Origin: Dehalococcoidia bacterium
GTDB lineage: Bacteria; Chloroflexota; Dehalococcoidia; UBA2979
NCBI GenBank assembly: GCA_965219085.1
Contig: OZ244720.1
Coordinates: 2,976,001 to 3,040,000, forward strand
DNA: 64,000 nt
Direction of reading: 5' to 3'
Every line of letters begins with the position of its first letter. Positions within the stretch are counted from its first letter, which is position 1. This document shows, one piece after another, positions 1 to 64,000 of the stretch. Below the pieces are notes generated by a model. That model was not told the DNA's origin, searched no databases, and worked only from the letters and a program-made list of their open reading frames with translations. Position numbers and translations under genes: made by a program.

Positions 1-1
1 G

Positions 2-169
2 GGCAAGCCCGTCGTTGGCGTCGGGATGCGGCGCATGGCGGACGAGATCTCGTCGCGCGTGTTCCGCGAGCACGCCGTCCCCTCCTACGAGACGCCCGAG
101 GAGAGCGCCCGCGCGATGCACGCCCTCGCGCGCTACGCGGCGATCCGGCGCGAGCTCCACGGCGCGTAG
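2..169 (+). CDS. C-terminal fragment of probable acyl-CoA synthetase (ADP-forming)/CoA-binding protein, truncated by window start
   Basis: Frame 2 reads GKPVVGV...VPSYETPEESARAMHALARY..., stop 167-169; typical acetate-CoA ligase alpha C-terminus. Confidence 0.6.
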   Translation, partial: GKPVVGVGMRRMADEISSRVFREHAVPSYETPEESARAMHALARYAAIRRELHGA

Positions 170-310
170 CGCCGCCGCAACGTCCTCGTCTGCGAAACGC
201 CCGTGCCGTCGGCGTATCATCAGCGGCCATGACCGGCCGCAGGCGCCTCGAGGCAACAGCGGGGCGCCGTGACGGCCATTGCAGCCAGCCGCACTGAAGG
301 AGGAGAGACG

Positions 311-1594
311 ATGCCGGGACCGCTCGCCGGGGTGAAAGTCTTCGAGGTGTCGCAGATCGTCGCGGGACCATACTGCGGCTTGAACCTGGTCGACCTTGGC
401 GCCGACGTGATCAAGGTCGAGCCGCCGGGCGGCGAAGGCTCGCGCGCCCAGGGCGCGATCGTGCCGGGTGAGAGCAAGGGCTTCCACGCCCTCAATCGCG
501 GCAAGCGATCGCTCGTCGTCGACCTCCAGCACCCCGACGGGCAGGCGCTCGTGCATCGCGTCATCGCGGGCTTCGACGTGTTCACGATCAACGCCCGGCC
601 GGGGGTGCCGGAACGGCTGCGCGTCGACTACGACACGCTGCGGCAGTTCCGGCCCGACCTCATCCACCTCGAGAACAGCGGATTCGGGAACAGCGGCCCC
701 AGCAAGACGCGATCGGGCTCCGACGCCGTCGCGCAGGCGTACTCGGGGCTCCTCGCCGGCGACGGCAAGGTCGACAGCTTCGGCGCGCCCGAGATCATCT
801 CGGCAACCGCGCCGGCGGACTTCCAGGCCGGGCTCGCCGGCACGATGGCGATCTGCGCCGCGCTCTTCCACCGCGCGATGACCGGCGAGGGTCAGGCGAT
901 CGAGACCTCGCTGCTCATGGCCGGTCTCGCCATGCAGGGCTTCCGCGTCAGCCAGGCGCCCGCGCTCGACGCCTTCACCACCGACATCGCGCTCAAGCGG
1001 ATGTACGAGGTGCGCGAGGCGGGCGGCTCCTACAAGGAGCAGATCGACGCTCGCGGGGGCATCCACGACCAGATGGGTCGCGCGGCCGGCCGCATCTTCT
1101 ACGGCGGCTACGCCGTGAAGGACGGCGGCATCATCCTCGGCGCGCTCACGCCGCGGAACCGCGACCAGATGCGCCGTGTGATCGGCATCGAGGACGACCC
1201 GACCAACACGCCCGACTTCGACTCGAACATCCCGGAGCACCGCAGGCTCGTCGACGTGACGCTCGAGCGCGTGCGCAAGATCATGCTCACCAGGACGATG
1301 GACGAGTGGATCGAGGCGTTCGAGGCCGAGGGCGCTCCCTGCTCCAAGGTCAACTTCCCCGAGGAGATGGCCGACGACCCCCAGGTCGAGGCGATGGGCT
1401 ACATGCTCGATATGGAGCACGAGCTGACCGGCCCCGAGCGCCTCGTCGGCCCGATCGTGAAGATGTCGAAGACGCCGACCGGCTCGGACATCACCTCGCC
1501 ACCACTCGGCAAGCACACCGACGAGGTGCTGCACGAGCACGGCGTGACCGACCCGGAGATCGCCGCGTTGCGGGAGTCGGGAGCGATCGCCTAG
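311..1594 (+). CDS. CoA transferase, CaiB/BaiF family
   Basis: GPLAGVKV, AGPYCG, LGADVIKVEPP, NRGKRS, PPLGKHT motifs; SD GGAGGAG before ATG 311. Confidence 0.93.
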   Translation: MPGPLAGVKVFEVSQIVAGPYCGLNLVDLGADVIKVEPPGGEGSRAQGAIVPGESKGFHALNRGKRSLVVDLQHPDGQALVHRVIAGFDVFTINARPGVPERLRVDYDTLRQFRPDLIHLENSGFGNSGPSKTRSGSDAVAQAYSGLLAGDGKVDSFGAPEIISATAPADFQAGLAGTMAICAALFHRAMTGEGQAIETSLLMAGLAMQGFRVSQAPALDAFTTDIALKRMYEVREAGGSYKEQIDARGGIHDQMGRAAGRIFYGGYAVKDGGIILGALTPRNRDQMRRVIGIEDDPTNTPDFDSNIPEHRRLVDVTLERVRKIMLTRTMDEWIEAFEAEGAPCSKVNFPEEMADDPQVEAMGYMLDMEHELTGPERLVGPIVKMSKTPTGSDITSPPLGKHTDEVLHEHGVTDPEIAALRESGAIA

Positions 1595-1620
1595 CGGCGC
1601 CACACCGACGCCGAGGCCCC

Positions 1621-2154
1621 ATGCGATCCACGACGTGGCTCGCCGTCGTGGCCGCGAGCCTGCTCGTGGCCACGACGGTCGCAGCGGCGGCGTGCGGTGC
1701 GCGCGGGCCCTGCGCCGACATCGAGCTGTCGCCCGAGGCGGCGCGGTCGCTCGCCGAGCTCGATCGCTCCTCGGCGTTCCCGATCATGCGGGCGTGTGCC
1801 TACGAGCCGGAGTTCACAGTCGGTCGTGTGTTCGAGGACCGGCTCCCGGAGCAGGGGCAGCACTTCCCGCGCGTCAACTTCTCGGTGCATCGCGAGGGGG
1901 ATCACGCCTTCGTGTTCAGCCAGACCGAGGCGCGCGTGCCGTTCCGCGCCATCCCGCTCGGCAGCCACTGGCTACGGGTGGACGCGGGCGGGTTGATCGC
2001 CGAGGGCTTCGCGGGGCCGGCGGGCACGGGCGACGACATCGCCTACCTGCGCTGGCGGCACGACGGCGTGACTTTCGAGTTGGCCGCGACGCTCCGCCCG
2101 TGGCTGACGGAGCGCGACGTGCAGGACCTGGCTGCGGGCCTGATGGAGCGCTGA
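1621..2154 (+). CDS. Hypothetical lipoprotein
   Basis: Hydrophobic signal peptide ending AAAC; genome-typical codon usage. Confidence 0.65.
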   Translation: MRSTTWLAVVAASLLVATTVAAAACGARGPCADIELSPEAARSLAELDRSSAFPIMRACAYEPEFTVGRVFEDRLPEQGQHFPRVNFSVHREGDHAFVFSQTEARVPFRAIPLGSHWLRVDAGGLIAEGFAGPAGTGDDIAYLRWRHDGVTFELAATLRPWLTERDVQDLAAGLMER

Positions 2155-2182
2155 CCGGCGCCGGCGGTGGGGGCGTCGAGGG

Positions 2183-2644
2183 CTACTCGATGCCGGCCTC
2201 GCGCTGTTGCTCGCGGATGAACCCGATGATCGCGAGCACTTGTTGCTGGGTCAGCCCCTCGACCGGGGCCATGTTGCCGAAGTTCCAGTGGTGCGCCCGC
2301 ACACCGCGCTCGATGGCGAACATAAAGCTGATGTCGGCGTGGTGGCCGGGCGCGTAGATGCGGTCGAGGAACGTCGGGCCGTTGTTGGTGCCCTCGAGCG
2401 CCTGACCGTGGCACACCGCGCACGCCTGCCCGTAAAGCGCGCGGCCGTCGACGCCGCTGAACCGCGACTCGGGCGTGGACGTTGGCGTCGGCGTCGGCGT
2501 CTCGACGGTTGGGGTGGGTGTCGCGGTCGAGGAGGGGGTGTCGGCGTCGTCGCCGGGACATGCGGTAGCCAGGAACAGCACGACGGCGGCGAGGGCCGCG
2601 ACTCCGGCGGGTGCGATGCGTCTGGGCTGCCAGTTGAGCGGCAC
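2183..2644 (-). CDS. Monoheme cytochrome c lipoprotein
   Basis: Lipobox LATAC, Thr/Pro linker, CAVCH heme motif, HHWNFGNM with distal Met; GTG start inferred. Confidence 0.85.
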   Translation of the reverse strand: MPLNWQPRRIAPAGVAALAAVVLFLATACPGDDADTPSSTATPTPTVETPTPTPTSTPESRFSGVDGRALYGQACAVCHGQALEGTNNGPTFLDRIYAPGHHADISFMFAIERGVRAHHWNFGNMAPVEGLTQQQVLAIIGFIREQQREAGIE

Positions 2645-2655
2645 GGCGGCGGCCT

Positions 2656-2850
2656 CTACTGCTGGACGGGCTCCTCGTCGCGTTCGAGGACCTGGCGACC
2701 GTTGTAGGTGCCGCAGACGGGGCAGGGCACGTGGTTGACGTGCGCGGCGCGGCACGTGGTGCAGCGCACGAGCTGTGGCACGGCGACGCGGTGATGGCCG
2801 CGGCGCGAGCGCTGCTTCGCCTTGGGGGTTCTACGCTTCGGTACCGCCAT
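2656..2850 (-). CDS. rpmF: 50S ribosomal protein L32 (Zn-ribbon form)
   Basis: MAVPKRRTPKAK...CTTC...CPVCGTYNGRQV; follows yceD. Confidence 0.97.
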   Translation of the reverse strand: MAVPKRRTPKAKQRSRRGHHRVAVPQLVRCTTCRAAHVNHVPCPVCGTYNGRQVLERDEEPVQQ

Positions 2851-3394
2851 CGCTCTCCTCCGGCCCCACATCCCCGCCGGCGAGCTGTTCGCCGAGTCCG
2901 GCGAGGGCTGCAAACGGCCCGGATGCCGCCCCATCGTCGCAATCGCAGCGCTGTTCGTTGCGATTGGTCCCGCACTGCGGGCAGAGCCCGGCGCAGCCCG
3001 TTCGGCAGATCGGCTGCAGCGGGATCGCGGCTTGTTCATACTGCCGCACGGCCTCGCTGAGATCGAGCAAGTGCCGCTCGTCGATGCGCAGCTCGTCCTC
3101 GCCCGCCTCGACGCGCTCCCCCGTCAACAGGTCGACGAGCGGCACGAACTCCTCCTCGATCGTGAGCTCGAGCTCGTTCGCGAAGTGGTCGAGGCAGCGC
3201 GCGCATTCGAGGACGGGCGAGCACCGCACGGTCGCCTGCACGAGGACACCCCGCGTGGTGCGCAGCATCGCGACGTTGCCGCTGACCTCGGCGCTCCACT
3301 GGTCGGCGGGCGACGCCATCGGCTCGGCGTCGAGCCGCGCCCGCCTGCGGCTGCCGACGGGTTCCTGCAGCAATGTCGCAACGTTGAAGCTCAC
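2831..3394 (-). CDS. yceD: DUF177/YceD family protein
   Basis: ECARCL, PICRTGCAGLCPQCG; SD GGAGG before GTG 3394; synteny with rpmF. Confidence 0.92.
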   Translation of the reverse strand: MSFNVATLLQEPVGSRRRARLDAEPMASPADQWSAEVSGNVAMLRTTRGVLVQATVRCSPVLECARCLDHFANELELTIEEEFVPLVDLLTGERVEAGEDELRIDERHLLDLSEAVRQYEQAAIPLQPICRTGCAGLCPQCGTNRNEQRCDCDDGAASGPFAALAGLGEQLAGGDVGPEESDGGTEA

Positions 3395-3482
3395 GGGATC
3401 CTCCGAGCGAGGTTCGATCGTATCACCGGGCGGCCGCTGTATCTTGACCTCGACGGGGCGGGAGGCGCTCAGCAGGACAGTC

Positions 3483-4696
3483 GTGAACAAGTCGGGTGGG
3501 TCCCGCGTGCGGGCAAGCACGGTCATTCGGGCCGGACGGCAGCTCGTTCCCTGCTCCTGGTGAGTCTCGTCCTCGCCTGCACCTCAGACGACGAACCACC
3601 GCGCGCCGTCAGCTTCTATGCCGAAGTCGCAGTCGAGGTCGAACTGTCGCGCGACGACCCGCTCGTTCGCTACGGCCGCGACGAGAATCGGGCCATCGTC
3701 CGCTGGTGGTACGCCACGGATCCTGTGCGCTGGCGCTGGGAGATTGAGGGCATCGATGGCACTATCGACGACGGCATGGCGGTCACGGTCTTCGATGGCA
3801 CGGATTCCTGGGCATACGACGATCGACCGAACACGTTCCAGCGCGGCGTCATCTCCGCTGCTCCGGGGACGATGGTGCTCTCCCCCGTCTTCAGCATGCC
3901 GGTCGGCCCCGCGAACGCTGAGACGATCGACGGGTTCATTGGGCACTGGCGCGAGGGTGCAGGCATCCCCGAGGTCACACGCGCCGGTGAGGCCACGCTC
4001 CTGGGCCGCCGAACGCAGATCGTCGAACTCCGCCCCTCGTCGGGGGACACTATCCGCGCCTTTATCGACCCGGAGCGCATGTTCATCATGCGCTGGGCCG
4101 TCGATGGTGGAGATGGGCGACAGTCTTTCCATGCCGAGGTCACGACGCTCGACTACGACACCGAAATCGATGCCGCGCGATTCACCTTCGACCCGCCTTC
4201 CGGCGCCCGCGAAACGGAAGCTCGCGCCGCCCAGTCGTGCAGTGGCGGCAGCTCCGTTGGTGGGACCGCCTTCCCCGCCGCGCCGGGCTTCCTCAGACCC
4301 TCGTACGCGCCACCCGGCTACCGCTCCACCAGCGCCGGCTCCGCGGCCAGCGCCTACGGTGGCTGTGGCCCCGTCGCCGTCTGGGCGCGACTCGAATCCC
4401 CTGGCGGGGGCTACATAGTCCTCCGCCAGCGCCTCCGGGCCAGCGGCATCCCCGAGTCGGCCCGCTCCTGGCAAGCCGTCGACTCCGGCCTCGACGATGC
4501 CTATCGTCGCTCAGAGAACGGCGTCCTCAGCCTGCTCTGGCGCAATGGCAACGTCGTCGCGCTCCTCGAGACCGACTCCGTCTCCTCCGAAGAACTCCTC
4601 CGCGTCGCCGAGTCCTCGGAACTCGTGCCCGTGACCCGGCGGTGGCGCACGAGCGCCTCGAGCGTGCTGGATCGCGCCACCGAAGCCACCGTCTGA
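3483..4696 (+). CDS. LolA/RseB-like lipoprotein, apparent 1-nt frameshift near 3550
   Basis: VFDGTDSWAYD, LLGRRTQIV, FIDPE, RFTFDPPSGA motifs; GTG 3483 gives a full signal peptide ending LVLAC if one C is added at CCC 3549-3551. Confidence 0.6.
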
Positions 4697-4776
4697 CCGC
4701 CCGCGGGCGGTTTGGCGCGCGCGGTGCGATCATGGGGCCTCTACGCAACGACACGCGCCCGCGAGGAGCCACGCAC

Positions 4777-5694
4777 ATGTTCGACCGCATCCACCACGCC
4801 GGACTCGCCGTCGCCGACCTGGCCGCCGCGAAGCAACTCTTTGCCGACGGCCTCGGCCTCATCGTCGATACGACGCGCTCGCCGCTGCCGGACGGCAACA
4901 AGCAGCGCGGCGCCGACCCGACGGACATCCTCGATATCCCGATCGGCAACGCGGAGCTGGAGCTGAATGCGCCGCCGACCGACGGCACGCCGGTCGGCGG
5001 GACCCATCGCTTCATCGAGCAGCGTGGCGGGGTGGGCGCGCTGCACCACATCTGCGTGCACGCGTCCGACACCCCGAACGACATCGCCCACCTGCGCGCA
5101 GCCGGGCTGCGGCTCATCGGCGCGACCGAGGAGCAACTCGAGTCCGACGAGCCGTGGACGAGCGTGGCCTTCTTCCACCCTCGTGACAGCGAGGGCGTCC
5201 TGCTGGAGATCTGGCCGGCCGACAACCACCGCGTCGGCGACCGCTACCAGGGCGAGGGCGTGTTCACGCGCCTCAGCCACATCGGCGTGGTGACGGACGA
5301 CCTCGACCGCTCGCGGCGCTTCTGGACGAACGTGATGGGCCTGCAGGTCGACACGCTGCGCACGCCGATCACGAAGGGCGGGCGGCTCATCGCGGACGAG
5401 GACGTGCGGGTGCTGGCGATGCCCGTCGGCAGCACCGAGGGGCACGACATTGTCGCGGTGCTGCCGCAATCGAGTGGGGGGAGCGGCACGGCGCGCTTCC
5501 TCGAACGCTACGGCGGCAGCGCCCACGGCACGATGCACCACCTCGGCATCGCGGCCCCCGACGTGAAGGCAGCGGCCGACTTCGTGCGGGACCGGGGGCT
5601 GGAGCTGGTGGCGCCGGCGACCGACGAGTTCGCGTGGATCCACCCGCGCAGCGCCGGCGGCATGCTCATCCAGATCGTCCAGGACACGCAGTAG
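4777..5694 (+). CDS. Two-domain VOC family protein (methylmalonyl-CoA epimerase-like)
   Basis: Two repeats: HHAGLAV/SHIGVV, LHHICV/MHHLGI, FFHPRDSEGVLLE/WIHPRSAGGMLIQ; SD GAGGAG. Confidence 0.85.
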   Translation: MFDRIHHAGLAVADLAAAKQLFADGLGLIVDTTRSPLPDGNKQRGADPTDILDIPIGNAELELNAPPTDGTPVGGTHRFIEQRGGVGALHHICVHASDTPNDIAHLRAAGLRLIGATEEQLESDEPWTSVAFFHPRDSEGVLLEIWPADNHRVGDRYQGEGVFTRLSHIGVVTDDLDRSRRFWTNVMGLQVDTLRTPITKGGRLIADEDVRVLAMPVGSTEGHDIVAVLPQSSGGSGTARFLERYGGSAHGTMHHLGIAAPDVKAAADFVRDRGLELVAPATDEFAWIHPRSAGGMLIQIVQDTQ

Positions 5695-5842
5695 GACGCT
5701 CGAGGCCGTCGAGGGATCGCGCCGGATGCTCGTGGACGCCTTGAGGGCGGCAAGATGGACTGCGGCCCACTGGATTTCCTTCGTGCGCGGACTCCTCAAG
5801 CGGTCCGCGCGACCGGTGAACTCCGATCCCAGAGAGAAGGTG

Positions 5843-6565
5843 ATGAGTGCTGAGGAAACGAAACGAAGGACCGAGCTCGCATACTTCTGCTTGAGCCGCG
5901 CTCGTAAGGCACTACGAGATGCCAATAGTCTCAGGATCTCCGGCGACACGATTCCTGACGCAGCGATGTCGGAAGGGTCGAGCCTGACCGAGGACTTCGC
6001 GGTCGCGCTGCAGCATGTGTATCAATCCTGCAAGTTCCTCAACGGTGGATGGCCGTCATGGTCCACGAAAGGCGTACGTGCTGCCGCGAATGACTTCATG
6101 AACGCTTGGCAGGGAGCACATGGTACCGACCTCCGGGATGCCTACTCACACTATGAGGAGGCGATATTCAGCCCCGAACACAGGCGCAGGAACGACACTA
6201 TCGACGAGAGCGTCGTGTGGCACAAACTGGAGTACCCGAGGAACGAGGAGACCGGAGAACTTGCACTAGTCCCATCAACTGTGACCCTCCTTGGGAGGGA
6301 CTACCATCTGGAAGGGATTTATGAACCCCTCGAAAGAGTTGAACGGGAGTTCCGAGAGGCACTGGTACCACTCGCGGCTGAAGTCACAAGTGCGGATACG
6401 AATCCAGAGTTCCGGTGGCCACTTCGCCTCCTTGTTCACGATGACGCGCAGAACTTGGTCTTAGTTCAAGACCATAGCCACTTAGGCGGCGGCATCGACC
6501 AAGAGCGTTGGGAGGCAATGCATGCTGCCCGCGCGACTGCGGAACACGAGAAGGCGGATGGCTAG
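5843..6565 (+). CDS. Hypothetical protein, lower GC, HEPN-like Rx4H motif
   Basis: A/T-richer codons; LRDAYSH motif; start could be 5726, 5840 or 5843. Confidence 0.6.
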   Translation: MSAEETKRRTELAYFCLSRARKALRDANSLRISGDTIPDAAMSEGSSLTEDFAVALQHVYQSCKFLNGGWPSWSTKGVRAAANDFMNAWQGAHGTDLRDAYSHYEEAIFSPEHRRRNDTIDESVVWHKLEYPRNEETGELALVPSTVTLLGRDYHLEGIYEPLERVEREFREALVPLAAEVTSADTNPEFRWPLRLLVHDDAQNLVLVQDHSHLGGGIDQERWEAMHAARATAEHEKADG

Positions 6566-6604
6566 GCCCCGCGCTGTAAGCGGCAGCCTTTTGGCGTGCG
6601 TCTA

Positions 6605-7399
6605 ATGCGCAAAGACCCCCTCGGCAGGCTGCTCCGCGCGGCGGGCGTCCTCGCCTTCGGCGCGGTGCTGCTCGCAACGGCACCGGGGTGCGGTGGGGAC
6701 GACGACGCGATCGAGGTCGCCGCCGCCTCGTCGATGAGGCACGTGCTGCCGCGCATCGTCGAGGAGTTCCTGCGCGCACATCCCGACCTCGACGTGAGCT
6801 TCAGCCTGCGCTTCAACGGATCGCAGGTGCTGGCGACCCAGATCACCGAGGGCGCCAGCGCCGACCTGTTCATCTCGGCGAACGCGGTACAGGCCGAGCG
6901 CCTCGTCGACGAGGGTCTGGGCAGCCTGCCGACGGTGGTGACGGCGAATCGCCTCGTCATCGCGGTCGCCGAGGACTCGCCGTGGTACGGCGTGACCGAC
7001 CTCGCCGCGGGGGGCGCGCGCATCGCCATCGGCTCGCCCTCGGTGCCCGTGGGGCGGCTCACCGTGATCGCGCTGTCCCAGCTCGACCCACCGCTCGCGC
7101 GGGCGTTGCTCGCCGGCGTGGTGACCGAGGACCCGAGCGTGCGGGTGGTGCTGTCGCGACTGGAACTCGGCGAGGCGGACGCGGCGTTCGTGTACCACTC
7201 GGATGTCGCGCTGACACGCGGCGTGCGCGCGCTGGCGCTGCCACCGACGGTGCCGCCGAACGAGTACGTGGCGGTGCTCATGGACGACGCGAAGCCGGGG
7301 ACCGAGGAGTTCTTCGCGTTCCTGCTGACGCCCGAGGCGCAGAACCTGTTCCGCGCTGCGGGCTTCCTGCGCGCGGTCGCGGGCGTGCACGCCCGGTGA
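6605..7399 (+). CDS. modA: Molybdate ABC transporter substrate-binding lipoprotein
   Basis: AAASS, GSQVLATQI, ADLFISAN, VPVG, ADAAFVYHSD. Confidence 0.93.
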   Translation: MRKDPLGRLLRAAGVLAFGAVLLATAPGCGGDDDAIEVAAASSMRHVLPRIVEEFLRAHPDLDVSFSLRFNGSQVLATQITEGASADLFISANAVQAERLVDEGLGSLPTVVTANRLVIAVAEDSPWYGVTDLAAGGARIAIGSPSVPVGRLTVIALSQLDPPLARALLAGVVTEDPSVRVVLSRLELGEADAAFVYHSDVALTRGVRALALPPTVPPNEYVAVLMDDAKPGTEEFFAFLLTPEAQNLFRAAGFLRAVAGVHAR

Positions 7400-8202
7400 G
7401 CGTGCGGGCCTCAGCGGGGCGCGCCGCGCTGGCGGCGGCAGCCGCCGTGCTGCTGCTGTTCCTCGCGCTACCGCTCGTGGGCATCGCGTGGCGCGCGGTC
7501 ACCGACGGCGACGTTGCGACGGAGCTGGGATCGGGCGCGACGTGGGAGGCGCTGCGGCTGTCGGTCGCGACCTCGACGCTTACGCTGGCGCTGGCGGTGC
7601 TGCTCGGCACGCCGCTCGCGTACCTGCTGGCGCGCAGCCGCTCGCCGGCGGCGCGAGTCGTGACCTCGCTCCTCGACCTGCCGCTGGTGTTGCCGCCGAC
7701 GGTGGCGGGCATCGCGCTGCTCACGGCGTTCGGGCGAGCGGGCTACCTCGGTGACGCGCTCGAAGGGATCGGGCTGACGGTGTCGTTCACCACGGCCGCG
7801 GTGGTGCTGGCGCAGCTCTTCGTCTCGGCGCCGTTCTTCGTGCGCGCGGCGTACGCGGGGTTCGCGAGCATGGACCCGCACCTCGAGGGCGTCGCGTACA
7901 CGCTTGGCCTGTCGCGCTGGCGCACGTTCCGCAGCGTGACGCTGCCGCTGGTGTGGCCGGCGCTGGCGGGCGGCGCGGTGCTGTGCTGGGCGCGCGCGCT
8001 CGGCGAACTGGGCGCGACGTTGCTGTTCGCGGGGTCGCTGCCCGGCAAGACACAGACGATGCCCCTCGCGATCCTCGCCGCGTTCGAGTCGGAGGCCGGG
8101 CTGGCCGGCGCGGTCTCGCTGTCGGTCGTGCTGCTGGGGTTCGCGTCGGTGCTGCTGGTCGCGCTCCACCGGCTGACCGCGACAGCGGGGCCCTACCGAT
8201 GA
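7396..8202 (+). CDS. modB: Molybdate ABC transporter permease
   Basis: LPLVLPPTVAG, WARALGELGAT, GKTQTMPL; GTGA overlap with modA. Confidence 0.93.
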   Translation: MSVRASAGRAALAAAAAVLLLFLALPLVGIAWRAVTDGDVATELGSGATWEALRLSVATSTLTLALAVLLGTPLAYLLARSRSPAARVVTSLLDLPLVLPPTVAGIALLTAFGRAGYLGDALEGIGLTVSFTTAAVVLAQLFVSAPFFVRAAYAGFASMDPHLEGVAYTLGLSRWRTFRSVTLPLVWPALAGGAVLCWARALGELGATLLFAGSLPGKTQTMPLAILAAFESEAGLAGAVSLSVVLLGFASVLLVALHRLTATAGPYR

Positions 8203-9257
8203 CGCTGACGGCCGCGTTCAGCGCCCTCGTGGGCGATTTCCGCCTCGATGTCGACTTCGAGGCGGCGAACGAGCTCGTCGTGCTCTACGGGCGCTCGGGC
8301 TCGGGGAAGAGCCTGACGTTGCGCGCCATCGCGGGGCTGGTGCAGCCGGACGCCGGCCGCATCGATATCGGCGGGCGCGCGGTGTTCGATGCTGACGAGG
8401 GCGTCGAGCTCCCACCTCAGCAGCGCCGCGTCGGCTACGTGATTCAGGAGCTCGGGCTGTTCCCGCACCTGAGCGCGCGCGACAACGTGCTGATCGGCCT
8501 CGAGCGCGACGCGGAGGCGCCGGCGCGCTATGAAGCGCTACGCGCGCTGCTCTCGATCGAGGGGCTCGACGACCGGCGGCCGCACCAGCTCTCGGGCGGG
8601 CAGCAGCAGCGCGTGGCGCTGGCGCGCGCGCTCGTGCGGCGCTCGGAGGTGCTGCTGCTCGACGAGCCGTTCTCGGCGCTCGATGAGGCGCTGCGGTCCG
8701 ACCTGCGCGCCGAGCTGCTGCGGCTGCGGCGAGAGCTCGAGCTGCCGATCGTGTTCGTCACGCACGACCTGCGCGAGGCGCACCTGCTCGCCGACCGCAT
8801 CGTGGTCATTGACGGCGGGAGGGTGTTGCAGTTCGCGCCGCGCGACGAGGTGTTCCAGCACCCGTCGTCGCGGCGGGTGGCGGAACTGACGGGCATCGCG
8901 AACATCTTCACCGGCGAGGTGCGCGACGGCCGCGTCGAGGTCGCCGGGCTGCCGCTGCGCGCCGACGACGGCCGGGACAGCGAGGGTGGGACTGTCGACC
9001 TCGCGATCCGGGCGGAACGCTGCATCCTGCGCCGCGTCGACCCCGACGGCGCGCTGCCGGAGAACTGCTTCGTCGCGCGCGTCACCACCGACCTCGCGTT
9101 CGGCAACACCCACACGCTGCACCTCGAACCGGAGGGCGCCGGCCCACCGATCGAGGTGGAGGTGGCGTCGCGGCCGTACGAGGTGCTGGGGATCGCGCAC
9201 GAGCCGCGGTGGGTGGTGGAGTTGCCGGCGGCGGATCTGCACGTGATGCCTCGGTAG
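8199..9257 (+). CDS. modC: Molybdate ABC transporter ATP-binding protein
   Basis: GRSGSGKS, LSGGQQQR, LLLDEPFS; ATGA overlap with modB. Confidence 0.9.
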   Translation: MTLTAAFSALVGDFRLDVDFEAANELVVLYGRSGSGKSLTLRAIAGLVQPDAGRIDIGGRAVFDADEGVELPPQQRRVGYVIQELGLFPHLSARDNVLIGLERDAEAPARYEALRALLSIEGLDDRRPHQLSGGQQQRVALARALVRRSEVLLLDEPFSALDEALRSDLRAELLRLRRELELPIVFVTHDLREAHLLADRIVVIDGGRVLQFAPRDEVFQHPSSRRVAELTGIANIFTGEVRDGRVEVAGLPLRADDGRDSEGGTVDLAIRAERCILRRVDPDGALPENCFVARVTTDLAFGNTHTLHLEPEGAGPPIEVEVASRPYEVLGIAHEPRWVVELPAADLHVMPR

Positions 9258-9300
9258 CGACGTGCGAGGCAACGACGGACGGCCCGAGTAGTACGATCGA

Positions 9301-9690
9301 TGCGGGTCAGGGGGCTGGACGGCCGCCGGCGGGTGAGCCCTCGGGCTGCTCGCGGGAGGAAAGTCCGAACTCCACCGGACAGGGTGCCGGCTAACGGCCG
9401 GGCGGCGCGAGCCGACGGAAAGTGCCACAGAAACAAACCGCCACCGCGGGGCCTTCGGGCGACGCGGGGGTAAGGGTGAAATGGTGCGGTAAGAGCGCAC
9501 CGGCGTCCCGGAGACGGGGCGGCCGGGCAAACCCCACCCGGAGCAAGGCCAAATAGGGGAGCGGTTGGGGCGTCCGGCTCCGCTCCCGGGTAGGCCGCTG
9601 GAGGCGGCGGGCAACCGCCGCCCTAGATGGATGGCCGTCACCGCCCCGAGGGGCGGTACAGAATTCGGCTTACAGGCCCCCTGACCCGCA
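9301..9690 (+). ncRNA. rnpB: RNase P RNA, bacterial type A
   Basis: GAGGAAAGTCCG, AGTGCCACAGAAA, GGTAAGAGC, GGCAAACCCC, GAGCAAGGCCAAATAGG, ACAGAATTCGGCTTA; P1 TGCGGGTCAGGGGG/CCCCCTGACCCGCA; P6 CCGGAC/GTCCGG; -10 TACGAT upstream. Confidence 0.97.
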
Positions 9691-9718
9691 AGGCGTGTGG
9701 TACACTCCCCCCAGTGGA

Positions 9719-9732
9719 TGGTACAGGTACCA
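9719..9732. promoter_or_regulatory. Palindrome TGGTAC-AG-GTACCA, candidate operator of the downstream TA pair
   Basis: Inverted repeat between -10-like TACACT (9701-9706) and ATG 9754. Confidence 0.4.
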
Positions 9733-9753
9733 GTGGCCGGTGGGAGCATACGT

Positions 9754-10254
9754 ATGTCTGAGGTTGAGGTCTTCTACAACGCCGGCCAACTCCGTGAGGA
9801 CGACCCGGCGAATGCCGGGATCGAGGCCCTGCCGCGGCTGACCCGCCGGCTCGCCGAAGCGGCCGCTACCTATAGCGTGGTCGACGCGGGCGAGTTGACG
9901 CAGCAGGACCGCGAGGAGGCGTACCTCAGCCGCGCTGTGCGGCCGTCGGTGAGCAATCGTTACCGGGTGCGGCGTGTTTTTGGCACGAACAAGTACCCGG
10001 GGCAGTACTTCGGAGCCGAGGTCCCGGCGCTCGTGGTGCTGGACGACGGGCGCCCCGTGGACGTGTACCCGCATGAGGAACAGGACGGCACGATCGTGAC
10101 CATTAGCGACTACCTGGACAGCCTCGGTGGCTCCGCCCGCGGCGGCGGCGAGGAACTCGTGCGCCGCATGGACGGGCTGAGTGCTCGCATCGGACGCTAC
10201 GGACGTCTGGATGTGACCACCAGCGAACTGGTCGAGGACGGGCGTCGCCGCTGA
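9754..10254 (+). CDS. Putative antitoxin: thioredoxin/glutaredoxin-like domain plus VapB-like tail
   Basis: SD GGGAG; VPALVV...DVYPH pattern, GG linker, C-terminal TTSELVEDGRRR; directly upstream of a PIN gene. Confidence 0.65.
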   Translation: MSEVEVFYNAGQLREDDPANAGIEALPRLTRRLAEAAATYSVVDAGELTQQDREEAYLSRAVRPSVSNRYRVRRVFGTNKYPGQYFGAEVPALVVLDDGRPVDVYPHEEQDGTIVTISDYLDSLGGSARGGGEELVRRMDGLSARIGRYGRLDVTTSELVEDGRRR

Positions 10255-10303
10255 TGACAGGTGGACGCCTGGCCGCGCACCCGGCAAGACTCGGCGAACC
10301 GGC

Positions 10304-10753
10304 GTGACCGCTCGTCGCGGCGTCCGGCGCTACGTGGTGGACGCGTCGGTTGCGGTGAAGTGGCTCTTCGACGACGAAGACCATGTACCGCAGGCGCGCG
10401 CGCTGCGTGACGCCTGCCTGATCGACGGCGCCGTCGAGCTGCACGCGCCGGTGCTGTTCGTCTACGAGGTGGCGAATGCGATCCGCTCCGGCGCGTGGCG
10501 GCTGCGCCTGCCGGCGGACATCGCCGAAGAGGCGCTTGCCACCCTCCTCGAAGCACCGATCGAATTGCACGCCCCCGATCCGCTCACTGCGCTCGGAATC
10601 GGCATGAGCATGACGATCAGCGCCTACGACGCTTCTTACGTGGCACTGGCTGACGAACTCGGCGTCGAGTGCTGGTCGGCCGACGAGCGGCTCGTGCGCG
10701 CTTCGGAACGGAGCGCGCCGTTCGTGCGGTCGATCAGCGAGTACGAGCGATAG
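10304..10753 (+). CDS. vapC: PIN-domain (VapC) toxin
   Basis: VVDASVAVKW, YEVANA, SAYDASYVALA, WSADERL. Confidence 0.92.
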   Translation: MTARRGVRRYVVDASVAVKWLFDDEDHVPQARALRDACLIDGAVELHAPVLFVYEVANAIRSGAWRLRLPADIAEEALATLLEAPIELHAPDPLTALGIGMSMTISAYDASYVALADELGVECWSADERLVRASERSAPFVRSISEYER

Positions 10754-10768
10754 CTGCGGCCGGAGGCG

Positions 10769-11185
10769 TCAGCGCTCCATCGTCACCTGGCCGCGCTCGA
10801 TCACGCGGTCGAGGTCGATGACGACGGCGATGCCCTGGCGGCCGGGGTCACGGTCGCGTTCGCGCTTGTCCGAGTTGTCGTAGATCGTGTCGCGCGCCTC
10901 CTGGTCGTCGACGACACGGGCGCGACCGTGGAACTGCCACATCTGCGAGAAGTCGGGGTTGCGATAGAGGAACGCGACATGCGGGTTGGCGGCGATGCGC
11001 TGCAGGAAGCCGCCCTCGCGGTTGCGCACCCATACGGCGAGCTGGTCGTCGCTGTAGACCTGCGTGCTGCCGAAGAACGCGAGGCTTGGCTGACCGTCGG
11101 CGCCGACGCTGGTGGAGATGACGGGGTGGCCGTCGTCGAGTGCGTTGTTGACGGCGGTGCGCATCTCCTCGGTGAGTTCGATCAT
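10769..11185 (-). CDS. Pyridoxamine 5'-phosphate oxidase-like (split barrel) protein
   Basis: SVGADGQPS, IAANPHVAF, QFHGRARVV; SD GAGG. Confidence 0.8.
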   Translation of the reverse strand: MIELTEEMRTAVNNALDDGHPVISTSVGADGQPSLAFFGSTQVYSDDQLAVWVRNREGGFLQRIAANPHVAFLYRNPDFSQMWQFHGRARVVDDQEARDTIYDNSDKRERDRDPGRQGIAVVIDLDRVIERGQVTMER

Positions 11186-11293
11186 CGCAGCACCTCGTTT
11201 CGGCGGGCTGTCCGTAGGACTGGGCGGGGCGGTAGGCGGACGGCGCGGTAGTCTACCGCAGACCGGGCACACGCACCTGCGGAGGGGGCCTCG

Positions 11294-12817
11294 ATGAGCG
11301 CACGCGGAGACTGGCGCGACGGATTGCCCGGCGGCGCCGGCCGCGCCTCGCTGCCCGCAATCGCGCGTGTGCAGCACGACTCGCGATTGGTCGGGCCCGG
11401 CGATCTCTTCGTGTGCGTCCCCGGCCTCCGCGTCGACGGGCACGACTTCGCCGCGGCCGCGGTGGCGGCTGGGGCGGCCGCGCTCGTCGCCGAGCCCGGC
11501 CGCGGCGAGACGCTGCGCGCGCTCGGCGTCCCGGTGGTCGAGGCGCCCTCGGCGCGGCAGGCGCTGTCGGCGATCGCGGCGGCGCACGAGGGCTACCCGT
11601 CGGAGCGGCTCACGGTCGTCGGCGTGACGGGCACGAACGGCAAGACGACGACGACGCTGCTCATCCAGGCCGCCCTGGAGGCGTACGGCGAGTCGGCGGG
11701 GCTGATCAGCACCGTCGAGACGCGCGTCGGCGACACGGCCACAGCCAACGCGACGCGCATGAGCACGCCCGAGGCGCCCGAGGTGCAGCGCCTGCTCGGC
11801 GACATGGTCGATGCCGGGAACGAGTACGCCGTGGTCGAGGCGACCTCGCACGGCCTCGCGCTCGACCGGCTTGCGGACATCGCATTCGACGTGGCCGTGC
11901 TCACGAACCTCGGCGAGGATCACCTCGACTTCCACGGCACCGTCGAGGCGTACGCCGAGGCGAAGCTGCGGCTGTTCGCCCAGCTCGACGCGCCGACGTC
12001 GAAGAGCGTCGAGCGCCGGGCCGTGTTGAACGCCGACGACCCGGCGTGGCGTCGCTTCGCCGCGGCGACGCAGGCGCCAGCGCTGACGTACGGCATCGAC
12101 GCCACCGACGCCGATGTCGTCGCCGGCCGTATCGACAACGTCGGCGACGGGTCGACGTTCGAGTTGCAGACGCCCGACTCCGCATTGCACGCGCAGGTGC
12201 GGCTGCCGGGGCGGTTCAACGTCTCGAACGCTGCCGCCGCGTTCGCGGCGTCGATCGCGTTGGGCATCGACCCGTGGCTGGCGAGCGTCGGCATCGCGCA
12301 ATGTCCGGGCGTGCCGGGGCGCTTCGAGCGAATCATGACCGCGCCGATCGGCGTCGTGGTGGACTACGCGCACACCGGCGACGCGCTGGCGGGCGCGCTG
12401 AGCCTGCTGCGAGGCCTCACCGATGGACGGCTGATCGTGGTCTTCGGCGCGGCCGGCGAGCGCCCCTCGGAGCGCCGGCGCGGGATGGGCGCGGTCGCGG
12501 CGCGGCAGGCGGACTACGCCGTGCTGACGGAGGAGGACCCGCGCTCGGAGTCGCCAGACGCGATCATCGACGAGATCGCGCGTGCGATGATCGCCTCGGG
12601 CGCCGAGGAGGGCAGCCGCTTCGAGCGTGTCCCCGATCGCCGCGAGGCGATCGCGAAGGCGATCGGGATGGCGGGGTTCGGGGACGTCGTGCTCCTCGCC
12701 GGCAAGGGCCACGAGCCGACGATCGAGCGGGCGGACGGCCCGCACCCGTGGGACGATCGCCGGGCCGCGCGCGAGGTGCTCATGGAGCGCTTCAGCGACC
12801 CCGACGAGTGGGAGTAG
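11294..12817 (+). CDS. murE: UDP-MurNAc-tripeptide synthetase
   Basis: DSRLV, GVTGTNGKTT, STPEA, EATSHGL, DHLDFHGT, PGRFE, VDYAHT, AGKGHE. Confidence 0.95.
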   Translation: MSARGDWRDGLPGGAGRASLPAIARVQHDSRLVGPGDLFVCVPGLRVDGHDFAAAAVAAGAAALVAEPGRGETLRALGVPVVEAPSARQALSAIAAAHEGYPSERLTVVGVTGTNGKTTTTLLIQAALEAYGESAGLISTVETRVGDTATANATRMSTPEAPEVQRLLGDMVDAGNEYAVVEATSHGLALDRLADIAFDVAVLTNLGEDHLDFHGTVEAYAEAKLRLFAQLDAPTSKSVERRAVLNADDPAWRRFAAATQAPALTYGIDATDADVVAGRIDNVGDGSTFELQTPDSALHAQVRLPGRFNVSNAAAAFAASIALGIDPWLASVGIAQCPGVPGRFERIMTAPIGVVVDYAHTGDALAGALSLLRGLTDGRLIVVFGAAGERPSERRRGMGAVAARQADYAVLTEEDPRSESPDAIIDEIARAMIASGAEEGSRFERVPDRREAIAKAIGMAGFGDVVLLAGKGHEPTIERADGPHPWDDRRAAREVLMERFSDPDEWE

Positions 12818-12845
12818 GTTCCGGCACGACCGGAAGGAGCGGGCG

Positions 12846-14216
12846 ATGACCACCGACGAACAGGCGATGCTCGACGAGGCGGCGATCGCGGGCCTGGTCC
12901 GCGACGACCTTGCGCACCTGATCCACCCGCAGTACTACGCACCCGACCACCAGCACCCGGTCATCTACGACCACGGCGAAGGCGTGTGGCTCACCGACGT
13001 GCGCGGGCGGCGCTACATCGACGGCCTGTCGTCGCTGTGGAACGTCGCCGTGGGGCACGGCCGCGAGGAGCTCGCGGAGGCGGCGGCGGGGCAGATCCGC
13101 AAGGCGGCGTTCGTCAACAACTACACCGGCTTCTCGAACGTACCGGCGATCCAGTTGGCCACGAAGCTCACTTCGGGCATCGCGTACGACAACCTCGAGG
13201 GCGTGTTCTTCACGAACTCGGGGTCCGAGTCGAACGAGGGGGCCGTGAAGACGGCCCGCTTCTACTGGAACCTCGTCGGGCGGCCGGAGAAGGTGAAGAT
13301 CATCGCCCGGCCGCGCGCGTACCACGGCGGCACGTTGCTGACGACGGCGATGACCGGGCTGCCGCCCTTCTGGAAGTACTTCGGCCCGCTGCCCCCCGAG
13401 GTCGTCCACACCGGGGCGCCCGAGGTGGAGTGCGACTGCGTCAAGAACGCCGACGGCGAGTGTGCGTGCTGGCTCGAGACGGCGATCGAGCGAGAGGGCG
13501 CTGAGACCGTCGCGGCGTTCATCGCCGAGCCCGTGAAGGGCGCGGGCGGAGTGTGGACGCCGGCCGACGAGTACTTCCCGAAGGTGCGCGAGATCTGCGA
13601 CCGCAACGACATCCTGTTCATCGCCGACGAGGTGATCACGGGCTACGGTCGCACCGGCCACTGGTTCGCCCTCGAACGCTGGGGGGTGGAGCCGGACATC
13701 TTGACGATGGCGAAGGCGATCACCTCGGGCTACATCCCGCTGGGCGGGTTCCTCGTGAGCGGCGCGATCATGGAGGCGCTGCGGGAGACGCCGCCCGACG
13801 CGCGGTTCATGCACGCCTACACCAACAGCGCGCACCCGACCGCCGCAGCGGTGGCTCTGCGCAACCTGCAGATCATCGAGGACGAGGACCTGGTCGCGAA
13901 CGCCGCCGCGATGGGCGAGCGGCTGGGCCGCGGCCTCCGCGACGCGCTGGGCGAGCACCCCCACGTCGCGAACATCCGCAGCCTCGGGCTCATCGCCGGC
14001 ATGTCGCTCGTGCGCGACGCCTCGACGGGCGAGCGTTACGAGCCCGGCGAGGGCATCGGCGGGCTCGTGGCGCGGCACCTGCGCGAGGAGGGCGGCGTGG
14101 TGACGCGCTTCGTCGTCGACGAGATCGTGCTGGCGCCGCCGCTGGTGGTGTCGGAGGGCGAGGTCGACCAGATCGTCGCCTCGCTGGCCGATGCTATCGA
14201 CGCGGTGACGGCGTAG
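12846..14216 (+). CDS. Class III PLP aminotransferase
   Basis: YIDGLSSLW, SGSESNE, AYHG, IADEVITGYGRTG, MAKAITSGY. Confidence 0.93.
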   Translation: MTTDEQAMLDEAAIAGLVRDDLAHLIHPQYYAPDHQHPVIYDHGEGVWLTDVRGRRYIDGLSSLWNVAVGHGREELAEAAAGQIRKAAFVNNYTGFSNVPAIQLATKLTSGIAYDNLEGVFFTNSGSESNEGAVKTARFYWNLVGRPEKVKIIARPRAYHGGTLLTTAMTGLPPFWKYFGPLPPEVVHTGAPEVECDCVKNADGECACWLETAIEREGAETVAAFIAEPVKGAGGVWTPADEYFPKVREICDRNDILFIADEVITGYGRTGHWFALERWGVEPDILTMAKAITSGYIPLGGFLVSGAIMEALRETPPDARFMHAYTNSAHPTAAAVALRNLQIIEDEDLVANAAAMGERLGRGLRDALGEHPHVANIRSLGLIAGMSLVRDASTGERYEPGEGIGGLVARHLREEGGVVTRFVVDEIVLAPPLVVSEGEVDQIVASLADAIDAVTA

Positions 14217-14228
14217 GCCGCTCGCGGG

Positions 14229-14615
14229 TTAGCGAGTGGGAGGCATGGTCTGCACAGCGTATTGAGGGATGGTGCTGTCACTCGTCACAATCGTCAGGCC
14301 CTCAGCCTGAGCCTGCGCGATGAGCATCCGGTCGAAAGGGTCGCGGTGGATGGGCGGGAGCGCTGCGGCCTGCTCGCCGTGAAAAAGAGTGACCGGCAGG
14401 CCCGTGAAGCCATCGCGTTCAATCCTTCCGGACAGGTCTTCTGGAGCTCGGAGCTTGCCTAACGCCCGCTTGATGGCGATCTCCCAGACGGTGGCTGCGC
14501 TGACATAGCAGTCGTTGTTCGGGTCGGTGATGGCATCGCGTGAGACCGGGCCCAGGCTCGGATTGTTGCTGAGTGCCCATACCAGCACCTGGGAGTCGAG
14601 GAGCAGGCGCAGCAC
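14229..14615 (-). CDS. vapC: PIN-domain (VapC) toxin
   Basis: LLLDSQVLVW, SAATVWEIAIK, HRDPFDRMLIAQA. Confidence 0.93.
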   Translation of the reverse strand: MLRLLLDSQVLVWALSNNPSLGPVSRDAITDPNNDCYVSAATVWEIAIKRALGKLRAPEDLSGRIERDGFTGLPVTLFHGEQAAALPPIHRDPFDRMLIAQAQAEGLTIVTSDSTIPQYAVQTMPPTR

Positions 14616-14857
14616 TATGCTTCGTCGTCGTAGGCGCCCTCGAACGCTTCGATGATCTCCAGAGGAGTCTCATCGAAGTCCGGGGCGATCCATATCTGTC
14701 CCTCAAGCGAGCCCAACTTGCGTCGGCGCCGCTCACGGTATGGCTGCAGCAGGAGGTAGGGCTTGCCCGCTTTGGCGATGACAACCTCCTCTCCCTGCCA
14801 AGCCAACTCGCCCAGTCGTGAGAGCTGTGACTTTGCTTCGTGCATGTTGAACTGCAT
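14615..14857 (-). CDS. Phd/YefM-family antitoxin
   Basis: NMHEAKSQLSRL, GEEVVIAKAGKP, IWIAPDFDE; TTAGCT repeats just upstream. Confidence 0.92.
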   Translation of the reverse strand: MQFNMHEAKSQLSRLGELAWQGEEVVIAKAGKPYLLLQPYRERRRRKLGSLEGQIWIAPDFDETPLEIIEAFEGAYDDEA

Positions 14858-14913
14858 GTTGAGGCTCGTTAGCTAGGTTTAGCTTAGCCCATGGTGCGCT
14901 ACGCACAGATCTT

Positions 14914-14972
14914 CGTCAATCAGCGGCGTTCTCCCCTGCCGATTGACGCTAGCGGCCCTCCCGCCATATCGT
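14914..14972. promoter_or_regulatory. Back-to-back sigma70-type promoters
   Basis: CGTCAATC (14914-14921)/GATTGACG (14941-14948) give TTGACG on each strand; + strand -10 TATCGT 14967-14972; - strand -10 CACCAT at 17-nt spacing. Confidence 0.55.
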
Positions 14973-14999
14973 CGCGCCCAAGGAAGGAGGTGATGCCTC

Positions 15000-15071
15000 A
15001 TGGATGATGATCGTAGTCACGGCCCGGAGGGCCAATCGCATGACATCTCTAAGGAGGTGTCGGCGGGCTAA
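15000..15071 (+). CDS. 23-aa small ORF (MDDDRSHGPEGQSHDISKEVSAG) within a structured small RNA
   Basis: AAGGAGGTGAT at 14984-14994, ATG 15000, TAA 15069-15071. Confidence 0.55.
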   Translation: MDDDRSHGPEGQSHDISKEVSAG

Positions 15072-15093
15072 TTCCGGGCCCGTGTGACTTCTG

Positions 15094-15125
15094 GAGCGCC
15101 CCGGCCTGGCCGGGGCGCTCTCTTT
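15094..15125 (+). terminator. Intrinsic terminator
   Basis: GAGCGCCCCGGCC-T-GGCCGGGGCGCTC followed by TCTTT. Confidence 0.8.
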
Positions 15126-15189
15126 CCCCCGGCACCCTCCCCCTACACTGGTTCAGACACCCGATTCCCCACACGGCGAGGAGCGCCCA

Positions 15190-15975
15190 GTGCCCTTCGA
15201 CGAATCGCGCTACGAGGAGCTGCACCACGGCGGCATGATCGGCTCGCTGGTGCACTATCGCGAACGCACCGCCTCGACCATGGACGACGCGCGCGCGGGC
15301 GCCATGGCGCGCCGCGGAGAGGGCTGCGGCGACGCCTACCTCGCCGACGAGCAGACCGCGGGACGCGGCCGGTTCCGACGGCCATGGGTCGACGCGCCCG
15401 GCGCGTCCCTGCTCGTGACGTTCCACCTCTGCGTGCTCGACATGGTGTACGCCCCGCTGGTCGGGTTCGCGGGCGCGCTCGCGGCCGCGGAGGCCGTGAC
15501 GGAGGCGAGCGGCGTCGAGACCGGGTTGAAGTGGCCGAACGATGTGCTGGCGGGGGGCCGCAAGCTCGCCGGGATCCTTGCCGAGGCGCAGCCGGGTGGC
15601 GTCGAGGCCGACGTGTTCCTCGGCATCGGCATCAACATCGGCGAAGCCGCGATCGCCGGCCTGTCCGAGGCGGAGCGCGCCGTCGCGACGACCATCGAGG
15701 GCGAAGGGGCGACAGCCCCAAGCGTTGAGGAGTTGCTGGCGGCGCTGTCCGAGGCGCTCGAGCGTCGTCTCGCGGAGGTCGACGCGGAGCCGGAGCGGCT
15801 GCTCGCCGACTGGCGGGCGCGCCTCGGCATGCTCGGCTCCCGCGTGCGGCTCTCGACGACGGACGGCGAGATCGAGGGCGTGGCGACGGATGTGACGGCC
15901 GAGGGGCAACTCGTGCTCCGCCTGGACGCTGGCGACACGTTCAGCTTCGCTGCGGGCGACGTCACGGTGCTGTGA
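15190..15975 (+). CDS. birA: Biotin-[acetyl-CoA carboxylase] ligase without HTH
   Basis: STMD, QTAGRGR, LKWPND, KLAGIL, GIGIN. Confidence 0.93.
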   Translation: MPFDESRYEELHHGGMIGSLVHYRERTASTMDDARAGAMARRGEGCGDAYLADEQTAGRGRFRRPWVDAPGASLLVTFHLCVLDMVYAPLVGFAGALAAAEAVTEASGVETGLKWPNDVLAGGRKLAGILAEAQPGGVEADVFLGIGINIGEAAIAGLSEAERAVATTIEGEGATAPSVEELLAALSEALERRLAEVDAEPERLLADWRARLGMLGSRVRLSTTDGEIEGVATDVTAEGQLVLRLDAGDTFSFAAGDVTVL

Positions 15976-16253
15976 GTGTCGCGGGAAATTCTCGCGTGAC
16001 CGATCAGGAGATCCTCGCGAAGGCCGAGAGCATCGCCCGGCGAGCGTACACGTTCACGCTGACGCCGAATGAGGGCGGGGTGTGGACTTCGGGGGTGCTC
16101 GAGATTCCGGGAGTCGTGTCGGAAGGCGACGATCCAGCGGAGGCAATAACGATGGCGCGCGACGCGCTGCTTGAGTTGGCGATTGTGCGCCTCGAGGATG
16201 GGATCGAGATTCCCCCGCCGTCGGAACCTCGTGACAGCCGAGTTGATGGCTGA
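15972..16253 (+). CDS. HicB-like antitoxin domain, no HicA partner seen
   Basis: LEIPGVVSEGDDPAEAITMARDAL...GIEIPPP. Confidence 0.8.
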   Translation: MSVAGNSRVTDQEILAKAESIARRAYTFTLTPNEGGVWTSGVLEIPGVVSEGDDPAEAITMARDALLELAIVRLEDGIEIPPPSEPRDSRVDG

Positions 16254-16255
16254 GC

Positions 16256-16843
16256 GTGCTCAGGCGTCAGCGACGCGGTCGGAGGCGTAGAGGGCCGAAC
16301 GTGCGCGGCGCGCGCGGGATGCCGATCGTAGTCACGCGCGTCAGTGACGGTGACACGGTCGTTGTTCGCGAGGACCGGCGGTTCGCGCAGGAGTTTCGGG
16401 TGCGCCTGTACGGCATCGACGCGCCTGAGTCGGATCAGCCGTTCGGGCGCGAGTCTACCGAGGCACTCCGGCGAATGACGAGATCGCAGCCATTGTCGCT
16501 CGACGTCTTCGCCCACGACCAGTACGGGCGTGCGATTGGACTGCTCTACCCGCGAGGCGGCGATCCGCGTCAGTCGTTGAACGTCGCGATGGTTCGCGAG
16601 GGGTGGGCGTACTGCTACCACCGGAAGGGCCGCTACAGCCACGGACTGGACGCGGCACAGCGCCAGGCGCAGGCCGCCAGACGCGGGGTATGGTCTCGGC
16701 GAACCGAGCGGCCCTGGCGTTACCGGCGCCGCATGGCCGAGGAGCCGGCCGCGTCACAGATGTCGATCGAGTCGCGCATCTTCATCGCTGCGGCAGCGCT
16801 GCTCATCCTGGTGATCGTGATCGCGAGGGTGTTCGGCGGTTAG
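16256..16843 (+). CDS. Thermonuclease (SNase) family protein with C-terminal TM helix
   Basis: VSDGDT, RLYGIDAPE, DQYGR, MVREGWA; start may be 16319. Confidence 0.88.
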   Translation: MLRRQRRGRRRRGPNVRGARGMPIVVTRVSDGDTVVVREDRRFAQEFRVRLYGIDAPESDQPFGRESTEALRRMTRSQPLSLDVFAHDQYGRAIGLLYPRGGDPRQSLNVAMVREGWAYCYHRKGRYSHGLDAAQRQAQAARRGVWSRRTERPWRYRRRMAEEPAASQMSIESRIFIAAAALLILVIVIARVFGG

Positions 16844-16895
16844 CGGAGCGAGATCGCTTGACCCTCGGGCGGATGCCCACCTACGCTCGATTGCG

Positions 16896-16979
16896 ATGCG
16901 AACGATCGAGGTCTACGGCCGCCATGACCATATGCATCGGGTCCATCGGAACCCGTCGCGAAGCTGCGCGCATCGCTAG
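16896..16979 (+). CDS. hisL: His operon leader peptide (MRTIEVYGRHDHMHRVHRNPSRSCAHR)
   Basis: 5 His codons, all CAT; promoter TTGACC 16858-16863/TACGCT 16882-16887; followed by terminator and hisZ. Confidence 0.8.
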   Translation: MRTIEVYGRHDHMHRVHRNPSRSCAHR

Positions 16980-17003
16980 TCGTTCGGCCGATGCCAGTGG
17001 CGC

Positions 17004-17034
17004 GCCGCGACGGGATCCCGTCGCGGCCTTTTTT
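17004..17034 (+). terminator. Attenuator terminator of his operon
   Basis: Palindrome GCCGCGACGGGATCCCGTCGCGGC then CTTTTTT; 5' arm complementary to CCCGTCGCG 16952-16960. Confidence 0.88.
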
Positions 17035-17075
17035 GTGCCGCCGCCACCCCGAACGACGCCGGTACGGGACGTGAG

Positions 17076-18095
17076 ATGACCAGCGAACGCAGCGATACCG
17101 CACTCCACCACGCGCACGCGGCTCCCGCGGCCGAACTGCGCAGCCCCGGCATGCACGACCTCGGCCCGGAGGCCATGCGCCATTTCCGCGCCGTCGAGGC
17201 ACGATTCCTCGAGGTCACCGCGCGCGCCGGCTACGCGGAGATCCGCACACCGACCGTGGAGCCGCTCCACCTCTTCACCGGCGCGGGCACGCTCTCTCCG
17301 CAGATGCTGGACCGCGTCTACTCGTTCCTGGACTGGGACGGCTGGAGCGGCGAGCGCGTCGTGCTGCGGCCTGACAGCACGCTGCCCGCCGTGCGCTGGC
17401 ACGAGGAGCAGGCGAGCGGCGGGACGTCGCGGCTGTGCTACGTGCAGCCGGTCTACCGCTTCGTGCCCGGCGGCGGCCAGCGCGAGCAGTGGCAGTGCGG
17501 CGCCGAGCTGTTCGGCCTCGAGGCGCCGGACGGCGACGCCGAGCTGCTGCGGCTGGCGCTCGGCCTGCTCGACGCACTCGGCATCGAGGCCGTGCGCTTC
17601 GACCTCTCACACACCGGCCTCGTGCGCGCCGCGCTTGAGGCAACGGGGCTCGACGCCGCCACCCAGCTCGCCACGCTCGACCGCCTGCTCGACGGTGACG
17701 ACGGCGCGATCCGCGAGGTCATCTGGGCACGGCCCGAGCAGGCCGGGGCGTTGCGCGTGCTGTTTGAGATCGACGGGCACGACGCCGGATACCTTGCGAA
17801 CGTGCGCGCGGCGCTCGGCCCGGTGCCGGGTGCGGAGGCCGCAGTCACCGAGCTCGATGCGGCGGCGCGAGCCCTCGACGCGGCTGGATGTGCGTTCCGC
17901 GTGTCGGCGTCGTCGGTGCGCAACTTCGAGTACTACACGGGCGTCACGTTCCGCGCGCTCGCCGGCGACACCGAGTGCCTGCGCGGCGGGCGCTACGACG
18001 GCCTGGCCGAGACCATCGGCGGGCGCCCGGTGCCGGCCTCCGGCTTTGGTGCGGACATCGAGGTGCTGATGGCGCTCGCGGAGGGCGGCGCATGA
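17076..18095 (+). CDS. hisZ: ATP phosphoribosyltransferase regulatory subunit
   Basis: GYAEIRTPTVE, VLRPDST, QCGAEL, EYYTG, GGRYDGL; lacks HisRS anticodon domain; precedes hisG. Confidence 0.85.
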   Translation: MTSERSDTALHHAHAAPAAELRSPGMHDLGPEAMRHFRAVEARFLEVTARAGYAEIRTPTVEPLHLFTGAGTLSPQMLDRVYSFLDWDGWSGERVVLRPDSTLPAVRWHEEQASGGTSRLCYVQPVYRFVPGGGQREQWQCGAELFGLEAPDGDAELLRLALGLLDALGIEAVRFDLSHTGLVRAALEATGLDAATQLATLDRLLDGDDGAIREVIWARPEQAGALRVLFEIDGHDAGYLANVRAALGPVPGAEAAVTELDAAARALDAAGCAFRVSASSVRNFEYYTGVTFRALAGDTECLRGGRYDGLAETIGGRPVPASGFGADIEVLMALAEGGA

Positions 18096-19576
18096 TCGAC
18101 GACTCGATCCGCGTCGCACTGCCTCGAGGCGACCTGCGCGCGCCGCTGGCCGAGCGGCTGGCGGCCGTGAACTTCGCGCCGCCCGGCTACAGCGAGGGCT
18201 CGCGCGCCTACCGCTTCACCGTCGAGGGCCGCCCGCGTGTCGCGGTGCGCGTGTTTTCAGACGAGGACATCCCGATCCAGATCGCCCTCGGCCAGTACGA
18301 CCTCGGGATCACCACCCGCTCCTCGATCGACGAGTTGGTGACGCGCTACGGCCACGACTCGATCGTCTCGTTGCGCGCGCTCGATGTCGGCGAGGCGCGC
18401 GTGGTGCTCGCCGCGCCGGCGGGGACGACGGTGTCGGAGTTGGGCGTGCTGCGTCCGCTGCGCGTCGCCACGACGTTCCCGCACCTCACCGCGCAGTACC
18501 TGAACTGGCTGCGCGTACCCGACTACCGGCTGATCGAGGTCTGGGGCCAGCCCCAGGCGTGGCCGCCGGAAGACGCCGACGCCGCCGTGCTCGCCGTCCC
18601 GGGACGAGAGGGGCCGCCGGCGGTCCTCGAACGTGAGGGCCTCGATGTGGTCGCCGAGGTACACCGCGGCTCGGCATGGCTTGTCGCGAACCGCCACGCC
18701 CTCGGCGAGCATGACCTGCGCGAGGCGCTCGACGCGCTGCTGCAGCTGCCCGCACGTCCGCAGGCGCCGGTCAGCGTGCGCTACGGCCCGCTGCGGCCGA
18801 CGCCGCTCGTGCAGCGTCGCGCAGGCGGCGCGCGGCCGGCGGACGGCGACGGGCGCGACGGCGCGTTGCGCCTCGCGGTGCCGGACGGCCACGCGCAGCG
18901 GCACACCGTGGAGGCGCTCGCGGCCGCGGGCATCGCGTTCGACGGCTACGACGAAGCACAGGCCGTCCGCCGGCCGCGCTCGGCCATCGAGGGTGTCACG
19001 GTGAAGGTGATCCGCCCGCAGGACATGCCGCAGGCGGTGGCCCTCGGACGGTTCGACGTGGCGTTGACCGGTCGCGACTGGCTGGCGACACACCTCGCCG
19101 CGTTCCCGGCGTCGCCGGTCGTCGAACTGTGCGACCTGCACCGCAGCCGCTACCGGATGGGCGCGGTCGTGTCGGAGGACGTGCCGGCCAACACCATCCC
19201 CGAGGCGGTCGCGTACTGGCGGCGCGACGACCCGGGCCGCGCGATCCGCGTCGCCTCGGAGTACGTCGAACTGGCCGACCACTACGCGCGCGAACGGCAC
19301 CTCGGACGGTACCGTGTGATCCCGATCGGCGGCGCGTCCGAGGGCTTCGTGCCAGACGACGCGGAGATATTGATCGAGGGTTCCGAGACGGGGACCACCC
19401 TGCGCGCCAACCGGCTCCGTATGATCGACGTGATCATGGAATCGACGAACTGCGCCATCGGCTCGACGATCCGCCCGCCGGGGGCGCGCGGCGAGCTGCG
19501 CGACCGGCTGGTGGAGCGCCTCGCCGCGGCCGCCCCGCCCCCCGCCCCGTCACCTGGCGGCGGCGGGCCGGCGTAG
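18092..19576 (+). CDS. hisG: ATP phosphoribosyltransferase, tandem duplicated catalytic domain
   Basis: Two HisG units (VALPRG..DIP..YDLGIT..VATTFP; LAVPDG..RPQDMP..FDVALTGRD..VASEY..ETGTTLRANRL). Confidence 0.88.
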   Translation: MIDDSIRVALPRGDLRAPLAERLAAVNFAPPGYSEGSRAYRFTVEGRPRVAVRVFSDEDIPIQIALGQYDLGITTRSSIDELVTRYGHDSIVSLRALDVGEARVVLAAPAGTTVSELGVLRPLRVATTFPHLTAQYLNWLRVPDYRLIEVWGQPQAWPPEDADAAVLAVPGREGPPAVLEREGLDVVAEVHRGSAWLVANRHALGEHDLREALDALLQLPARPQAPVSVRYGPLRPTPLVQRRAGGARPADGDGRDGALRLAVPDGHAQRHTVEALAAAGIAFDGYDEAQAVRRPRSAIEGVTVKVIRPQDMPQAVALGRFDVALTGRDWLATHLAAFPASPVVELCDLHRSRYRMGAVVSEDVPANTIPEAVAYWRRDDPGRAIRVASEYVELADHYARERHLGRYRVIPIGGASEGFVPDDAEILIEGSETGTTLRANRLRMIDVIMESTNCAIGSTIRPPGARGELRDRLVERLAAAAPPPAPSPGGGGPA

Positions 19577-19600
19577 CCGGCAGGCGCGAGGAGGAGCCGT

Positions 19601-20356
19601 ATGCCCTCGCTCGGATCGCACCTGACCAGCGCCTACGGGCTGGCCGCGCGCCTGGGCACGCCGCACATCGACGCCGACCGCGGCGCCTACTACCTCGGCT
19701 CGACGGCGCCGGACATGCGCATCCTCATGCGCGTCGACCGCAAGCTGACGCACTTCTTCGAACTCAGCGACTTCGAGCCGCAGGACTCGATTGCGCGCAT
19801 GTTCGAGGCGCACCCGGATCTCGGCGACGCGGTCGCGCTCGACCCGGCGATGCGCGCGTTCATCGCCGGCTACATGACGCACCTGCTCATGGACGAGCAC
19901 TACATCCAGAGCGTCTACCGCGTCCACTTCGGCGAGCGCTCCCCGCTGGGCGGCGACCTGTGGGCGAACGTCCTCGACCGCTCGCTGCAGTACGAGATGA
20001 ACCGCCGCGAGCTGGAGGACGACGCCGCGCTCGCCGACGTGCGCACCGCCATCGACGCCTCGCAGTCCGCGGTCGGCGTGCCGTTCATCGAGGAGGAGCT
20101 GTGGCCGGAGTGGCGCGACTTCACGCGCGGCATCACGCACCAGCGCCCGGACTTCGAGCGCTTCCCACGCGTGATGCAGATCCACCTCCGCCGCGTCGGC
20201 TTCTCCGACGAGCGGATCGAGGAGATCGGCAACGATCCGCCGCAGATCATCAACGAGGCGTTCGAGGCCGTGAGCGAGGAGCGCGTCGCCGAGTACATCG
20301 AGGAGGCGACGGAGCTCGCCTTCGACCGCCTGCGCGAGTACCTGCCGGCCCCATGA
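19601..20356 (+). CDS. Zinc-dependent phospholipase C-like protein
   Basis: N-terminal MPSLGSH, LGSTAPD, THF, GYMTHLLMD. Confidence 0.75.
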   Translation: MPSLGSHLTSAYGLAARLGTPHIDADRGAYYLGSTAPDMRILMRVDRKLTHFFELSDFEPQDSIARMFEAHPDLGDAVALDPAMRAFIAGYMTHLLMDEHYIQSVYRVHFGERSPLGGDLWANVLDRSLQYEMNRRELEDDAALADVRTAIDASQSAVGVPFIEEELWPEWRDFTRGITHQRPDFERFPRVMQIHLRRVGFSDERIEEIGNDPPQIINEAFEAVSEERVAEYIEEATELAFDRLREYLPAP

Positions 20357-21696
20357 CCGCCCAGGCCCTCGCGCTCCGCATCGTCGAGGGCGCCGAGGCG
20401 GCGCGCGAGAGCGTGCTGCGTCGCGACCCCGCTGGCGCGTCCGAGCTTCCCGAGCCCGTGCGCGCCTCGATCCGCGAGACGTTCGGCGCCGACCTGACCG
20501 CCGACGAGGTCGTCGCGCGCATCGTCGAGGACGTGCGCCGCGAGGGTGACGCCGCCGTGCGCCGCTACTCGCAACGCTTCGACGGCTCGGCCGACGCGCC
20601 GATGGAAGTTAGCGCCGAGGAGTTCGAGGCCGCGCTCGACGAGGCCGGGCACGACCTCGTCGAGTCGCTGCGCTACGCCGCCGAGCGTGTGCGCGTCTTC
20701 CACGAGCTACAGCTCGAGCACGGGCCGCAGTCGTTCCTCTATGAAGGGCTGGGCCAGACGGTTCGGCCGATCGAGCGCGCCGGCATCTACATGGCGGGCA
20801 GCGTGGCCGTGCTGCCGTCGTCGGTGCTGCACACCGCCGTCCCCGGCGTCGTCGCCGGAGTGCCGGAGCTCGTCGGCGTGACCGCCGCACGGCCCGATGG
20901 CAGCGTGCACCCGCTCAAGCTCGTCGCCGCCTCGATCGCCGGGGTGCAGCGCGTGTTCCGCGCCTCGGGCGCGCAGGCGATGGCCGCGCTGGCGCTCGGC
21001 ACCGAGTCGATCCCGCGCGTCGACAAGCTCTTCGGCCCCGGCAACCTCTTCGTCACGCTCGCCAAGCGCCAGCTGTTCGGCGAAGTGGGCATCGACGCGC
21101 TCTACGGCCCGACCGAGACGCTCGTGCTCGCCGACGCCGACGCGCCGCCCGACCTCTGCGCCGCCGACCTGCTCGCGCAGGCCGAACACGACGCCCTGGC
21201 CACGCCGCTGCTCATCACCACCAGCCTCGAACTGGCCGAACACGTGCAGATCGCCGTCGAGGAGCAACTCGCGACCCTCGCTCGCGGCGAGATCGCCCGA
21301 GCGGCGATCGAGCGCGGCGGCGCCGCCGTCGTCGAGGACCTCGACGAGGCGATCGAGTTGGCCAACGCGTTCGCGCCGGAGCACCTCTGCATCCTCACCA
21401 GCGACCCCGGCGCGGTGGCCGACCGCGTGACCAGCGCCGGCGGCGTGTTCGTCGGCGAGCACTCGCCCGAGGTGCTCGGCGACTACGTCGCCGGGCCGAG
21501 CCACGTCATGCCGACGGGTGGCTCGGCGCGCTACGCCTCGCCGCTGTCGGTGCTCGACTTCCTGAAGGTCACCTCCGTCGTGGCGCTCCCCGACGACGCG
21601 CTCGAGTCCCTCGGGCCGCACGCCGCGCGGCTCGCGCGCGCCGAGGGGCTCACCGGCCACGCGCGCTCGATCGAGCGCCGGCTGGAAGGCTTCTGA
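20353..21696 (+). CDS. hisD: Histidinol dehydrogenase
   Basis: GPGNLFVTLAK, GPTE, DLLAQAEH, APEHL, GDYVAGPSHVMPT. Confidence 0.96.
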   Translation: MTAQALALRIVEGAEAARESVLRRDPAGASELPEPVRASIRETFGADLTADEVVARIVEDVRREGDAAVRRYSQRFDGSADAPMEVSAEEFEAALDEAGHDLVESLRYAAERVRVFHELQLEHGPQSFLYEGLGQTVRPIERAGIYMAGSVAVLPSSVLHTAVPGVVAGVPELVGVTAARPDGSVHPLKLVAASIAGVQRVFRASGAQAMAALALGTESIPRVDKLFGPGNLFVTLAKRQLFGEVGIDALYGPTETLVLADADAPPDLCAADLLAQAEHDALATPLLITTSLELAEHVQIAVEEQLATLARGEIARAAIERGGAAVVEDLDEAIELANAFAPEHLCILTSDPGAVADRVTSAGGVFVGEHSPEVLGDYVAGPSHVMPTGGSARYASPLSVLDFLKVTSVVALPDDALESLGPHAARLARAEGLTGHARSIERRLEGF

Positions 21697-22844
21697 TGTC
21701 CGGCCGCTTCGACCTCGACGCCGCGCTACGCCCCGCGCTCCGTGACATGGACGGCTATGAGCCAATCGAGCCGCCCGAGGAGGCCGCGGCGCGCTACGGC
21801 GTCGCGCCCGGGGACGTCGTGAAGCTCGATGGCAACGAGAACCCGTACGGCCCCTCGCCACTCGCGCGCAAGGCGCTCGCGGGTGGCTACGAGGCGCACC
21901 GCTACCCCGACCCCGACCAGCGCCGCCTGCGCGCCGCGCTCGCCGCGAGGCACGCAATTCCCGAGGCGAGCATCGTCGCGGGGGCAGGGGCCGACGAGCT
22001 GATCGACCTCGTGTTCCGCGTCTTCGTCGACCCCGGCGACCGCATCGTGATCGCCTCGCCGACGTTCGGGATGTACGGCTTCGGCGCGCGCCTCTATGGC
22101 GCGACGCTCGTCGACGCACCCCGGCACGAGGCCGACTGGAGCCTCGACGCCGACGCGCTGGTTGAGGCCGCCGGGGGGGCGAAGGCGGTCTTCATCCCCT
22201 CGCCCAACAACCCGACGGGCGGGCTGCTCCCGCCGGACGTGCGCGACCGGCTGCTCGCCAGCGGCGCACTGCTCGTCGTCGACGAGGCGTACATCGAGTT
22301 CGCGCACGGCGAGTCGCTGGTGGAGTGGGCGGCCTCGGGCGACGCGCCGCTGATCGTGCTGCGCACGTTCAGCAAGTGGGCCGGCCTCGCCGGCCTGCGC
22401 GTCGGCTACGGCGTGATGCCGGGGCCGATCGCCGACGCGTTCATGCAGTGGAAGCAGCCCTACGGCGTGAACCTCGCCGCCGAGGCCGCCGCCATCGCAT
22501 CGATCGAGGACGCGATGCTGCTCGACGAGCGGGCGTGCGAAATCGCCGGCGAGCGTGAGCGGCTGGAAGCCCTCCTGCGCGAGGACGGCTGGCTCGAACC
22601 CACGTCGTCTGAAGCCAACTTCCTGCTGTGCCGCATGTCGGATCGCCTCGGCGGTGACGGGGCAGCGCTGCGCGAGGCCCTGGCACGCCGAGGGGTGTTC
22701 GTGCGCTTCTTCAGCGACCCGCGACTGCGCCGCCACGTGCGCATCTCCGCGGGCACACCTGCCGACACCAATCGAGTGCTCGCCGCCCTGGACGAGGCGG
22801 GCCGCGAACTGGAAGGACCAACTTCTGGAGGGGGGGCGCGATGA
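21696..22844 (+). CDS. hisC: Histidinol-phosphate aminotransferase
   Basis: KLDGNENP, RYPD, SPNNPTG, VDEAY, RTFSKWAGLAGLRVGY. Confidence 0.95.
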   Translation: MSGRFDLDAALRPALRDMDGYEPIEPPEEAAARYGVAPGDVVKLDGNENPYGPSPLARKALAGGYEAHRYPDPDQRRLRAALAARHAIPEASIVAGAGADELIDLVFRVFVDPGDRIVIASPTFGMYGFGARLYGATLVDAPRHEADWSLDADALVEAAGGAKAVFIPSPNNPTGGLLPPDVRDRLLASGALLVVDEAYIEFAHGESLVEWAASGDAPLIVLRTFSKWAGLAGLRVGYGVMPGPIADAFMQWKQPYGVNLAAEAAAIASIEDAMLLDERACEIAGERERLEALLREDGWLEPTSSEANFLLCRMSDRLGGDGAALREALARRGVFVRFFSDPRLRRHVRISAGTPADTNRVLAALDEAGRELEGPTSGGGAR

Positions 22845-23440
22845 GCGAACGCCGCGCGACCGTGAACCGCGACACGGCGGAGACGCGCATCCACGTCGAA
22901 CTCGACGTCGACGGGACGGGCGAGGCGCGCGTCGGCAGCGGCGTGGGGTTCTACGACCACATGCTCGAGGCGTTCGCGAAGCACGGCCGCTTCGACCTGC
23001 ACCTCAGCTGCGAGGGCGACCTGCATGTCGACGAGCACCACACGATGGAGGACTGCGCGCTCGCCCTCGGCGCCGCGTTCGACGAGGCGCTCGGCGACCG
23101 CGCGGGCCTCGTGCGCATGGGCGACTCGACGGTGCCGCTCGACGAGGCGCTCGTGCAGGCCGTGGTCGACCTCTCGGGGCGGCCGTACGCGGCGATCGGG
23201 CTCACGTGGGTGGGCGAGCGAGTCGGCGAGGCGACGACGCAGATGATCACGCACGCGCTGCACAGCTTCGCGCAGGGCGCGCGCATCGCCCTCCACGTCC
23301 GCCAGCTCGCGGGCGCCAACGACCACCACATCGCCGAGGCGGCCTTCAAGGCGCTCGGCCGCGCCCTCGACGCCGCGACGCAACTCGACCCGCGCATCGC
23401 GGGCGAGGTGCCGAGCACGAAGGGCACGCTGACGACGTGA
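22841..23440 (+). CDS. hisB: Imidazoleglycerol-phosphate dehydratase
   Basis: GDLHVDEHHTMED, NDHHIAEAAFKA, PSTKG. Confidence 0.97.
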   Translation: MSERRATVNRDTAETRIHVELDVDGTGEARVGSGVGFYDHMLEAFAKHGRFDLHLSCEGDLHVDEHHTMEDCALALGAAFDEALGDRAGLVRMGDSTVPLDEALVQAVVDLSGRPYAAIGLTWVGERVGEATTQMITHALHSFAQGARIALHVRQLAGANDHHIAEAAFKALGRALDAATQLDPRIAGEVPSTKGTLTT

Positions 23441-24345
23441 GTGAGGTCGTGAGCGGCGACGGCGACCTCGAACGCGACGAACCGCGAGGCCGCGTCTACC
23501 TCGCAGACGGCGTCGAGGTCGCGCGCACGCTCGCCGACGGCTCGGTCGACCTCGTGTACCTCGACCCGCCGTTCAACACCGGCCGGCGGCAGACGCGCGA
23601 GCAACTGCGCACGCGCCGCCTTCCGGAAGGCGCCGAGGACGGCGCGGGCGACCGCACCGGCTTCGGCGGCCGGCGCTACGCGACGGAGCGGATCGGCAGC
23701 CGCTCCTTCGACGACGCCTACGACGACTACCTGGCGTTCCTCGAACCGTTCCTCGTCGAGGCGCAGCGCGTGCTCGCGCCGATGGGGAGCCTCTACCTGC
23801 ACCTCGACTACCGCGAGGTGCACTACGCCAAGGTGCTGGCCGACGAGGTGTTCGGTCGGGCCAACTTCGTCAACGAGATCATCTGGGCGTACGACTACGG
23901 CGCGCGCCCGAAGCGCCGCTGGCCAGCGAAGCACGACAATATCCTGTTCTACGCGAAGGACGCCGCGCGGAACGTCTTCAACGTCGACGACATCGAGCGC
24001 ATCCCGTACATGGCGCCTGGCCTCGTCGGCCCCGAGAAGGCGGCGCGCGGCAAGCTCCCGACCGACACGTGGTGGCACACCATCGTCAGCCCGACGGGCC
24101 GCGAGAAGCTGGGCTACCCGACGCAGAAGCCGCTGGGCGTCCTCGAACGCATCGTGCGCGCCTCCTCGCCGCCGGGCGGCCTCGTCGCGGACTTCGTGGC
24201 GGGGTCCGGCACGACGGGCGAGGCAGCGCTCCGCCACGGCCGCCGCTTCGTCCTCGCGGACCACTCGCCAGAGGCCGTCGAGGTGATGCGTCGCCGGTTC
24301 GCGGGGTGCGAGGCGGTGGCGTTCTGCGAGGGGGCCGAGGCCTGA
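23437..24345 (+). CDS. Site-specific DNA methyltransferase (N6A/N4C, beta class)
   Basis: YLDPPF precedes YPTQKP and DFVAGSGTT. Confidence 0.9.
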   Translation: MSEVVSGDGDLERDEPRGRVYLADGVEVARTLADGSVDLVYLDPPFNTGRRQTREQLRTRRLPEGAEDGAGDRTGFGGRRYATERIGSRSFDDAYDDYLAFLEPFLVEAQRVLAPMGSLYLHLDYREVHYAKVLADEVFGRANFVNEIIWAYDYGARPKRRWPAKHDNILFYAKDAARNVFNVDDIERIPYMAPGLVGPEKAARGKLPTDTWWHTIVSPTGREKLGYPTQKPLGVLERIVRASSPPGGLVADFVAGSGTTGEAALRHGRRFVLADHSPEAVEVMRRRFAGCEAVAFCEGAEA

Positions 24346-25130
24346 TGCACGATCGCTACGCGGGCGACATCGGCGACTTCGGCAAGTACGGCCTGCTGCG
24401 CGCACTGTGCGGCGAGGACGAGCACAGTCCGGCGCTCAGACTCGGCGTGTTGTGGTACCGGTTCGAGGGAGACGAACGCGAGTCACCTGGCGACGGGAAG
24501 CGCATCGACTACCTCGATCCGCCCGACGAGCGTCTGCGTGAGTGCGATCCATACCTGTCTGGACTGATGCACGAGGTGGTCTACGGCCGAGACAGGTCGA
24601 TCGTGAGCGTGGAGAAGAGTGGTGCTCTGCCCGGAGGCGCCACCTTTCACAGCGAGTCGTTGACCTTCCCGGCCCCGGAACGCCGCAGCGAACGGGAGGC
24701 CAAGAGGTGGAACTGGATCGCGAGCGGTCTCGACCTGGTGAAGGACGCCGATCTGGTGTTCGCCGATCCCGACAACGGGCTCGAAATCCCAAGCATGGAT
24801 CCGTTGCTGGCCAAGGGACCCAAGTACGCCTCCTACGACGACCTGATCCCCTGCTGGGATCGCGGCCAAAGCCTGATCATCTACCAGCACGCGACGCGCG
24901 GCGGAGGTGGCATGGGCCTGCAGATCGCCCAGTGCATCGAGGGACTCCGCGAGCACTTCGACGACCTCCCCGATCCAGTCGTGCTGCGCTGGCGGCGCAT
25001 GAGTGCCCGTGCGTACTTCATCCTCCCCGCGCCGGAGCAGGCCGATCGGCTGAGCGCCCGAGTACAGGACGTCCTCGACTCTGAGTGGGGACTGCGCGTG
25101 CACTTCACGCGCTACGTTCCGTACCCATGA
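24345..25130 (+). CDS. Hypothetical protein, possible Rossmann/MTase-like fold
   Basis: YAGDIGDFGKYGLL, LVFADPDNG; lower GC; coupled to both neighbours. Confidence 0.7.
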   Translation: MHDRYAGDIGDFGKYGLLRALCGEDEHSPALRLGVLWYRFEGDERESPGDGKRIDYLDPPDERLRECDPYLSGLMHEVVYGRDRSIVSVEKSGALPGGATFHSESLTFPAPERRSEREAKRWNWIASGLDLVKDADLVFADPDNGLEIPSMDPLLAKGPKYASYDDLIPCWDRGQSLIIYQHATRGGGGMGLQIAQCIEGLREHFDDLPDPVVLRWRRMSARAYFILPAPEQADRLSARVQDVLDSEWGLRVHFTRYVPYP

Positions 25131-25936
25131 CCACGCTACGTACCGCCGACCTGCTCGCCTTCGCCCTCTCCCTCGCCGACGCCGCCGACGCGATCGCGAT
25201 GCGCGACTACCGCACCGACCACGCCGTCGAGCGCAAGGACGACGGCACGTTCGTCACGCCCGCCGACCGTGAGATCGAGGCGCTGCTGCGCGAGCGCATC
25301 GCCGAGGCGTACCCGGGCCACGCCGTGCTCGGCGAGGAGCAAGGCGGCGACGGGGGTGGGGACGCCGAGGCGCGCTGGATCCTCGACCCCATCGACGGGA
25401 CGCATAACTACATGCGCGGTGTGCCGATCTGGGCCACGCTCATCGGCTGCGAGCGCGCCGGGACCATCGAGGTCGGCGTGGTCTCCGCGCCCGCGCTCGG
25501 CACGCGCTGGTGGGCGGGCAGGGGCCTCGGCGCGTACAGGGGTTCGACCGGAGGTAGGTCCGGCGCGGGCGATCGCATCCACGTCTCCGATGTCGCGACG
25601 GTGGCCGAGGCGCAGGTGCTTGTCGGCGAGCTCGTTTCAACCCTCGAGCGCTGGCCGGGGGCGCGGGCGCTGCTCGCCGACGCCTGGCGCGTACGCGCGC
25701 CGGGCGACTTCTGGGGCTTCTGCCTCGTCGCCGAGGGCGCTGCCGAGGTGATGCTCGAGGGTGTCGACCTGCACCCGTGGGACCTCGCCGCGCTCATCCC
25801 GATCGTCGAGGAGGCGGGTGGCCGCCTCACCGACGCCGAGGGCGGCCCTCTGCAGGGTGCGGGCCCGGTCGTCGCCGCGAACGGGCGGCTGCACGACGAG
25901 GTGATGCGACGCCTCGCCGGCACCGGAGCGACATAA
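25127..25936 (+). CDS. hisN: Histidinol-phosphatase, inositol monophosphatase family
   Basis: VTPADREIE, LGEE, WILDPIDGT, GDFWG, PWDLAA; his operon context. Confidence 0.88.
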   Translation: MTTLRTADLLAFALSLADAADAIAMRDYRTDHAVERKDDGTFVTPADREIEALLRERIAEAYPGHAVLGEEQGGDGGGDAEARWILDPIDGTHNYMRGVPIWATLIGCERAGTIEVGVVSAPALGTRWWAGRGLGAYRGSTGGRSGAGDRIHVSDVATVAEAQVLVGELVSTLERWPGARALLADAWRVRAPGDFWGFCLVAEGAAEVMLEGVDLHPWDLAALIPIVEEAGGRLTDAEGGPLQGAGPVVAANGRLHDEVMRRLAGTGAT

Positions 25937-26067
25937 GCCCGCAGTCCGGCGGCAACGCCCCGATACCCCGTCGCAAACGCTACAATCCGCGCGTCGCCAC
26001 GCCCCGATCGGGCGTGCCCCGGTCGGTCTGCCTCTCCGCGCGCGCGACGACGGCAGAGGAAACCTCG

Positions 26068-27468
26068 ATGCTGACGAACGCGCTCTCGCGACGGCGGCCC
26101 GCGGCTCTCCTCGCCGCCTCGGGCGTCCTTGCCCTCGTCCTCTTTCTGCTGATGTCAGGCCGGGCCTACGCGCAGGAGCAGGCGGTCGGGGACGAGCTGC
26201 AGTTCATCCTCAACACGTTCTCGTTCCTGATCTGGGGCGCGCTCGTGATGTGGATGTGCGCGGGCTTCACCATGCTCGAGTCGGGCTCGGTGCGCACCAA
26301 GAACGCGTCGATGATCTGCCTCAAGAACATCGGCCTCTACTCGATTGCCGGGCTGGCCTACTTCTTCATCGGCTACAACCTGATGTACGTCGACATCGTT
26401 GGCGGCGTGATCGGCTCCTTCCACCTGCTCTACGGGCCGACCTCGGCGGAGATCGCACTCGTGGGCGGCGAGGGCGACGCAGCGGCCGTCGTCGCGAGCG
26501 CCGACTACTCGACGATGTCGGACTGGTTCTTCCAGATGGTGTTTGTGGCGACGGCCGCCTCGATCGTCTCGGGTGCGCTGGCCGAGCGGGTCCGGATGTG
26601 GACGTTCTTCCTGTTCGTCCTGATCCTCACCGCCGTCATCTACCCGATCGTCGGCGCGTGGACGTGGGGCGGCGGCTGGCTGGACGAGCTCGAGTTCCAG
26701 GACTTCGCCGGCTCGACCATCGTGCACGGCGTCGGCGGCTGGGCCGCACTCGCCGGCGTGCTCGTGGTCGGCCCGAGGCTGGGCAAGTTCCGCCGCGACG
26801 GCACGCCGCGGCCGACGCCGCCCTCGAACATCCTGGTGGTGACGCTGGGCGTCTTCATCCTGTGGTTCGGGTGGTTCGGATTCAACGGCGGATCACAGCT
26901 CGCGCTGGGTAGCGCCGGCGACGCGGTGGCGATGAGCCACGTGCTGGTCAACACGAACCTCGCGGCGTGCGCGGGGGTGATGGCCGCGCTCGTTGGGTCG
27001 CGCTACATCCTCGGCCGCATGGACCTGTTCGCCGGCCTCAACGGCGCGATCGCCGGGCTCGTCTCGATCACGGCGGGGCCCGACATCACCGAGCACTACT
27101 GGGCGGTGATCATCGGCGCGGTCGGCGGTCTGATCTGCACCGCCGGGCTCAAGCTGTTCGAGCGCCTGCAGCTCGACGACGTGGTCGGAGCGGTGCCCGC
27201 GCACCTCTTCGCCGGCATCTGGGGCACCCTCGCCGCCTCGATCGTGGCGGGGGCGAGCATCGGCGTGCAGCTGCTCGGCGTGGTGTCGGTCGGCGCGTTC
27301 GTGTTCGGGACGTCGTGGGTGCTGTGGCAGGGGCTCGCGAGGACGCTCGGCATCCGCGTGGCGCCGGCCGTCGAGCGGCTCGGGCAGGACGCGGGCGAGC
27401 TGGGCATCGAGGCGTACCCGGAGTTCGTGCTGATGCCCGAGGAGTTCTACGACGACGGCGAGGAGTAG
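26068..27468 (+). CDS. amtB: Ammonium transporter
   Basis: FFQMVF, DFAGSTIVH, WFGWFGFNGGS, DDVVGAVPAH. Confidence 0.95.
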   Translation: MLTNALSRRRPAALLAASGVLALVLFLLMSGRAYAQEQAVGDELQFILNTFSFLIWGALVMWMCAGFTMLESGSVRTKNASMICLKNIGLYSIAGLAYFFIGYNLMYVDIVGGVIGSFHLLYGPTSAEIALVGGEGDAAAVVASADYSTMSDWFFQMVFVATAASIVSGALAERVRMWTFFLFVLILTAVIYPIVGAWTWGGGWLDELEFQDFAGSTIVHGVGGWAALAGVLVVGPRLGKFRRDGTPRPTPPSNILVVTLGVFILWFGWFGFNGGSQLALGSAGDAVAMSHVLVNTNLAACAGVMAALVGSRYILGRMDLFAGLNGAIAGLVSITAGPDITEHYWAVIIGAVGGLICTAGLKLFERLQLDDVVGAVPAHLFAGIWGTLAASIVAGASIGVQLLGVVSVGAFVFGTSWVLWQGLARTLGIRVAPAVERLGQDAGELGIEAYPEFVLMPEEFYDDGEE

Positions 27469-27484
27469 CCGTCGCGGGCGAGCG

Positions 27485-27751
27485 CTATCCGGCGCTCTCG
27501 ACCTGGGCCACCTCGAGCTCGAAGTCCTCGATCACCGGGTTGGCGAGCAGCCGCTCGCACATCTCCCGCGCCGTCGCCGCCGCCGCCGCCTCGTCGGGGG
27601 CGTCGAGGGTGACCTCGATGCGCTTGCCGACGCGCACCGACTGCACGCCGTCGTAGCCGAGGTCGCGCAGGCCGCCGGCCACGGCGAGGCCCTGCGGGTC
27701 GTTGACGAGCGGCTTGAGCATCACGCGGATGCTCGCGAGGTACGTCGTCAC
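27485..27751 (-). CDS. purS: FGAM synthase subunit PurS
   Basis: LKPLVNDPQG, VRVGK, LLANPVIE. Confidence 0.95.
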   Translation of the reverse strand: MTTYLASIRVMLKPLVNDPQGLAVAGGLRDLGYDGVQSVRVGKRIEVTLDAPDEAAAAATAREMCERLLANPVIEDFELEVAQVESAG

Positions 27752-28662
27752 GAGGCGTCCGGGAGCGGCTCGCCGGTGATCAGCCGGTATGCCTCCGTGT
27801 AGCGCTGCGAGCTCGCCTCGACGACCTCGGGGGGCAGCTCGGGCGCGGGCGGCTCGCGGTTCCAGCCGGTGCCGCTCGCCCAGTCGCGGACGTACTGCTT
27901 GTCGAACGAGGGCTGGCCGTGGCCCGCCTGATAGCCATCCATGGGCCAGAAGCGCGACGAGTCCGGGGTGAGCGCCTCGTCGATGAGCGTGATCTCGCCG
28001 TCGATGATGCCGAACTCGAACTTCGTGTCGGCGATGATGATGCCGCGCTCCTCGGCGACGCTCGCCGCGTAGCGGTACAGCGCGAGCGAGCGCAGCTTCA
28101 CGACGTTGGCCGTGTCCTCGCCGATGAGGTCCACGACCTCCTGGAAGGTCATCGGCATGTCGTGGCCGGTCTCGGCCTTGGTCGTGGGCGTGAAGATCGG
28201 GTCGAACAGCTGCTGCGACTCGATGAGGCCCCCGGGCAGCACGACGCCGCAGACCGACCCGGACTGCCGGTACTCGGCCCAGCCCGAGCCGGTGATGTAG
28301 CCGCGCACGACGCACTCGACGGGCAGCGGCTGCGCCTTCCTGACGATCATCGAGCGCCCCGCCAGCCCGGCCTCCCCGGCGTTCACGGGCGTGCCGCCGA
28401 GGTCGAGCGTGTCGCCGGCCTCGACGACGGAGATCATGTGGTTGGGGACTACGTCGGCGGTGCGCCCGAACCAGTGGGCGGAGAGGCGCGTGAGCACCTC
28501 GCCCTTACGGGGGACACCGGTCGGCATCACGACGTCGTAGGTGGAGACACGGTCGGTGGCGACCATGAGCAGGCGGTCCTCGCCGAGGTCGTAGAGCTCG
28601 CGCACCTTGCCCTCGTGCATCTTGCCGGGCAGGTCGCTGCGCAGCATCACCGGTGCGGTCAT
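27748..28662 (-). CDS. purC: SAICAR synthase
   Basis: GKVRELY, ECVVRGY, ADTKFEFG, DEALTPDSSRFW, SFDKQ. Confidence 0.97.
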   Translation of the reverse strand: MTAPVMLRSDLPGKMHEGKVRELYDLGEDRLLMVATDRVSTYDVVMPTGVPRKGEVLTRLSAHWFGRTADVVPNHMISVVEAGDTLDLGGTPVNAGEAGLAGRSMIVRKAQPLPVECVVRGYITGSGWAEYRQSGSVCGVVLPGGLIESQQLFDPIFTPTTKAETGHDMPMTFQEVVDLIGEDTANVVKLRSLALYRYAASVAEERGIIIADTKFEFGIIDGEITLIDEALTPDSSRFWPMDGYQAGHGQPSFDKQYVRDWASGTGWNREPPAPELPPEVVEASSQRYTEAYRLITGEPLPDAS

Positions 28663-28707
28663 CGTGCGTCCTCTCCGTGGGTGTGTCGGTTCATCGTGGT
28701 GCGTGCG

Positions 28708-30003
28708 TCACGCGAGCCCGATGCGGGCGAACGTGGCGTCGACGTGCTCGAGGTAGGCCTCGACGTCGAACAGCGCCTCGAGCGCGTCGGCGTCGAGGAG
28801 TTCGCCCACGTCGTCGTCCTCCTGCAGCAGGCCGAGCAGCGGCGTCTCCTCGCCGAGGGCCTGGAGCGAGCGGCGCTGGACGATGGCGTACGCGCCCTCG
28901 CGGCTCAGCCCGGCCTCGATCAGCGCGAGCAGCACCTTCTGCGAGAACACGAGCCCCTGTGTCGCGTCGAGGTTGCGGCGCATGCGCTCCGGGTAGACCT
29001 CGAGGCCTGCCACCACGCCGGTGAAGATGTGCAGCATGTACGAGAGCAGCCCCGTCGCGTCGGGGAACACGATGCGTTCGACCGAGCTGTGCGAGATGTC
29101 GCGCTCGTGCCACAGCGCGACGTTCTCGAGGCCGGCCGAGGCGTAGCCGCGCAGCGTGCGCGCGAGCCCGGCGACGCGCTCGCACAGCTCCGGGTTGCGC
29201 TTGTGCGGCATCGAGGACGACCCGGTCTGCCCCTCCGCGAACGGCTCGGCGACCTCGGCGATCTCGGTGCGCTGAAGGCCCCGGATCTCGGTCGCGAACT
29301 TCTCGAGCGACGCTCCGAGACCGGCGAGGACCGAGAGGAAGAAGGCGTGGCGGTCGCGCTGGATGACCTGCGTGGTCACCTCGGCGACGCGCAGGCCGAG
29401 CAGGCGGCAGGCCCGCTCCTCGACCTCGGGCGGCACGGTGGCGTGCGTGCCGACGGGGCCCGACATCTGCCCGACGCCGGCGGTGTCGCGCGCGCCCTGC
29501 AGCCGCTCGGCGTGGCGGTCGAGCTCGGCGACCCACACGGCGAGCTTCAGTCCGAACGTCGTCGGCTCGGCGTGCATGCCGTGGGTGCGCCCGGCGCAGA
29601 CCGAGCGCTTGTGCTCGACGGCGCGCCGCGCCACGGCGTCGCGCAGGGCGCGGACCTGGCCAGCGATCACGTCGGCCGCCGCGATGAGCTGGAGCGACGT
29701 GGCCGTGTCCCACACGTCGTTCGAGGTCAGCCCGTAGTGGACCCAGCGCGACTCCTCGCCGAGCGAGTCGGCGACGGAGCGCAGGAACGCGGTCACGTCG
29801 TGGTGCGTCTCCTCGATGTAGCCCCCGATGTCGTCGACGTTGATGGTGGCGTCCTCGGCGATCCGCTCGGCGTCCTCGGGTGGCACGACGCCGATCTCGG
29901 CCCACGCCTGGGTGACGGCGATCTCGACCTCGAGCCAGCGCTGGAACTTGTAGGCGTCGGTCCAGATATCGGCGATTTCGGGGCGTGAGTAGCGCGGGAT
30001 CAT
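28708..30003 (-). CDS. purB: Adenylosuccinate lyase
   Basis: MIPRYSRP, HYGLTSND, GRTHG, GSSSMPHKRNP. Confidence 0.97.
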   Translation of the reverse strand: MIPRYSRPEIADIWTDAYKFQRWLEVEIAVTQAWAEIGVVPPEDAERIAEDATINVDDIGGYIEETHHDVTAFLRSVADSLGEESRWVHYGLTSNDVWDTATSLQLIAAADVIAGQVRALRDAVARRAVEHKRSVCAGRTHGMHAEPTTFGLKLAVWVAELDRHAERLQGARDTAGVGQMSGPVGTHATVPPEVEERACRLLGLRVAEVTTQVIQRDRHAFFLSVLAGLGASLEKFATEIRGLQRTEIAEVAEPFAEGQTGSSSMPHKRNPELCERVAGLARTLRGYASAGLENVALWHERDISHSSVERIVFPDATGLLSYMLHIFTGVVAGLEVYPERMRRNLDATQGLVFSQKVLLALIEAGLSREGAYAIVQRRSLQALGEETPLLGLLQEDDDVGELLDADALEALFDVEAYLEHVDATFARIGLA

Positions 30004-30012
30004 CGGCTGCCC

Positions 30013-30351
30013 CTAGTCGTTCGCGAACTCTTCGCGGACCGGCGAGAACGCCTCGATCAGCGTGACCGCGTCGAGAGCGACGACGTGGTGCGGGACGTCG
30101 CCGGGGATGAGGTACGAGTCGCCCGGCCCGAGCTCGCGGTCGATGTCGCCGATGCGGAAGTGGACGCGGCCCGAGCCGACGTGGCCGACCTGCTCGTGGG
30201 GATGGGTGTGCTCGGGCACCTCGGCGCCCGGTGCGATGCGGATCTCGACGAACGTGATGCGGTCGCCGGAGACGAGCGTGCGGCGCACGACCCCCGGGAA
30301 CTGGTCGACGGGGTTGAGAGCGTCGTAGGTGCGGGTGCGAGGTTCGGTCAT
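30013..30351 (-). CDS. Cupin domain protein
   Basis: PEHTHPHEQ, IPGDVPH, FSPVRE. Confidence 0.88.
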   Translation of the reverse strand: MTEPRTRTYDALNPVDQFPGVVRRTLVSGDRITFVEIRIAPGAEVPEHTHPHEQVGHVGSGRVHFRIGDIDRELGPGDSYLIPGDVPHHVVALDAVTLIEAFSPVREEFAND

Positions 30352-30376
30352 CGGTCCTCGGTCGGCTTGTGCCTGG

Positions 30377-30856
30377 TTAGCGCCGGGCCTGCTCCGCGCG
30401 GTAGGCGTCGACCGCCTGCGCGATGTCCGGGTGGCTGAGCGCGAGGATGCGCGCGGTGTAGACGGCGGCGTTGCGCGCGCCCCACGTGCCCACCGCCATG
30501 GTAGCGACCGGCACCCCGGGCGGCATCTGCACGATCGCGTACAGCGCGTCGATGCCTTCGAGCGCCGACGACGCCAGCGGCACGCCGATCACGGGCAGCG
30601 GCGTGTAGGCGGCGATCACGCCGGGCAGCGCCGCCGCGCCGCCCGCGCCCGCCACGATCACCTCGATGCCCGCGTCCTTCGCGCCGACCGAATAGTCACG
30701 CACCACGTCCGGGGTGCGGTGCGCCGACATGACGTGCTGCTCGTACGCGATGCCGAGGCGCTCGAGCAACTCGCCGCAGCCGGACATCGCCTCCTCGTCG
30801 GAGCGCGAGCCCATCAGGATGGCGACGAGCGGGGTGGCGTTGCTGTCGGTCGTCAT
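30377..30856 (-). CDS. purE: N5-CAIR mutase
   Basis: [27 protein letters not shown]. Confidence 0.96.
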
Positions 30857-30866
30857 CGAGTAGCCC

Positions 30867-31271
30867 TCATCTCATCGTGCCGCCGCCGAGCATCGGGTCG
30901 GGCCCGGCGATGATCTGGGCGAGGCCGCGGCAGACGGCCGCGACCTCGTGACGGTCCGCGAACGCGGCGCCCCCGCCTGTGTCCTCGGTCACGTGCAGGT
31001 TCGAGCGCACGACGGAGGCGAGTTCGTCCTGGTCGGCCTCGCGGACGCGTCGCCGCACCTCCTCGTCGCGGACACGGATGTTGCGGATCACGAACTCGCG
31101 CTCACCGGCGAGGCTCTGCATCACCGCGTCGACCATGCCCTCGGCGTGAAGCCACGCCGCCACGAAGTGGAGGCACGGCGTGCTGATGCGCGTCGACTTG
31201 GTGGACCAGAAATGCTCCTCGAGCGACTGGCGGCACTCAGGCATCGGGCAGCGCAGCGGTGACGGGCTCAT
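30867..31271 (-). CDS. Hypothetical protein with putative Zn-binding N-terminus
   Basis: CPMPEC...H...PCLH; co-oriented between purD and purE with SD. Confidence 0.7.
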   Translation of the reverse strand: MSPSPLRCPMPECRQSLEEHFWSTKSTRISTPCLHFVAAWLHAEGMVDAVMQSLAGEREFVIRNIRVRDEEVRRRVREADQDELASVVRSNLHVTEDTGGGAAFADRHEVAAVCRGLAQIIAGPDPMLGGGTMR

Positions 31272-31278
31272 CGTGCTC

Positions 31279-32571
31279 CTACAGGCCTCGCCCGCTCGCG
31301 ACGCGAGCCGGCGCGGCGATGTCCGTGCGGTAGTGCGCGCCCTCGAAGTGGATGCGGCGCACGTTGTCGTAGGCGCGCTCGCGCGCCTCGCCGAGCGTCG
31401 GCGCCTTCGCGACCACGCACAACACCCGCCCGCCCGCGGTCACCAGGGTCCCGTCCGCGTCGCGTCCGGCGCCCGCGAGGAACACCTCCACGTCACCGTC
31501 GACATCCTCGACGCCGGTGATCGGCACGCCGGTCTCGTAGCTCCCCGGATAGCCGCCGGACGCCATCACGACGCCGACCGTAGCGTCGTCGTCCCAGGCG
31601 ACGGGCGCCTCGGCGAGGTGGCCGTGCGCGACGCCCTCGCAGATGGTGAGCAGGTCCGAGGTCAGTCGCGGGAGCAACGCCTGGGTCTCCGGGTCGCCGA
31701 AGCGGGAGTTGAACTCGATCACCTTCGGGCCGTCGGCGGTCACCATCATGCCGGGGTAGAGCACGCCGCGGTACGCGCGGCGGGCGGCGGCGAGAGCGGC
31801 GACGGTGCGCTCGGTCACCTCGTGCTCGATCCATGCCGCGTCGTCGTCCGCGAGCCAGCCGGGTGGCGAGTAGACGCCCATGCCGCCGGTGTTGGGACCA
31901 TCGTCACCGTCGAACACCGGCTTGTAGTCGCAGCTGAAGGGCATGTGCGCCACCGTCGTGCCGTCGGTGAACGCGTGCGCCGAGGTCTCCGGGCCGCTCA
32001 GGCGCTCCTCGATGAGGACGCGTGCGCCAGCGTCGCCGAACGCGCGCCCAAGCATCGCCGCCTCGATTGCCGCGGCGGCTTCCTCGGTCGTATCGCAGAC
32101 CACGACGCCCTTGCCGGCGGCGAGCCCGTCGGCCTTGACGACGCACGCCCCGCCCCGGCTGTGCGCGTAGGCGATCGCCTGGTCGAAGTCCTCGAACATG
32201 GCGGCGCGGGCGGTAGGGATCGCTGCGCCGGTCATGAGCTCCTTCGCAAACGACTTCGACCACTCGATCTCGGCCGCCGCGCGCGCGGGGCCGAACACCG
32301 GCACGCCCTCGTCGCTCAGCGCGTCGGCGACCCCGCGGGCGAGCGGCGCCTCCGGCCCGACCACGACGAGGTCGGCGCGCAGCCGCTGAGCCGCTGCAAC
32401 GACGGCGCCGGGATGATCGATGTCGAGCGTGTCCAGGGTGTCGCCGTACTCGGCCATGCCGGGGTTGCCCGGCGCGCTCGTGAGCGCGCCGAGGCTCGGC
32501 GACTGCGCGAGCTTCCACGCGATAGCGTGCTCGCGGCCTCCGCCGCCGAGGAGCAGGACGTTCGTGCTCAT
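31279..32571 (-). CDS. purD: Phosphoribosylamine-glycine ligase
   Basis: GGGGREHA, KADGLAAGKGV, GPNTGGMG, EFNSRFGDPE. Confidence 0.97.
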   Translation of the reverse strand: MSTNVLLLGGGGREHAIAWKLAQSPSLGALTSAPGNPGMAEYGDTLDTLDIDHPGAVVAAAQRLRADLVVVGPEAPLARGVADALSDEGVPVFGPARAAAEIEWSKSFAKELMTGAAIPTARAAMFEDFDQAIAYAHSRGGACVVKADGLAAGKGVVVCDTTEEAAAAIEAAMLGRAFGDAGARVLIEERLSGPETSAHAFTDGTTVAHMPFSCDYKPVFDGDDGPNTGGMGVYSPPGWLADDDAAWIEHEVTERTVAALAAARRAYRGVLYPGMMVTADGPKVIEFNSRFGDPETQALLPRLTSDLLTICEGVAHGHLAEAPVAWDDDATVGVVMASGGYPGSYETGVPITGVEDVDGDVEVFLAGAGRDADGTLVTAGGRVLCVVAKAPTLGEARERAYDNVRRIHFEGAHYRTDIAAPARVASGRGL

Positions 32572-32602
32572 CGACGGTGGGTCCAGCGTGCTCGCACTCG
32601 TG

Positions 32603-34294
32603 CTACTCCCATTCGATCGTGCCGGGCGGCTTCGAGGTGATGTCGTAGACCACGCGGTTGACCTCGGGCACCTCGTTGACGATGCGGCGCGAGATCGTGG
32701 CGAGGAGGTCGTAGGGGAGCCGCGCCCAGTCCGCCGTCATCGCGTCCTCCGCCGTCACGCAGCGCAGCGCGACGCAGAAGCCGTAGGTGCGGCCGTCGCC
32801 CTGCACGCCGACGGTGCGGGTGTCGGTCAGCACGGCGAACGACTGCCAGAGGTCGTAGTACATCGCCGCGCCCTTGATCTCGTCCATCACTATCCAGTCG
32901 GCGCGACGCAGGATGTCGAGCTTGGGCGGGGTCACCTCGCCAATCACGCGGATCGCGAGGCCGGGGCCGGGGTACGGCTGCCGAAACACCATCTCGTCGG
33001 GCAGGCCCAACTCGGTGCCGACGCGGCGTACCTCATCCTTGAACAGGTTGCGCAGCGGCTCGATGAGCGAGAGCTCCATGTCCTTGGGCAGCCCGCCGAC
33101 GTTGTGGTGCGTCTTGATCTTCGCCGTTGCGTTCGTGCCGGTGGAGGCTGACTCGATGACGTCGGGGTACGTCGTGCCCTGCACGATGTAGTTCACGGCG
33201 CCGATGCCGCGCGCCTGCTCCTCGAACACGCGGATGAAGGTCTCGCCGATGCGCATCCGCTTCGTCTCCGGGTTCGTCACCTCGGCGAGGTCGGCGAGGA
33301 AGCGCTCGGAGGCGTTGACGTGGCGAAGGTCGATCGACATGTGCTCGCGGAACGTCGAGACGACGCGCTCGGGCTCCTCGGCGCGCATCAGGCCGTTGTC
33401 GACGAAGATGCACGTCAGCTTGTCGCCGACGGCGGCATGCACGATCGCGGCTGCGACCGCCGAGTCGACGCCGCCGGAGAGCGCGCAGATCACGCGCCCC
33501 GTGCCCACCTGCCGCTCGATCGTGCTCACCGACTCGTCGATGAACGAGGCGGCCGTCCAGTCGCCTGCGCAGCGCGCGACCTCGAACAGGAAGTTGTGCA
33601 GCAACTGGCCGCCCTGCGGCGTGTGCACCACCTCCGGGTGGAACTGGATGCCGAGGTGGCCCGCCTCGTCGGCCATCGCGGCCACGGGCGAGTCGTCGGA
33701 GTAGGCGACGGCGCGGAAGCCCGGCGGCATCTCGACGATGCGGTCGGCGTGCGACATCCACACCGGCATGCTGGCCGGCAGGTCGTGCAGGAGCGGGTTG
33801 GTGGGCTCCGAGAGCGTGATCACGGCGTGGCCGTACTCGCGCCTCGACGCCGGGGCGACGCGCCCGCCGAGCGCCTGCGCGAGCAGCTGCATCCCGTAGC
33901 AGATGCCGAGCACCGGCAGCCGCGAGCCGACGACGTACGCGGGGAGCGTCGGTGCGCCCTCGTCGTACACGGACGCGGGGCCGCCGGACAGGATGAAGCC
34001 CCGGACCTTGAGATGCGACAGCTTCTCGGGCGGCGTGTCCCAGGGGACGAGCTCGGAGTAGACGCCGGCCTCGCGGATGCGGCGCGTGATGAGCATCGAG
34101 TACTGCGAGCCGTAGTCGAGGACGACGATGGTCTCGGGCGCGTTCGGGGCGGGCGTGAGCAACTGGCCCGGCTCGCGCGCCTCGGCGATCTCGAGGTACG
34201 TGCTGACCTCGCTGTCGCCTGACGTGCGGATACGATCGCCGGTGGGAGCGGCTGTTGGAGCAGCCAGTGGAGTCGCGTCGGTAGCCTCGGCCAT
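32603..34294 (-). CDS. guaA: GMP synthase
   Basis: [35 protein letters not shown]; start inferred. Confidence 0.96.
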
Positions 34295-34437
34295 CGAGCC
34301 CTGAGTGTGCGGGGAGCCCGTCGAGGCCAAATCGTATCGGCGCGCTATAGTCCGGTCAACGAACGATATGCGTGAAGGGCGTGCAAGCGCGTGCACCCGC
34401 GACATAACAGCCGATGGGCCGCTGCCTCCCGCCGCCG

Positions 34438-35067
34438 ATGCATCCTGACACCGCAGTGACGATCCTCGGTCCCGAACACGTCAAGAAGATCGTGCGCGCG
34501 CTGCGCAAAGGCGAGGTCGTGGGCATCCCGACCGACACCGTCTACGGCCTCGCCGCCATGCCCAACGACGCCGAAGCGGTGAGCAAGCTGGCCGGGCTCA
34601 AGGGCCGCTCGGACCAGCAGCCGATCGCCGTCCTCTTCGACGACATCGGGGGCGTCGCGCCGTACGTCGAGGACTCCTCGGCGTTGGCCCGGCTGGCGCC
34701 GTTCTGGCCCGGCGCGCTCACCGCCGTCTTACGGGCGCGCGATGGTCTCGCGACGGGCGCGCTCACCCGGCTCGGGACGCTCGGCCTGCGCCAACCCGAC
34801 GATGACCTCGCGCGCTCGGTCATTCGGGCGTGCGGTGGTGCGCTGGCGGTGAGCAGCGCGAACCGCACGGGCGAGCCGCCCGCGCTGAGCGCCGCCGAGG
34901 TCGTCTCGGCGTTCGGCGAGTCGCTGCTCGTGCTCGACGGGGGCGAACGCCCCGGCGGGACCGCCTCGACGGTGGTCAACCTTGCGGTCGACCCGCCGGA
35001 GGTGCTGCGCGAGGGGCCGATCGACGCGGCCGAGGTGCTGGCCGCCCTGGCCGGAGGTGAGCGCTAG
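34438..35067 (+). CDS. tsaC: L-threonylcarbamoyladenylate synthase (short YrdC type)
   Basis: [21 protein letters not shown]. Confidence 0.9.
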
Positions 35068-35324
35068 CCTGCCGCCAGCAGGATCCCGGTGGCGATGCTG
35101 ATGACCGCGGTGAGAAACGCAGCGACAGCTCCAGCCACCGTGTAGAGGCGAACTGTTCCCCGCTGCTCGAGCGCGCGCAGTTCGCTCTGGAGCACCGCGT
35201 TCGTAACGAGGTCACCGGAGAGGCTGCCGGAGAACGCGGTCACGAGCGCGTCAGCCTGAGTCTCGTCGAAGCCAGCATCCCGGAGGTGTCGTGACGCCTT
35301 CAGCGTGTCGAACATCATCGCCAT
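35064..35324 (-). CDS. DUF1640/CCDC90-like small membrane-anchored protein
   Basis: FDTLKASRHLRDAGFDETQADA, C-terminal TM helix. Confidence 0.7.
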   Translation of the reverse strand: MAMMFDTLKASRHLRDAGFDETQADALVTAFSGSLSGDLVTNAVLQSELRALEQRGTVRLYTVAGAVAAFLTAVISIATGILLAAG

Positions 35325-35482
35325 GTATCGATCCTGCGTGCCGGTGGGAGCAGCCGCAGTGCAATAGTACCGCTCCAACGGTGAGGTGAGGTAGCGGCGT
35401 TCGCCGATTTGAGCGTCACCGACCGATCGGGGTGCTAGGGTGCGCGAGGCCGCCACGCTCCCGGTGACCGAGAGGTCCGCGC

Positions 35483-37168
35483 ATGAGCCTCCCCTCGATC
35501 GGTGACCTCCCGCTCCAGCAGCGACGCATCATCCGTGCCTGGTGCATGTACGACTGGGCCAACTCGGCGTTCGCGACCAGTCTCGCGGCCATCGTCCCCG
35601 TCTACTTCGTCTTCCTCTTCAAGGACGCCGTCGGCGAGGGCGGGACGGTCCTCGGCATCTTCACCGGGAGTTCGATGTGGAGCCTCGGGGTCGCGCTGTC
35701 GACGGGGTTCGTGGCGTTCTCGAGCCCCGTCATTGGCGTGATCGCGGACCGCGTGGCCATACGACGGGTGCTGCTGGGGACGTACACCACGATCGGCTCG
35801 GTCTTCACGGCGCTGGCGTTCTTCTCGCCGTTCGCGCCCGAGCCGTGGATCTGGATGTTCGTGACGTTCTCGGTTGCCAACGTCGGCTTCGTCGGCAGCC
35901 TCGTGTTCTACAACTCGTTCCTCCCACACCTCGGCCCGAGGCACCTGCTCGACGACATCAGCAGCCGGGGGTACGCCACCGGCTACCTCGGCGGCGGGCT
36001 GCTGCTCGTGGTGCACCTCGCGTTCATCCTCGCGACGCGGGACACGGACCTCGCCGACCTCACGACGCGCCTCGCGATCGTGTCGGTGGGTGTGTGGTGG
36101 TTCGGGTGGGCGATCTGGACGCTGCGGGTGGTGCCCGAGCCGCCGGTGCAGGGCTCCGAGGAGCGACTGACGCCCGTCTCGGCGGTCGCGATCGGGTTCC
36201 GGGAGCTGCGGCGGACGCTCGGCGAGATCACGCGATTTCGTGTGACGGTGGTGTTCCTGGTCGCCTACCTGCTGTTCAACGACGGGATCTCGACCGTGAC
36301 CGCGATCGCCGGCGCGTACGCCGCCGACACGCTCGCTATCCCCCTCGTCTTCAACATGGGCACGGTCGCCACGATCCAGTTCGTCGCCGTGCCCGGAGCG
36401 CTCGCGTTCGCGTGGCTCGCCGACCGCATCACGACGAAGTCCGCGCTCATCGTCGCGCTGGTGGCGTGGGTGGGCATCGTGCTGATGGGCGTCTCGCTCG
36501 CGCCGCTGCCACCGACCGAGCACGACGACTTCGACTTCCAGTTCGCCTACCGCGAGGCATCCGCCGACTACGTCGCCGAGGTGGCGCCGGACTTCGACGA
36601 CGGCTACGAGCTGCGCGGGCGCGACCAGTACTGGCGCATCGAGGAGGGCTACGCCTTCCGCACGTCGGCGATCGAGGGTCTGGCCCAGGCATTCCGCGAC
36701 ACTGACGATGTCGAGTACGCGGTGTCGATCCGCGGTGGGCCGCTCGACGGCGACTCGGGGGTCGGGGAGGCGCACCCTTCGGTCCTGGGCGACGGGCCGG
36801 TCGACTGGTGGCCGTTGCTGGCGCGGGACCTGGCGTGGGAGCCACTGGGGCTGGGCGTCGGGCCGCAGTGGCTGCTGCTCGGCGTGATGGTGGGATGGGT
36901 CATTGGCGGCAGCCAGGCGCTGGCGCGCAGCCTGTTCGCGCAGATCACGCCCGAGCGCCGCAGCGGGGAGTTCTTCGCGTTCTTCGGGTTCATCGGGCGC
37001 GCCTCGTCGGTGTTCGGGCCGACGATCTACATCGCGGCGACGGCGCTGTTCGACACGCGCGTCGCGGTGATGTCGATCCTGTTCATCATCGTCGCCGGGA
37101 CCATCGTGTTGCGGTGGGTGGACGTGGACGAGGGCGTGCGCATCGCCGCCGAGGAGGACGCGCGGTAG
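35483..37168 (+). CDS. MFS transporter, UMF1/Atg22-like
   Basis: WCMYDWANSAF, FYNSFLP, NDGIST, GGSQALARS. Confidence 0.9.
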   Translation: MSLPSIGDLPLQQRRIIRAWCMYDWANSAFATSLAAIVPVYFVFLFKDAVGEGGTVLGIFTGSSMWSLGVALSTGFVAFSSPVIGVIADRVAIRRVLLGTYTTIGSVFTALAFFSPFAPEPWIWMFVTFSVANVGFVGSLVFYNSFLPHLGPRHLLDDISSRGYATGYLGGGLLLVVHLAFILATRDTDLADLTTRLAIVSVGVWWFGWAIWTLRVVPEPPVQGSEERLTPVSAVAIGFRELRRTLGEITRFRVTVVFLVAYLLFNDGISTVTAIAGAYAADTLAIPLVFNMGTVATIQFVAVPGALAFAWLADRITTKSALIVALVAWVGIVLMGVSLAPLPPTEHDDFDFQFAYREASADYVAEVAPDFDDGYELRGRDQYWRIEEGYAFRTSAIEGLAQAFRDTDDVEYAVSIRGGPLDGDSGVGEAHPSVLGDGPVDWWPLLARDLAWEPLGLGVGPQWLLLGVMVGWVIGGSQALARSLFAQITPERRSGEFFAFFGFIGRASSVFGPTIYIAATALFDTRVAVMSILFIIVAGTIVLRWVDVDEGVRIAAEEDAR

Positions 37169-37189
37169 GCACCGAAGTAGACGGACGAA

Positions 37190-37467
37190 CCGCGTATCCT
37201 GAGGGCGGTGGCGCTGGAGGACGGTGAAGACGATCCTCAACGCGTTGCTCGATAGGAACTTCCGAAGGGCAGGCGCGTCATGAAGGTCACGCATGATCCC
37301 GAGACCGACATGATGTACGTCGAATTCGAGGATCGGCCGAGCCTGAGTCGTTTGAACTGTGCGACGGGATTGTGGTCGATCTCGACGCCGGCGAGCACGT
37401 CATTGGCATCGAGGTGGAGTGGGCGTCGCGCAAGCTCAACGTGGAGCGACTCAAGGGCAGCACTTGA
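37190..37467 (+). pseudogene. Decayed toxin fragment plus frameshifted DUF2283 antitoxin
   Basis: Remnant RILRAVALEDG/TILNALLDRNF ending TGA 37281-37283; MKVTHDPETDMMYVEF then shift to ...VVDLDAGEHVIGIEV..., stop 37465-37467. Confidence 0.7.
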
Positions 37468-37525
37468 GTCGGCGGCCGCCGCCCGCCGGGCGTGAGTACG
37501 CGCGGCTCGCTATCATCGCCGCACC

Positions 37526-38296
37526 ATGGGATTCATCCACGACCGACTCGACATGTCCGGCCGCGTCGCCATCGTCACAGGCGGCGGACGTAACCTCGGG
37601 CGCGGCATCGCGCTCGGCCTCGCCGACGCAGGGGCCGCGGTCGTCATCGCTGAGATCGACGAGGACACCGGCCCGGCGATGGAGCGAGAGCTGCGCGACG
37701 CCAGCCACGACGCGCTCTTCATCCACACCAACGTCCGCGACGCTGACTCCGTCGAGGCGCTGATTGCAGGCGCCGTCGAGCGCTTCGGGCGGCTCGACGT
37801 GATGGTCGCGAACGCCGGTGGCATGTTCCGCGCGGACGCGCTCGACATCTCGAAGCGCGGGTTCGAGGCGGTGATTGACCTCAACCTCATCGGCACGTGG
37901 CTCTGCGGAACGGCCGCCGCCCGCGCGATGATCGAGGGAGGGCGCGGAGGCAGCATCGTAAACGTGTCCTCGCAGAACGCGCTCTACGGCGCGCTGGGCG
38001 GTGCGCACTACGGTGCTGCCAAAGCCGGCATCCTCGGCCTCACGCGCTCCGTCGCCGCCGAGTGGGCCGAGCATGGCATCCGTGTCAACGCCGTCGCGCC
38101 GGGCGGCCGGCAGGCGCGGGCGGGCTCCGCCCCCGAGGCGGGGCAGCTCGTCGGAGGCGGCGAGCCCGAGTACATCGAGAACGTCGCCGCGGCGGCGGTC
38201 TACCTCGCCTCGGACCTCGCGAGCTGGGTGACCGGCCACACGCTCGTCGTGGACGACGGCGGCACGTTCACGAACGCCGCGCCGCGCGGCGCGTAG
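37526..38296 (+). CDS. SDR family oxidoreductase
   Basis: TGGGRNLG, NAG, YGAAK, RVNAVAPG. Confidence 0.93.
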   Translation: MGFIHDRLDMSGRVAIVTGGGRNLGRGIALGLADAGAAVVIAEIDEDTGPAMERELRDASHDALFIHTNVRDADSVEALIAGAVERFGRLDVMVANAGGMFRADALDISKRGFEAVIDLNLIGTWLCGTAAARAMIEGGRGGSIVNVSSQNALYGALGGAHYGAAKAGILGLTRSVAAEWAEHGIRVNAVAPGGRQARAGSAPEAGQLVGGGEPEYIENVAAAAVYLASDLASWVTGHTLVVDDGGTFTNAAPRGA

Positions 38297-38360
38297 GCGG
38301 ATTCGACGCAACCCGGCCCCCCGCGAGCCGTACCGTTGTGTGGAGTACGATCGGCGGGTT

Positions 38361-40736
38361 GTGATAGCCGCCATTACACAGCTGCGCTCACTCACCGGCC
38401 TCGCCGCGGGGGCCATGCGCGCGCTCGCCGTCGCGAAGAGCGGGCGGGCGAACCCGCGGGTCTCGGGTCGGTTGCGCGTCGGCGGCATCGACGAGGTCGT
38501 CACGATCACGCGCGACCGCTTCGGCATCCCGCACGTCGAGGCCTCCACCGATGCGGGCGCCGTCTTTGGGCAGGGCTTCGCGCAGGCCCACGACCGGCTG
38601 TTCCAACTCGAGCTGTTCCGGCGCGCCGCCTCCGGGCGCCTCGCCGAGGTTTTCGGACCCCGCGCGCTGGACGCGGACCGCTTCGCGCGGCGGCTCGCGC
38701 TCCAGGGCCTCACCGAGCGCGACCTCGAGGCGGCGAGCGCCGAGGCGCGCGTGCTGCTCGAGGCGTTCGCGAACGGCGTCAACGCCGCCATCGCCACGCT
38801 GCGGGCCCTCCCGCCGGAGTTCGCCATCACCGGGGCCGATCCCGAGCCGTGGCGCGCCGAGCACTCGCTGCTCGTCGGGCGGCTGCTCATGCTCGGCTTC
38901 TCGCCGAACTGGGACGCCGAGTTGCAGCGCGATCGCCTGGTCAAGGCGCTGGGGCCAGAGCGCGCCGCGCTCGTCGACATCCCCTACCCGACCGATGCCC
39001 CGACCACGACCGGCCAGCCGTACGAGGGCACCCTTGAACGCCTGCTCGGCGCGTACGGCAACATCGAGGCGGCCGGGGTGCCCGCGGGTGGCGCCTCGAA
39101 TGCATGGGCGCTGGCGGGCTCGCACACGCGCACGGGCGCGCCGCTGCTCGCCTGCGATCCACATGTGCGCGCCGGGGTGCCGAGCCTGTTCCACGTAGCG
39201 CACATCCGTGGCGGCGACCTCGACGTGATCGGCGCGAGCGTGCCCGGCGTGCCCGGTGTCGTCATCGGCCACAACCGCGACGTGGCGTGGGGCATGACCG
39301 CCGGACTGGCCGACGTCAGCGACTGCTACATCGAGGAGTTCGACCCCGCAGACCCGGAGCGCTACCGCACCCCGGACGGGTGGGAGCGCGCTCGCACCCG
39401 TACCGAGCGCATCGAGGTGCGCGGCGGCCCGCCGATCGACGAGACGATGATCGAGACGCGCCACGGTCCGGTCGTCGGGCCCGGGCTGCCGGGCGAGGAG
39501 CGCGCGATCGCGCTCCGCTCGACGGCCCTCGAGGCCGGTGAGACCGTCGGCCCGCTGCTCGATGCGAACCGCGCGCGCGACGCTGCCAGGTTCGAGTCGG
39601 CCATCGCGCGCTGGCCCGGGGCCACGTTCAACTTCGTGTTCGCCGACCGGGACGGTGCGATCGGCTACAGGCTCGCTGGTTCCATTCCTCGCCGCGTCGA
39701 GGGTCAGGGCCTGGCGCCCCAGGACGGCGCGACTTCTCCGGGGCCGCCTGAGCTGCTGACGGCCGAGGAGATGCCGCACCTCCTCGACCCCCCGAGCGGG
39801 GTCATCGTCTCGGCGAACCAGGCGCCCGGCGGCCCGCTCGAACTGGGCGAGGAGTGGATGGAGAGCTATCGCGCGGAGCGGATCAGCACGCTCCTCGCCG
39901 CCCGCGGCGACCACACCGTCGCCTCGTGCCAGGCGATCCAGTCCGACCTCCACAACGCGGGGCTGGTGGCGCTGCGCGACCTGCTGCTGGCGCGCAACGT
40001 GGTTGCCGCCGACGAGGTGCGAGCAGAGCTCGAGGGGTGGGACGGGCAGGTCGCAGCCGCGAGCGCTGGAGCGGCGATCATGGAGACGGTCTACCAGCAC
40101 GCAGCGCGCACGCTCGCTACGCGCGTGGCCGGGACGATGTCCGACATCGTGCTGGGCCGTGGGCTGGGCGCGCCGGCCGGCGAGGACTCGAGGTTCCACT
40201 ACCGGCTGCAGGGCCGCATCGTGGCTGCGCTCGCCGCCGCCGAGGGGCCGTGGTGCGACGGCGAGGAGGACCGTGACCGCGTGCTGCGCGCGGCGACCGA
40301 GCAGGCGCTCGGCGAGCTCCGGGAACGCCTCGGCGACTCGCCCCGCGAGTGGCGCTGGGGCGCGCTGCGCTCGTCGCGGCAACCGCACCCACTGGGCGGT
40401 GTGCCGGGACTCGGCCGGGCGTTCGCGGTCGGCCCGAACGAGATGCCGGGCGACGTGAACACGGTGTGGCAGGGTGGCTACTCGGTGCATCACGGCCCTG
40501 AAGCGCCGGGAGGCTTCTCGCCCGGATACCGCCAGGTCATCGACCTCGCGAACTGGGACCTCTCGACGTTCCAGATGCCCGCGGGCAACTCGGGCATCCC
40601 CGGCCACCCGCACTACGGCGACTGCGCGGCCGAGTTCTTCGAGGGGCGGCAGCGCCCGTTGCTCTACTCGCGCGAGGCGATCGCGGCGAACGCAGAGGGT
40701 ACGCTGGTGCTCGAACCGATCGGGGTGCGCCGATGA
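38361..40736 (+). CDS. Penicillin acylase family Ntn hydrolase
   Basis: RDRFGIPHV, AHDRLFQ, nucleophile ASNAW, GHN, SANQ, HPHYGD; start uncertain. Confidence 0.92.
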   Translation: MIAAITQLRSLTGLAAGAMRALAVAKSGRANPRVSGRLRVGGIDEVVTITRDRFGIPHVEASTDAGAVFGQGFAQAHDRLFQLELFRRAASGRLAEVFGPRALDADRFARRLALQGLTERDLEAASAEARVLLEAFANGVNAAIATLRALPPEFAITGADPEPWRAEHSLLVGRLLMLGFSPNWDAELQRDRLVKALGPERAALVDIPYPTDAPTTTGQPYEGTLERLLGAYGNIEAAGVPAGGASNAWALAGSHTRTGAPLLACDPHVRAGVPSLFHVAHIRGGDLDVIGASVPGVPGVVIGHNRDVAWGMTAGLADVSDCYIEEFDPADPERYRTPDGWERARTRTERIEVRGGPPIDETMIETRHGPVVGPGLPGEERAIALRSTALEAGETVGPLLDANRARDAARFESAIARWPGATFNFVFADRDGAIGYRLAGSIPRRVEGQGLAPQDGATSPGPPELLTAEEMPHLLDPPSGVIVSANQAPGGPLELGEEWMESYRAERISTLLAARGDHTVASCQAIQSDLHNAGLVALRDLLLARNVVAADEVRAELEGWDGQVAAASAGAAIMETVYQHAARTLATRVAGTMSDIVLGRGLGAPAGEDSRFHYRLQGRIVAALAAAEGPWCDGEEDRDRVLRAATEQALGELRERLGDSPREWRWGALRSSRQPHPLGGVPGLGRAFAVGPNEMPGDVNTVWQGGYSVHHGPEAPGGFSPGYRQVIDLANWDLSTFQMPAGNSGIPGHPHYGDCAAEFFEGRQRPLLYSREAIAANAEGTLVLEPIGVRR

Positions 40737-41779
40737 CGACTTCGCCGGCAGGCCTCGAGGCGCGGATGCGCGAGTATCGTCCGCGTGTCGACGCGGAGAT
40801 GCGCGCCGTTGTCGGTGACGACCCGGCCGGGCTGTACGCGTGGATGCGCTACCACCTCGGCTGGGAGGATCGCGAGGGGACACCCACGAGGCGCGGCCCC
40901 GGCAAGATGCTGCGCTCGACCGCGCTGCTGCTCGCGGCCGAGGCCTGTGGCGGCGAGGTAGAGCACGCGGTTCCGGCCGCGGCTGCCGTCGAACTCCTCC
41001 ACAACTTCTCGCTCGTACACGACGACATCGAGGACGACAGCGACACGCGCCGCGGGCAGGCGGCGCTGTGGACCCTCGTCGGGTTGGCGCAGGGCATCAA
41101 TACCGGCGACGGCATGTTCACGCTCGCGCGTGTCGCCCTGCACCGCCTGCCGGCCGCGGGCGTCGCGCCTGCCGTCGCGTTCGCAACCACCGAGGAGCTC
41201 GATCGCGCCTGCATGCGGCTGATCGAGGGGCAGTACCACGACATCGCCTTCGAGACGCGGGCGAGCGTCGACCGCGACGAGTACCTCGCGATGGTCGAAG
41301 GCAAGACGTCGGCGCTGTTCGCTGCGTCGGCGGCGATGGGGTCGTTGATCGCGGGCGCGCCGCCGGAGCGCGTCGATGCGCTGCGGGAGTGGGGCCGGCA
41401 GATCGGCCTGGCGTTCCAGGCGGTCGACGACCTGCTCGGCATCTGGGGCGACCCCGCGGTGACGGGCAAGCCCGTCGGCGACGACGTCGCCGTGCGCAAG
41501 CAGACGTTCCCGGTGATCGCCGCGCTCGCCTCGGGGAAGGCGCCGGACCTCGAAGCCGCCTACCGTCGCAACGGGGACGGCGAGGCGGTCATCGCCACGC
41601 CCGACATCGCCGCGCTGACCGCGGAGATCGAGGCGTCGGGAGCACGTGCGACGACCGAGGCGCTGGTGCGCGAGCACCGCGCGCTCGCCGACGCCGTCCT
41701 CGCCGCCTCGGGCCTCAGCGCCGAGGCGCGCGCCCCGTTCACGGAGTACGCCGACCTGGCGACCGCCCGCGAGGCATAG
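40733..41779 (+). CDS. Polyprenyl diphosphate synthase
   Basis: GKMLR, HDDIED..RRG, GQ..D, KT, FQAVDD. Confidence 0.92.
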   Translation: MTTSPAGLEARMREYRPRVDAEMRAVVGDDPAGLYAWMRYHLGWEDREGTPTRRGPGKMLRSTALLLAAEACGGEVEHAVPAAAAVELLHNFSLVHDDIEDDSDTRRGQAALWTLVGLAQGINTGDGMFTLARVALHRLPAAGVAPAVAFATTEELDRACMRLIEGQYHDIAFETRASVDRDEYLAMVEGKTSALFAASAAMGSLIAGAPPERVDALREWGRQIGLAFQAVDDLLGIWGDPAVTGKPVGDDVAVRKQTFPVIAALASGKAPDLEAAYRRNGDGEAVIATPDIAALTAEIEASGARATTEALVREHRALADAVLAASGLSAEARAPFTEYADLATAREA

Positions 41780-41812
41780 CCCGCGGCGGGCCGACGCGCA
41801 TATGATCGGGCC

Positions 41813-43006
41813 GTGAACAGCGTTCGCGCCAAGCGCAGCATCCGCGACATCGACCTGGCAGGCCGCCGGGTCTTCCTGCGCGTCGACTACAACGTGCAGG
41901 TCGAGGACGGCAAGGTCGTCGACGACATGCGGCTGCGCGAGTCGCTGCCGACCATCGCCCACCTCCGGGAGGCGGGCGCGAGCGTGATCCTGTGCTCGCA
42001 CCGCGGTCGGCCGCGCGGCCAGGTGGTCGAGAACCTGCGCAACGTGCCCGTCGCCACGCACCTTTCGAGGCTCATCGAGACGCCCGTGCGCGCGGTCGGC
42101 GACTGCATCGGGCCCGAGGCGGAGGCGGCCGCGGCTGCGCTCGCCCCGGGCGAGCTGCTGATGCTGGAGAACGTGCGCTTCCACGCCGGCGAGGAGGCGA
42201 ACGACCCGGGGTTCTCGGCGAAGCTCGCACGGCTCGCCGACGTGTACGTGAGCGACGCCTTCGGCACGGCGCACCGCGCGCACGCCTCGATCGTCGGAGT
42301 GCCGCGGCACCTGCCCGCGGTCGCGGGGCTGCTGCTCGAACGCGAGTTGAACGCGCTGGGCGGACTGAAGGAGCCGGAGCGCCCGTTTGCGATCGTGATC
42401 GGCGGGGCGAAGGTCGCCGACAAGATCGCGATTCTCAGCCACCTCGTTGCCAGGGCAGACGTGGTCTGCGTGGGGGGCGCCGTGGCCAACACGTTCCTCG
42501 TCGAGCAGGGCGCCGACGTGGCCGACTCGCTGTGGGAACGGGACGGCCTGGGCGCGGCGCGCGAAGTGCTCGCGCAAGTCAGCGAGCGGCGCGATCTGCG
42601 GTTGTACCTCCCCGTCGACGCGGTCGTCGGGTTCGGCGCGGCGGACGCCGGGCACATCCGCAAGGTGCCGGTGGACAGCGTGCCGCCGGACTGGCGCATT
42701 CTCGACATCGGCCCGGCGACGGTGGAGCTGTTCCGTACGGTGTTACACCCGATGCGCACCGTGGTCTGGAACGGTCCGCTCGGGCTGTTCGAGCGCGAGC
42801 CCTTCGACTACGGCTCGCTGGCGATGGCCGAGACGCTCGCGGACCTCGAGGCACAGGTGGTGATCGGCGGCGGCGAGACGGCGGCGGCGGTGCATCGCGC
42901 GGGCATCGAGGACCGCATCTCGCACATCTCGACGGGTGGCGGGGCCTCACTGGCGATGCTGCAGGGCCACGCCCTCCCCGCCGTCGACGCCCTCGACGAC
43001 GCGTAA
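41813..43006 (+). CDS. pgk: Phosphoglycerate kinase
   Basis: RVDYNV, LENVRF, DAFGTAHR, GGAKVADK, WNGP, HISTGGGAS. Confidence 0.96.
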   Translation: MNSVRAKRSIRDIDLAGRRVFLRVDYNVQVEDGKVVDDMRLRESLPTIAHLREAGASVILCSHRGRPRGQVVENLRNVPVATHLSRLIETPVRAVGDCIGPEAEAAAAALAPGELLMLENVRFHAGEEANDPGFSAKLARLADVYVSDAFGTAHRAHASIVGVPRHLPAVAGLLLERELNALGGLKEPERPFAIVIGGAKVADKIAILSHLVARADVVCVGGAVANTFLVEQGADVADSLWERDGLGAAREVLAQVSERRDLRLYLPVDAVVGFGAADAGHIRKVPVDSVPPDWRILDIGPATVELFRTVLHPMRTVVWNGPLGLFEREPFDYGSLAMAETLADLEAQVVIGGGETAAAVHRAGIEDRISHISTGGGASLAMLQGHALPAVDALDDA

Positions 43007-43029
43007 CGCGGCTGCACCTGCTCCGAGTG

Positions 43030-43074
43030 TTGACCTCAACAGTCAGAGCGGTCATATTAGTCAGAGTGTACTGA
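43030..43074 (+). promoter_or_regulatory. Promoter/operator of TA module
   Basis: TTGACC 43030-43035, CATATT at 17-nt spacing; TGACC/GGTCA inverted repeat; AGTCAGAG twice. Confidence 0.5.
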
Positions 43075-43143
43075 TTGCACCGTTGGCGGGTGATACCTCG
43101 CCAGCGAAGTGCGTCCCACGGGGCGTAGTGGGGGGAGAGCGCC

Positions 43144-43512
43144 ATGACTGACTCGAGTGTCGAACGCGACTACCCCGCCGAGCGCCACGAGGCAGGCGCG
43201 AGGCATGTCGGCGTCTCCGAGGCGAAGGCAACCTTTTCGGCGCTGATCGAGGGGGTGCAGCACCGCGGCGAACGCTACGTGATCGAACGCCACGGCAAGC
43301 CGGCCGCGGCGCTGGTGAGCATGGACGAACTTGAAGGCCTCGAGGATCGAAAGGCTACTCCGACGCGACAAAACGATGGATTAAGCGGGCTGATAGGTCT
43401 CTTCAGCGGCATCATGACCGATGAAGAGATCGACGAGATGGTCGCCGCGATCTACGCCGATCGCGAACGCGATGTCCCCCGCGAGATCGACACGAGCGAG
43501 TGGGGCGTGTGA
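43144..43512 (+). CDS. Phd/YefM-family antitoxin
   Basis: VSEAKATFSALI, GERYVIERHGKPAAALV. Confidence 0.9.
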   Translation: MTDSSVERDYPAERHEAGARHVGVSEAKATFSALIEGVQHRGERYVIERHGKPAAALVSMDELEGLEDRKATPTRQNDGLSGLIGLFSGIMTDEEIDEMVAAIYADRERDVPREIDTSEWGV

Positions 43513-43916
43513 GGTACCTCTTCGACACCGACACGGTCAGCGCGCTCACGAGAGGGTCGCCTCCTGAGGCGTTGCTGATGCGGATGGCGACTACGGCCCG
43601 GGAGGATCGGACTACTTCGAGCGTTACCTTGGCCGAGCTACTTTTCGGAGCGTACAGAACGGGCCCACGTTCTGAGGACTTGCTTGCGCGCATACGGGCC
43701 GCGCTGCCGTCGACTCCCCTGCTGCCGTTCGACGACTCAGCCGCCGAACAATACGCACGCCTCCGCTCGTACCTTGAAGCGCGAGGGATGCCGATTGGCC
43801 AGGCAGACACGCAGATCGCGGCGATCGCCCTCGCGAACGATCTCACCGTCGTCACTGGCAACGTCCGCCACTTCGAGCGCGTCCCCGGCCTCACCGTCGA
43901 GAACTGGCTCGAGTAG
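43509..43916 (+). CDS. vapC: PIN-domain (VapC) toxin
   Basis: YLFDTD, AELLFG, DTQIAAIA, VTGNVRHF. Confidence 0.93.
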   Translation: MRYLFDTDTVSALTRGSPPEALLMRMATTAREDRTTSSVTLAELLFGAYRTGPRSEDLLARIRAALPSTPLLPFDDSAAEQYARLRSYLEARGMPIGQADTQIAAIALANDLTVVTGNVRHFERVPGLTVENWLE

Positions 43917-43994
43917 CCGCTGCCTCGCACGCCACCGAGTGGGACCGACGGTCGGCTCGGGCGCTACGCGGCCCCCTCGCGATAGCATGTAGCC

Positions 43995-45206
43995 ATGGAC
44001 CCCGAACTGATCCGGCGCCTCTCGATCCCGGCGGACAGCAAGGTCGTGCTGTGCGTCCTCGACGGCCTCGGCGGCCTGCCCGGCCCCCGCGGACGCACCG
44101 AGCTCGAGGCTGCCGACTGCCTCTACCTCGATCGCCTGGCCGAGGAGGGGATGATCGGGCAGACGCTGCCCGTCGGGCACGGCATCACACCGGGCTCGGG
44201 GCCAGGCCACCTCGGCCTCTTCGGCTACGACCCGCTGGAGATCGAGGTCGGCCGAGGGGTGCTCGAGGCCACCGGCATCGATTTCCCGCTCGGCCCGCAC
44301 GATCTCGCCGCGCGCGGCAACCTCTGCACCGTCGACGCCCAGGGCAATATCACCGACCGTCGCGCCGGGCGCGTGGCGACCGAGATCACGGCCGAGATCG
44401 CCGAGCGCCTCTCTGGCGTCGAGCTCCCGGGCTACGAGGCGCTCGTGCGCGAGGTGCGCGAGCACCGCTTCGTGCTCGTGCTGCGCCCCCTCGACGGCAA
44501 CGCCCCGCTCAGCGACGCGCTCTCTGAGACCGACCCACAGCGCGAGGGCGCGCCGGCCCTGGCGGCCGAGGCGCTCGCTCCGGAGGCGGCCGACGCGGCG
44601 GGCATCGTGAACCACTTCGCGAGCGAGGCGCGCGCCCGCATCGCCGATCGCGAGACGGCGAACCAGGTGCTGCTGCGTGGGTGGTCGCGGCTGCCGGATC
44701 TGCCGCAACTCCCGGAGCTCTGGAAGCTGCGCGCGGCCGCCGTCGCGATCTACCCGATGTACCGCGGCCTCGCGCGCCTCGTCGGCATGGACGTCCTCGA
44801 CGCCGGCGACTCGCTCGCCACGCAAGTCGCCGCCGTGCGCGAACACTGGGACGACTACGACTTCTTCTTCATCCACTACAAGCCGACCGACGCCGCCGGC
44901 GAGGACGGCGACTTCGCACGCAAGCAGCAGGCCATCGCGACATTCGACGACTGCGTGCCGGAGTTGCTCGCCCTCGGACCGAACGTGTTCGTCGTGGCCG
45001 GTGACCACTCGACGCCTGCGGCGATGGCCTCGCATTCCTGGCACCCCGTGCCTGCGCTGGTCTGGGGAGACTACGTGCGCCAGGACGGCTCGCACCGCTT
45101 TGGCGAGCGCGAGTGCGCGCGAGGCGGGCTCGGCACCATCCCCGCCAAAGAGCTGCTGCCGATCGCGTTCGCGCACGCGGGCCGGCTGACGAAGTTCGGC
45201 GCCTGA
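43995..45206 (+). CDS. apgM: 2,3-BPG-independent phosphoglycerate mutase, ApgM type
   Basis: LDGLGG, PGSGPGHL, DRRAGR, DAAGEDG, GDHSTP, HSWHPVP. Confidence 0.93.
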   Translation: MDPELIRRLSIPADSKVVLCVLDGLGGLPGPRGRTELEAADCLYLDRLAEEGMIGQTLPVGHGITPGSGPGHLGLFGYDPLEIEVGRGVLEATGIDFPLGPHDLAARGNLCTVDAQGNITDRRAGRVATEITAEIAERLSGVELPGYEALVREVREHRFVLVLRPLDGNAPLSDALSETDPQREGAPALAAEALAPEAADAAGIVNHFASEARARIADRETANQVLLRGWSRLPDLPQLPELWKLRAAAVAIYPMYRGLARLVGMDVLDAGDSLATQVAAVREHWDDYDFFFIHYKPTDAAGEDGDFARKQQAIATFDDCVPELLALGPNVFVVAGDHSTPAAMASHSWHPVPALVWGDYVRQDGSHRFGERECARGGLGTIPAKELLPIAFAHAGRLTKFGA

Positions 45207-45985
45207 TGACCCCCGCGCGCACACCCATCGTCGGCGGCAACTGGAAGATGCACCTCGACCGCGCAGGCGCGCGCGACCTGCTGCGCGCGCTGCGTCGGCA
45301 ACTCGACGGCGTCGATGGCGTCGATGTCGTGATCTGCCCGCCCGCGCCGTGGCTGGGCGATGCTGCCGACGCGCTCGCCGGCACGTCGTTGCACGTCGGC
45401 GCGCAAAACGCGTACTGGCTGCCGAGCGGCGCCTACACAGGCGAGGTCGGCGCGGCCATGCTGATAGGGACGGCGCAGTACGTCCTCGTCGGCCACTCCG
45501 AGCGCCGCCACGTCTTCGGCGAGACGAACGAGGACACCGGCCGCAAGCTGGCAGCCGTGCTCGAACTCGGCCTCCAGCCCATCCTCGCCATCGGCGAGCT
45601 GCAGGCCGAACGCGAGACGGGCACGACGCGCGAGGTGCTGCGCACCCAGCTCGACGCCGCGTTCACCGACGTCGCCCAGCTACCCGAAGGCTTCGTCGTG
45701 GCCTACGAGCCGGTGTGGGCGATCGGCACGGGGCTCACGGCGACGCCCGAGATCGCGCAGTCGACCATCGCCGATGTGCGGACGATGATCGCCGACCGCT
45801 TCGGAGCGGCGACGGCCGAGTCGTGCCGTATCCAGTACGGCGGCTCGGTCAACGCCGGCAACGTCGCCGACCTCGCCGCCCAGCCGGACATCGACGGCGC
45901 GCTCGTCGGCGGGGCATCGCTCGACGCAGAGGCGTTCGCGACGATCTGCCGCGCCGTCGCCGCGGCCGCGGAGGACGCGAGCTGA
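45206..45985 (+). CDS. tpiA: Triosephosphate isomerase
   Basis: GNWKMH, GHSERR, AYEPVWAIGTG, YGGSV, LVGGASL. Confidence 0.97.
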   Translation: MTPARTPIVGGNWKMHLDRAGARDLLRALRRQLDGVDGVDVVICPPAPWLGDAADALAGTSLHVGAQNAYWLPSGAYTGEVGAAMLIGTAQYVLVGHSERRHVFGETNEDTGRKLAAVLELGLQPILAIGELQAERETGTTREVLRTQLDAAFTDVAQLPEGFVVAYEPVWAIGTGLTATPEIAQSTIADVRTMIADRFGAATAESCRIQYGGSVNAGNVADLAAQPDIDGALVGGASLDAEAFATICRAVAAAAEDAS

Positions 45986-46902
45986 ACGGCCCGGGCGTCG
46001 TCGCGCTGGTTGGCCCCACGGCGTCGGGCAAGACGGCGGCGGCGATGGCCGTCGCCGAACGGCTGCCGATCGAGGTGGTCTCCGCCGACTCGCGCCAGAT
46101 CCGGCGCGGCATGCGCATCGGCACCGCGGCCCCCACCGACGAGGAGCTCGCGGCCGTCCCGCACCACCTCGTCGGTATCGTCGAGCCCGACGCAGCGTGG
46201 ACGCTCGCGGACTTCCTCGAGCGTGCGCACGCGGCGATCGACGCGATCCACGCGCGCGGGCGCCTGCCGCTGCTCGTCGGCGGCGCCGGGCAGTACGTGT
46301 GGGCGCTGCTCGAAGGCTGGCAACCGCCCGCCGTCCCGCCAAACCGGGAGCTGCGAGCGCTCCTCCAACGCGAGGCCCGCGAACACGGCGTCGAGGCGGT
46401 CCACGCGCGCCTCGCCGCGCTCGACCCCGCGTCCGCCGAGCGCATCGGCACGACGAACGAGCGGCGCCTGATCCGCGCACTCGAGATCGTCGAGGCGACG
46501 GGTGAGCCGATCGGGCCGCTGCCGCGCGTAGCGCCGCCGTGGCCGTGGCGCGTCGTCGGCCTCCAGTGGTCGCGATCGGCGCTCAACCGCCGCGCGAACC
46601 GGCGCGCGGAGGCGATGTACGCCGCGGGCCTCGTCGAGGAGACCCGTGAGGTCATCGCCCGCCACGGCGAGGACTTCGAGGCGCTGCGTTCGATTGGCTA
46701 CGCCGAGGCGCTGGGCGTGCTGCACGGCGAGTGGGACGAGGCGGAGGCCATCGCGCGCACGCAGGCGGCGACGCGCCGCCTCATCCGCCGTCAGGCCGCG
46801 TGGTTCCGGCCCGTGGACCCTCGGATCGAGTGGGTGGCGGGTGGGGACGTCGAAGGTGTGGTCGGGGTGGTGGAGGCTGCGGCGCAGGAGTTGGCTGGGT
46901 AA
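45982..46902 (+). CDS. miaA: tRNA dimethylallyltransferase, probable CTG start
   Basis: GPTASGKT, SADSRQ, IGTA, PHHL, RALE, IGYAE, RRQAAWF. Confidence 0.92.
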   Translation: MNGPGVVALVGPTASGKTAAAMAVAERLPIEVVSADSRQIRRGMRIGTAAPTDEELAAVPHHLVGIVEPDAAWTLADFLERAHAAIDAIHARGRLPLLVGGAGQYVWALLEGWQPPAVPPNRELRALLQREAREHGVEAVHARLAALDPASAERIGTTNERRLIRALEIVEATGEPIGPLPRVAPPWPWRVVGLQWSRSALNRRANRRAEAMYAAGLVEETREVIARHGEDFEALRSIGYAEALGVLHGEWDEAEAIARTQAATRRLIRRQAAWFRPVDPRIEWVAGGDVEGVVGVVEAAAQELAG

Positions 46903-46908
46903 GGCGGA

Positions 46909-47205
46909 TCAGGGAGCCGGGGCAGGCTCATTGATCGGGTGGAAGACTTCATAGCCCTTGACGCGCAGCTTCTGCGGACCGTGAGCGATGAGGGCGTCGC
47001 GGATGCGCTCGGCCTCTGGCAGCCCGTGCAGGCTCACACCCCGGGGCAGCCCGATGAGCTCGACGCCGATGAGGTTGCCTTCACTGTCGTAATCGAGGTT
47101 TCTCCAGTCGCCGAACTCCCGGCAGGTGGCGACCCTCGCGTTGAGGAAGCGCAGATACAGGATGTCGCCCACATCGTTGATCCGGACTTCGATGCGCTCG
47201 CTCAT
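46909..47205 (-). CDS. DUF2283-like putative antitoxin
   Basis: DILYLRF, LDYDSEGNLIGVEL. Confidence 0.8.
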   Translation of the reverse strand: MSERIEVRINDVGDILYLRFLNARVATCREFGDWRNLDYDSEGNLIGVELIGLPRGVSLHGLPEAERIRDALIAHGPQKLRVKGYEVFHPINEPAPAP

Positions 47206-47226
47206 GTGTTTCCTTCGGTTTGAAGC

Positions 47227-47487
47227 CTATTCGCCATGCCACGCCACGGTCGCAACACGCATCGGTTCTGATCCGATGCGGACGTAGACCTTGCAGCGGC
47301 GTGTCCCCATTGAGCGCAGGTAGATGTTACACGGGTCTGTCGGCGGACGATCGCGAGCAGGCCGGATCTCGTCGGGCTGCTCAAGCGTCGCCCGCACGTA
47401 CTCCACGGCGACGCCGAACTCGTCCATCCGGTCGAGCGCATGCGGCTCGTACTCGATCGGGCCGCCACGCGTCAGCGCTGGCTCCAC
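47227..47487 (-). CDS. DUF4258-like putative RNase toxin
   Basis: HALDRMDEFGV, VRATLEQPD, VATV; upstream of DUF2283. Confidence 0.78.
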   Translation of the reverse strand: MEPALTRGGPIEYEPHALDRMDEFGVAVEYVRATLEQPDEIRPARDRPPTDPCNIYLRSMGTRRCKVYVRIGSEPMRVATVAWHGE

Positions 47488-47596
47488 AGCTGCTCTCCGG
47501 ACGCGATGCGGCTGCGCGCGTCGACGTCGAGTGAACGGTGGGGCGGGTGCGGGAAGATAACGTACATCCGGGCAAGGGGGGAGCGCGTGGAGGAAA

Positions 47597-47620
47597 TGGC
47601 AGCCTCAGTTGAGGCTGCCA
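47597..47620. repeat. Perfect 11-bp inverted repeat upstream of dapF
   Basis: TGGCAGCCTCA-GT-TGAGGCTGCCA. Confidence 0.7.
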
Positions 47621-47645
47621 CCAGCCCGCACGTACGATGATTGCC

Positions 47646-48521
47646 ATGAGCGCGTGGGCCTTCTGGAAGATGCACGGCGCCGGCAACGACTTCGTCGTCA
47701 CTGCCGGCGACGACGCCGCGCACCTCGCACGCTCCGGCGAGGCGTGGAGCACGCTCGCGGAGCGCGTCTGCGACCGGCACGTTGGCGTCGGAGCCGACGG
47801 GCTGATCGCCGTCCTGCCCTCCGATGTCGCCGACCGGCGCATGCGCATCTTCAACCCCGACGGCTCCGAGGCCGAGATGTGCGGCAACGGCATCCGCTGC
47901 CTCGTCAAGTTCGTGCTCGACCAGGACGATGACCTGCGCGCGCGCGGCTCGCTCCGCGTCGAGACGCTCGCGGGCGTGCTCGACGCCGTGGCGTCGCCCG
48001 GCGCGGACGGCACGGTCGCGCGCGTGCGCGTGAGCATGGGCGAGCCGCACTTCGCGCCCGAGGACCTCGGCGCGCTCGTCGAGCAGGCGCCGCCGGTGCT
48101 CGGCCTGCCGCTGGAGGCGGCCGGTACGGAGCAGACCGTCACGCTCGTCTCGATGGGCAACCCGCACGCCGTCGCGTTCATCGACGCGCCGGTCGAAGCG
48201 TTCGAGCTCGAACGCATCGGACCGGCAATCGAGCACCACCGGGTGTTCTCAAACCGCACGAACTTCGAGGTCGTGCGCGTGCGCGATCGCGGCTCCATCG
48301 ACATGCGCGTCTGGGAGCGTGGCGTGGGCGAGACCCTCGCCTGTGGCTCGGGCGCGTGCGCTGCCGCGGTCGCGTCGAGGCTGCACGGCTTCGTCGGTGA
48401 CCGCGTCGACGTCCACGTGCCGGGCGGCACGCTCGGCATCGGGTGGGACGGCGCCGGTGAGGTCTCGCTCGAGGGGCCCGCGACGCTCGTCTTCGCCTCG
48501 ACGTGGGAGGATCCCGCGTGA
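47646..48521 (+). CDS. dapF: Diaminopimelate epimerase
   Basis: KMHGAGNDF, EMCGNGIRC, GNPH, ERGVGETLACGSG. Confidence 0.97.
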   Translation: MSAWAFWKMHGAGNDFVVTAGDDAAHLARSGEAWSTLAERVCDRHVGVGADGLIAVLPSDVADRRMRIFNPDGSEAEMCGNGIRCLVKFVLDQDDDLRARGSLRVETLAGVLDAVASPGADGTVARVRVSMGEPHFAPEDLGALVEQAPPVLGLPLEAAGTEQTVTLVSMGNPHAVAFIDAPVEAFELERIGPAIEHHRVFSNRTNFEVVRVRDRGSIDMRVWERGVGETLACGSGACAAAVASRLHGFVGDRVDVHVPGGTLGIGWDGAGEVSLEGPATLVFASTWEDPA

Positions 48522-48585
48522 CCTCGACGCGCTCCGGGCAGCAGCGAACGCTGCCCACACCTGCACATCAGCCGGAGGTACTCGC

Positions 48586-49473
48586 ATGACGCGACCCAGG
48601 ACGCCCGAACGGCTCGACGACGCGCTGCAGACGCGCAACATGCCGCGCACCATCGACGAGTGGGAGGGATTGCTGGACGGTGACGGCACCCACGCCGTGG
48701 AGACCGACGTGGGCGAGATGGCCTTCGTCGAGGACGGCGGCCAGCTCCACCTGCACTACGCCTTCGACACCCTCGAGGCGATGAAGCTGGTGTGGCACTC
48801 GATGTTCGACGTCCTGCGTCCACGCATCGTCGAGTTGGGGTACCCGTACCTCGTCATCGACCTCGTCGAGCACCCGAACCGGCGCTGGATCGAGGGCCTG
48901 CTCGACGAGAACGACTTCGAGCAGCTTGGCGACTGGCTGGAGTTCACGCACAACGACATCCGCGACCTCGCCCCGCCCGAGATCCCCGAGGGCCTGACGA
49001 TGCGCCGCGGCAACGAGGACGACCACGAGGCTGTGGCCGCCCTCGAAGGCAGGGCCTACGGCGACTTCACCGATGGCGCGACCGCAACGCGCAGGCGCCT
49101 GGGCGAGGCTGCGTGGCTCGGCGTGCTGGAGCGCGACGGCGACGTCATCGCCTACGCGCTCAACAGCGCGGTCGAGGGTGGCGCCGGGACGGTGCTCTCG
49201 TGCGCCGTGCAGCCGCGCGAGCAGAACCGCGGCATCGGCAAGGTGATCCTCGGCGCGGCGACGTACCAGCTCGCCAGCGCGGGGGCGCGCACCGCCGCGC
49301 TGCGCGTGTGGCCCGAGATTCCGAGGGGCGCGCGCATCGCACAGGCAATCGGCTACCGCGTTGGACGGCGCGGCATCGAGATGCGGCGCGACAGCGACGA
49401 GGAGGTGCTGACGCAGCACCGCGAGGAGCAGCGCATCCGCAACATGCGCGTGCGCTTCGGCGGCTGGCGATAA
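48586..49473 (+). CDS. GNAT-family acetyltransferase-like protein
   Basis: AVQPREQNRGIGK motif A; SD GGAGGT. Confidence 0.78.
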   Translation: MTRPRTPERLDDALQTRNMPRTIDEWEGLLDGDGTHAVETDVGEMAFVEDGGQLHLHYAFDTLEAMKLVWHSMFDVLRPRIVELGYPYLVIDLVEHPNRRWIEGLLDENDFEQLGDWLEFTHNDIRDLAPPEIPEGLTMRRGNEDDHEAVAALEGRAYGDFTDGATATRRRLGEAAWLGVLERDGDVIAYALNSAVEGGAGTVLSCAVQPREQNRGIGKVILGAATYQLASAGARTAALRVWPEIPRGARIAQAIGYRVGRRGIEMRRDSDEEVLTQHREEQRIRNMRVRFGGWR

Positions 49474-49495
49474 CGCAGCGGCTCGGGAGGTCGGC

Positions 49496-50665
49496 ATGAG
49501 GCTAGCGACGCGCGTCCAGCAGCTCCCCCCGTACCTCTTCGCCCGTATCTCCGAACTCATCGCCGAGAAGCGCGCCGAGGGCGTCGACATCATCTCGCTT
49601 GGCATCGGCGACCCGGACCTGCCGACCCCGCCGCACATCATCGAGGCCCTGCAGCGCGCCGCCGAGGACCCGGTCAACCACCGCTACCCGGAGACCGAGG
49701 GCCTTCCGGAGTTCCGCGAGGCCGTCGCGCGCTGGTACGAGCGCCGCCACGGCGTCGCGCTCGACCCGGAGACCGAGGTGGTCTCGCTGATCGGCTCGAA
49801 GGAAGGCATCGGGCACCTGCCACTGTGCCTCATCGACCCCGGCGATCTCGCGATCAGCACCTCGCCCGGCTACCCGGTGTACGAGGTGGCGACGATGTTC
49901 GCGGGCGGCGACACGCTCGCGCTCCCGCTGCGCGAGGAGGACGGCTGGCTGCCGCGCCTCCACGAGGTGTCCGGCGCCGACGCCGCACGCGCGCAACTGC
50001 TGTGGCTCAACTACCCGAACAACCCGACCGGCGCGATCGCCGACCTTGCGTTCTTCGAGCGCGCGGTCGCGTGGGCGAAGCAGCACGACGTGGCGATCGC
50101 GCACGACCTCGCGTACTCCGACGTGTGCTTCGATGGGTACGAGGCGCCCTCGATCCTCGAGGTCGACGGCGCGCGCGACGTGGCGATCGAGTTCAACTCA
50201 CTGTCGAAGACCTTCAACATGACCGGCTGGCGGATCGCGATGGCGGTCGGCAACGCCGAGCTCGTCGGTGCGCTGCGCCGGGTGAAGTCGAACCTCGACA
50301 GCGGCGTGGCCCAGGCGGTGCAGCAGATGGCGATCGCCGCCCTTGATGGCCCGCGCGACGCCATCGACGGACATAACGCTATCTACCAGGCCCGCCGCGA
50401 CCGCGCGGTCGCGGTGCTCCGCGAGCTCGGCCTGCACGTCGACCCGCCGAGCGCGTCGCTGTACGTGTGGGCGCGGCTGCCCGAGGGCGAGCGCTCCTCG
50501 GCGGACTTCGCGGGGCGGCTGGTCGAGGAGACCGGGGTGGTGGTCACGCCGGGCGTGAGCTACGGCGACGTCGGCGAGGGCTACATTCGCATCTCGCTCA
50601 CGCTCGCCGACGACCGCCTCGAGGAGGCGCTGGACCGCCTTTCGCGCTTCGCCCGCGGAGCGTAG
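49496..50665 (+). CDS. dapL: LL-diaminopimelate aminotransferase
   Basis: LPPYLF, LGIGDPD, GSKEG, NYPNNPTG, SLSKTFNMTGWR; near dapF. Confidence 0.88.
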   Translation: MRLATRVQQLPPYLFARISELIAEKRAEGVDIISLGIGDPDLPTPPHIIEALQRAAEDPVNHRYPETEGLPEFREAVARWYERRHGVALDPETEVVSLIGSKEGIGHLPLCLIDPGDLAISTSPGYPVYEVATMFAGGDTLALPLREEDGWLPRLHEVSGADAARAQLLWLNYPNNPTGAIADLAFFERAVAWAKQHDVAIAHDLAYSDVCFDGYEAPSILEVDGARDVAIEFNSLSKTFNMTGWRIAMAVGNAELVGALRRVKSNLDSGVAQAVQQMAIAALDGPRDAIDGHNAIYQARRDRAVAVLRELGLHVDPPSASLYVWARLPEGERSSADFAGRLVEETGVVVTPGVSYGDVGEGYIRISLTLADDRLEEALDRLSRFARGA

Positions 50666-50681
50666 GCGAGGGGCGCACACG

Positions 50682-50918
50682 ATGGCGACGCGGCCACCGG
50701 AGCCGATGCCGGAGGACGTGCGCCTCGCGATCGACGAGCGGGGCATGCGCGCGGACTACGACGCGCGTCCGTGGTACCAGCGCAACGACTACCTTGCCTG
50801 GATCGCCCGGGCGAAGCGCCCCGACACCCGCGCTCGCCGCCTCGCGCAGATGCTCGACGAGCTGGAGCAGGGCGGCGTCTACATGCGGATGACGCACGCG
50901 CCGAGCCGCAAGGCGTAG
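50682..50918 (+). CDS. YdeI/OmpD-associated family protein
   Basis: YQRNDYLAWIARAKRPDTRARR. Confidence 0.85.
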   Translation: MATRPPEPMPEDVRLAIDERGMRADYDARPWYQRNDYLAWIARAKRPDTRARRLAQMLDELEQGGVYMRMTHAPSRKA

Positions 50919-50969
50919 CTGCGAGGGCGCTGCCTGCGGGGTCCCGGGCGCGCGTGCCGGAGCGGCGCG

Positions 50970-52469
50970 CTACGTCCGATATGAGTCCCACGGGCTCTGT
51001 TCAGGGAGGCGATCTGGGGGGCGTAGTTCGCCAGTGATCGCGTCCGCGAACAGCGCGAGCCAGCGTTCGATAAAGTTGGCCGTTTCCTCGCCGTCGATTG
51101 GCACGAATGGTCGCGATGGCTGCCACGGACCGCCAATATCAATGACGATCTGGTTTGCCTTCTCCGGTAGGAACACCCTTGAGAGCGCCTTCCCTGCAGA
51201 ATAGCCGGGAGCGAGCATGCTTGGCGTCAACTCCGCCGATCGCCATTTCGGCGCGAACGTCGTCTCGTACCACCGAAACGCTCCCTCCTCCTGTGCGTCG
51301 CAGTACCACAGGGAGTGACTCCGGCCGTGATAGTTGGGGTATGGGTCTCGAGGAGAGACACGAAGCTCGAGCCCAGCGTGCGCGACGACTTCGAAAGCCG
51401 GGCGGTATTGGCCCCAGTTAACTGCAAAGGACTCCTCGATAGGCACCCAGGTGAAGTGTGCGCCATCGAGCTCGAACGGCCATTCGAATCCACGCTCGGG
51501 CGCGGCCTCGGGCACATACTCGAGCAGCTGTTGGCGAAGCGAGTCGTAAATCGGGCGGAGTATCGACTCTCCCGCTTCGTAGAGAGAGCGCGCTCGTTCA
51601 GTGTCCGCGCGCTGGGCCTCTACGGCGGCCGCCTCCTCGGCTGTCCGCTGGACAGAGCGAAGATTGGCGCGCAGGAGGCGCTCGGCAGCCGAGCTAACGG
51701 GCCCTGTCGCTCGTTGAAGTCGGTCGAGGAGGTTCGCAGCAGTTGGGCGTGCGCCGGGCGCTTTGACAAGGCATTGGGCAACGATGCCCGCTAGATTGGT
51801 GGGTACCCCATCCAGCGGTGGGGCGGCCTCCCGGAGATGCTGTTCCCGGTAGTCTTCTCTGCTCGGACCAGCGAACGGCGCCGCCCCGCTTAGAATCTCA
51901 TAGGCGATAACGCCGAACGCGTAGATGTCAGTGGCGCCGGTCGCGCGCTCGGCGCGCCACTGCTCAGGTGCCGCGTAACGCGACGTCATTGTGAATTTCC
52001 TCGTATCCGGCGCCGTGGTTTCCTCCGCGTACCGAGCGATGCCGAAGTCGGCGAGGCACCAACGACCGTTCAGGCGGAGAACATTCTCAGGCTTCAGATC
52101 GCGGTGCACCACGCGCCCCTGAAGAGCGCCCAGGGCCTCGAGGATGTCCTTGAGAACCACCGTCGCCTCGCTTGGCTCCATGGGGCCGCGATCGCGCATG
52201 TAGTCCCGCAGCGACAGATCGGCCCGTGGCATCGCGAGCACCCAGTCGTCCTCGAGCTCACCGGTAGCGAGGATCGGGATCACGTTGGGGGTGCCCGCCA
52301 GCTCCTGCGGCAGCAGTAACTCGCGCTCGGCGCCGGGATCCTTCGGGACGAGCTTGATCGCCACAGGCTCCCCATCCGGCGAGACGGCTTCGTGTACCCG
52401 GGCAAACCCGCCTGACCCAATGGGAGCGCCCAGTTCCCAGCGGCTCCCGTCAATGTAAACGCCCTGCAC
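50970..52469 (-). CDS. Hanks-type Ser/Thr protein kinase with unknown C-terminal domain
   Basis: GSGGFARV, VAIK, HRDLKPEN, DFG, YAAPE; lower GC. Confidence 0.93.
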   Translation of the reverse strand: MQGVYIDGSRWELGAPIGSGGFARVHEAVSPDGEPVAIKLVPKDPGAERELLLPQELAGTPNVIPILATGELEDDWVLAMPRADLSLRDYMRDRGPMEPSEATVVLKDILEALGALQGRVVHRDLKPENVLRLNGRWCLADFGIARYAEETTAPDTRKFTMTSRYAAPEQWRAERATGATDIYAFGVIAYEILSGAAPFAGPSREDYREQHLREAAPPLDGVPTNLAGIVAQCLVKAPGARPTAANLLDRLQRATGPVSSAAERLLRANLRSVQRTAEEAAAVEAQRADTERARSLYEAGESILRPIYDSLRQQLLEYVPEAAPERGFEWPFELDGAHFTWVPIEESFAVNWGQYRPAFEVVAHAGLELRVSPRDPYPNYHGRSHSLWYCDAQEEGAFRWYETTFAPKWRSAELTPSMLAPGYSAGKALSRVFLPEKANQIVIDIGGPWQPSRPFVPIDGEETANFIERWLALFADAITGELRPPDRLPEQSPWDSYRT

Positions 52470-52544
52470 GCGATGTCCTCTCTGGGAAGGGGAGGCTCCT
52501 ATTGTATCCGGCGCGTGGTCGCGGAGCGCGATACGCTATGGCGC

Positions 52545-55505
52545 GTGAGCAGGTTGACCATCATCAGCGGGCCGCCAGGGTCGGGGAAGACCGAGCGCCT
52601 CGTCGCGCTCGCGGCCGGGCGCGTCGAGGCGGACCGATTCGCCTCGACGCTCGTGCTCGTGCCGACGGCCCGCCACGGCGACCAGTTCCGGCGGCGCGTC
52701 GTCGAGCGCTGCGGCGTCGCGCTCAACCTCGAGGTGGCAACGCTCAATCTCTTCGCCCGCCGCGTTGCGGACGGCGACGCCGTCCCGCCCACGGATGTGG
52801 CGATGGAGCTGCTCCAACGCGCCACACATGCCGAGATCGAGGCGGGTGGGGCAGCGCGCTTCGCGCCCATCGCCGACACGCCGGGCCTGCATGCGCTCCT
52901 CGCGCGGGCCGTCGCTGAGCTCGTCAGCGCGGGCGTGGAGCCCGCAGCCGTCGAGGAGGCGGCCCGGCGCGCAGGCAGTGCCGACCACGCAGCGCTGGGC
53001 GCGGTCTACGCCGCGTATCGCCGTCTCCTCGACGATCGCGGCTGGCGCGATCCGCGCGAGACGGCGACGCTCGCGGCCGAGGGGATCGAGGACGGACGCG
53101 ACGTGCCGGGGCTCGCGGTCGTCGACTCGTTCGAGTTTCTCAACCCGCGCGAACTCGCCCTCGTGGCCGCGCTCGCACGCCGTACCGAGGTCGCGCTCAC
53201 GCTCGATCGGGACGGCGGCGAGCGCACGCGCTGGACCGCGCAACGCCTCGACGCGCTCGTCCCGGGTGCTGTCCACGAGGAACTGCGGTCACGCGCCGTG
53301 ACCGCACGCGTCGAGGCGCGCTCGGCCTTTGACGCCGAGGCGCAGCTCCGTGAGATCGCGCGGGCGATCAAGCAGACGCTGGCCGCCGACCCCTCGCTGC
53401 GGCCCTCGGACTTCGCGGTGGTGTTCCGGCGGGCGACGCCCCATCTCACCCTCGCTCGCCGCGTGTTTGCCGAGTACGAGCTGCCGTTCGACCCAGCCGC
53501 CGGCGAGCGGTTGGCGTCGCGCCCGTTCGGTGCGTGGGTGCTGCAACTGCTGCGCCTGCCCGCGCACGACTGGCGGCTGACGCGCATCGCGGCGCTGCTG
53601 CGCTCCGCGTTCCTCGACCGCGGCGCGTGGGGCGTCGAGGGCGACACGGTCGACCACGTGCTGCGCGTGGGACGCGGGCAGCACCTCTTCGCCGGCCGGG
53701 AGAGCCTGCGCCAGCTGCCGATCGCGCTGCGGCGCGAAGCGGACATCCGAGCCGAGGATGGCCGCGAGGGCTACGCCGCGCGGCTGCGAGCCGCCGCGGA
53801 TGCCGTCGAGCGCGTGGCCGGCGGCCTCGAAGCGCTACTCGGCGGCGGGCCACGCACACCGGGGGAGTGGGCCGGGGCGCTCGACGACGCGCTGTTCGGC
53901 GAGAACCGCCTCGTGCAAGCGACCGTCGACGGGTACGAGAGCCTCGACGTGGAGGTGGCAGCGCTGCGCACAAACCTCGACGCGCTGCGCGCCATCGACG
54001 AGTCGCTCGGCAGCGCCCCGATCGCGCTCGCCGCGTTCGCCGACGATCTCGAAGCGCGCATGCAGCGGCCCGCGACGCTGCTGCGCGAGGCTGGCGGCGT
54101 GCTGTTCGCGCCGATGCACACGCTGCACGGTCTGCGCTTCACGCACGTCTTCGTTGGCGGACTCGCCGAGGGCGAGTTTCCGGTGCCTCGCCGCAGCGGC
54201 GCGCTCCTCGACCGGCGAGGCCGCGACGTGCTGCTCGCGGGTGGTCTGGCCCTCCCGCCGGAGCCGCGTGCGACCGAGGAGGAGCTCTGGGCCGCGGTCG
54301 CCTCGCGCGCGGACACGAGCATCTCGTTGTGGCGGCCGCGCCTCGACGAAGGTGGACGCCCGCGCGCGGCCTCCTGGTACTGGCACGAGGCCGCCTCGGC
54401 CCCTGACGCGGCGTCGACGGATGAGCCGACGGCCGTGGCGCCGGAGGCCGCGGCATCGCAGCGCGAGCTCGCCGTCTCGCTCTCGTCGCGTTGGCACGAG
54501 GGCGAGCGGCGTCGGCCGGGGGACCTCGATGCCTGGCCGCTGGTGGTGCGCGTGGCAGCGCCGATCGAGCAGCAGCGGCGGTCGTTCGGCGACGCCGGCG
54601 CGCACGAGGGCGATCTCGCGGGCCTCGTTGCGCCCTCGGCGGTTGTGCGGCTGACGGGCGAGGATGCGCTGTGGAGCGCGAGTCGCCTGGAGTCGTACCG
54701 CACGTGCGCGTTTCAGTTCTTCAGTAGCTATGCACTGCAGCTCCGTGAGGTCGAGGACGAGCACGTAGAGGCGGACGCGGCCGTCCGCGGCACCGTCGTG
54801 CACGAGATCCTCGAGGACGCGCTGCGGCCGCTGGCCGAGGCAGGGCGCGCCCTGGTCCCGGAGACGCTCGACGCCGCCATCGCCCGGATGCGCGAGGAAG
54901 GCCGCCGGTTGTGGGAGTCGGCTCCGACCCGGTGGACCTTCGGGCGCGCGGCCCTGTGGCGCTTCGACTGGGATGAGACGGCCGAGGAGATCGAGCGCCT
55001 GCTGCGCCGCGAGGCGGCGGAGAACGCCCGCCTCGGCGTCGAGCGCATCGCCGGCCTGGAGTCGCCCATCGACGACACTGCGATGCCGGGCGTTCAGCCC
55101 AGGCTGGCGCTCCGCGGCAACATCGACCGTGTCGACGCAGGGCCGAACCTCATCCAGATTGTCGACTACAAGACCGGGCGCGACATCAAGAGGAGCGATG
55201 TCGACGCGGGACGCCGCATCCAGCTGCAGGTCTACGCGATCGCCGCGCGCGAGCAACTCGGCGCGGAACGGCTGGTGGCGCGATATGCGTACCTCCGGCC
55301 GCCGCGGCGCGAGTGGGCGCTCGATACCGCGAGACCCGACGACGCCGCGTTGATCGAGGAGGTCGCCGGGCACGCCGACGAGGTGCGCCGAGCCGTCGGA
55401 GCAGGCGACTTCCGCGTGAATCCGCAGGTGCCGTGTCCGTCGTGGTGTGACTTCCGGCACATCTGCCGCGTCAACCAGTTCACCAGGTCGAAGCAATGGA
55501 GCTGA
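52545..55505 (+). CDS. addB: AddB-like helicase-nuclease subunit
   Basis: GPPGSGKT, WSASRLESYRTC, RGNIDRVD, IVDYKTG, CPSWCDFRHIC (Fe-S Cys). Confidence 0.85.
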   Translation: MSRLTIISGPPGSGKTERLVALAAGRVEADRFASTLVLVPTARHGDQFRRRVVERCGVALNLEVATLNLFARRVADGDAVPPTDVAMELLQRATHAEIEAGGAARFAPIADTPGLHALLARAVAELVSAGVEPAAVEEAARRAGSADHAALGAVYAAYRRLLDDRGWRDPRETATLAAEGIEDGRDVPGLAVVDSFEFLNPRELALVAALARRTEVALTLDRDGGERTRWTAQRLDALVPGAVHEELRSRAVTARVEARSAFDAEAQLREIARAIKQTLAADPSLRPSDFAVVFRRATPHLTLARRVFAEYELPFDPAAGERLASRPFGAWVLQLLRLPAHDWRLTRIAALLRSAFLDRGAWGVEGDTVDHVLRVGRGQHLFAGRESLRQLPIALRREADIRAEDGREGYAARLRAAADAVERVAGGLEALLGGGPRTPGEWAGALDDALFGENRLVQATVDGYESLDVEVAALRTNLDALRAIDESLGSAPIALAAFADDLEARMQRPATLLREAGGVLFAPMHTLHGLRFTHVFVGGLAEGEFPVPRRSGALLDRRGRDVLLAGGLALPPEPRATEEELWAAVASRADTSISLWRPRLDEGGRPRAASWYWHEAASAPDAASTDEPTAVAPEAAASQRELAVSLSSRWHEGERRRPGDLDAWPLVVRVAAPIEQQRRSFGDAGAHEGDLAGLVAPSAVVRLTGEDALWSASRLESYRTCAFQFFSSYALQLREVEDEHVEADAAVRGTVVHEILEDALRPLAEAGRALVPETLDAAIARMREEGRRLWESAPTRWTFGRAALWRFDWDETAEEIERLLRREAAENARLGVERIAGLESPIDDTAMPGVQPRLALRGNIDRVDAGPNLIQIVDYKTGRDIKRSDVDAGRRIQLQVYAIAAREQLGAERLVARYAYLRPPRREWALDTARPDDAALIEEVAGHADEVRRAVGAGDFRVNPQVPCPSWCDFRHICRVNQFTRSKQWS

Positions 55506-58500
55506 CCGGCGAGCAACTCGACATCATCGAGGCGGAGACCACCGACCTCGCCGTGACCGCGGGCGCGGGCAGCGGCAAGACCCACGTGCTCGTCGAGCGC
55601 TACCTGCGGCTGCTGCGCACTGCCGCGGTCCCCGAGATCGCCGCGGTCACCTTCACCGAGGCGGCCGCGACCGAAATGCGCGAGCGCGTGCGCCGCGCCG
55701 TCATGTCCGACGACTCCCTTGCCGGGCACCGGCCACACCTCGACGACGCGGTGATCGGCACCGTCCACTCGCTCGCGCTGCGACTGCTCCGCGAGCACCC
55801 GTTCGAGGCCGCGATCGACCCCTCGGCGGCCGTGCTGGGCGAGGACGAGGCGGAACTGCTGCGCCGCACCGCGTCGGCCGAGGCGATCGACGCGGCCGCC
55901 GAGGCAGGCGACGGGCGCACGGTCGCGCTCCGCGAGATCGGCGTCTACCAGGTCGGCCAGCACCTCCCGGGCATGCTGTCCAACCGCGACGACGTCGAGG
56001 CCGCCTTCGCTGCGATGGGGCCCGACGCCGCCGCGTGGCGCGAACATGCGCGTGTCATCCTCGAAGGCGCGTACGCGGCGCAGCAGCGGCCGATCCGCAC
56101 CGAGGTTGCCGCGATCACTCGGGACCTTGAGCGCGACGTGCCGGGCGCTGGTCGGCGACTTGCCGAGGTAGCCCGCGAGGTCCTCGATGCGCTCGGTCGC
56201 GCGCGCGACGCCCGTGATTGGGGAGTATTCGCGGCGGCACTCGGCGAGGCGAGCGAAAGGACTGACCTCCGTCCGGGGAGCAAGACCGCATCGCCCGACA
56301 TCGACATCAAGGCCGACTTCCGGCGACTGCGCGAACTGGGCAAGGACGCGAACAGCCTCCCGGCGTGGAACGAGCACGACGAGCGCGTGCTGCCCGCACT
56401 CGCAGGGCTGCGCGACCTGTTCCAGGACGCGGTCGCGCGCTACACCGCCGCGAAGCGCGAGCAGCATGCCCTCGACTTCTTGGACCTCGAGGTCGGAGCG
56501 GTGGCGCTGCTGCGCGACCACCCGGACGTCGCCGCCGAGGTACGCGGCACATTCCGCCACCTCATGGTCGACGAGGCGCAGGACATCAACCCCGCGCAGG
56601 CTGAACTGATCCGCCTCATCGCCGGTCCCGGCGACGGCGGACAGCGGCCACACCTGTTCCTCGTCGGCGACGCGAAGCAGTCGATCTACCGATTCCGCGG
56701 CGCGGACGTGGCGCGGTTCGCCGATTTGCGTCGGCTCGTGACCGGCCGTGGCGGCCCGACGCTGCCGCTGAGCCGCTCGTTTCGCACCCACGACCTCCTC
56801 GTCGGCGCGGCCAATCGCATCTTCACCGAGGTCTTCGCGGACGCCTCGGAGCCGTTCGAGGCGGCGATGGAGTCGATGACCGGTCGCCCGGCGCCGCCGC
56901 CCGGGGGTGGCCCGCACCTCGTGCTCATGCCAATAGGCGGGGCCAGGCCCGACGGCGCGAACGCGCAGGGCGACGAGCGTCGACGCGTGGAGGCCGATGC
57001 CGGCGCGGCGGAGATCGCCGCACTGCTCGCCGAGGGCCGCGAGGTCTGGGACCGCGATGCCGGCGCGATGCGGCCCGCGCGGCCCGGCGACGTCGCCGTG
57101 CTGTTGCGCCGCTTCTCCAACGTCCACACCTTCGAGCAGGCGCTTGAGGCGCACGGCGTGCCGTACTCGACGCCGAGCGGCACCGGCTTCTTCACCCGCC
57201 AGGAGGTGCTCGACTGCGGCCACCTGCTGCGCTGGCTCGCCGAACCCCACGACGAGATCGCCCTCGTGGGTGTGCTGCGATCGCCGTTCTTCGCCCTCCG
57301 CGACGACACCCTGCTGGCGCTGCGCGAGCACCGCAGGTCGCCGTTTGACGCCCTCGGCGACCCACCCCCAGGCATCGAGGGCTCCGAGCGGGCGCGATGC
57401 GCGCACGCCGCGCGTGTGCTTGCGGATCTGCGCGGTGCAGCCGGGGCGCTGCCCGCCGACGCGCTGCTGGAACGCGCGCTCGAACGCTCCGCCGTCGAGG
57501 CGGCGTGGGCGCCGATCGAGGGCGGTGAGCAGGCGCGCGCCAACATCCGCAAGCTGGTGCGCATCGTCCGCACCCTCGCCGGGTACACCTTGCCCGAGGT
57601 CGTCGAGTACCTCGAACAGCGCCGCGAGGAGCTCGATGTCCGCGAGGGCCCGGCGGTGCTCGACCGGTCCGACGCGGTGCGCGTCATGACCGTGCATGCG
57701 TCGAAGGGTCTCGAGTTCCCGATCGTGTGGATCCCGGAGGCGCACTTGCGCCGGCCCCCGTCGTACGAGGCGATCCGCTGGCGCCGCGACGAAGGCGTGT
57801 CGGCCACCCTCGTCCGCGACGAGGATGACACGAGCCGCCCGCGGCCCGCGTTCTACGCGCACCTGCGCCAGCGCGACGAGCGCGAGGACGACGCCGAGCA
57901 TCAGCGCCTGTTCTATGTCGCCGCGACTCGCGCCGCCGACTACCTCTACGTCTCCGGCGACGACGGCGGCACGGTCGGGTGGCTGCGGGCGGCACTCGAG
58001 GTCTGCGCGGGCGGCGACGTGGAGAGCGCGGACGTGCGCGCCCCCGTCCCGGTGGACCTCGACGCCGTCGCCCGGCGCTCCGCCCCGCGTGCGCTCCGCG
58101 TCGCCGACGAGGGGGACGAAGTCGACTACGTCGCGCCACTGCTGGAGCGACCGCGCGTCATCCCGGTGCGCGCCAGCACGCCGGTCACCGCCCTGCGCGC
58201 GCGCCGACGCGCCTGTGTACGCCTCACGTGGCGACGGCCACGGGGCGCTGCGCGGCAGCGTCGTCCACCGCGCGATCGAGGTGTCGAGGGGCGACGTGGC
58301 GTCGCTCGACGCGGCGGCCCTCGCCGCCATCGTGCGCGAGGAGAGCGAGCGCGCGCTCGGTGACGCGACGGTGGACGCACTCGCGGGCGAGGCCGCGGTG
58401 ATGCTCCCGGAGTTCGCGCGCTCACCCGTCGCCGCGGCGCTCGCCGACCCGGGCGTCGAGCGGTGGTTCGAGCTGCCGTTCGCGTGGGACTGGGACGGGC

Positions 58501-58823
58501 TGCCCGTCCACGGCGCGATCGACCTCGTGTACCGCGACGTCGGCGGCTGGTACGTCGTCGACTTCAAGACGGACCGCGTCGACCGCACGACGGCCGCCGA
58601 GGTCGCACAGGGCTACCTCGTGCAGATCGGGCTGTACCAGCGGGCGATCGAGGCCGCCGTCGGCGAACCAGCCACGGCGGGACTGCTCTTCCTGCGCAGC
58701 GGCGAGCTCGTGCAGCCCGAGCGGGCCGCGCTCGACGCAGCCCTCGACGAGGCGCGGGAGCGCGTCGACGCAGGCGTGCTGCTCGACCCGGAGGCTGTCG
58801 AGTTCGTCGAGGAGTTCGAGTAG
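55496..58823 (+). CDS. addA: AddA-like UvrD helicase-nuclease, frameshift near 58200
   Basis: AGAGSGKT, DEAQD, GDAKQSIYRFRGA, HASKGLEF, YVAATRA; nuclease GAIDL..VDFKT in frame 57696-58823. Confidence 0.85.
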
Positions 58824-58825
58824 CG

Positions 58826-59341
58826 CTACTCGCTCTCGAGGCGGTCCAGGGCGATGCGGCGGGCGCTGTTGTCGCCCGGCTCGGCGCGTACCTCGATGTG
58901 GTCGGTCCACTTGATGCTCGTGAAGCACTCGCCGCCGGGGACCACGAGGCGGGCGGGGCCGCCGTGCTCTCCAGGCAGCGGCTCGTCGTTCGCCTCGACG
59001 GCGAGCAGGGCGGCGCGCGCGTCGGCGATGGGCAGCGGGATGCTGAAGTCGTCGGCGGTCACCTGCACCCATGCGGCCTCGGGCGGCGCGCCGGCGCGGT
59101 CCAACAGGTCGGCGATGGTGACGCCGCGCCAGCGGATGCCCGGCACCGTCCAGCCCTCGAGGCAGGCGAAGTCGTCGACCATGAGCTGCTGGGGCATGGC
59201 GAGCAGGCCATCGAGGTCGATGTCGAGCGGCTGGCCGACGAGGCCGTCGACGCGCAGTCGCCACGTGGCCGGGTCGGGGGCATCGCCGGGGTGGACCGGC
59301 AGTGCGTCGAGGACGGTCAGTTCGGATGGCTGGTCGGGCAT
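58826..59341 (-). CDS. Molybdopterin-binding oxidoreductase domain (sulfite oxidase/MsrP-like)
   Basis: WRLRVDGLV, DFACLEGW, HGGPARLVVP, SIKW; SD GGAG. Confidence 0.85.
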   Translation of the reverse strand: MPDQPSELTVLDALPVHPGDAPDPATWRLRVDGLVGQPLDIDLDGLLAMPQQLMVDDFACLEGWTVPGIRWRGVTIADLLDRAGAPPEAAWVQVTADDFSIPLPIADARAALLAVEANDEPLPGEHGGPARLVVPGGECFTSIKWTDHIEVRAEPGDNSARRIALDRLESE

Positions 59342-59442
59342 GGGCTGCTCCTGCCGTCGCGTCGGTCGGATGGGTCGCCTTCCATGGTACCGCGACGGCG
59401 CCGGGGGTCGGTCGAGGCTGCGGTGCTGCGCCGCCGCCCGAA

Positions 59443-60249
59443 TCAGCTCGCCGCGAAGTTCGGGGTGCGGCGCTCGGCCATGGCGCGGACGCCCTCGCCG
59501 AAGTCGTTCGTCTGGCGCAGGCAGTCCTGTTCGATCCTGCTCGTGGTCGGTGGCGAGGCGAAACTGCTCGGCGAGGCCGCGCCGCATGGTGCGGCGGATG
59601 GAGCGCACGGCGAGCGGTGCGGACATGGCGATCTCCTCGGCCATCTCGCAGGCCTTGTCGCGTAGCTCCTCGAGCAGGACGAGGGCGTCGCAGAGGCCGA
59701 TCTCGAGCGCCTCCTCCGCGCGTACGCGGCGGCCGGTGTAGAGGAGGTCGAGCGCGTGCTGCTGCCCGGCGAGGTTCGGCAGCGTGACGGTGAGGCCGAA
59801 GCCGTGGTGGAAGCCCAGGCGCGCGAAGTTGGCGGCGAACCGCGCTTCGGGCGCGGCCACGCGGAAGTCCGCGGTCAGGGCGAACCCGAGGCCGCCCCCG
59901 ATCGCCGCGCCCTGGATCGCGGCAACGACGGGCGTCTCCGCCTCCATGAGCCGCGCGCCCTCGACGTACAGGTGCTCGCTGCGGGTGCGACGCCGAGGCG
60001 GCTCGTCGGCCGCTTCATCCTCGCTCGGGGGCGGGCGCCGAGCGCCGCGCCGGCGCAGAACGAGCGGCCCTCCGCGGCGAGGATGATCGCCCGCACGTCG
60101 GGCTCTGCGTCGAGCGCGTGGTAAGCGTCGCCGAGGGCGCGCACCAGCGCGGTGTCGAAGAAGTTGTGCGGTGGGCGGTGCATCTCGACGGTGGCGATGT
60201 GGCCGTCAATCTCGACCGATACCTCGTGCGAAGGGTTGGCAACGGGCAT
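59443..60249 (-). CDS. Enoyl-CoA hydratase/isomerase with two frameshifts
   Basis: RPPHNF, FCAGA, AIGGG, DFGEGVRAMAERRTPNF spread over three frames (shifts near 60030 and 59535). Confidence 0.82.
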
Positions 60250-60353
60250 GGGCCCCCCTCGCGCCCCCACGGTATCGAGGCGCTCCCGAGGCGTCGACCG
60301 TGAGCCGCCGCAGCGAGCGCGCGAGACCATCCCGCACGGGACAATACCGCACG

Positions 60354-62303
<1,950 letters not shown>

Positions 62304-62425
62304 ACACGCCGGGCCCCCCGGCGCCGATGCCACCGCCAGGCGAGGCGTACGTACCCATGTGCCCGGGGCGCGGGAACAGGATCACAGCGAGCCGAATCGG
62401 AGCGCCGGGTCGGCTCGGGAACACG

Positions 62426-62918
62426 ATGAGCGCAAGCGATAGCGCCGCAGTGGACGCGGGAGAAGAGTTCGTGGTCGAGCGCGCCTTCGACGCCCCTCGC
62501 GAGCTGGTCTGGCGAGCCTGGACGGATCCCGCGCTGATGATGCGCTGGTGGGGACCGCAAGGCATGACCTCGCCCGCCTGCGAGATCGACTTGCGCGTCG
62601 GCGGCCGATACCTCCTCGGCATGCGCTCGCCGGACGGCTACGAGCACTGGATCGCCGGCGTCCTACCACGAGATCGTCCCGCTCAAGCGATTCGTCGCCG
62701 CGGAGTCCATGGCGGACGAGCACGGCAACGTCGACCCGTCGCCGGCCTACGGGATGGGCGAGAAAACACTCACCGTCACGTTCGAAGACGCCGGCGATGG
62801 GAGCACGAAGCTCACGGTGCGGCAGGCTGGATGGCCCGACCTCGGCATGGCCGCCGGTGCCAGCGCCGGCTACAACCAGGCGCTCAACAAGCTGGCAGTC
62901 GCCCTCGCGGACATGTAG
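62426..62918 (+). CDS. SRPBCC/AHSA1 domain protein, frameshift near 62662
   Basis: ERAFDAPRELVWRAWTDP, WWGP, DLRVGG; continues YHEIVP...TKLTVRQ in another frame. Confidence 0.85.
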
Positions 62919-63008
62919 CTGACCTGGCAGTCGCTCCGCCCTCGCAAAGTCGTACTCGACGGGACGAAGCGCGCCCACGCGAGGGGGCGCCGAGCGACGG
63001 CGGAGTAA
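62919..63008 (+). repeat. Diverged copy of the last 30 codons of typA (62214-62303)
   Basis: LTWQSLRPRKVVLDGTKRAHARGRRATAE* versus VTPLSLRPRKVVLDANRRARARGKQLAST*. Confidence 0.88.
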
Positions 63009-63027
63009 CCAGACTGGCCGCGGGCGG

Positions 63028-64000
63028 CTACGCGCCGAGCGCTGCGAGCACGCGCTCCTGCTCCGTGGGGTCGTCGCTGTCGACCTCGACGCGGTGGATC
63101 GTGATACCCGCCTCGGCCTGCTGCGCCAGCCGGTCGCGCGCCTCCGCGGGATCCGACGTGACGAACCAGCACGACTGCTGCGTGTCGCCGGGCACGGCTT
63201 CCGCCGCCGCGGCGCGCCCGCCCTCGCGCCACGCCGCGCGCACCGAGGTCACGAGGTCGCCGTGGCCGAGTCGGGTGAAGTGCTGGGCGTAGAAGTCCCC
63301 CATGCGCGCGATGTAGTAGGCGAGTTGGCCCTTCGCCACACCCCGAGCGCGATCGACCTCGCCGGTCACGACGAGGGTGCCTGGCGAGCGGACGTTGAAC
63401 TCGCGGCCAGCCGTCTCGGTGTCCTCGGGGCGGTGATCGCGGACGAACCGGGTCAGCTCCGGCATCGCTTCGAGGGGCGTCCACAGCGGCAGCCAGCCGT
63501 CGGCGATCTCGGCCGTCTGCCGCAGGCTGCGCGGCAGCAGCGAGGCGATGTAGATCGGCACGTCGGCGCGCGGCGGCTGGAACGCGAGCCGCATGCGGCC
63601 TCCGGCGCTCACCTCGGCGCCCTCGTAGTCGAGGGGCTCGCCAGCGAAGACCGCGCGGATGATGTGCACGTAGTCCGCGGTGCGAGCCACGGGCCTGCGG
63701 AACGGGACGCCGTGCAGGGTTTCGACCACTCCTGCCGCGCTGCTGCCCAGCCCGACGATGGCGCGCCCGCCCGACACCTCGTCGAGCGTGGCGAAGTGCT
63801 GCGCGAGCGCGGCGGGTGTGCGCGAGAACACGTTGACGATGGCCGTGCCGAGCTGGATCTGCTCGGTACGCGCCGCGATCAGCACCAGCGTGGTGAACGC
63901 GTCGCGCGCCCATGCCTCCTCGACCCACACGGAGTGCACGCCGGCGCGATCGGCTGCCTCGACCCGTTCGAGGACCGCCTCGCGTCCCTGGGCGAGGTCC
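63028..64000 (-). CDS. LLM-class flavin/F420-dependent oxidoreductase, 5' end outside window
   Basis: VWVEEAW, LGTAIVNVFSRTP, TLDEVSGGR, AEIADGW. Confidence 0.9.
   Translation of the reverse strand, partial: DLAQGREAVLERVEAADRAGVHSVWVEEAWARDAFTTLVLIAARTEQIQLGTAIVNVFSRTPAALAQHFATLDEVSGGRAIVGLGSSAAGVVETLHGVPFRRPVARTADYVHIIRAVFAGEPLDYEGAEVSAGGRMRLAFQPPRADVPIYIASLLPRSLRQTAEIADGWLPLWTPLEAMPELTRFVRDHRPEDTETAGREFNVRSPGTLVVTGEVDRARGVAKGQLAYYIARMGDFYAQHFTRLGHGDLVTSVRAAWREGGRAAAAEAVPGDTQQSCWFVTSDPAEARDRLAQQAEAGITIHRVEVDSDDPTEQERVLAALGA

Follow-up and report, generated by a model that had tools for sequence, protein, structure and literature searches.

Upstream of birA in the window, by which we mean the whole 64,000-nucleotide stretch of a Dehalococcoidia bacterium genome that was analysed, lies a compact unit. 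It consists of a promoter, an extended Shine-Dalgarno (SD) sequence, a predicted mini-ORF with two pairing motifs inside it, and a terminator-like hairpin. Its parts and the gene that follows are:

14943..14972, forward strand: sigma-70-type promoter (-35 box TTGACG at 14943-14948, 18-nt spacer, -10 box TATCGT at 14967-14972)
14981..14994, forward strand: SD1, extended Shine-Dalgarno sequence AGGAAGGAGGTGAT, complementary to the last 14 nt of the organism's own 16S rRNA with one G.U pair
15000..15071, forward strand: predicted leader ORF of 23 codons plus TAA, MDDDRSHGPEGQSHDISKEVSAG (ATG at 15000, TAA at 15069-15071)
15015..15089, forward strand: rod, in which ORF codons 6-10 (15015-15028) pair with the segment after the stop codon (15073-15089), enclosing the apical hairpin 15042-15061
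15042..15050, forward strand: anti-SD mimic GACATCTCT, resembling the 16S tail, with SD1 (helix P1) or SD2 (apical hairpin) as its partner
15051..15059, forward strand: SD2, second SD copy AAGGAGGTG, within the ORF and ending three codons 5' of the stop
15093..15125, forward strand: intrinsic-terminator-like hairpin (13 bp, 3-nt loop, stem-loop 15093-15121) with a short T tail
15190..15975, forward strand: birA, encoding a group-I biotin-protein ligase of 261 amino acids that has no DNA-binding domain (Pfam BPL_LplA_LipB and BPL_C)

An earlier description from the letters of the window (the sequence-only reading) had proposed a self-contained transcription unit at this place. The existence of a conserved unit that extends from the promoter through the hairpin is borne out by its fold, by its presence in 18 of 18 congeners and by covariance-model matches. 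Both promoter boxes were found again where they had been placed when the sequence was re-read. In a scan of positions 13500-16500 the leader promoter is the only sigma-70-like site (shuffle mean 0.2), and in the alignment of relatives conservation sets in sharply at its -35 box, the upstream neighbours being variable. A motif of the form TTGNNN-N16-19-TAnnnT stands directly 5' of SD1 in 87 of the 107 loci. Judged from the promoter, the 5' end of the transcript would lie at about 14979-14981. The back-to-back arrangement with the promoter of a Phd-VapC module, to which the sequence-only reading had drawn attention, holds for the source genome and is peculiar to it, as the upstream flanks of the relatives do not align. 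A metatranscriptome (X1, kept as contigs) covers positions 15475-15642 inside birA and no part of the element, and is uninformative on a discrete transcript; DNA runs contain the entire stretch.

Because the genome's own 16S rRNA ends in GGATCACCTCCTTTCT, as read from the genome, SD1 provides 11 nt of perfect complement (AAGGAGGTGAT, confirmed at 14984-14994) or 14 nt when one G.U pair is allowed. The match to this tail supports the view that the SD is unusually long. A 5-nt non-complementary spacer separates it from the start codon. The 11-nt sequence occurs four times in the 3.3-Mb genome (both strands), and SD1 is invariant in all 19 genus sequences. Across the 107 loci its complement to the 16S tail has a median of 9-13 nt if perfect pairing is required and of 12-14 nt with G.U pairs. 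In a scan of the same genome, GGAGGTGA with a start codon behind it is found at 72 sites, 11 of which have ORFs of 8-45 codons. None of the other 10 such ORF sites is cassette-like as judged from folds, and the element has no paralogue in its own genome, where it is single-copy.

The predicted 148-nt RNA has a folding energy of -84.9 kcal/mol, compared with -59.4 +/- 4.4 for 200 shuffled sequences (z = -5.85), none of which is as stable. Its minimum-energy fold is the rod plus terminator already drawn from the sequence, including the helices AGTCAC/GTGACT (15015-15020 with 15084-15089) and GGCCCGGA/TCCGGGCC (15021-15028 with 15073-15080) and the apical GACATCTC-TAAG-GAGGTGTC at 15042-15061. 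The same fold supports the proposal that the rod conceals the second SD. Genus-wide, just 65% of cells show pairing in the middle helix of the rod (alignment A1, positions 46-53 with 98-105). Beyond the genus, in the family and the class, the corresponding position is taken by a rod with another sequence, and these sequences differ completely from genus to genus. When ORF codons 3-12 are paired with the segment after the stop in 51 sequences from the family and the class, the median dG is -20.4 and the median z is -2.78; z is below -1.64 in 36 of the 51 sequences, and the own partner beats foreign partners in 41.

The anti-SD mimic has two conserved partners. Helix P1, formed by SD1 with CATCTCC, is 100% paired (RNAalifold consensus, pair counts), and its flanking helix contains two compensatory pairs; P1 overall is 99-100% paired, with compensatory changes that tie the SD-to-start spacer to codon 14. 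The apical hairpin, in which the mimic pairs with SD2, is 100% paired as well, yet invariant, and the GGAGGTG of SD2 does not vary within the genus. P1 is weak in the source genome, where it lies 25 kcal/mol above the rod state. The congeners are near-bistable, P1 when forced costing 2.6-10 kcal/mol relative to the rod state. In short relatives from other classes, the dominant hairpin consists of SD1 with its own anti-SD (12 bp).

The coordinates of the ORF (15000-15071) and its product MDDDRSHGPEGQSHDISKEVSAG were confirmed, and the frame is open and conserved, with start, frame, length and stop kept in 65 sequences. The ORF is intact in 19 of 19 congeners (22-23 codons, ATG or GTG starts, TAA or TGA stops, one in-frame 3-nt deletion). 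In other genera it has 21-24 codons in 30 of 31 loci and 41 codons in one; across members its length is 19-26 codons. The start codon is ATG, GTG or TTG and keeps a constant distance to SD1. In 59 of 60 sequences SD2 shares the reading frame of the start, which lies 42-63 nt away, and the indels are whole codons; in five loci whose start lies in GATGTG (L074, L077, L078, L088 and L092) the SD2 frame holds relative to the ATG. The spacing of two to three codons between SD2 and the stop recurs in other genera. The leader ORFs contain no regulatory codon run, there being just an Asp-Asp at codons 2-3 that is absent from some genera, and the ORF has no biotin-related regulatory codons. For comparison with arrest peptides, the last three residues are variable (SAG, HPG, SET, SSA, IST and others) and the conserved Glu-Val overlaps SD2. 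A type I toxin had been considered unlikely in view of the acidic, non-hydrophobic character of the peptide, and this assessment stands, the peptide being acidic and hydrophilic in all members.

Outside the genus, blastn finds just matches of up to 35 nt, all to the terminator, in 22 genomes, and covariance models were therefore needed. Within the family, the models detect the element in 73 of 99 genomes and in 17 of 21 genera; for the sample of the class Dehalococcoidia the figures are 59 of 151 genomes and 44 of 110 genera. A phylum sample that extends to other Chloroflexota classes gives 48 of 151 genomes, the source genome and the unpublished G277 among them. Related genomes in these counts are not independent samples. 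Two matches of model R1 in the class search (L087 and L094) were left out as terminator-only false positives. Homologs that keep the SD, the ORF and the stems, which the sequence-only reading had set as a test, are thus present in the genus, the family and the class. Novelty had been made to depend on Rfam, where no family reaches its gathering threshold: the best Rfam 15 matches, ncS54 (21.4 bits against 43) and sX6 (20.6 bits against 40), align through the terminator hairpin only, and the element as it occurs in 13 relatives has no match either. Literature searches on leader peptides or attenuation of birA, on uORFs or terminators of biotin ligase genes and on anti-SD leaders in Chloroflexi returned nothing on this element, and the part of PMC4833913 available to us has no bearing on it.

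The 13-bp inverted repeat was likewise recovered as the hairpin 15093-15121, its first pair being G.U, followed by CTTTCC. Of the 8 nt behind the stem, 3 are T in the source genome, and the terminator scan did not list the hairpin because this tail is short. At least 4 T in 8 nt are found in 70 of the 107 loci, whereas 11 of 19 congeners have 1-3 T. The stem shows compensatory changes in the genus and, in a model-fitted alignment at class level, in 13 of 13 pairs. The gap between stop and stem is 21 nt in the source genome, so that about 10 nt would separate the hairpin from a ribosome standing on the stop codon; a route from translation to termination is therefore unexplained. Pairing of SD1, the 5' strand of the rod and the 3' strand of the rod with the 5' arm of the terminator does not surpass that of shuffles (median z of 0.13, 0.09 and 0.44, respectively), which gives no indication of an antiterminator among these segments, and no partner recurs consistently when folding is done with a ribosome mask. 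In partial-length folds the SD1 region seemed to pair with the terminator arm, but this was lost against the shuffle control.

The product of the gene that follows scores 113.5 bits with NCBIfam TIGR00121 (cut-off 83.1). A birA gene is located 3' of the element in 81 of the 107 loci, and the search models contained no birA sequence. Directly downstream on the same strand, it is found in 72 of 78 Dehalococcoidia loci (19/19, 28/31 and 25/28) and in 9 of 29 loci in other classes. The estimated gap between the end of the element and birA is at most 60 nt in 57 of the 81 loci and at most 40 nt in 45. In the 11 congeners with tails of 1-3 T, birA starts about 25 nt after the hairpin; given the poor T tail and this short distance, leader and birA would form one transcript there. 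The source genome has a gap of 62 nt ahead of birA that includes a -10-like TACACT, so a start of birA's own is possible in this genome. The sequence-only reading had taken this box after the terminator as a sign of an independent gene rather than a leader. The box is confined to the seven closest congeners (about 90% identity) and was not called by the promoter scan. The same-strand birA genes, the short gaps, the promoter placed before the mini-ORF and the tails of 1-3 T all speak against an independent gene. Judged from this gene order, birA is most likely the gene that the leader would serve.

Comparison of sequences shows the parts of the cassette and their conservation, the constraint on the frame, the pairing alternatives and the association with birA. 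On this basis we lean, with slightly better than even confidence, towards a translated 5' leader of birA, that is, an attenuator-type cassette conserved across Chloroflexota and not an independent micropeptide gene. The near-consensus promoter would give rise to an RNA whose first bases, in SD1, can pair with nearly the whole free 3' tail of the 16S rRNA, and the 23-codon ORF would come next. The 16S-tail mimic CAUCUCC within the ORF may pair with SD1, which would close the ribosome-binding site (helix P1). Alternatively, it may pair with SD2, three codons before the stop, in the apical hairpin, which would leave SD1 free, and the middle of the ORF would pair with the segment right after the stop to build the rod. 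Some 21 nt further on would follow the GC-rich hairpin, U-tailed in most relatives, and 20-60 nt past it the start of birA, which in most relatives appears to have no promoter of its own. The majority of transcripts would stop at the hairpin as a mini-mRNA of about 150 nt, those that read through would yield birA, and translation of the mini-ORF, set by the SD1/anti-SD/SD2 switch together with the supply of ribosomes, would tune birA output. In this scheme we infer the start and end of transcription, the translation of the ORF, the share of read-through and any role of the ribosome in read-through or in the translation of birA. Counted against the leader are the lack of an antiterminator, the weakness of P1 in the source genome, the detachment of the element from birA in two genomes (G030 and G054) and the lack of biotin codons.

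Several of these points would be accommodated by an rre-like RNA of about 150 nt, either an autonomous small mRNA or a dual-function sRNA, that sits on the 30S subunit via its extended SD and acts thereby or in trans, birA receiving some read-through. The sequence-only reading had named a ribosome-binding or decoy RNA and a dual-function sRNA among its options. We consider such an RNA unlikely, yet with no antiterminator found it stays a live rival. The unit has all its parts between promoter and hairpin, its complement of 11-14 nt to the 16S tail resembles that of rreB, and the source RNA at equilibrium leaves SD1 exposed. In G030 and G054 the element is intact apart from birA, and the birA genes of these genomes have no element upstream; look-alike cassettes precede smpB, greA and mreB in other classes. 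An autonomous RNA is harder to reconcile with a linkage that persists in 72 of 78 Dehalococcoidia loci although the BirA proteins of the linked genera are just 27-55% identical. Most loci leave too little room ahead of birA for a promoter of its own, 11 of 19 congeners have lost the U tail, and the SD falls below the 16-17 nt that defines rre genes.

If the product of the ORF itself were what is selected, for example as a partner or regulator of BirA, the element would encode a functional acidic micropeptide of 23 residues. This is in line with an open ORF headed by a strong SD in each of the 65 sequences examined from the family and the class, and with Asp codons 2-3, where GAT and GAC alternate and the residue is retained. 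Variable sites in the genus, however, are distributed 8/10/10 over codon positions 1/2/3, without an excess at the third position. There is free variation in the middle third of the peptide (non-conservative changes at codons 8-14 within the genus), its length ranges from 19 to 26 residues, and a search of Pfam and NCBIfam returned 0 families. Residues are conserved solely where RNA motifs coincide, Asp/Gly-Ile-Ser and Glu-Val corresponding to the anti-SD and SD2 motifs, and the peptide sequence is unconserved elsewhere. Ser-to-Phe and Glu-to-Gly changes spare the RNA motif and not the residue; in L056, the Glu codon has become a Gly codon and the purine run of SD2 is retained. The micropeptide gene, one of the options of the sequence-only reading, is thereby disfavoured, and we regard it as highly improbable. 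A leader that binds a ligand or a protein, for instance a riboswitch or an operator through which BirA regulates itself, with the ORF incidental, is also very unlikely. It would suit a stable, conserved and partly covarying RNA in front of a cofactor-handling enzyme, and we know of no biotin riboswitch; frame, start and stop are nevertheless conserved phylum-wide, and no conserved pocket is visible because the sequence of the rod is unconserved. The absence of an alternative pairing with the terminator, the occurrence of same-design cassettes before unrelated genes and the lack of an Rfam match also argue against such a leader.

BirA attaches biotin to carboxylases, and its known control operates at the protein and DNA level. 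In the literature searched we found no description of RNA- or translation-level control of birA, and the birA leader most likely represents a type of control so far undescribed for this gene. The cassette is unannotated and extends from Dehalococcoidia to other classes of the mostly uncultured Chloroflexota, and a covariance model would fill a region that annotation pipelines leave blank. If ribosome loading controls output, extended-SD mini-mRNAs would acquire a testable function. A bolder extension, which we advance as speculative and rather doubtful, is a phylum-wide set of 'ribosome-sensing' cassettes in Chloroflexota. In these, the extended SD would compete with the in-ORF 16S-tail mimic and SD2, and the resulting state would report the loading of free 30S subunits and gate terminator read-through without an antiterminator into birA, smpB, greA-lysS and mreB. 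If such a family were true, it would constitute a general device that ties gene output to translation capacity and would give extended-SD mini-mRNAs a physiological role.

The leaders of trp, his, phe, leu and pyrBI are transcription attenuators that act through a ribosome on a leader peptide. The birA element shares with them a promoter, a short ORF, an intrinsic terminator between this ORF and the structural gene (with a weak tail of 3 T here) and a structural gene that in most relatives seems to lack a separate promoter, as well as a frame that is conserved when the peptide is not and an ORF embedded in RNA structure. In contrast to the attenuators, neither an antiterminator nor a regulatory run of end-product codons was found in the element, and the target is a cofactor ligase and not an amino-acid or pyrimidine operon, birA being no amino-acid biosynthesis gene. 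Moreover, 21 nt lie between the end of the ORF and the hairpin, and the alternative pairings would act on the ribosome-binding site instead of the terminator.

In SD-sequestering switches, an internal complement closes the ribosome-binding site and a third strand reopens it, and 5' stabiliser SD elements place a strong SD near the 5' end. A closable ribosome-binding site, a competing third strand and a strong SD near the 5' end are all shared by the birA element. Unlike in these switches, the three strands lie within or before a mini-ORF that is predicted to be translated, a terminator follows, and no temperature, ligand or protein input is evident.

The small mRNA rreB has 165 nt, a 17-nt SD and a 14-codon ORF and binds the 30S subunit, its function being not known according to the portion of the source available to us (PMC5711450). 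In the same portion, rre genes are delimited by a complement of at least 16 nt to the 16S 3' end that reaches the start codon (PMC5711450). Compared by description with rreB and rreR (Hahn et al. 2016, as far as the text is accessible), the birA element agrees in a transcript of about 150-165 nt (predicted here), an RpoD-type promoter, a terminator and a tiny ORF. Both have an SD that covers much of the free 16S tail and lies partly in a conserved hairpin, and a peptide that is unstructured or unconserved. The birA element differs in its complement, which has 11 nt if perfect and 14 nt with one G.U pair, not 16-17 nt, and stops short of the start codon, and thus lies outside the rre definition. 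Its ORF has 19-26 codons, not 14-18, and it occurs in Chloroflexota and not in Alphaproteobacteria. Whereas rreB sits between a tRNA gene and a sensor gene, the element is tightly tied to birA, and it contains an internal anti-SD mimic and a second SD, neither of which is seen in the accessible description of rreB. In a single design, the cassette unites a leader ORF with a ribosome-binding site of almost maximal strength and an internal copy of the ribosomal anti-SD, a combination that matches neither classical attenuators nor small mRNAs of the rre type.

We lean towards reading the element upstream of birA, which comprises a promoter, a small open reading frame and a terminator-like hairpin, as a translated leader or attenuator of this gene. 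Sequence comparisons establish its parts, the constraint on its reading frame, its alternative pairings and its linkage to birA. Direct reading of the window sequence confirms the position of each feature that a sequence-only reading had reported, and the locus consists of the following:

14229-14857 (-): VapC-like ORF with a PIN domain and a Phd/YefM-like ORF, both divergent from the leader promoter (Pfam; the Phd match is weak)
14943-14948 (+): -35 box TTGACG, read from the sequence
14967-14972 (+): -10 box TATCGT, 18 nt from the -35 box
14984-14994 (+): core AAGGAGGTGAT of SD1, the extended Shine-Dalgarno (SD) sequence, read from the sequence
15000-15071 (+): mini-ORF of 23 codons, by translation
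15015-15028 with 15073-15089 (+): paired strands of the rod, nested fold
15042-15061 (+): apical hairpin inside the rod
15093-15121 (+): terminator-like hairpin of 13 bp, by folding
15972-16253 (+): HicB-like ORF (93 aa), sharing 4 nt with the end of birA, with no obvious HicA partner
16256-16843 (+): staphylococcal-nuclease-like gene, following the HicB-like ORF

In a promoter scan, the promoter match is the sole one within 3 kb (shuffle mean 0.2). Folding of the 14978-15125 RNA yields -84.9 kcal/mol, which is 5.85 SD below 200 dinucleotide shuffles. Since the 16S rRNA of the same genome ends in GGATCACCTCCTTTCT, SD1 is a perfect complement of 11 nt to its tail; if one G.U pair is allowed, the pairing covers positions 14981-14994 and the terminal 14 nt of the rRNA. 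The 3.3-Mb genome holds four copies of AAGGAGGTGAT and a single copy of the element. The hairpin is absent from the output of a simple terminator scan because just 3 of the 8 bases after its stem are T; 11 of the 19 congeners likewise have a hairpin tail with 1-3 T per 8 nt, and in the same 11 birA starts about 25 nt further on.

The element is widespread across Chloroflexota, yet not universal. By blastn it is conserved in 18 of 18 same-genus genomes (74-92% identity, nearly full length); in other genera blastn returns only short terminator matches (22 genomes), and an exact pattern search among species representatives finds 18 loci, all in the genus, and none elsewhere. Within the family, a covariance model built from genus sequences (R1) gives full-length matches for 73 of 99 genomes, spread over 17 of 21 genera. 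A second model (R2), built from 31 family and class members, matches 59 of the 151 genomes in the class sample, belonging to 44 of its 110 genera, and 48 of the 151 genomes in the phylum-wide sample; all these counts come from samples of related, hence non-independent, genomes, and the last takes in the window's own genome and one unpublished genome (G277), on whose sequence no claim is built. Most genomes have one match. With R2, the phylum sample gives none for one Dehalococcoidia family represented by seven complete genomes of small size. No Rfam family reaches threshold for the window element or 13 relatives.

Although neither covariance model contains any birA sequence, the matches lie predominantly next to this gene. 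The downstream ORF encodes a group-I biotin-protein ligase (Pfam BPL_LplA_LipB and BPL_C; NCBIfam TIGR00121 above cut-off), whose identity to the window protein drops to 27-55% at element loci.

Linkage to birA and promoter matches by group (loci with birA directly downstream on the same strand; loci with TTGNNN-N16-19-TAnnnT before SD1)
Genus: 19/19; 19/19
Other genera of the family: 28/31; 31/31
Further Dehalococcoidia: 25/28; 22/28
Other classes: 9/29; 15/29

The promoter pattern lies just upstream of SD1 in 87 of 107 loci. Upstream neighbours vary between relatives, and alignability starts exactly at the -35 box; the back-to-back Phd-VapC promoter, noted earlier, is by this comparison a local accident. 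With birA starts extrapolated from tblastn alignments, the estimated gap between element and birA is at most 60 nt in 57 of 81 loci and at most 40 nt in 45 of 81, which would leave no space there for a separate birA promoter and 5' UTR. The sole RNA run found covers a piece of birA alone. Exceptions to the linkage include a locus cut by a contig break, with birA beginning another contig (G067), a 2.8-kb insertion (G108) and one extra gene (L069). In two further genomes the element is intact (G030:C1:748783-748932 and G054:C56:73976-74163) and birA is located elsewhere without an element upstream. Judged by sequence inspection, the next ORF in G030 is zinc-type alcohol dehydrogenase-like. About 320 nt beyond the element in G054 lies a HisZ-like ORF; in relatives such a gene sits after birA, and the arrangement looks as if birA had been excised.

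The mini-ORF is intact in all 19 genus sequences (22-23 codons, ATG or GTG start, TAA or TGA stop at a constant position, a sole indel of 3 nt). It has 21-24 codons in the 31 loci of other genera, with one of 41, and 19-26 codons in other families. A test that does not presuppose the frame uses SD2, a second SD copy within the ORF: its distance from the start codon ranges from 42 to 63 nt and is divisible by three in 59 of 60 motif-bearing sequences (exception L093; start codon corrected for five sequences). Variable columns in the genus are spread over codon positions 1, 2 and 3 as 8, 10 and 10, and codons 8-14 carry non-conservative exchanges (Gly/Glu, Pro/Val/Ala, Gln/His/Ser, Ser/Arg/Leu, Gln/Trp). 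The conserved residues coincide with RNA motifs: Asp/Gly-Ile-Ser is the anti-SD mimic, an in-ORF likeness of the 16S tail, Glu-Val is SD2, and a conserved Ser codon, invariably AGT, is paired at the rod base. One Ser-to-Phe and one Glu-to-Gly change lose the residue and retain the motif. Because frame, length and boundaries are preserved while the peptide drifts, these alignments show the pattern typical of a leader ORF rather than that of a micropeptide gene. A functional micropeptide, one of the earlier proposals, is disfavoured by the same codon-level pattern and is the least probable reading considered here; the peptide matches no Pfam or NCBIfam family.

The rod consists of ORF codons 3-12 paired with the segment directly after the stop. 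This pairing, proposed from the window sequence, recurs across 51 family and class sequences with wholly different sequence, while its middle helix as drawn is out of register in the genus (65% of cells paired). Over the 51 sequences the rod pairing has a median dG of -20.4 kcal/mol and a median z of -2.78 against shuffles (36 below -1.64; entire rod region, median z -2.7), and in 41 the rod strand pairs better with its own than with foreign partners. In a long-range helix, P1, SD1 and the spacer between it and the start codon pair with the anti-SD mimic plus the two codons preceding the mimic. RNAalifold favours P1 in the genus, where it is 99-100% paired with two compensatory pairs (CCUGC:GCAGG versus CCCAC:GUGGG) that link the 5' UTR spacer with the Gln-to-Trp change at codon 14. 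At class level P1 is 81-91% paired, a count that, like all class-level pair counts here, derives from a model-fitted alignment, which leans toward the model. SD1 is complementary to the anti-SD region above shuffles (z < -1.64) in 24 of 51 sequences. Under nested folding P1 and the rod with its apical hairpin are mutually exclusive; forcing P1 costs 2.6-10 kcal/mol in congeners and 25 kcal/mol in the window sequence, where a 1-nt deletion and one substitution within the flanking helix account for the higher cost. Shorter relatives in other classes have SD1:anti-SD as their dominant hairpin (12 bp); their anti-SD reads Gly-Ile-Thr-Ser, and beyond the stop there is a third SD-like copy. From this exclusion and the dominant hairpin of the shorter relatives, we deduce an SD1/anti-SD/SD2 design. 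The terminator stem covaries in the genus and, in the model-fitted alignment of the class, at 13 of its 13 pairs.

Further cassettes share this design. In five other-class loci an extended SD, an ORF of 15-31 codons and a hairpin terminator, at about 1501-1680 of the oriented locus, directly precede other genes:

L138, L155: before smpB, with tmRNA after smpB in L155
L140, L143: before greA, followed by a class-II aaRS gene
L148: before mreB, with birA divergent upstream

Members of the f76 group have birA followed by greA. Leaders of this design may be general to the phylum. Six loci (L135, L137, L144, L154, L157, L162) hold a short cassette of 13-14 codons (MSDQPxGITSGxxx), in which SD1 and the start region pair over about 12 bp with an in-ORF 16S-tail copy to form a hairpin and a third SD-like copy after the stop is followed at once by a long terminator; no same-strand gene was recognised within 700 nt downstream. 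Four loci of one genus with genomes of about 6 Mb (g161; L146, L149, L150, L152) carry a 14-codon cassette with MSDSSHCSITGGLL or MNDSSHCSITEGLL; in L150 about 370 nt separate this cassette from the 3' end of an opposite-strand 23S rRNA gene. Outside the window, at G000:C1:2532586 (+), GGAGGTGAT precedes an ORF of 30 codons that encodes the hydrophobic peptide VRSALASLGAALVVMILAFMAFSPTLRRMT, with a GC-rich hairpin about 40 nt past the stop; this may be a small membrane-protein gene.

For a leader of birA, the parts would act as follows. Transcription would start at the conserved promoter, and SD1 and SD2 would compete for the anti-SD mimic, setting ribosome access to the mini-ORF. Many transcripts would stop at the hairpin, giving a mini-mRNA about 150 nt long, and read-through would yield birA expression. 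Complementarity tests of SD1, the rod 5' strand and the rod 3' strand against the terminator 5' arm find no antiterminator pairing above chance (median z 0.13, 0.09 and 0.44), and the usual coupling of translation to termination was not found in them. In the window the stop codon lies 21 nt upstream of the hairpin, so a terminating ribosome would leave the hairpin uncovered. The end of SD2 lies three codons upstream of the stop; a ribosome with the stop codon in its A site would have SD2 at initiation-like spacing from its P site, which makes pausing or tethering of the terminating ribosome plausible. Control through ribosome-polymerase proximity or a trans factor is one possible route; a constitutive attenuator holding birA at a low level is another.

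An autonomous small mRNA of the rre type, close to the independent unit first proposed, would account for the self-contained layout, the copies detached from birA and the missing antiterminator, but the linkage to birA and the short gaps count against it, and SD1 is shorter than the 16 nt that define rre genes; we regard it as unlikely, though deserving of attention. A riboswitch or protein operator is very improbable: no conserved pocket is visible, the reading frame is conserved, and same-design cassettes stand upstream of unrelated genes.

No publication on an RNA or uORF leader for birA, or on such cassettes in Chloroflexi, came up in our literature search. Among known systems, rreB, an mRNA of 165 nt, has a 17-nt SD and a 14-codon ORF and binds 30S; its function is given as unknown (PMC5711450). 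As rre mRNAs are described there, the element is alike at its 5' end and departs from them in one defining test, the length of the SD. It is likewise similar in layout to a leader-peptide attenuator and differs from that class in a defining test.
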